Positions 1-64,000 of a stretch of DNA of 64,000 bases are shown here, piece after piece. Under the pieces are notes generated by a model. It was not told where the DNA came from. It was given only the letters and a program-made list of their open reading frames with translations, and ran no database searches. Position 1 is the stretch's first letter; every line of letters starts with the position of its first letter. A program made the translations under genes and the position numbers. The DNA comes from Laetmonice hystrix (taxonomy: Eukaryota). The stretch covers positions 7,566,001-7,630,000 of the forward strand of contig OZ249436.1 of NCBI GenBank assembly GCA_965235115.1, given 5' to 3'.

Positions 1-172
1 ACATTGTCCTGATTTTGCCAAATCGGTGAGTTATCGCCCTATTTGTGAGTGTATGTTTTTTTTTTCACTCACTCTGTAAGTAGGCCTACTAAGTCGTTTT
101 TTATTGCTTCATGATAGGTCTAAGAAATCTTAATATTTTCCATCTTCAACATACTTTTCTCTTTTTGAACAG

Positions 173-474
173 ATGGTTGCTGCGAAATTCTGGGATACGG
201 GTCACAATGCGCAATTCTCGTGGTGAAAGCTGCGCTCACGTGGCCGCGAAGTACGGTCACGTGGCATGCCTGCGTCTAATCCTATTTCACGGGAGAGTTC
301 GACCTGGAGTTGTTGTCAGGGATAACAATCGGCACGGAATGTCGGTCGTCCACTTGGCTGTTGTCGGCGGGCATCACGGCACTGTTGTTTGGCTCACCAA
401 TACCTTTGGTAAAAATGTGGGTCTCCTCCGGAACGGTCAGGGACAGACTGCGCTGCATTTGGCAGCAGCAGGAG
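173..474 (+). CDS. Ankyrin gene exon (three ankyrin repeats)
   Basis: Pyrimidine tract + AG at 171-172; GGAG|GTAAAA donor; WLLRNSG...AHVAAKYGH...VHLAVVGGH...QTALHLAAAG. Confidence 0.9.
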
Positions 475-3400
475 GTAAAATGTCCTTCAATAATTTTGTA
501 TGAGGGATATTAGGCTAATTACAGAAAAAATACTCAATATCCACATTTTATTCCGGATTTTCTTTTGTAGCACCCTGCAGCAAAAGTGGAATAAGTGAAA
601 AGCATGTTATTTGTTCGGATAGGCCTATTTCAACTCGGATGAACAGGGATAACTTTTTTTTAGGCCAGGTTTTCCAACTTCTTTTACAGTTAGAAAATAT
701 TCGAGCAGACGTGACTCATATATTGGTCTGTGTCTATAGATGTCTACCTCTTCAAGTTCCTGTTTGCTGTGATGCACTGACGTGGGGATTAGAGCTCTAG
801 TGCGTGCGATTTTGCTTGACACGCATCATACAAGTTACCTATAGGCCTCGACCAGGCTAAAACAGTTTCCTATCTACCTATAGGGCGTCTAAAATGTACG
901 GAGGCTCTCTGTTGGCTTGGTCCCGATGTCGTTAACGCAACGGATGACGTAGGTATGTCGGCCCTACCTACCTATCAAGAATCCGGGGATACATGGGCCT
1001 AAAGGTCTAGATCTAGATCTATAGGCCTAGGCCAATATGATAAGGTGTAGAAGTTTAAATAGATTCCACACAAGTTTCCATTGTCCAAAATGTCATCATA
1101 ATACTATATAATATTGTGTAGGCCCATGTATGGTTAATCTGACTTTCTATAGGATGCACTGCAGTCTATTACGCCTCTCAAGAGGGCCGGGCCATGACGT
1201 TACGCCATCTGGTGGATATCGCAAGGTCAAACCTTCATGTCAACACAAAGGACGGCCTGACCCCTCTTCATGTTGGATACATTGAATTTCTTTAACAATT
1301 ACCAAAATCTATTGAAACAATAAATAGGCTGACCACATAATAATGTAATATAGGCCCATTAGGCTACTCTTATAGCAGGGATAGACCTATGGCATTTTGT
1401 CTATCGAGGCCTAAACGTTTGTAGGCTAGTTGTGGCTTTTTCGTATTTGAATAAATGTGATTGCCTGTTAATGCCACGGTATCAATTTTGATGGAACCCG
1501 ATTTAATTGATTGTCAGGCAGCTGCACAGACAGGAAGGGTTGACATTGTCCATTTCCTTTTGCGAAAAGTGCGGGGAACCGACAATCTGCGTAGGTGGAC
1601 AAAAGACGGAGCTACAGTGTTCCACATGGCTGCAGGTATTTCTGATGCCATCAGCCTAGCTGGAAGCCTAGCAACTCTGATGTAGGCCCACGTAAAGACC
1701 TAGAGTATAGCGTGGTGCATGGCGCACCCCGGGGTAAGACGCCCGGCGGCATATCTCGCTTATAATTGCTGAACGTTGCTGCCACCTAGTGTTTTCTAGA
1801 AGTTTTACGCGCGACCGGAAGCCGTCCTATCCGACTAGCTACGCTAAGCCAGTTTCCCGGGGACTAGATCAAAATGATGTTTTTGCCCCTTTTTGAGTAA
1901 GGTCCGAAATTCACACATTTATCTGAAAAAGGGAGAGGATGTTGAATCCATGAAAAACTACCAACCGGATATAGTTCATATAGGCCTAGTGCTATACTGT
2001 TTTCTCTTTGTTCAAAGCAAATGGTCAGTTGGATACTTTTGTTTAAGGCAAATGGTCAGTTGGATACTTTTGTTCAAAGCAAATGGTCAGTTGGATACTT
2101 TGGCGCTCCTACTGAAGCAGCCGGACGCCGATCATATAGTGCGCATGCGTGATGTGTTTGGAAGTAGCCCGGCCCATGACGCAGCCGAGAACGGACACAC
2201 CAACTGTCTCAGACTGTTGTATGCTGTGGGCCTCGACATGCACCAGCCCGATAAGGTGGGTAGGATTGGCTGGAGTATAGGCTCTTTCACGAAGAACTTT
2301 ATAGTAATAAATAAAGGATCTAGTATTCTAGGATCTATGGCAGAGACCTAGGGCATAAAAAGGTCACATCAACAAACAGCAATCTTCTCACGAAAAGGGG
2401 GGTATTGAAAACCGAAGGGCACTTTTTCGGTTGTAAAAAATGCTCTTTTGTTTGTAAAAATAACGCACTTTTGGTTGTAAAAAGGGCACTTGGGGGAATT
2501 TGGGCGGGGGGGGGGGGGGCATTAGATCCACCACTGCTATTATCTAATTAATAGGTATAGATATATGCCTTGACCCATTCTCGTGCTTCATGCCCGTAAT
2601 AAACTCTCGTCTCCACCTCGAGCCTATTAGTGCATAAAGAAGTCCTTTCCCTGACATGCAATATCCGCTAAATATCCGGTTTTCTCATACACGTCCCGTT
2701 CACTGAGTAATCACCTGCTCCCCAGGACGGACAAACGCCGTGTACTCTTGCGGTCCGCAGTGGTTGTGAGGGATGGCGGGAGTTTGACCGGATGTTAGAC
2801 GTTAACCAATCACTGAACGGGGACAGCGGCGGAACATGTGTGTCAAATCAAGGTGAGGTCCTTAAACGTGGCCTCTGTGTTGGCCTCATGGGTAGGCCTG
2901 TATCAGAACTGCTGTGGAAGAATGCCCCTAGCTTCACACACATTTGTGGCAGAGAAGCCGTAGGGATATCGTATGTTTTTAGGTTTAATATTTAATGCAA
3001 AGGCCTAGCATTTTTATATATATAATCATTGGAAAAATTAACCGGATTGGCAGTTGAAAGTTCAGAACGATTGCGCCGTAGATTTGTCACAGATTCTTTT
3101 ATTACAGACCCAAAACTTTACGTTTCCAATGAGATCGACCGTGGACAATACAAGCTGAACGTGAACGACTCTTCCTCTGCTGATACGTTCATGGTTGAGG
3201 TAATCCATCACTGATCAGGACCTATTGAGGGCTATCATACGGTTGGATTGAGACTCGAGGGAGTTGTGTAACTGATCAGGACCTATTGAGGGCTATCATA
3301 CGGTTGGATTTAGACTCGAGGGAGTTGTGTAACTGATCAGGACCTATTGAGGGCTATCATACGGTCGGATTTAGACTCGAGGGAGTTGTGTAACTGATCA

Positions 3401-6400
3401 GGACCTATTGAGGGCTATCATACGGTCGGATTGAGACTCGAGGGAGTTGTGTAACTGATCAGGACCTATTGAGGGCTATCATACGGTTGGATTTAGACTC
3501 GAGGGAGTTGTGTAACTGATCAGGACCTATTGAGGGCTATCATACGGTCGGATTTAGACTCGAGGGAGTTGTGTAACTGATCAGGACCTATTGAGGGCTA
3601 TCATACGGTCGGATTTAGACTCGAGGGAGTTGTGTAACTGATCAGGACCTATTGAGGGCTATCATACGGTCGGATTTAGACTCGAGAAAGTTGTGTAACT
3701 GATCAGGACCTGTTGAGGGCTATCATACGGTCGGATTTAGACTCGGGGGAGTTGTGTAATTGATCAGGACCTACTGGGGGCTACCATACGGCTGGATTTA
3801 GACTCGAGAAAGTTGTGTAACTGATCAGGACCTGTTGAGGGCTATCATACGGTCGGATTTAGACTCGAGGGAGTTGTGTAACTGATCAGGACCTATTGAG
3901 GGCTATCATACGGTCGGATTTAGACTCGAGGGAGTTGTGTACAAAAAGTTAACCTAACGTGTTTCAGTGAATCACTTTCGTTAGCCCTTGCACATCATCA
4001 GGCTCATGTAAAAATCAGGACCTCTGCGACGATAACGAATCCATGTCCTTTCACACAGGAGAAGAAAGGTCTGTTTAGGAGAATCAGGGAAACCTTGGAT
4101 GAGGAGCGACGCGTCCAGCAACTTTATGAACGGCATATTAACTTCATGAAAAGACATTTCACACCAAAACGGACTTTTCACAAACGTGTCAACCAACATT
4201 CTACATCATACGTTCAAAAAAATCGTAGGTTACACCAGATTATATTTCTTTTTTAATGAAAACTGATCGAATACTGTCCGTCTCTAAACATCTGCCGTCT
4301 GTATCAGACGTACTGTTAGCTAAGTATCAGATGTACTGTTAGCTAAGATTGCCCTTATCAGTAAACAGCTACTTGGAACATCTATGCTCTCAATTCAACT
4401 TCAAAACTAGACATGCAGATTGCAGGCAATCAGGTATCCCGTTCCTCTATGGATGTATCTAGAAAGGTTCTGTATAGCATGAAAGCAAGTCAATCATACC
4501 AATAATGAGCATAGGGTTACAAGAGAAAGACTGTGGGGAAGGTATATGCCAAATCTGGAGAAGATTCTCCAAAAAATGAGGGAGCAGATACATTTTGACC
4601 AGTACTGAGCATAGGGTACCGACAGACCACTTAGACACCTGTGTACACAAAGATTTCTTCCAAATAAAAAATATAAAAATGAATACCAAAAAAAAGGGTT
4701 GACATAGGTGGGATTTTTAGGCAATACCCTTGTCATAAAATTCCCATACATCTGTTCACACACATATTTTGTAGAGTGTTTCTGTAAATTCATGACCACA
4801 GTAATTAAGAACTAAGTAAAAAATATTCAAAAAAAATAAAAATCATGCCATGGGTAGGATTCGAATCCACGACCCTTGGCAAGGAAGTCCTACACTCTAC
4901 CACAGCACCATCCGTACACGCACACAATTAGTAGAGTCCTGCAATAAATGAATGACCATTGCCATTGGCATAGAAGTAAACAACGATGAATTACATCATA
5001 CCGGGGAGAAGCCATACCAGGCTAAAAAAGGTCCCCTATTGTAAGAGAGCTATTTACCAAGATTACCGGAGGTAGAACATATATAAAAAAATGAAAAAAT
5101 CTTTTGTCACAGGTGGGATTCGAACCCGAGACCTCTGGCATGAAGATCATAGACTCTACCACTAAGCCATCCGGGCACACACTCAATTTGTTGAGTGTTG
5201 CTGTAAATGAATCACCATAGTGGTAGAGAACTGTGTGTTACGTCATACCATCGTTACGTCATAGCAGGCTTATAAAGGACGCCTAGTGGAAGAGAATTAT
5301 GCCATTATCATTAGATATCAACGAAATTCCACGAACTTCCTCATTACATGCAAAATAGACAAAATTCAAAGTCACGTGACTCAGCGATATGACGTAATAT
5401 TTTAAAAAAAACTGCCATCAATCGATCCGCCCCACTATGATGAAGCTATAAATCAAATTTGGAGAAGATTCTGTAAAAAATGAAGGAGTAGATAGATTTT
5501 GACTGTTTTCTATGGCTTGACCTGTATGTCAGAAAGGTCAAAGGTCAAAGGTCAAATGTATGTGGTAAATGATAAAGGTACAAGTCCTAAGTGAGATGAC
5601 ATGAATAACTTTTGTCTATCTCTGACTGGAAGTGTACCACGTGATCTCAAAGTTGCCAAACATAATACGTCATAACATGACGTCATGACGTCATATGACA
5701 TATTCCATCATATGTTGAGGTCTCCATGTCATGATGTATCTAGCCTGAAAGTTTCATCCAGATATCTTGAAAACTGAGGGAGATATTGACCCGACCTTAA
5801 CTACAACAATAATAATAATAATAATAGTGTACACCCAAACCGTACAATTTCAGGATCCCGTTCCTCAGTCGGAGGAACGGGATAATAAGGTTAAACGTGA
5901 CTCTGCTATTCAACTTCTACTTTAGAAATGTAACAGATGGAAGTTCTATTTGATAAGGTAGTACAAAAAGGAGCGTATCTAGTGGGATGGAGCTGCAATA
6001 CGAATGGGTGCAGTAATCTTTGGGGCCGGGTTTCGAGTCGAGAAGGGCGCTTAACAATGTTCTCTGTCGAGACATTCTGAAAGTTATCTGGGTTACGCAT
6101 GATGCCCAGGGTATAGATATATATACCCTTAAAACGGCCGTGCCTTGGTTACATAGGCAGAGCCCCGGTCAGCATGCCAGTTGGCGGGAAGGTCCTGATC
6201 GTCAACCAACACGAAGACGGAAGTGACATCACCGCCGAAACATTTTTAGATGCCAGGTGATACTTTACTTTCTGTATACATCCTTGACCAAATGGCTTTC
6301 TTTTGTCTTTTCATTTCACATAATTATACACAGGCTAACCCCTTTATATTCCGTCCCCAAACTGTGCTAGCTCTGTATTGTGTTTCTTTCTATTTTTCTT

Positions 6401-8724
6401 TATAGGTTTGATGTATCAGGTACATTGCTATGTGTAAATATCGGTGAAATTTAGGCAGTGTTTAAAAAAACAAAACACCCTTACATGTAGGCCTGAATAT
6501 TCCCTCATTTGTCAGCTTTCGGGCACATTGATGTAGCATTGATGCATGCCGCTATATTTCTAATATTGTCGTAAATATATCTAGGCCTTTTGAATTTAGA
6601 AATGTCGAGTGGAAGGACACCTTACAACCAATATTGCGTGACACACCATCTAGAACGCCAACGGAAATGAAACCTTGTGAATTGTCTCCTTCCGGTTCTG
6701 AGGAAACACATGATACGTCCTGTGAAGATTGGCCGACGTCCAGCAGTAACCATGGAAACGTTAGAACGTCTTCTCGTCCCAATCTGGGGGTACCACATCC
6801 CGGAGTTCCGGCTGCACACGGTTCACATGGCAATACAACGGACGCAAGCACCCAGACTCATGAGCCAGTCGATGAGAAATATGATGAGAAAAATTATTTT
6901 AAATTCGGTCAACCCCTGCAGTCCAAAAGGTCTGACGAAGTGAAATGGCAAGAAGCGCCAGAGAAACTACGCCGTAGGGGAAAACACCGTTATAGGCCTA
7001 AATATTACCAAAAAGTTTTCCAAACTCGAGGGACATTGGAATCTATTCCCGAGGGTGGATCCACAGATTGGGTAGGCCCACCCGGGAAACCTACAACTGA
7101 TATGGCATCAGGCACTCGAGGTACGTACGTTCAAGTGCCGCAATTCGACTGTGCCAACGCTGGTGAAGTTACCTCTTTCCAAAATAACGAAGAGGGCTTT
7201 AACTGGCATCGTGCAACAACAAACGCACCATCTATATCTACGGTAAATGGCCTCCAGGACCTTTATGTTCAGGCTAATATGAGCACGAAGGCCTTTAGCT
7301 GTTGTCCCATTGAAACCGGGAAAGTGCCCATCCCCAATGATGGTCTCTCTGTTGATAAATTAGATCGCAGTTGTGCTGGAACATCATTAAAACAAAGAAT
7401 TCATCCTACAATAGATGCGCTGAAGACGATCCTGGAACGTTCAGGAATTATTGCCCCATACTTGGAACACCAGCGCAGTAGTTTCCGAGCCACTCGTGAA
7501 GGAGTTGTAGGAGAAGCAGAGCACACGGGAAACACTTCAGAGGAATTGGATCAAAGACAACTCGTCATGAAACATGATGGACGTCTTCCCAAGAAGTTTC
7601 TGTTTGAGAAGAAAGGAGAGACCGCAGGTGGGCGTCCAGCTGATGGGTTCACTCAGACGGGGACACTGCCAGAGAACCAACCTCCACAGGACACGGACGG
7701 TCACAACGGACAGCCATCAGCCGGTAGGTTCTACACAACCTCCACCAGGGAGGTGACTAACCTCGATCATGGCTTGGCGCTTTATTAGTGTAAGATTGCG
7801 CATTTGACAAGCTGAACACAATTAACTTTTCTTGCTCTAGTTTGTTCAGAGATCAACTATTGTAGCAACCACTTTTGTCATTTTTACCACTTTGTCACAG
7901 GTCACCACTTTTGTCGCATAAAATGCCCACCTTTGTCACAGGTCACCATTTTTGTCCCAAAATAGCCAACTTTTGTCGTTCTCGAGGGTACCACTTTATT
8001 CATAATTTTTGGACCAAATTTGTTAGGCCACGACTTTTGTCATGCACCATGCACTCTGCCCACTTTTGTCACACCGAACATTTCTCTCTAATAACCTTGA
8101 TTTTTAGACTGAAAAATCTCCTCCCCTCCTCCTGTGATATACCTGACTACTTGTATGATTCTGGCGTACAATGTACGATTTTTGAACCCGTTTGTACGTT
8201 GTACGATTTACGCATTTATTTTACATTTCTGTCAATGTCAAAAATACGATTTGTCAATTTGGCACACTTTAGAATAAGTCTGTAGTCTCCCCATGTGATT
8301 GAATGTAATCTGATGATGTGTAAAATTTCTAAAGATCATAATTTTCTATTAAATTTAAAGAGTTAAGTTTTGATGAAAAAATGAAAAAAACGCAACTCAA
8401 TTTTTTGTGGGTGGTTCGTACGCATGCGGCCTGGAATTGTGATCGGCATGGCATGAACAATTAATTTCGGCTCACCCTCGAATCTTGAAGTGTCGGGGTA
8501 TAGTTTTTGGAGTGTCGGGATAGTTATTGATGTCTTTGTGTAAAATGTGTGCTTAACGTGCTTCTAATAATGCGTAGGCTCGCAAGTTATAAAATTTGGC
8601 ACCGGTAAAAGAAAAGGCCGGAGAAAGCGTGTAAATGTATTTTCAATTTTTTCATTTCATTTTGAACAAAAGAGGATCCTCCCAGCCAGGTCTGCTTCGG
8701 TGCGCCGTGCATAGTAGTGATAGT

Positions 8725-8757
<33 letters not shown>

Positions 8758-8896
8758 GACAGACAAAGACAGACACAGGGGAAAGAGAGATAGGGGAGGG
8801 CAATAGAGAGAGGGAGAAAGAGAGAGAGAGGGTGAGAGAGAGAGGGGGAAGGAGAGATATGGGGGGAGAAAGAGATATGGGGGAGAGGCAGAGAGG

Positions 8897-8936
<40 letters not shown>

Positions 8937-10944
8937 AAAAAAGAAAAAGTGAATTTGGTCTTAGTCGACTAGATTCGTTCATCCTACCGTTCGAAGATCT
9001 GGCGTCTGAGACAACACGTGATAACCCAATGATAGCCGCCATACGGAACTATGCCACAGATCGACCCACTGACGGGGAACGGGTTGTATTGCTACATCCC
9101 TTTAGAAGAGTCGTATCGCACTTTTCTCAGCCTTGCACCCTCCCGGCTCCAAGTGGATACTGTGTGACTCATCATACTGTCAGTGTTTGAACCATCAGCA
9201 CGTGTTGCCAGACTACGACCGAACGTGGACCCATGCAAGCTCCTTCCGACCCATCAGCCAGTTCATGGGAGACAGACCCGAGTCTATCTAAGCGATACTT
9301 TCAGACGTGACCGTTCACTGTACATTTGACCAGTGGTTTCGTGGCTTTATATAGTATGGAGGTCAAGCTGGACCTCCAGAGTGGTGTCCCACACAACCAC
9401 ATTGTTTTACTAAGATAAAAACATTTTACAGGCAACAACCAAAACCCTGGAGGTGTAGATCCCGTCTGTAGCACTAAAAATAGGGGGACCATCCATAGTT
9501 TCTTCCTGGAAGTTGATTTTATTACAAGATATTAATAAAAATGATAAAATCAGGGCACCATGGACAATGAAGCACGTGACACCGACGTTCTGCATACGAC
9601 AGTCGTCACTCAACGTCAAGGTCCACATATTTACAGTCATTTATATACAAATTAGGATCTCACCTCCAAAACCAATTGCCTACATGGCTGTATTTTAGTG
9701 TGTTCTTTACCACAAAGCAATATAAGTGAACACCGACTTAAACATCAGAAGGTTTTACAAGTAGAACATATTTCTCATTAATCAAGACACCATTTCCACC
9801 GTCCTGTCTGTCCAAATGAAAACAAGGTGTACAACCAATCATGTCTGGCGGTGTCATACTGTCTACAGGTAAAACTGTTGACTGTAACTGACTGACGTAC
9901 AGAGTCACCGGCGTGAGGTGTGACAAACAAACCTGGAAAATAGAAACCACTATCTGGTATTTATAGCACAAGACTTTATTAGAGGAGGGCGTTTACTGGC
10001 ATAGCTTTCAACTACTCTATTTACCACACAGATCTTGCTTACTTTCATACAGTAATTCAATAAATTATGCCCAATGGTTAATTAATCACTTGTTTATCGT
10101 TTGTTCATGAAGTAGTTAAAGTTTTAATATCAACTAATGCAATATGTGCCCCTGACTTCATGGATCTGTTATCCGTAAACCATCTCATTTCTGCCACGCT
10201 GTCTTTTTTGGCCTTGACAAGTTTAACAAAACCGGTCAAAAAATTATGACTAAAGTGATATCCTTAAGAACGACAAAAGTGGGCGACGTTGTGACAAAAG
10301 TGGTAACCTGTGACAAAAGTGGGCATTTTGTGTGACAAAAGTGGTGACCTGTGACAAAAGTGGTAAAAATGACAAAAGTGGTTGCTACAACTATACATTA
10401 GCTTATGAAAGAACATACAGATCTGATCGCGTGCGTATTGATATTATGTCAGATCTTGTGTTTGGAGGAGCGATGGAAAGCAAGATGCTATAGGCCTGTA
10501 CTTCTTTTATCTAGATGGTCATGCTATTGTTTTAGGAGTGCATGCATACCTGCTCCGATGTTTCAGCCATGATCATCGGGAAAGATTTGAAGCGACACTG
10601 GACCGTGACTCTGAAGCACGCATCACCAGAATTGGGCAAGAAGTTAAAGAGTGTGGATGACATGTCGGAACTAGAGTTACTTTTTAAGGTATAACCTTAC
10701 ACCTCGATACGCCTACGTACGCCAATTAGCTGACGATGTAGACGGGTACACGTACATGGTGGTACACTTACCACCCAACTATAAATAGGGGTCTATTTTG
10801 CTATGCATACTCTAATATAGTAGTCACAGTCATATTAGTATACATGTAGTATATATTATTTTTCTGATAATAAGGACAATTTTATCATTTCAGCTGCGTG
10901 CCAACCACATGCTACAACCTGGCGAGCCTCGCGTAATGAAGTAG
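173..10944 (+). CDS. Espin-like ankyrin-repeat protein, 5'-partial spliced gene (about 850 aa in window)
   Basis: Phase-consistent GT-AG exons: 173-474, 884-952, 1153-1271, 1518-1635, 2080-2255, 2726-2852, 3108-3199, 4019-4068 (or 4002-4068, tentative), 6161-6256 (or 6157-6256), 6585-7723, 7841-7860+10395-10430 (split by a transposon), 10536-10688, 10894-10944 (TAG). Repeats GESCAHVAAKYGH, GQTALHLAAAGG, GCTAVYYASQEG, DGLTPLHAAAQTG, DGATVFHMAAANG, FGSSPAHDAAENGH follow the order of the espin ankyrin block as recalled. The ankyrin exons are secure; the C-terminal exons are less so. Confidence 0.8.
884..2852 (+). CDS. Ankyrin gene exons 884-952, 1153-1271, 1518-1635, 2080-2255, 2726-2852
   Basis: Joined in frame: GRLKCTEALCWLGPDVVNATDDVG-CTAVYYASQEG...DGLTPLH-AAAQTG...DGATVFHMAA-ANGQLDTL...SPAHDAAENGHTNC...PDK-DGQTPCTLA. 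Confidence 0.9.
2009..2101 (+). repeat. 31-bp x3 tandem repeat spanning a splice acceptor
   Basis: TGTTCAAAGCAAATGGTCAGTTGGATACTTT repeated three times. Confidence 0.9.
3211..3940. repeat. 61-bp x12 minisatellite
   Basis: CTGATCAGGACCTATTGAGGGCTATCATACGGTCGGATTTAGACTCGAGGGAGTTGTGTAA; starts 12 nt after a donor. Confidence 0.95.
4846..4917 (-). pseudogene. tRNA-derived sequence (copy 1) inside the HINE
   Basis: Minus strand TGGTGCTGTGGTAGAG...GGATTCGAATCC A/B-box-like motifs at tRNA spacing; stems do not pair. Confidence 0.55.
5105..5176 (-). pseudogene. tRNA-derived sequence (copy 2) inside the HINE
   Basis: Minus strand GCCCGGATGGCTTAGTGGTAGAG...GGGTTCGAATCCC; good A and B boxes; acceptor and anticodon stems unpaired. 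Confidence 0.65.
6585..7723 (+). CDS. Large low-complexity (Ser/Thr/Pro/Gly-rich) internal exon of the ankyrin gene
   Basis: Covered by the 384-aa ORF 6634..7788; acceptor AG at 6583-6584; donor CG|GTAGGT at 7724 (alternative GAG|GTGACT at 7753). Confidence 0.75.
7861..10389. mobile_element. Non-autonomous TIR DNA transposon, TGT...ACA ends, 5-bp TSD (Ginger2/TDD-like, tentative)
   Basis: About 160-bp TIRs starting TGTAGCAACCACTTTTGTCA; ACTAT duplicated at 7856-7860 and 10390-10394; repeated CCACTTTTGTCAC motifs; no recognisable transposase; internal (GACA)n/(GA)n at about 8726-8940. Confidence 0.9.
10536..10944 (+). CDS. Last two exons of the ankyrin gene (10536-10688, 10894-10944)
   Basis: TTTTAG|GAG...AAG|GTATAA and TTTCAG|CTG...TAG; translates ECMHTCSDVSAMIIG...ELLFK-LRANHMLQPGEPRVMK*; AATAAA at 10997. 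Confidence 0.7.
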
Positions 10945-10996
10945 ACACAAAAATGTATATTAGTTCATAGTTTAAAAACTTTATTATAATTTGTTT

Positions 10997-11002
10997 AATA
11001 AA
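10997..11002 (+). promoter_or_regulatory. Polyadenylation signal of the ankyrin gene
   Basis: AATAAA about 50 nt after the stop codon. Confidence 0.55.
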
Positions 11003-13541
11003 ATTAGTCAATCTGTAGACTTGAAGGAGAAAATTAGAGAAATTTTTAACGCGTTTTGGTGTTTCAAAAAATCTTTATTAAAATAGTATGTACATTCATA
11101 AAAATATACAATAATGTAATGTGTCATTCTACAAAATCGTTAACTGCATATTTTGGGTGAACCCGCACATAACCAGTAACGTTTACATTCAGTCATGCTA
11201 GTCGAAATGCTTATATAACTTTACGATGAAGTATAGGGCTGGGATATAACAATAATAGCGAGTATTGACAGCTCTATAATGTTGACGAGGTTGTCATGAC
11301 GACAATGCCATGGCTACCAGCACGTGTATATATGTGGGTTGGCAATGTTATCTCCCCCGGCAGGAGAGTCTGGACGCTGCGTCTGTGGATGTATTATGCT
11401 TGTCTCAGCAGCCTCGACCATGTGCTTAATGCCGACTGAAAGACTCGGAATAAATGGATATCCAGCTACCAGTGGTCTTTGGTGGAGCATCTTGTATACA
11501 GCAAGAGCCGGGCATTTGAACGAACAACAATAACCTATAACAGTTAGCGTATTCACAGTATAATACACTACATAGACATTTGTCAAATATCAGTATAACA
11601 GTAATATAATAATCTGTAAACCGTCCAACCGTAACAATCAGGCGCAATTATACATATGGGTGAGGGGGGGGGGGGGAGGGGATTTTTTTGTTTGGACCTA
11701 TTTCTCAACATTTTAAAACCTGACAATTGGGGAAATACCTAAGAACAAACAACATGATTTATTCAGTCAACATGTTATATCATTAGACTCTATGAACTGC
11801 AGGAAGGGTTATCACGTGTTAGATGAGCTCACTACAGACGCGCCAATCATACAATATAAAAAGGACGTCATTTTGACGTCCATTCCAGATCAACCAAGCC
11901 CAACAACTTGGTCCTATAGAAACGGACAGGGTAGAAATCGTCTGGTAATAGTAGTCATGGAAACCCAGGCAAGGTAATGGTCGCCTTTGTTGTGTGTTAT
12001 CACAGATATACCGATGGAACCTGTGTAATGTGGGCTGCGTTTTGTGCGATGGAAGGCGCCGGGATGATGTGCGCCATTAATACTGCAGCTGTCTTCAACC
12101 TGACCATTCACTAAGACCGCTGTGTTCGGTCTCACAATAAGATCTTCGCCGAATGCTCTTGCCATCCTCACCCCTCCGTGAGGGGCCACCAGCTAACTCA
12201 CGAGATACATGCGATATGTTTGTCACTGCTGAAGAAGCACCAGCCTTACGTCAGTCAGACAACCTCTTGAACAAAAAATCACTTCAATCCATTTTTATTC
12301 ACGATTGGTCGTTATATAGTAGTCTCAGTTTCAGACACTTCATATTTTCCTTTTGCTGACAGAAGTAAAGCTCGTGGTCCTTCAGGAATTTTACAAGAAG
12401 TCCAACGTCCTTAATCCTTACATGTATTTGCATGTTGTAGGAGAAACTGCAGTTTCTTCAGTATTGGTATTAATGGTGATCCACCCGAGAGCTTCCGATA
12501 AACTGTCCGCTGAACTAAGAATCTTTTTCTGGTATCAAATGGCGGTGAGATATATAATAACATCAACCTGTGATTATTACAAATATCTGGGTAACTGAGT
12601 ACCGAGTCCTTTTTTGAAGGTTAGTGACTCAACTTTTTGGCCTCGGAGTAACTGTAACATTCAACAATTAGTTTCCACAGATTCACCATTCCAAATGATT
12701 GGGTCATGAACGCTCTCAGCACAATACTTTTCCTTCCTCGTCGATTTTATGGCACAAGGAGTGATTGTAAAGTCGTTTCTCTACGACTGTGCAAGTGATT
12801 GTAATATTTGCCATCAAATACTGGCCAACATATGGTAGAGATTCAAGGTCGTTTTCATTTATTATACATGTAGCGGTAGAAAACACGTATTATATAAATA
12901 CGTGCTTATGCTTTGGATGTTATGCTGCATTGGACGTGAGGAATGCTTCCAGTAATGAATGGTGATGATAATACTCGCTGGTGTTGGCAGCAATACATGG
13001 AAGGCACCGACTAAACGATGATACAGTTCGGACGGTGGTCCTTCTACTGTGGCCCAAATGAACAACCCCGTACTGCCCTGTACCACGCAGGAGGTTTCTG
13101 AGTTCGCGGATAGTTGTAGATTGTGAGTAAGTGCGTATTCACATATCTTTGTACTGCTGCCTTGTTGAAACGCACGACTATAAGCTATCCTGTGCAGTTC
13201 GGGGCAGACTTTACACAGGTGAAAATACTAGTCCCCCTATCGATTTGTACAGGGCAGAGTTCAAATAAAAGGGCAACAATAATTGTTGATTTCAGCCACA
13301 GCATATTTGCAAACGATTTGCAATGGTTGACATGTGTTGAACACAGCAGGTATGACGATTGTATCACATAATCACATGTTGGTTATTGGTCGTGGTGACC
13401 CTGACCAGCAGCATTGCCTTCACTTAGGTCTACGTGCGTGTTGTAACGGGTATGATGGAAACGTTGGTCAGTGTTGATTTAGCACCTTCTCACACCGTCA
13501 AAATGGCCATTGGAGATGGGAGTGGCAAGTCGGCAGGCTCA

Positions 13542-45259
<31,718 letters not shown>

Positions 45260-45276
45260 GATTGTGACTGTCTTCT

Positions 45277-45441
45277 TTAGCAGGTTGGCGGAGCAGCAGC
45301 AGCCGCGGCGGCAGCTGCAGCAGCAGGACCAGCAGCGCCAGCAGCGGTTCCCTCGTCTGGGGCGGCCCGATGGCCGGCTGGCTGGCTGACCCGGAGGACT
45401 GGCCGTTTAGCTGGCACGCTCCTACGGTACACTTGGTCCAT
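45277..45441 (-). CDS. Putative 54-aa upstream ORF with poly-Ala tract in the calpain leader
   Basis: ATG at 45441, TAA at 45279-45277; MDQVYRRSVPAKRPVLRVSQPAGHRAAPDEGTAAGAAGPAAAAAAAAAAAPPTC*; ends 17 nt before the calpain ATG in another frame. Confidence 0.3.
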   Translation of the reverse strand: MDQVYRRSVPAKRPVLRVSQPAGHRAAPDEGTAAGAAGPAAAAAAAAAAAPPTC

Positions 45442-47106
45442 TCACTCCCCTGAGGTCCATTCCCTGCAACCCACTAACCTCTCAGTTGGACACTCCGATC
45501 GTTGTCACCAGTAAGGTCCGTCCTCCTGCAGGTGACAGCGGCCGAGGTCCTCCGAGCCTGTAGTATGTGAACAAGGCAAGCCAGCCTCGATATGCATCCT
45601 CCTGTAAGCCCCGCCCGCTCCGACCTTACACTACCGGCGGCGAGCACAACTACCGGCGGCCTGGCTGGCGTCGACGGCCGGTGTCGATTGGACACAAGCT
45701 GGGGTGCGGCCTGGCCGCTTCCTGCCGGCTGACGCTGAATAGCAAACGCTCAGCGTTCTAGCCGGTAGCTATATGAAACACCTCAGAGGGACGTCTACCC
45801 CAGTTATTCACAGCGCCAAGGATTCAAATTCAATCCCATCCCGACTGCTAGAACGCGGTGGGTGGCGGGTCCCTGTTGCAGGGCAGCAATATTTCGCATA
45901 CGCCCACTCTGGTGACAGACTGCAATGTGGGTGGCAGTCATCACTTTGAGCGTCTCGACGGCATAGATTCGAGCACAAATGTACACAAAATAATATCTAG
46001 GTCGATGTTTCGGTTGGGTAGGCTCTGTATATACTGTAACACAAAATATAGGCCTATATATGTGCCGTCCTTGTAGGTGATCGAGTGTAAGGCCAGGTTC
46101 ACACAGGAATTACCCCGGGTAATACCCGGTTCAGTGGTGGTGAGCTGTGTGTAAACGCGCTTAGTCCGGTGTAACGATTTCAAGTTCCCCCTCATTCAAG
46201 TCCCCCCCCCCCCAACTTGAAAACGTTTTTAAATTCCCTCCCAGGAATTTTAACACGTTTTCAAATTCCCGGGAAGGATTTAAAAATCGTTTTCTCCCCC
46301 CCCCCCCCATTTTCAAATTTCCCCATCCAGGAATCTCCCCCCCCCCCCTCGATTCCTTGACCCCTACTCAACCCCCTTGATTCTCCCTGATAGAACACTG
46401 AGCTCTGGGCCCATGTGACGTCACGCACCCGTTCCCCTGGCAGAGCACACAGCCTGGCAGCCTTAGACTATAGCGATAATAGAAGCCCACAATTTGTTTT
46501 ATAAATGATTACACATGCCTGAAACTTGTCATACGGCTCACAATATCATGATCTCTCCGCCTGAGGATGTGAATACGTTACATTTTCTATCACTTTAACT
46601 TCCTTGGGGAAGGAAAGTTAAATCGTCGCTCCAATATATGCGACATAGCAACACATGGACAGCCCTGGAGAACCTGACCTTAGACTGAACTAACCATGCA
46701 TGACGAGTATAACTCAGTCTACCGTTAAGGTGCCCCAGGTCACGTCAAGGTTTTTATAGTTTAAGCAGGACTCCGGGGTCAAAGGTCAAAGGCTTCGTGA
46801 AACAGACACCAGTGATGTCCTTTGGCAGTTTTCGCTATAAAGGATCGAGCCAAGACCACCATACGCATAGGCCCTATACATAGGTCATGTCATCATTCTA
46901 GAGTGCGTCAGGCACTATTGCTTTACTACAGCACCTTCTGTTTACTATACAGCCTTCTCCCTACATGACAACATGTTGGGAATTGATCACTAGACAGTGT
47001 CCTCTCTGTGACTCGATCCCTACGTACGGCCGGGTCACAAGCGTGACAAAAACCGAGGGAGCCAATATTTATACACCAATGCATGCTGTCTGTGTGCGGT
47101 CTATAA

Positions 47107-47372
47107 CCCCCCGGCCCCCCGGCCCCGGCCCCGGCCCCCCGGCCCCCCGCCCCCCCGGCCCCCCGGCCCCCCGGCCCCCCGGCCCCCCGGCCCCCCGGCC
47201 CCCCGGCCCCCCGGCCCCCGGCCCCCCGGCCGCCCGGCCCCCGGCCCCCCGGCCCCCGGCCCAGTGACCCACCGGCAGTCAGACCCCACTCAGGCCGGCC
47301 CCCCGCCTCCGGCCCCCGGCCCCCGCCCCCGGCCCCCGGCCCCCGGCCCCCAGCCCGCGGCCCCCGGCCCCG
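47107..47372. repeat. GC-only (GGCCCCCC)n low-complexity repeat
   Basis: Direct inspection; G-runs on the minus strand. Confidence 0.92.
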
Positions 47373-48367
47373 GTATACGGCCACCCGCAGTCAGAACCCG
47401 CTCAGCCCGCCGGCCCATCCCCGCAGGTGTCCTCTTGTTTGTTTTCCCATCAAATGATCTTCAGACGGACGTTCGCATAGAGGGAAACGTGTGCAGGACA
47501 AAATGACGTGTAGGCCTATAGATCAACCGTGAACGCTTCAACCTTGTTTATGTTATAGATATAGAAACGAGTTTGGAGGTTCCCGCGGATTTTGTTTGAA
47601 ACAGCAGGAAGATGCTGTTAAACTAATTAACCAAGCAGATTTTATTTCGATGATCCCATATACTGTTTGCTTCGCGTGTGTTTTAATGTCGCGATTTTCA
47701 CGTTTTTAACACACAAAAAAAAAACACCGTGAAATCAAGAAACGCCAAATGAGCGTGCACTTGGAACTAAAGTCACGGCGTATGCCACTGCCTAAACGCC
47801 AATTGAAGAAATGCCAAACCAGCCCAAAATGAAAAAAAAACGCGAAATTTTATTCACGTCAAATTAAAGTGATTTCGAGTATGCTGGATAGGCCGAATGA
47901 AGTATATTCGCCTGTATATAGAGTTAGTGCACGTATGTCACAATGTATGAAATAGGCCTACATTGTATACGTATAATTATGATGTAAGTTCATGCACTAA
48001 CGTAACGGGATACAATGAGGGACACATATCCCACATAATCCGTCTGTATGCAGAAAACGAATGAATCATAACATGAAGTAGGCCTACTTTTGTCCCATTA
48101 TACCATGATGGGAAACAAACTATAAACAAAATACAAGTAACCGCCACTATAATGTGGAACATGGTGCATGCTCGCTTGGTTTGAAAAAAATTGCGGTCTC
48201 TTTCATGTGTACTACAGATGAGCACGGCTCCATCCATGGTTTGATATCTATATAGACGGTTTGTTCGCCAGATGTCACTATCAAGCACCTGTCTGCCAAG
48301 CCATGTCTCCCTCCCACCCCACTGGTGATCTCCAGCCCAGATGGCACTACAGTCTGGCCACGCTAAG

Positions 48368-48817
48368 TGGTGGCCTGGTGGTGGAGTGGTGGCCTGGTGG
48401 TGATGGGGTGGTGGCCTGGTGGTGGTGGAGTGGTGGCCTGGTGGTGGTGTGGTGGCCTGGTGGTGGTGTAGTGGTGGCCTGGTGGTGGTGTAGTGGTGGC
48501 CTGGTAGTAGTGTAGTGGTGGCCTGGTGGTGGTGTTGTGGTGGCCTGGTGGTGGTGTAGTGGTGGCCTGGTGGTGGTGGTGGAGTGGTGGTGGTGGAGTG
48601 GTGGCCTGGTGGTGGAGTGGTGGCCTGGTGGTGGTGTAGTGGTGGCCTGGTGGTGGTGGTGGAGTGGTGGTGGTGGAGTGGTGGCCTGGTAGTAGTGTAG
48701 TGGTGGCCTGGTGGTGGTGTAGTGGTGGCCTGGTGGTGGTGGAGTGGTGGCCTGGCGGTGGTGGAGTGGTGGCCTGGTGGTGGTGGAGTGGTGGCCTGGT
48801 GGTGGTGTAGTGGTGGT
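48368..48817. repeat. (GTGGTGGCCTGGTGGTGGTGTA)n-type repeat
   Basis: Direct inspection. Confidence 0.92.
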
Positions 48818-49921
48818 TTTACCGACTTTTTAGGGATTGTTTTTTTTTTTTATTATAATATTATTTTGGTAGCATGCACGGTGATGGTGACGACGGCGGC
48901 GATGATGCTGATACGGAAGAACCCCGCCCACCGGATCGACGCCTACTCTTATTGATAAAGGGGGGTGGGGCGGGGGGACTCGAGAACTGCTGGTTGATGC
49001 GGATTAACACAACCATCGTTTACACACCCACTGGGCCACCCACATCCCTGATACAATCAGACCATGATGTGGTACATCCAACACAATAATGACCCACAAT
49101 ACTGCACGTTTTGAGAGACATCATACGAATCCATTGGACAGAGTTGGTGTAATAACTAACACGATTAATTCAAAAAGCTCTAGAATCTATGGTAGAAAGA
49201 GAAAAATTGACGCCAAAAGAGGGGGGGGGGGGTCCTGACCCCAGGATCCGCTACTGAAGTGGTGCCAAAAAAATCCGAAATCTTCAAATCAAACAAATCT
49301 ATATTGTGATGATATTTGGTGCCGAAAGAAGAAGGTTCAACTTTGCGTCTTCATAATCACGTGTGCCCCCTACCGGAAGAAAGTCCAAGCTACCAAGCTA
49401 GTAGGCCTATTTTGTTTAAGCATATTGCGCCAAACTGCTATTAGGCCTATATGTTTGAGCGAAAGCTCACAAACATGAACAAAATGCTTCACGTATACGC
49501 AGATCGGGGGATGTATATAATATACTTTGACTGAATAGGTTATTACTGTGAATTACCGGAAACATCTGAGTGGACAAAGGAGACACTTCCCACCAGGTGG
49601 AGCCAGTGTGTTAGCGTGCATGCACTTGATCGTCGCCAACACTCTCACCTCCAGACCTACATGTCACTAATAAGTGCTATAAAATAGACCCTATAATAAT
49701 ATAGACGCCAGAAAACCTGCTAAAACCTGTTCCATGCATTTACAACCCATTACGCATTGATTTCACGTATTCCTAACAGAGTCTGCTACCAAAACTCTGT
49801 CCTTGTCGATAGACGAGCCTAATAGACATGCCAAGACGACCATACCGCAGTTCGCAATTAGATCTTCTTTTACACTCCCCCACGGCGCGGCCTTTAAAAC
49901 TATCTTATTTTGACGGGGTTG

Positions 49922-50083
49922 TTTCCCTCTGCATTCTGACAAGTTTTTTCATTTCCCTCTGCATTCTGACAAGGTTGTTCCTTTTTCTCTGCATTCTGAC
50001 AAGGTTGTTCATTTCTCTCTGCATTCTGACAAGGTTGTTTATTCCCCTCTGCATTCTGACAAGTTTGTTCATTTCTCTCTGCA
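49922..50083. repeat. 30-bp x~5.5 repeat
   Basis: TTTCCCTCTGCATTCTGACAAGGTTGTTCA. Confidence 0.9.
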
Positions 50084-50326
50084 CCTTACCTGTATTTCTA
50101 ATCGGAGTGGATAAAGGCGACACTTCCCACCAGGTGGAGCCAGTGTATTAGCGTGCAGTGCTCTGAACTTGCCTGGTCGTCGCCAACACTGCTTCCACAC
50201 TCTAGGCCAACATAATGCCCGTATGTCATTAAGGCCCCACCGCGCGGCCTTTAGCACTGCCGCACTCTGACAGGGTTACATTTTTTTTGTATTACCCCCC
50301 GCATTGACCGCGAAGCCCCCCCCCCC

Positions 50327-50802
50327 ACCATTGGATCCGCGCCTGCCCTGTAACCCCCACCCCCACCATTGGATCCGCGCCTGCCCTGTAACCCCCACCC
50401 CCCCACCATTGGATCCGCGCCTGCCCTGTAACCCCCCCCCCCATTGGATCCGCGCCTGCCCTGTAACCCCCACCCCCACCATTGGATCCGCGCCTGCCCT
50501 GTAACCCCTACCCCCACCCTTGGATCCGCGCCTGCCCTGTAACCCCACCCCCACTCTTGGATCCGCGCCTGCCCTGCAACCCCCCCCCCCCACCATTGGA
50601 TCCGCGCCTGCCCTGTAACCCCCCCCCCCATTGGATCCGCGCCTGCCCTGTAACCCCCACCCCCACCATTGGATCCGCGCCTGCCCTGTAACCCCACCCC
50701 CACTCTTGGATCCGCGCCTGCCCTGTAACCAAACCCCCACCCTTGGATCCGCGCCTGCCCTGTAACCAAACCCCCACCCTTGGATCCGCGCCTGCCCTGT
50801 AA
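50327..50802. repeat. About 34-bp x14 array
   Basis: Invariant TTGGATCCGCGCCTGCCCTGTAAC followed by a variable C-run. Confidence 0.92.
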
Positions 50803-51113
50803 TGAAAGGAGATATGGTCGATATGTTGGAGCGGGCGATACAGCGATAGTATCAATGGTTTGGGCGAACACTCGCTGCCTTGTTCTCACGGACTGGGAGC
50901 GCGTGACAAAGCCCGGAGGAATCGTCCAGAGATAAATTCTAATCACTAATGGGCTCCTATCGTAGTATAAAGCTGGCGTATCCGCTCGCAATATTCCTTC
51001 GCCGTTATTTTAGCGTCTCTTAATTTACCAATTACAGTCGATCGTATACCGAATACAGGCGCGTATTAGGGGCCGAGCTTTCATACTGAGGTAGGCCTAT
51101 TCAGCAGGGAAAC

Positions 51114-51213
51114 GGGGGTGCCTTTTTTCATCATATCGTTAGCTTGTATGCATTTTCAATGGGAATTTTAACGCACGACAGGATAACGAAAGATGAGAAA
51201 CAACTCGCCCCTG
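51114..51213. mobile_element. MITE-like palindromic element, copy 2
   Basis: Shares TCGTTAGCTTGT and TTTTAACGCACGACAGGATAACGA with 19219-19331. Confidence 0.6.
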
Positions 51214-51239
51214 AAGGCGAGTTCCTGCAGCTGGTAGAC

Positions 51240-51703
51240 CATGGCCGTATTTAGGGGGGGGGGGGGCTGAGGGGGCTGCAGCCCCCCCCCCCAACCAAAA
51301 TCAAGTCAATTTTTTGTTCCTCTTGTATCAGTGAATGTTTGTATGACGAGGAGAATCCAAAATATACGCTGGTACATAACAGTCCAGCTTTAACCCAGCA
51401 GGTCTAGGCCTAAAAGTGTAAGCTAATCATGGGAAGCACCATGCCTCTCTTGAAATGCTTAATAGGGGGGCCCGGGGGGGCCTAAACCCCGCTAGGTGAG
51501 TTCACCAGGCATTGACAAATTAGTCATTTTCTGTCCCAGGTGCCGGGAAATCGCATCTCCGGGCTTCCTAATTTCAAAATTTTCTGGGGGAGTACCCCCC
51601 GACCCCCTCCTTTTCGTTTACTCGCGTCTGCGGCGCTCGATGATGCGCGCCTACGGCGCTTGTCAGCCCCCCCCCCCCTGAAACAATCCTGGCTACGGCC
51701 CTG
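51240..51703. mobile_element. Non-autonomous CA...TG element with 5-bp TSD (hAT5-like, tentative)
   Basis: Ends CATGGCCGTA / TACGGCCCTG; TAGAC at 51235-51239 and 51704-51708; poly-G/poly-C hairpins inside. Confidence 0.65.
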
Positions 51704-51833
51704 TAGACGGCGACGCAACTTTTTTGTTGGAGCGTTTTATTTCGAAAAGGAATTTGGGAATAACCCTATAGGCCTATATGCCACCATAAACACAATTTTT
51801 GCTGGACCCATTCCATTTTCCGGGCATGGTGTA

Positions 51834-52229
51834 TCAAACTGCAAGGTTTGTCATGGAGACATCGAAGAGTGCTGCGCCTCCTACTGTGGGTTCCATGTAC
51901 TGGTCACAAGTGGTTGCGTTTGGGACGGCGTCCAGGTACAGTGTCGCCGTGACGTATATCAAACTAGATGACACAGACAATAGCGGGAGCATCTCGCCAT
52001 ACGCGCCGGTAAACTTACAGGCCAGCGGACTGGCGCATGCTGTGTGCTGGAGAGTGCTGCTGTCAAGGCAAACTTCATGGTGCACATGGTAGGACATAGA
52101 CGGGGTGAGGACATCATGACAGGTGTAACTGGGACAGTCTGGCGGCTGTGACACTGACAGTCTCCGCAAGACTTCACTCACACTGCCGCTATTGTCATGA
52201 CGGGGTTCTGTGCGAGGGTCGACGACTGC
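51834..52229 (-). CDS. Putative terminal exon of an uncharacterised spliced gene
   Basis: CCTTTATTGTAG|GCA acceptor, then 131 open codons (AVVDPRTEPRHDNSGSVSEVLRR...FDVSMTNLAV*); exon-like segments upstream at about 52995-52913 and 52745-52500; no recognisable domain. Confidence 0.35.
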   Translation of the reverse strand, partial: AVVDPRTEPRHDNSGSVSEVLRRLSVSQPPDCPSYTCHDVLTPSMSYHVHHEVCLDSSTLQHTACASPLACKFTGAYGEMLPLLSVSSSLIYVTATLYLDAVPNATTCDQYMEPTVGGAALFDVSMTNLAV

Positions 52230-53338
52230 CTACAATAAAGGTTAACCGTGACTGTCCATTTGATAAACTTCTGATCTCGAGGTTGAGGTTATTTGAGACG
52301 TCACCACACCTGTGTAATCTGACTAACCGAGGGATCTCCCGGGCGACCTAGGGCCGACATCTATCGGCCTCCTATGTAGGTATATACACCCTCGTGGGCA
52401 GGACCAGCCCTACTGTGCCTAGGGTAAAACTTAACTTGGATGAGCCGAGCGAACACCTGGATCGAGCCGGTCTGACGGAATATCAGGGACTACGGTTACG
52501 TCTGCAATTCCCCGGCCAAAGGGGACAAGGAGTAGGATTAGGGACCTGCGCGCCGGAGTCGGTTGGTCGTCGCTGCGAACCTCCCGGTTGATGGTCGGCC
52601 TGCCGTGATCGGTCGCGAGGAAGGTAGGTGAGACTCTTGAGTGACTCCAGTCGGCCCTGTGCCAGGAGACGTAGCCAGGAGGGGGAGCGATAGGCGCCGA
52701 GACGGCCCGGGCCTGCCTGCCTGGTGGGTCTGGGGTCCTTGTCAGCTGGGAGATCAGATGGCAGGATCAGATATAGTTACTCGGTAATCCGGGAAAAAAC
52801 GATGACCAGCCCGCAGGCAGCTGACACAGCGTGCCCTGTGTATACGTGGTCCTCGCACTGTGCCATCATCATGCATGCCTCTGTACCCGTATGCCCTGTG
52901 GGCCAAACTTACCTTGCGACCAAGGCTGTGAGTGTGATTTGGGATTCATTAATTTTGCTAAAGCACACGGTATAGTTTCACGAGTCGCTATCTGCCTGCA
53001 GATATAGGCCCTACATCAGCGTATCTTTTTCAGTTTCTATAGAAACGAACCCAATCTGTTGGGTCGGATCGAGTTGGCACCAGGGGTCTTCTGATGTGTG
53101 TCCACTTTGAAAGTTAGGAGTTAGATACAGCTAGGGGTCTGAACCCGTCTCTCAATTTAGTTTTAGAATTGACGTTTTTTCTGCGTCACTTCCAGTGCGT
53201 CCCGGTATACGGATCTGGAATTAGCGATTTCCTAAAAATACTGGTCTGTGTTTCATCCCAATCGGTCAAACCTTACAGGAATTACATGCAGATGAATAAA
53301 TAAAAGTAAATAAATTATTTATATTAATCTTCTGCCAT

Positions 53339-54132
53339 TTAGAGGCCCAACTTTGCTTGACAGAAAATTATATAATTCAGGAACGGATGACCCAGTTGTT
53401 CTTGAATGAAGACTGTTGGAAACCCGTGGCTTATATCGGGTGGGTAAAAACAAAACTTATCAAACTGTGACTTCAATATTTCAAAAACCGTACGCCACAA
53501 GCACAAGCTGAAATACATGTACCTCGATGTTCTTAAAGCGGTATCGTTAGTATCTTCGGGAATAAAACACTTACCTGTCCCCTATAGCCACCTATTGACA
53601 TATAATGAAGACACACTGTTACTGCAATATACTGCAGTATGATGATTTTTGTTAACTAAAACTCGGACCGAAGCTAAAACATGATAATTAGCAGGAGTTT
53701 GAATTTGCCTCCGCTCTCCGAAAGGGGCGCTGCAAATGACGTCGAACATGTAAATATGCCTCCGAGGGACGAAAGTCGATGTACGCAACAGAATCAGCTA
53801 AAAAGCTGAGAAAGAATGAGTTGGACAGAAGACCTGAAAGTGCTCGTGGCATTGAAATAGATCGGTGGATGGCCTTGAAACCCCACGCTCCGACTAGTCC
53901 GAGCGTCACCTGAGACTGTGAGAGTGACTGAAACTCGCCGCTGTTATACGGTTATCCACAATGGCCAAGCGGTTCGAAGGTAGAGCGTTAGATTGCAACG
54001 GAGCCAGCTGAGCGTTCTGACATTACATTTGGTTGGTCTCACTTCAATTTATTTGAGTTTTACATGTGACACTAAGCTGATTTATATGGCAGGGTGTCGA
54101 TATTACAGGTTTTAAAAACAGTGGACCTTTAA
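53339..54132. mobile_element. Possible Kolobok-like non-autonomous element
   Basis: Degenerate inverted ends TTAGAGGCCCA / TGGACCTTTAA with TTAA-like flanks. Confidence 0.3.
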
Positions 54133-55853
54133 TATCTAGTAAAATGTTCAAGTTGATATCTCAAATAGTCATTACCTGAGACCAAAAGTAAAATTGTGTC
54201 TCAAAGATTGCTGTTCCAGACTTATCTAACAGGTGGTCAGTCGGACACACTTTTAATTTTGGTATCATGTCAGGACAATTTGAGATATCCATTTGAACAT
54301 TTCAACAGGTGTTAAGAATAATAAGGCGTGTACCCCTGTAAGCACCTTGTTCTCAGAAACGTGACATAGGGTTTTTGAAATATATACCGTTAAAGTTCGA
54401 CAAGTTTCTTTTATGCCCACCGTATAATTAATAAGCTCACACCCGTGAAAGGTCTGTAAGAGTGATATGCATTTATTTTGGAGTCGGGACACGCTATAGA
54501 ATACTGATACAGAATCACCAGTTAGAGACGTCCCCCTTGTTTGTATTCTACGGATCTATATATAGTGACTCGAATATATTGCCTGACTTCCAGACTACCC
54601 CCTCCCTGTATTTTACCCCCTCCCGCCTCCTCTCACCCGCCCCAGACATCAGCTCAATCTTTACTACTACTGCCCAGACTCCGCTGGTGTAGATCAAGTT
54701 TCAAAACATGAAAAGATGTACACTAAACGGTCTCTTCACTCTCCGACGGATGAGTCAAGCTGCAAGAATGATTTCTGGTACATCAGGCAGAGGTAGTGTG
54801 ATTATCTCATCCACGTCTAGTTGTACCCACATGTGTATCCATGAAGGGACCGAAGAATCCCGTTAGCAGGTCCCGCAAGCAAAGTATATCATTACAACAG
54901 CCCGTTCCCGCTTCACACACCTGTAGGGAATGAATGAAATGCATTTCAAGTATGTAGGCCGAGATAATTGGACATAGAGTTTACTGTCTACCACTTCAAC
55001 CAGCCACTGTTTTTAACTGCTTGTCCGGTTGCGCTTGAGGGAATTATCTTTAAAAGGCTGGATTTTATTACGTTACTTTTTAACTGAGGTTCTACGCTTT
55101 ACACTCCAACAGGTCGGTGGCGTAATTCTCACAGTGATTTAACTACAGGACCTTGTGTCAGTCATGACAAGCTGAGAAAGGCTCTGTGCATTCTTCTCGG
55201 TTCTGGAATCAGGAAAGAAACATTAGCAAACACTAGCAGTTCTCTAAAATAGACCATGGAAACATGCCTCCCCTCGTAATCAAGTTATGTCAAAACATCA
55301 AATTCCACACGCCAAAACTATTCGGCTATTGAGGGAACGCTGACAAGGAGTTGTTTTTAGAAGAATGTTAGGAATTTATAAAGGGCAAAGGTTTGCAGCG
55401 AAAGGAAACGATGGTTTAAAAAAAGTATTTTGACAATAAAACGACACTTAGTCTGCGGTCATAATGTCGTCCTCTGTGCTCAAGAAACTATCACCAGGGT
55501 CCCGAATTGTCCGAGCTCGTGTGTCCTAACCTCAACCGGCTGGAAATGCTATGATTACAGTCTGTCCGCGTTAACTGGAGCCCGGGGCGGGGTCTCATTA
55601 ACGGCGGGGGTTGGCCCAGTGCTGACGTAACCCAATACCGGCCAATGGAGGACGGGAGGAGCCCGTCATTCAAACCAGGGTGTACAGGTTCAGTGACAGT
55701 GGCCGGCAGTTGGCTACCTGTGGTCAAACCATGTGCTGCCCCCCCCCCCTACACGTGCATGGGTATAGTCTCCAGCACAAAGCTCACCTATTGGCTGGCA
55801 GCCGACAGTCAAAGCTGACCTTGCATATCATGAATATACATTGGGCTCAAGTT

Positions 55854-56002
55854 AGCGCGGACAGACTGTAGTTGAAGGTCATAGCGGGGACAGACTGTAG
55901 TTGAAGGTCATAGCGGGGACAGACTGTAGTTGAAGGTCATAGCGCGGACAGACTGTAGTTGAAGGTCATAGCGCGGACAGACTGTAGTTGAAGGTCATAG
56001 CG
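55854..56002. repeat. 29-bp x5 repeat
   Basis: AGCGCGGACAGACTGTAGTTGAAGGTCAT. Confidence 0.9.
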
Positions 56003-57383
56003 AGAAGGTGGGGTTTCAATTCTGAGCCTTCTTTTCATGGGATTGCAATCAGGTGGCAGGTTTGTCATGATTCTAGACGGGGTCAGATCCCTCCCCAGTC
56101 AATTAACATCAATAGATCTGTGACCGAGTCAGACCCCCCCCCCCCCAACCTCGGCCACCAGTAATTAGCCTAAACTGTTGGTGTTGTAAATATATAATAG
56201 GTCTATGCTCGTAGTGTTGAACATTGTTTCTTCATTTTTCCTGAATCGCCATGGAGGAAGTAATGGTTTAAGAACCATTCTTTCATCACATGTGTTTTTG
56301 CAACATACTCAAAGTAACTCGAAGACCTAAAATTGGTGTTCGAAGGAATGTTTCCAGTACAATTGTTAAACGGGTATTACGTCCAAAGTTATTAGATCAG
56401 TGTCATAGCTATAGCATGTATAAGTTATATTCGTCGGCCATCCTCGAGTAGACTATGAGAGTAGTAATTAAAAGATGACGCATTTGTGTTGGCAGTGGGC
56501 AGCGGCTGCCCACAAACGTCCGTTCGTGGAGTCGAGACCTTCCGTGCGTGGCGGGCGTCTGTCCCCGGACGCCGTGATCACGCTGTCAATGACGGCCAAC
56601 GCTAGGCAATCAACCATTCCCGTGATGACACGTCAGGTCACAGCGGGCACCATCACGTCATATCATGACTGGCACACACTCAGGTGGGCAGACGATGCTC
56701 ACCTCAGCCAACCACTCGGCCTGTTCATGTTGGACGCTTTTACAAATTGATTTTATTACTATTTTACCCAGGGCCGGCGGGGACTGGATCTAAGGTGTAA
56801 CCCTCAGCGCTGTATGATATGATTTAATGTGAGTAAACCGGTATTACTGGACGAAACCGGTGGGCATGGATTGTATTTAATTGAATTATACCTGTGACAA
56901 TCAATGCCCGTCAGCCGGTATAACACACAATGTAGCCGATCCATGTTTTTCCGGGAGACATTTTATCAAGCATTTCATCAAGCCCACACTACACCCGCCT
57001 CCTAGTCACAACCCCCGCCCTCATCCCGACATTTTCTATATTTCTCTCTGCCGGGACCAAAAGGTGACATATGTCAACGTGTGCGTGACATGGGAACGAG
57101 CAGTCGTGTATAATTGGTGGTGTAGGGGGTGGTGAGATCGACCAAAGGAAACAAAGCACAGGCAAGCCTACCCGGAGACTGTCCCTGAGGACAGAATTAG
57201 ATCTATTCTCCTCCACTGATTGCCATAGATTGTCATGTTTCGAAGTATGACATAGCTGGCTCACCACACATTGCCAAAGTAAGGAACCTTGCGTCTGAAT
57301 GCATACCGCTTGAACCGAAATCTTGAAGGCGGAAAATTGTGAATGCCATGGTTCCGTGGTCGCCTATATCCGGCTTTTGATGA

Positions 57384-57644
57384 TAATGGCCTCAAGGTAG
57401 GCGCACAGTACACAAATATGAATGATGGCCTAAAGGTAGGCGCACAGTACAAAAATATGAATGATGGCCTAAAGGTAGGCGCACAGTACACAAATATGAA
57501 TGATGGCCTAAAGGTAGGCGCACAATACAAAAATATGAATGTTGGCCTAAAGTACAAAAATATGAATAATAGTCTAAATGTAGGCGCACAGTACAAAAAT
57601 ATGAATGATGGCCTATAAGTAGGCGCAGAGTATACAAAAATATG
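57384..57644. repeat. 39-bp x~6 repeat
   Basis: GATGGCCTAAAGGTAGGCGCACAGTACAAAAATATGAAT. Confidence 0.9.
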
Positions 57645-60419
57645 ACTGTGCGTTATGTTACCGGCGATCGTCATCCCAGTCAGATTTTACCGCAGTTCAT
57701 GGCTGCACCATGGTGTGCGTCGCATATACTGCAAGGTCCCCTCTGGAATCAAAGAACCTTCATCTGCAATTTGTTTTATATGTTGACTGCGGGTCCTGTT
57801 TTTGAAAAGATGGACAAGGATGTCCTCTTTATCAGTGGTCCATTTAATTTTCCTATTCACCTAGGTCTCTCTCAGCGCCACCTATCCTCAATCGATCGTG
57901 TGACAAAAAGAAAGCAATCTGATTGGTGGAGCGCCAAATCGACTGCGATAATTGAGCTTAAAGGGAAATGTGAGTGTTCAAAGCGCCGTCTAGTGAGTCG
58001 CGTTGGTACCACTGGGGAAATGTGAGTATTCAATGCGCCGCGTAGTGAGCTTTAACAGAAAAATGTTTGGCTTATGTATGCAGTCAACTAGTTTGATGTG
58101 GAAATCAATAGTATTTTTTAAACCATGAACCAAACTGTGTGCCAGAACCTGTCTACTCCATTGAATGCTAGAGTTAAGACCCGTGTTTTACCAAGGCACT
58201 GACTGTTTGGCAGGCTGTAACTTTTTTTTGATTCGGCGACCCCAATTTTTTCTGTTTTAAACTAGTAGTCCTGATCCACTTTATCTTGTGATTTTTTTCG
58301 TTTCTTTGTACTCCTAAGGACAAAGGCTATCCCCCATAAAAATATTTTGAAAATTCTAGTGGTCAATCAAATTCCGTCGAACATTCACATTTCCCTTTAA
58401 TACGTCAAAGGGAGCACACTGCTTGCGGTCGAAAAATCGGCGGCAAAAATCAAAACAGTTTGATCCTTGCGCTAAGATCTCAATGATACATCGCAGGCAG
58501 ATTTGGGACAGAATTTGACTGCGACGCTCGGCGTACACTACGCAAAATTTGGGTGCCATCCGATCGCCGGTGAAATCGCAGTCATTATATTTGTAGTGTG
58601 CACCTACTTTTGCAGAGAGGGGATTGGCTGGACAAAGGCTAGGTAGGCCCTACATCCGGTTAAAGCTATTACTATAAAGTCCTACATGATAAGAATGCTA
58701 CAGATGATGGTGTAACATTCTGTATCATTTGTTTTGTTTTATTTCTATGTGATACCCACCCACTACGGCCATTGTCACTGCGATACTACAAAAAGTGAAT
58801 TAAAAAATAAAATCTAAAAAAGCAACACCAAAACGTCCGTATTATGTATGATAAAACATCGGAGTCAAGATCTCTTGACGTATCAGCATCTTCACCTGTT
58901 TCGTAAAGTCGTTATGCAGATGAACCCTTCTGTCAACATGGTTGAGGGTATTTGTTGTGCTCCCAAACCCTGTGTGTAACCAATGCTAACACGTCCGACC
59001 CATTCTACTATAGCCGACCGTCGTATTAGACAGGAAATGTCCACGTGTACACATATTAGTTTACAATACCATTCACAGTCCATCGTGTCGACAGGTTCTT
59101 GTAAACAGTCAAACTCGAGTTTCAACTGTCCAATGAAGCCTCATGATTTATTCACCTCTCTCCGCTGTTTTTGTCCACTTCCTATCGTGTAGTAAAGTTT
59201 TGCTAGGCGAACGCTGGAATTTATATGATGCATCTTCAAAGTGAAAAATTCTATAATGAATCGTTGCAATAAGATAAAATTCATAATATTTGTATAGTTG
59301 ACTCTCTGTACCCGTTATATTGTTCTGAACTATATGTGAAAAATGTTACCTAAATTTTTATAAATTAAAGGAAAGATTAAATGAAGAAATCATATACTTT
59401 AGTAAAGTATTCTTATAGCCGTGCCGTTTATATCTTGAGATTTGGTATTACGTATTTTATACGTAAGCTGGACGTCTGTGAGGGAAATCATGGGTGGGCC
59501 TATAGTTCTTTCTGGACTAACCCGCCAGTAGTATGCTAAGAGACAGAAAATAAGCCGGTCAAGTTCCGTAGGTCATTCAAGATTACATATAACGGTATAG
59601 AAAATGGCCCATAATTCCGTAGGTCAGTTAACTTTACACATAACCATGTAGAAAATGTCCCATAATTCTGTAGGTCATTTAAGATTACATAATAACGGTG
59701 TAGAAAATGTAGACATTGTAAGGATGTAGAAAATGGCCCATAAATATGCAAATTTAGCGCCGAATGAGCTGGAAAAAAGATACACATGGAGAATGAAACA
59801 CTCTGTTAAAGATGGCGATTCAGCGTGACTTGCATGTGTGAATTTATCATTTTTATATATTAACTCCATCTCAAACCTTCACCGTTTTACTGGTTGGTAT
59901 AATTTGTCGCCGGTGTTTGGTTACCCTGTCTCATTTTTGTCCTTTTCCCTGGTAAGGTCTGTTGTCTGCCCCCTTCACATGACAGAAGAGTACTTCAGAG
60001 TGACTGTTGATGAACTGGCATCTGCAACTTTTTTTTACCTTTTAATGCGTTTACCTGACCTGCATGATAACCCTTAGATAGCAACGCAGAACTTGCGCTG
60101 CTGCTTTGATCCCGCCGCCCGACTCAGGTGGGTGCATAATATAGGCTACAGAACTATCTGTAATTAAAAATATAGTCTTGGACATGGACACTGGATAGAG
60201 CAAGGAGTTATCTAACATGCGGTAGGATAGCTAGGATATATCCAATTTTAGCTTGGCCAAGTCACGTGGATATATCAAAGTCCAGTCTGCCAAAGTGACT
60301 ATAAGCAGTGGAAAAAATTGGTTGGATAGACGTATAGGACCTCAGGTGGAAGTCCTGTAAGAGATTTCACTTTCACATCGCTTATAACAAGTCATATGAT
60401 GGACATTCAGTCTGACCGA

Positions 60420-60795
60420 GTGAGTAAGATATCAATGCCCAGTATGACTGAATGATTAGGATATCAATGTCCATTATGAGTGAATTATTAGGATATCAGT
60501 GTCCATTATGAGTGAATGATTACGATATCAATGTCAAGTGTGAGTGAATGATTACGATATCAATGTCCAGTATATGACTGGATGATTAGAATAACAATGT
60601 CCAGTATAGGTGAATGATTACGATATCAATGTATCAATGCCCAGTATGAGTAAATGATTACGATATCAATGTCCAGTATGTGACTGGATGATTAGAATAA
60701 CAATGTCCAGTATGAGTGAATGATTACGATATCTGTTCCCAGTATGACTGAATGATTAGGATATCAATGTCCATTATGAGTTAATGATTAGGATA
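60420..60795. repeat. About 32-bp x~12 degenerate repeat
   Basis: TGAGTGAATGATTACGATATCAATGTCCAGTA. Confidence 0.85.
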
Positions 60796-62785
60796 TTATT
60801 TATTGTCTCAAACACCCAGTCTGACCAAGTGTTGTATGTTATATAAGATATTGACCAGTGGAATAGAGAACTTCAGCAACATAAAGAACTTGAGCATATA
60901 GAGCCGTACATTTTGGTGCCCTAAAGATCTTCATCGGGCCAGAGATAGAATTCTGGAAGATGCAGAATTGTAGGTTCCAGAAGGTCAACATCATATTTCA
61001 ATATTTCTATGCTGGATTCCTTTACGCTGACATATAAAAATCTCAAGGTTCCATGTGGACAAAGGTCAACAACACACCAGAGAGCTGCCAGAATAACTTT
61101 ACGAAGGAGGGAAAAAAATGACCCAGATCCCTGGGCCGCCATTTCTGTAGACGACCCGTATAACCTAAACACCACCGACATCAGTCACTTTGGACAGTCG
61201 AGAACTTTTCTCATGGGAATCCAACAGCCTGGGAATGAATCGTTTATCTCATTCCATCGATGATTCCAGTTTTAAAACAGGTGACTCTTGTTTCATCAAC
61301 AACATCATCAGACAGTATGATGAAAGTAGTATGCTACTATTTACTTTATTGGTGTGGACCTGAGCCGTGCCTTTTGAGTGAATGGACCCAAAATAGGCCA
61401 TTCAGGTTATTTTGGCGCACGCGACCCAGCCTCTTGACCGCATTTCTCTGATATCCTTTCTTAAAGGTGTCGTGTGAAGGGAGATGTACCCCTCCTTTTT
61501 ATTTTGTCGTGAAAGTTATCCAAGAAAAGAAAAAAAATATCTTTTTTTTCAATGCCACTTTATTCCAAACCTTAGGAGAGTCGTATAGCAGGACAGTAAC
61601 TACGAGACCACTATAATTATACTATTATGCCTACTACGTGTACTACTATAGGCCTAGTCGTAGTAGTAGGCCTACTCTTACTATATGCACCTATAAGTAA
61701 GCCTATAGTGGTAGCCTAGTTGTAGTAGCCGTAGTATATAAAGGTGTGAACTGTAACTGCGGGGTTTACAAACCACATCCACGTCTAACGGATACAGAGT
61801 GGATCAAAGGAAAGGTCCGGGATCGTGTAAACAGTGTGGCTGTACGTGCCGCCAGGACCTCAGGGTCATCCTGATACCCTGTGTACGTAACAACAGCGAG
61901 TGGCTTTCCCTGCAAACCGACATCGCTGTTTGCCATCCAACGGTAGAGGGCGCTGCGAAACGGTAACTCGGACTTATAGCTAGCAGCTAGTCTGTGGTGG
62001 ATAGCTAGATGGATACATATCATCTGATACATACATGCATATTACTAGTCTACCATTGGGGATTGTTTAGTCTCTCAGATAACGAGTTAACCCACAGACT
62101 GGGTTAACCTCGAGGTTAAATACGTCCTTGCAACCGGCCATTAGAGTTTAGGTCAGGTAACCTTATTCTACGTCATTCCCAGTTATAAATTTTCCAAATA
62201 TGGTAATTATGATCATAATAATGCTCACTTGCTGGCGGCTATCATTAATCCCAGTGAACATTAATTTTGTTATGCTCAGTAACTGTATTTCTATTTGATA
62301 TTTTCGTCTTGCTCAAATGTCAATAAATAATACTTCACGTTGACGTGGTTCGGTGTGTGGATGATGGCTGGACAGTTGTGGTGTTGTCACTTGATGCTGG
62401 GCCGTTGAGGAAGTGGGTGCATAGGCACATGACGGTGTGGGGGCAGGCCACAAATTATATGGGGGTAGCATTGGTAGCTCACCATCATCTCCACGAAGTT
62501 TGGGAACAAAAACTGAAAGTTATTCCTAGCCCTAAACTTGCCCCTATATTCCTATATTTTGAGTGTATTTTGGGAGAGTCAGATCGACACTTATATCTAA
62601 AGAACTTTTCGTGACCAACAGAATGCAGGTGAGTCCCCTACTCCCCCCCCCCAAAAAAAAAAACTTGTCTAGACTGCTACACCCGCTGGTTGATTTGATG
62701 ATTTGAAGTTAATTCTGATGGCCCCAAAAGATTCGTATGCCGAGGCCTAATTATATACGAGATCTTCCACACAAAATCTTACATT

Positions 62786-63688
62786 ATCTCTGAATGTGTC
62801 AATTAGGGTGTACGGACTACTTTATGGATCATTCTCCATTTCTCTGAATGTGTCAGACGACTTTATGGGTCATTCTCCCTATCTCTGAATGTGTCAATTA
62901 GGGTGTAGGCTATACGGACTACTGGGTCATTCTCCATATCTCTGAATGTGTCAATTAGGGTGTACGGACTACGTTATGGGTCATTCTCCATATCTCTGAA
63001 TGTGCCAATTAGGGTGTACGGACTACTTTATGGGCCATTCTCCATATCTCTGAATGTGCCAATTAGGGTGTACGGACTACTTTATGGGTCATTCTCCCTA
63101 TCTCTGAATGTGTCAATTAGGGTGTACGGACTACTTTATGGGTCATTCTCCATATCTCTGAATGTGCCAATTAGGGTGTACGGACTACTTTATGGGTCAT
63201 TCTCCATATCTCTGAATGTGCCAATTAGGGTGTACGGACTACTTTATGGGTCATTCTCCCTATCTCTGAATGTGTCAATTAGGGTGTACGGACTACGTTA
63301 TGGGTCATTCTCCATATCTCTGAATGTGCCAATTAGGGTGTACGGACTACTTTATGGGTCATTCTCCATATCTATGAATGTGTCAATTAGGGTGTACGGA
63401 CTACTTTATGGGTCATTCTCCATATCTCTGAATGTGCCAATTAGGGTGTACGGACTACTTTATGGGTCATTCTCCATATCTATGAATGTGTCAATTAGGG
63501 TGTACGGACTACTTTATGGGTCATTCTCCATATCTCTGAATGTGCCAATTAGGGTGTACGGACTACTTTATGGGTCATTCTCCATATCTATGAATGTGTC
63601 AATTAGGGTGTACGGACTACTTTGTGGGTCATTCTCCATATCTCTGAATGTGTCAATTAGGGTGTACAGAATGACTACTGGGTCATTT
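62786..63688. repeat. 54-bp x~16 minisatellite
   Basis: TCTCTGAATGTGTCAATTAGGGTGTACGGACTACTTTATGGGTCATTCTCCATA. Confidence 0.95.
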
Positions 63689-64000
63689 TCTGATCCTGTG
63701 TATACCATTTATATACACCAGCCTCCGCCCCCCCCCCCCCCCCCCCCCCAAACATCCCTGATTCGACGACCTCCTTCACTTGGACCGGTCAACAGTTTAG
63801 AGGCTGTACGACACCCTTACCAAGGGGCGCATTAAATGAAGGCCTTTTCAAAGTTGTAGATCCACGGCGCCATCCGTTTATTTATTTATGCCATGATACA
63901 ATAAGCGGATCCGTAACTCGTCCGCAGAGGCGGGCGGTCGCCGGTGATCAAACACGTGGACATGACGGGCGGGCAGGTCGGCAGGTTCCAGCTCCACCCG

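Follow-up and report, generated by a model that had tools for sequence, protein, structure and literature searches.

Transposon insertions in exons can be rescued at the RNA level, as described for the nematode element Tc1, where rescue takes the form of SOS splicing (PMC12779559), for maize Ds (PMC5432752), and for introners (PMC9860276). In SOS splicing, seen in C. elegans and in human cells, elements are excised regardless of their sequence once their inverted repeats pair (Zhao et al., 2025; PMC12779559); in the parts of this study drawn upon here, it acts solely on elements present in mRNA, it rescues genes where indels are tolerated, and its evolutionary persistence is left open. RNA-level rescue of an inserted transposon is a known kind of event, and the junctions given below are predictions from sequence. 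In the locus described here, which lies in a 64-kb window (the whole stretch of DNA that was analysed), a non-coding cut-and-paste transposon of 2.5 kb interrupts what is probably a small exon in the coding sequence of an animal ankyrin-repeat gene, likely on both chromosome copies, and the gene would probably survive through RNA splicing around the insert or through its being cut out. The hand-built model of the host gene comprises the following parts:

173..6256, plus strand: eight upstream exons of the ankyrin-repeat gene (173-474, 1153-1271, 1518-1635, 2080-2255, 2726-2852, 3108-3199, 4059-4224, 6157-6256)
6585..7723, plus strand: large coding exon, with donor CCG/GTAGGT at 7724 (7/9 U1 consensus positions)
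10536..10688, plus strand: open exon of 153 nt, phase 0-0
10894..10944, plus strand: predicted last coding exon including the stop, with AATAAA at 10997

The eight upstream exons and the large exon form one open frame of 779 codons, with the gene start further upstream, and ankyrin was the only Pfam family matched. The first ankyrin exon had no specific orthologue, only 29 generic ankyrin proteins (25-36% identity) and generic ankyrin clusters, and orthologues were found neither among 27 candidates for the fourth ankyrin exon nor among 2,620 for the large exon. The 153-nt exon had no match among 1.84 billion representatives, was matched in the Atlas by nothing but weak clusters without a name, and yielded 454 pattern matches in metagenome contigs of which none was confirmed; it belongs to no known family and has no known homologue among the collections searched. 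An espin-like identity, suggested by resemblance, is not claimed here because the orthologue searches gave nothing usable.

The inserted element was delimited by its ends, repeats, six-frame reading and contig depth:

7861..10389, no strand assigned: non-autonomous DNA transposon with terminal inverted repeats
7856..7860, plus strand: target site duplication ACTAT, left copy
7861..8025, plus strand: left terminal inverted repeat with a tandem subterminal motif
8964..9271, no strand assigned: internal stretch with contig depth several-fold above that of the element ends
10224..10389, minus strand: right terminal inverted repeat and predicted pairing partner of the left one
10390..10394, plus strand: target site duplication ACTAT, right copy

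The element is 2,529 bp long, with ends TGTAG and CTACA and a terminal repeat that is perfect over 33 nt and 88% identical over approximately 165 nt (165-166 bp). The predicted duplex of left and right repeat reaches -247 kcal/mol (50 shuffles: mean -66, best -84), and the left repeat by itself shows no unusual fold (z=+1.7). Loose contig ends behind 10389 also fix the right end; an alternative 6-bp end TTGTAG with a 3-bp duplication would give the same empty site, but was rejected since the loose ends place the terminus at 10389. Neither six-frame translation nor a Pfam search found a transposase reading frame in the element, and without a transposase its superfamily is not assignable. The family is multi-copy and includes internally deleted derivatives (high contig depth; joints such as 8175-8513; in one run, 15 contigs whose flanks differ behind 10389); this copy, the only one in the 64-kb window, has at least 22 private changes, at sites where it differs from nearly all family contigs. 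The internal stretch at 8964..9271 probably represents another repeat of higher abundance, nested in the element. Searches for Rfam matches inside the element, for exact matches of its end in metagenome contigs, and for tRNA genes in the 64-kb window were negative. The element also carries poly(A)-like hexamers at 8348, 9534 and 10059 and seven strong cryptic acceptors; its left repeat holds donors CAG/GTCACC at 7901 and 7942, both of which double as strong cryptic acceptors.

The earlier note had proposed that removal of 7861-10394 restores a 56-nt exon, and this deletion indeed joins 20 and 36 nt between the AG at 7839-7840 and the GT at 10431-10432:

7841..7860, plus strand: 5' part of the putative 56-nt exon, with a strong acceptor (10/12 pyrimidines, branch-like motif at -19)
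10395..10430, plus strand: 3' part of the putative 56-nt exon, with a donor at 10431 (6/9) and a weak internal AG at 10400-10401

Across flanking introns of 117 and 105 nt it is compatible in phase (1 in, 0 out) with the donor at 7724 and with the acceptor at 10534-10535, likewise as proposed, and its acceptor at 7841 equals the best among the reference acceptors of the gene. Reading from this exon into the element gives 34 element codons and then TAG at 7963, in line with the stop expected after about 35 codons. With thresholds set to the observed values, post hoc since the exon had already been seen, 14 of 5,000 shuffles produced an equally good exon, and with slightly laxer ones 48 of 5,000 did (0.3-1%); lax thresholds gave an exon-like stretch in 386 and 1,013 of 5,000. 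Sequence statistics accordingly back the earlier claim of an exonic insertion with in-frame escapes, and its interpretation is upheld in part.

The age of the insertion was assessed in three DNA contig sets from a single sample, which contain two haplotypes approximately 1% apart. The shared sample label and mosaic alleles fit one heterozygote with collapsed bubbles better than three independent individuals. On the left side, contigs continue from the flank into the element without a break in two of three runs, and on the right side they do so in all three; some of them bear alleles other than those of the window. The check for an empty-site allele suggested earlier could be made within the contigs of this one sample, and no empty site was seen in the three runs among the 15 of 37 joints listed. 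The large exon has 14 variants between haplotypes, of which 8 are synonymous and 6 non-synonymous, in addition to a 3-nt deletion that is probably in frame; the synonymous share of 8/14 against 23% of sites (P=0.006; P=0.03 if 30%) places this upstream exon, to which the signal is confined, under purifying selection. Downstream, where the modelled exons are open, four substitutions were seen and none fell in modelled coding sequence, a weak signal (approximately P=0.19, calculated by hand). Since contigs are unbroken, no empty site appeared, private changes have accumulated, and the upstream exon is under purifying selection, it is likely that the insertion is old, homozygous and tolerated rather than a fresh knockout, where homozygosity is read from contig behaviour in one sample among the joints listed. 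The "disrupted allele" of the earlier note fits poorly with an insertion that looks old and probably homozygous, and with purifying selection upstream.

Tolerance of the insertion may be linked to a second donor just behind the large exon:

7724..7752, plus strand: 29-nt in-frame extension, with alternative donor GAG/GTGACT (GT at 7753, 7/9) for a bypass to 10536

An in-frame bypass donor of this quality (7/9) occurred in 45 of 5,000 shuffles (0.9%), and one of 6/9 in 218 of 5,000; none of the other eight donors of the gene is followed by a comparable one. The reading tentatively preferred here is that a non-autonomous inverted-repeat transposon with a 5-bp duplication entered a likely real 56-nt exon of the ankyrin-repeat gene, that the insertion is probably old and homozygous, and that splicing would mainly run from the in-frame donor at 7753 directly to the 153-nt exon (acceptor at 10536), with the broken exon and the element leaving as one intron. 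The gene would then likely still yield a near-full-length protein, in which the predicted bypass product loses 19 and gains 10 residues just ahead of an 86-residue tail without known family. The 7752-10536 bypass may be older than the insertion, as an alternative splice, and a pre-existing bypass would account for the tolerance of an exonic insertion.

Because the donor at 7753 departs from chance as much as the 56-nt exon does, a purely intronic insertion stays under consideration, although it appears unlikely: 7753 would always have been the true donor of an ancestral 249-nt intron, and chance resemblance would explain both the 7724 donor and the 56-nt "exon". Homozygosity is reached far more easily by an intronic insertion; the 7753 donor (7/9, in frame) is about as rare in shuffles as the exon; the G+C content is coding-like in the 29-nt extension (55%) and intron-like in the 56-nt exon (35%); donor look-alikes of 7/9 do occur inside exons, with two in phase 1 in the large exon, and one of nine real introns of the host gene holds a comparable pseudo-exon. 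This account nevertheless requires two coincidences, a strong pseudo-exon (0.3-1%) and, shortly before it, a 7/9 donor in matching phase, and it has to accommodate an acceptor at 7841 that ties with the best of the gene and has a branch-like motif, and a frame that is restored by removal of exactly one duplication.

Among the splice routes around the element, the three rescues proposed earlier (terminal GT to 10402, 7723 to 10402, and 7752 to 10536) keep the reading frame open as far as the normal stop, with 863, 856 and 856 codons compared to 865 in the empty allele. Five in-frame spliceosomal routes exist in total; the two in-frame donors of the left repeat were absent from the earlier reading, as was the option of SOS splicing. 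The 7752-10536 bypass has the best site pair of the five, a 7/9 donor and a native acceptor. By comparison, the terminal GT at 7862 matches 3/9 U1 consensus positions, against 5-7/9 in the eight reference donors of the gene, and the acceptor at 10402 (6/12 pyrimidines) equals the weakest of the gene, has no branch-like motif, and is preceded by a region that falls within the paired repeat. Intron gain through an element donor (7862, 7901 or 7942) and a host acceptor (10402 or 10536) therefore appears very improbable. Its in-frame junctions 7861-10402 (minus two codons), 7900-10402 (plus 11) and 7941-10536 (plus 15) are compatible with it, as is the addition or removal of neighboring codons by introners (PMC9860276) and the presence of several donors near a Ds1 end (PMC5432752), but the predicted repeat duplex covers each of the three element donors, the sites of the terminal route are poor, and 2,529 nt far exceeds the family medians of 30-654 nt given for introners (PMC9860276). 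With its weak donor and acceptor and its position in the duplex, the terminal-GT route, the earlier "intron gain in progress", is the least likely route.

Other joins would shorten the protein. Joining the 7724 donor to 10536 shifts the frame and brings a stop 28 nt ahead of the last junction, and both this 7723-10536 skipping and read-through into the element (stop at 7963) terminate at codon 820. Tolerated loss of the last ~86 residues, by read-through, internal poly(A) or frameshift, is decidedly unlikely; the poly(A)-like hexamers of the element, a tail without known family, and a contig of one run that departs from the window sequence at 7768, where a second structural change may have struck the intron, are consistent with a dead 3' end, against which stand the intact downstream exons and splice sites with no substitution seen in them, the good-site in-frame bypass, and purifying selection on the upstream exon, so that the gene overall is not dead.

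Several observations count against the preferred bypass: a stronger-looking donor lies at 7724, 29 nt upstream of 7753; the element has its poly(A)-like hexamers and seven strong cryptic acceptors; and intron definition could take out the introns of 117 and 105 nt while the element stays in the mRNA. The latter favours an SOS-type excision, in which the short introns would be spliced, the 165-nt repeats would pair, and the element would be removed imprecisely and independently of the spliceosome (AKAP17A, CAAP1, RTCB), at heterogeneous non-GT-AG junctions near the repeat ends, so that a fraction of messages would end up in frame; this route is assigned a low probability. The predicted repeat duplex is very stable (-247 kcal/mol), 664 of 2,115 cut pairs near the element ends preserve an open reading frame, both splice sites of the split exon (acceptor at 7841, donor at 10431) are intact, and paired-repeat excision in C. 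elegans and human cells extends to non-autonomous elements (PMC12779559). Conversely, the transcript could be caught at the poly(A)-like signals or cryptic acceptors inside the element, an excision that leaves the two duplications in place shifts the frame (+5 nt), and PMC12779559 concerns C. elegans and human cells and describes exonic insertions in C. elegans as rare and probably purged. It is improbable that this invertebrate gene has held a homozygous 2.5-kb transposon in a constitutive exon since its haplotypes diverged, with purifying selection maintained by mRNA excision via paired ends; if true, the gene would depend on SOS splicing in nature and over the long term, in an animal that is neither nematode nor mammal, before any clean intron evolved. 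The locus, to which five in-frame spliceosomal routes would be open besides an SOS route, is a natural test of which RNA-level rescue is used; if the plain 7752-10536 splice is used, it would be an ordinary locus with a transposon in an optional exon or intron.

Compared with known systems, the element resembles Ginger2/TDD elements in its TGTNR termini, in repeats within the range of 50-180 bp, and in an A+T-rich target (Bao et al., 2010, PMC2836005; Kojima et al., 2023, PMC10045372). An autonomous partner in this group would encode a DDE transposase resembling Gypsy integrase. Its duplication of 5 bp, a length read from one copy only, is within the 4-5 bp given for Ginger2 and the same as in TDD-4 and TDD-5, whereas animal Ginger2 families are reported with 4-bp duplications and RTATAY targets (PMC2836005, PMC10045372); the one site available here does not read RTATAY, a single site being too few to judge a preference. 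A literature search on Ginger and introner gave no Ginger-type introner by title, and supplementary introner datasets could list similar families; one Amoebophrya element is stated not to be Ginger (PMC12130899). As in introners, an element with terminal inverted repeats and a target duplication has a GT at the tip with an AG of the host nearby, and the net loss of two codons is of the kind reported for them (PMC9860276, PMC12130899, PMC11282704); unlike introners, it is far longer, and its donor is poor (3/9, below all eight reference donors). The AG, 11 nt beyond the element end, is weak. Like maize Ds/Ds1, it carries several donors near one end that are usable with host acceptors in different frames; in Ds1 such sites are found no more than 35 bp from the ends, some of them tested by RT-PCR, and here the predicted donors lie 40 and 81 nt in, within the paired repeat (PMC5432752). 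In contrast to the SOS cases in PMC12779559, the insertion is natural, apparently old and homozygous, occurs in another animal group, and has a predicted spliceosomal bypass available; in common with SOS substrates, it is an inverted-repeat DNA transposon in a predicted exon, with long repeats that are predicted to pair and with some in-frame excisions (PMC12779559).

The earlier note's observation of a transposon whose removal restores a phase-matched 56-nt exon was confirmed; the inserted element is as follows.

7861-10389, 2,529 bp: non-autonomous DNA transposon with terminal inverted repeats, beginning TGTAG and ending CTACA

ACTAT flanks the element on each side, and removal of the element with one copy of this duplication restores 56 nt between an AG at 7839-7840 and a GT at 10431-10432, with adjacent introns of 117 and 105 nt. 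The terminal repeat is perfect over 33 nt inside a 165-nt repeat with 88% identity; none of the six frames of the element holds a transposase-like ORF, and no further copy was found within the window. Contig depth (a rough guide, not a copy number) reaches several hundred times that of the flanks at the element ends and several thousand times in the middle. Since internal deletions of the element occur and at least 15 contigs carry differing flanks behind 10389, the element family is dispersed. Positions 8964-9271, where contig depth is several-fold above that of the element ends, probably represent a distinct repeat of very high abundance that the element carries; Rfam returned no match for this stretch. 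In the available text of two reports, Ginger2/TDD elements have ends and repeat lengths like those seen here, yet 4-bp duplications are given for animal Ginger2 families (PMC2836005, PMC10045372); since the duplication here is 5 bp and the transposase is missing, the element is filed as Ginger-like and non-autonomous, with its superfamily left unplaced.

Nine exons of the host gene (173-7723), modelled by hand, yield a single open frame of 779 codons that starts with ankyrin repeats; adding the 56-nt exon, one of 153 nt at 10536-10688 and a final exon that begins at 10894 extends it to 865 codons, with AATAAA beyond it at 10997. Sequence searches with four of these exons found no orthologue. 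Donors were scored by simple match to the U1 consensus; the modelled second-exon donor at 1272 (CAT/GTTGGA) is atypical at 5/9, yet the open frame requires it, so the host gene tolerates weak donors. A tandem repeat of a 31-bp unit (3.1 copies, 2007-2101) covers the acceptor and beginning of the exon at 2080, a small splice-junction "mirage". By eye, the short introns between ankyrin exons (80-2000) contain many TAGGCCTA-type palindromes, and in a 1.9-kb intron two minus-strand stretches (around 4850-4915 and 5110-5180) resemble each other and a tRNA; ARAGORN called none there. Before the stretch at 5110-5180 lie 14 nt that match the subterminal motif of the transposon, perhaps by chance. Elsewhere in the window lie a 35-bp tandem array with strong strand skew (35854-40979; about 147 copies, 97% match) and a minus-strand open frame (45011-45406) without a Pfam match, which we take to resemble a calpain first exon.

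Dinucleotide shuffling of the 278-nt empty interval produced an open, phase-matched exon with sites as strong as those observed 14 times in 5,000 trials, the thresholds having been picked after the fact; slightly laxer thresholds gave 48, and lax ones 386 and 1,013. A comparable pseudo-exon is present in one of nine real introns of the gene. With 10 of 12 pyrimidines, the acceptor of the 56-nt exon equals the strongest of nine reference acceptors in the gene, and it has a branch-like motif at -19. An insertion that was always intronic is unlikely; in its favor, the in-frame donor at 7753, which would bypass exon and element as one intron (7752-10536), is just as rare in shuffles as the exon. 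This donor scores 7/9, equalled in 45 of 5,000 shuffles (218 at 6/9); none of the eight other donors of the gene has a comparable in-frame donor downstream, and 7/9 look-alikes number three in 2,492 nt of exon. G+C is 55% in the 29 nt added by the bypass vs. 35% in the 56-nt exon. Since exon and bypass donor are both unlikely by chance, they are most simply both real, so that splicing could skip a genuine exon; possibly one of them, either way round, is a chance occurrence.

The locus was compared over 6500-11100 in the contigs of three runs (X1, X2 and X3) from a single sample, none recorded as RNA, with variants taken from 40 of 131 rows. X1 matches the window; X2 has six differing sites and 3 nt missing; X3 has 11 differing sites in a 1,264-nt contig, gap-free up to 7888, 28 nt within the element. 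On the right side, a contig in each run begins inside the element at 10362-10363 and extends into flanking sequence (0, 4 and 2 differences). Assemblies of heterozygous animals collapse bubbles; the shared and private alleles thus fit two-haplotype mosaics of one heterozygous animal, as we infer, or possibly several individuals. An empty allele, sought as the earlier note had suggested, should break contigs at 7860 and 10395 or leave contigs across the site; neither appears among the 15 of 37 joints and 18 of 550 loose ends listed, and although contigs show presence and not absence, this points to a probably homozygous insertion. After 7768 the X2 left contig departs with 29 unplaced letters where X1 and X3 go on (7768-7769), so the 117-nt intron of the second haplotype is probably also altered structurally, by another repeat or by a deletion that extends as far as the element.

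In all 22 variant rows listed within the element, the window letter opposes nearly all family depth, and among these rows the copy differs from its family by at least about 0.9%; in some of the 17 rows examined the window letter stands at roughly single-copy depth in at least two runs, and at 9760 in all three. Among the variant sites listed in the large exon (6585-7723), 8 of 14 are synonymous, against 23% of sites (P=0.006; P=0.03 if 30% is allowed), and a 3-nt deletion, placed in the bin 7578-7731, is probably in frame. The split is uneven: all eight synonymous changes are in X3, and X2 has one synonymous and five non-synonymous changes. Downstream, all four substitutions listed fall within introns, a weak signal (P about 0.19, estimated by hand). 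On this variant pattern the host gene looks alive and the insertion old. The feature itself is real; the insertion is probably an old one that is homozygous and tolerated.

Reading into the element leads to a stop at 7963 after 34 codons, as anticipated, and within the element lie seven cryptic acceptors that look strong, along with three hexamers resembling poly(A) signals. Truncation as the main outcome is improbable. The three proposed rescues (7861-10402, 7723-10402 and 7752-10536) are all in frame, and enumeration adds two with 6/9 donors in the left repeat (7900-10402 and 7941-10536). The predicted repeat duplex (-247 kcal/mol vs. a mean of -66 in 50 shuffles) takes in every donor of the element, as well as the sequence that precedes 10402. 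A new spliceosomal intron is very unlikely: the terminal donor scores 3/9 against 5-7/9 for the gene's eight reference donors, and the acceptor at 10402, also rightly called weak, has 6 of 12 pyrimidines, the same as the gene's weakest, and lacks a branch-like motif, as do two real acceptors of the gene. The route 7752-10536 has the best free sites, and functional mRNA may, tentatively, come mainly from this route, as a bypass of a genuine exon. What weakens it is the competing donor at 7724, which joined to 10536 shifts the frame to a stop at 10658.

SOS splicing, described in the available text for C. elegans and human cells, cuts paired inverted repeats from mRNA imprecisely and independently of the spliceosome (PMC12779559). 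The element's anatomy fits this mechanism well, and 664 of 2,115 plausible cut pairs (about one third) are in frame and open; as the main source of functional mRNA it is doubtful, and the locus would be more interesting if its RNA did depend long-term on repeat-guided excision. As in the left repeat here, Ds1 is reported to give several donors near its end (PMC5432752, in part). The introner label was not adopted: 2,529 bp is far over the family medians in the portion of the literature at hand (PMC9860276), and the terminal donor is poor. In the available accounts, introners are marked by splicing and recurrence (PMC12130899, PMC11282704). The locus is a fresh instance of an already known phenomenon.
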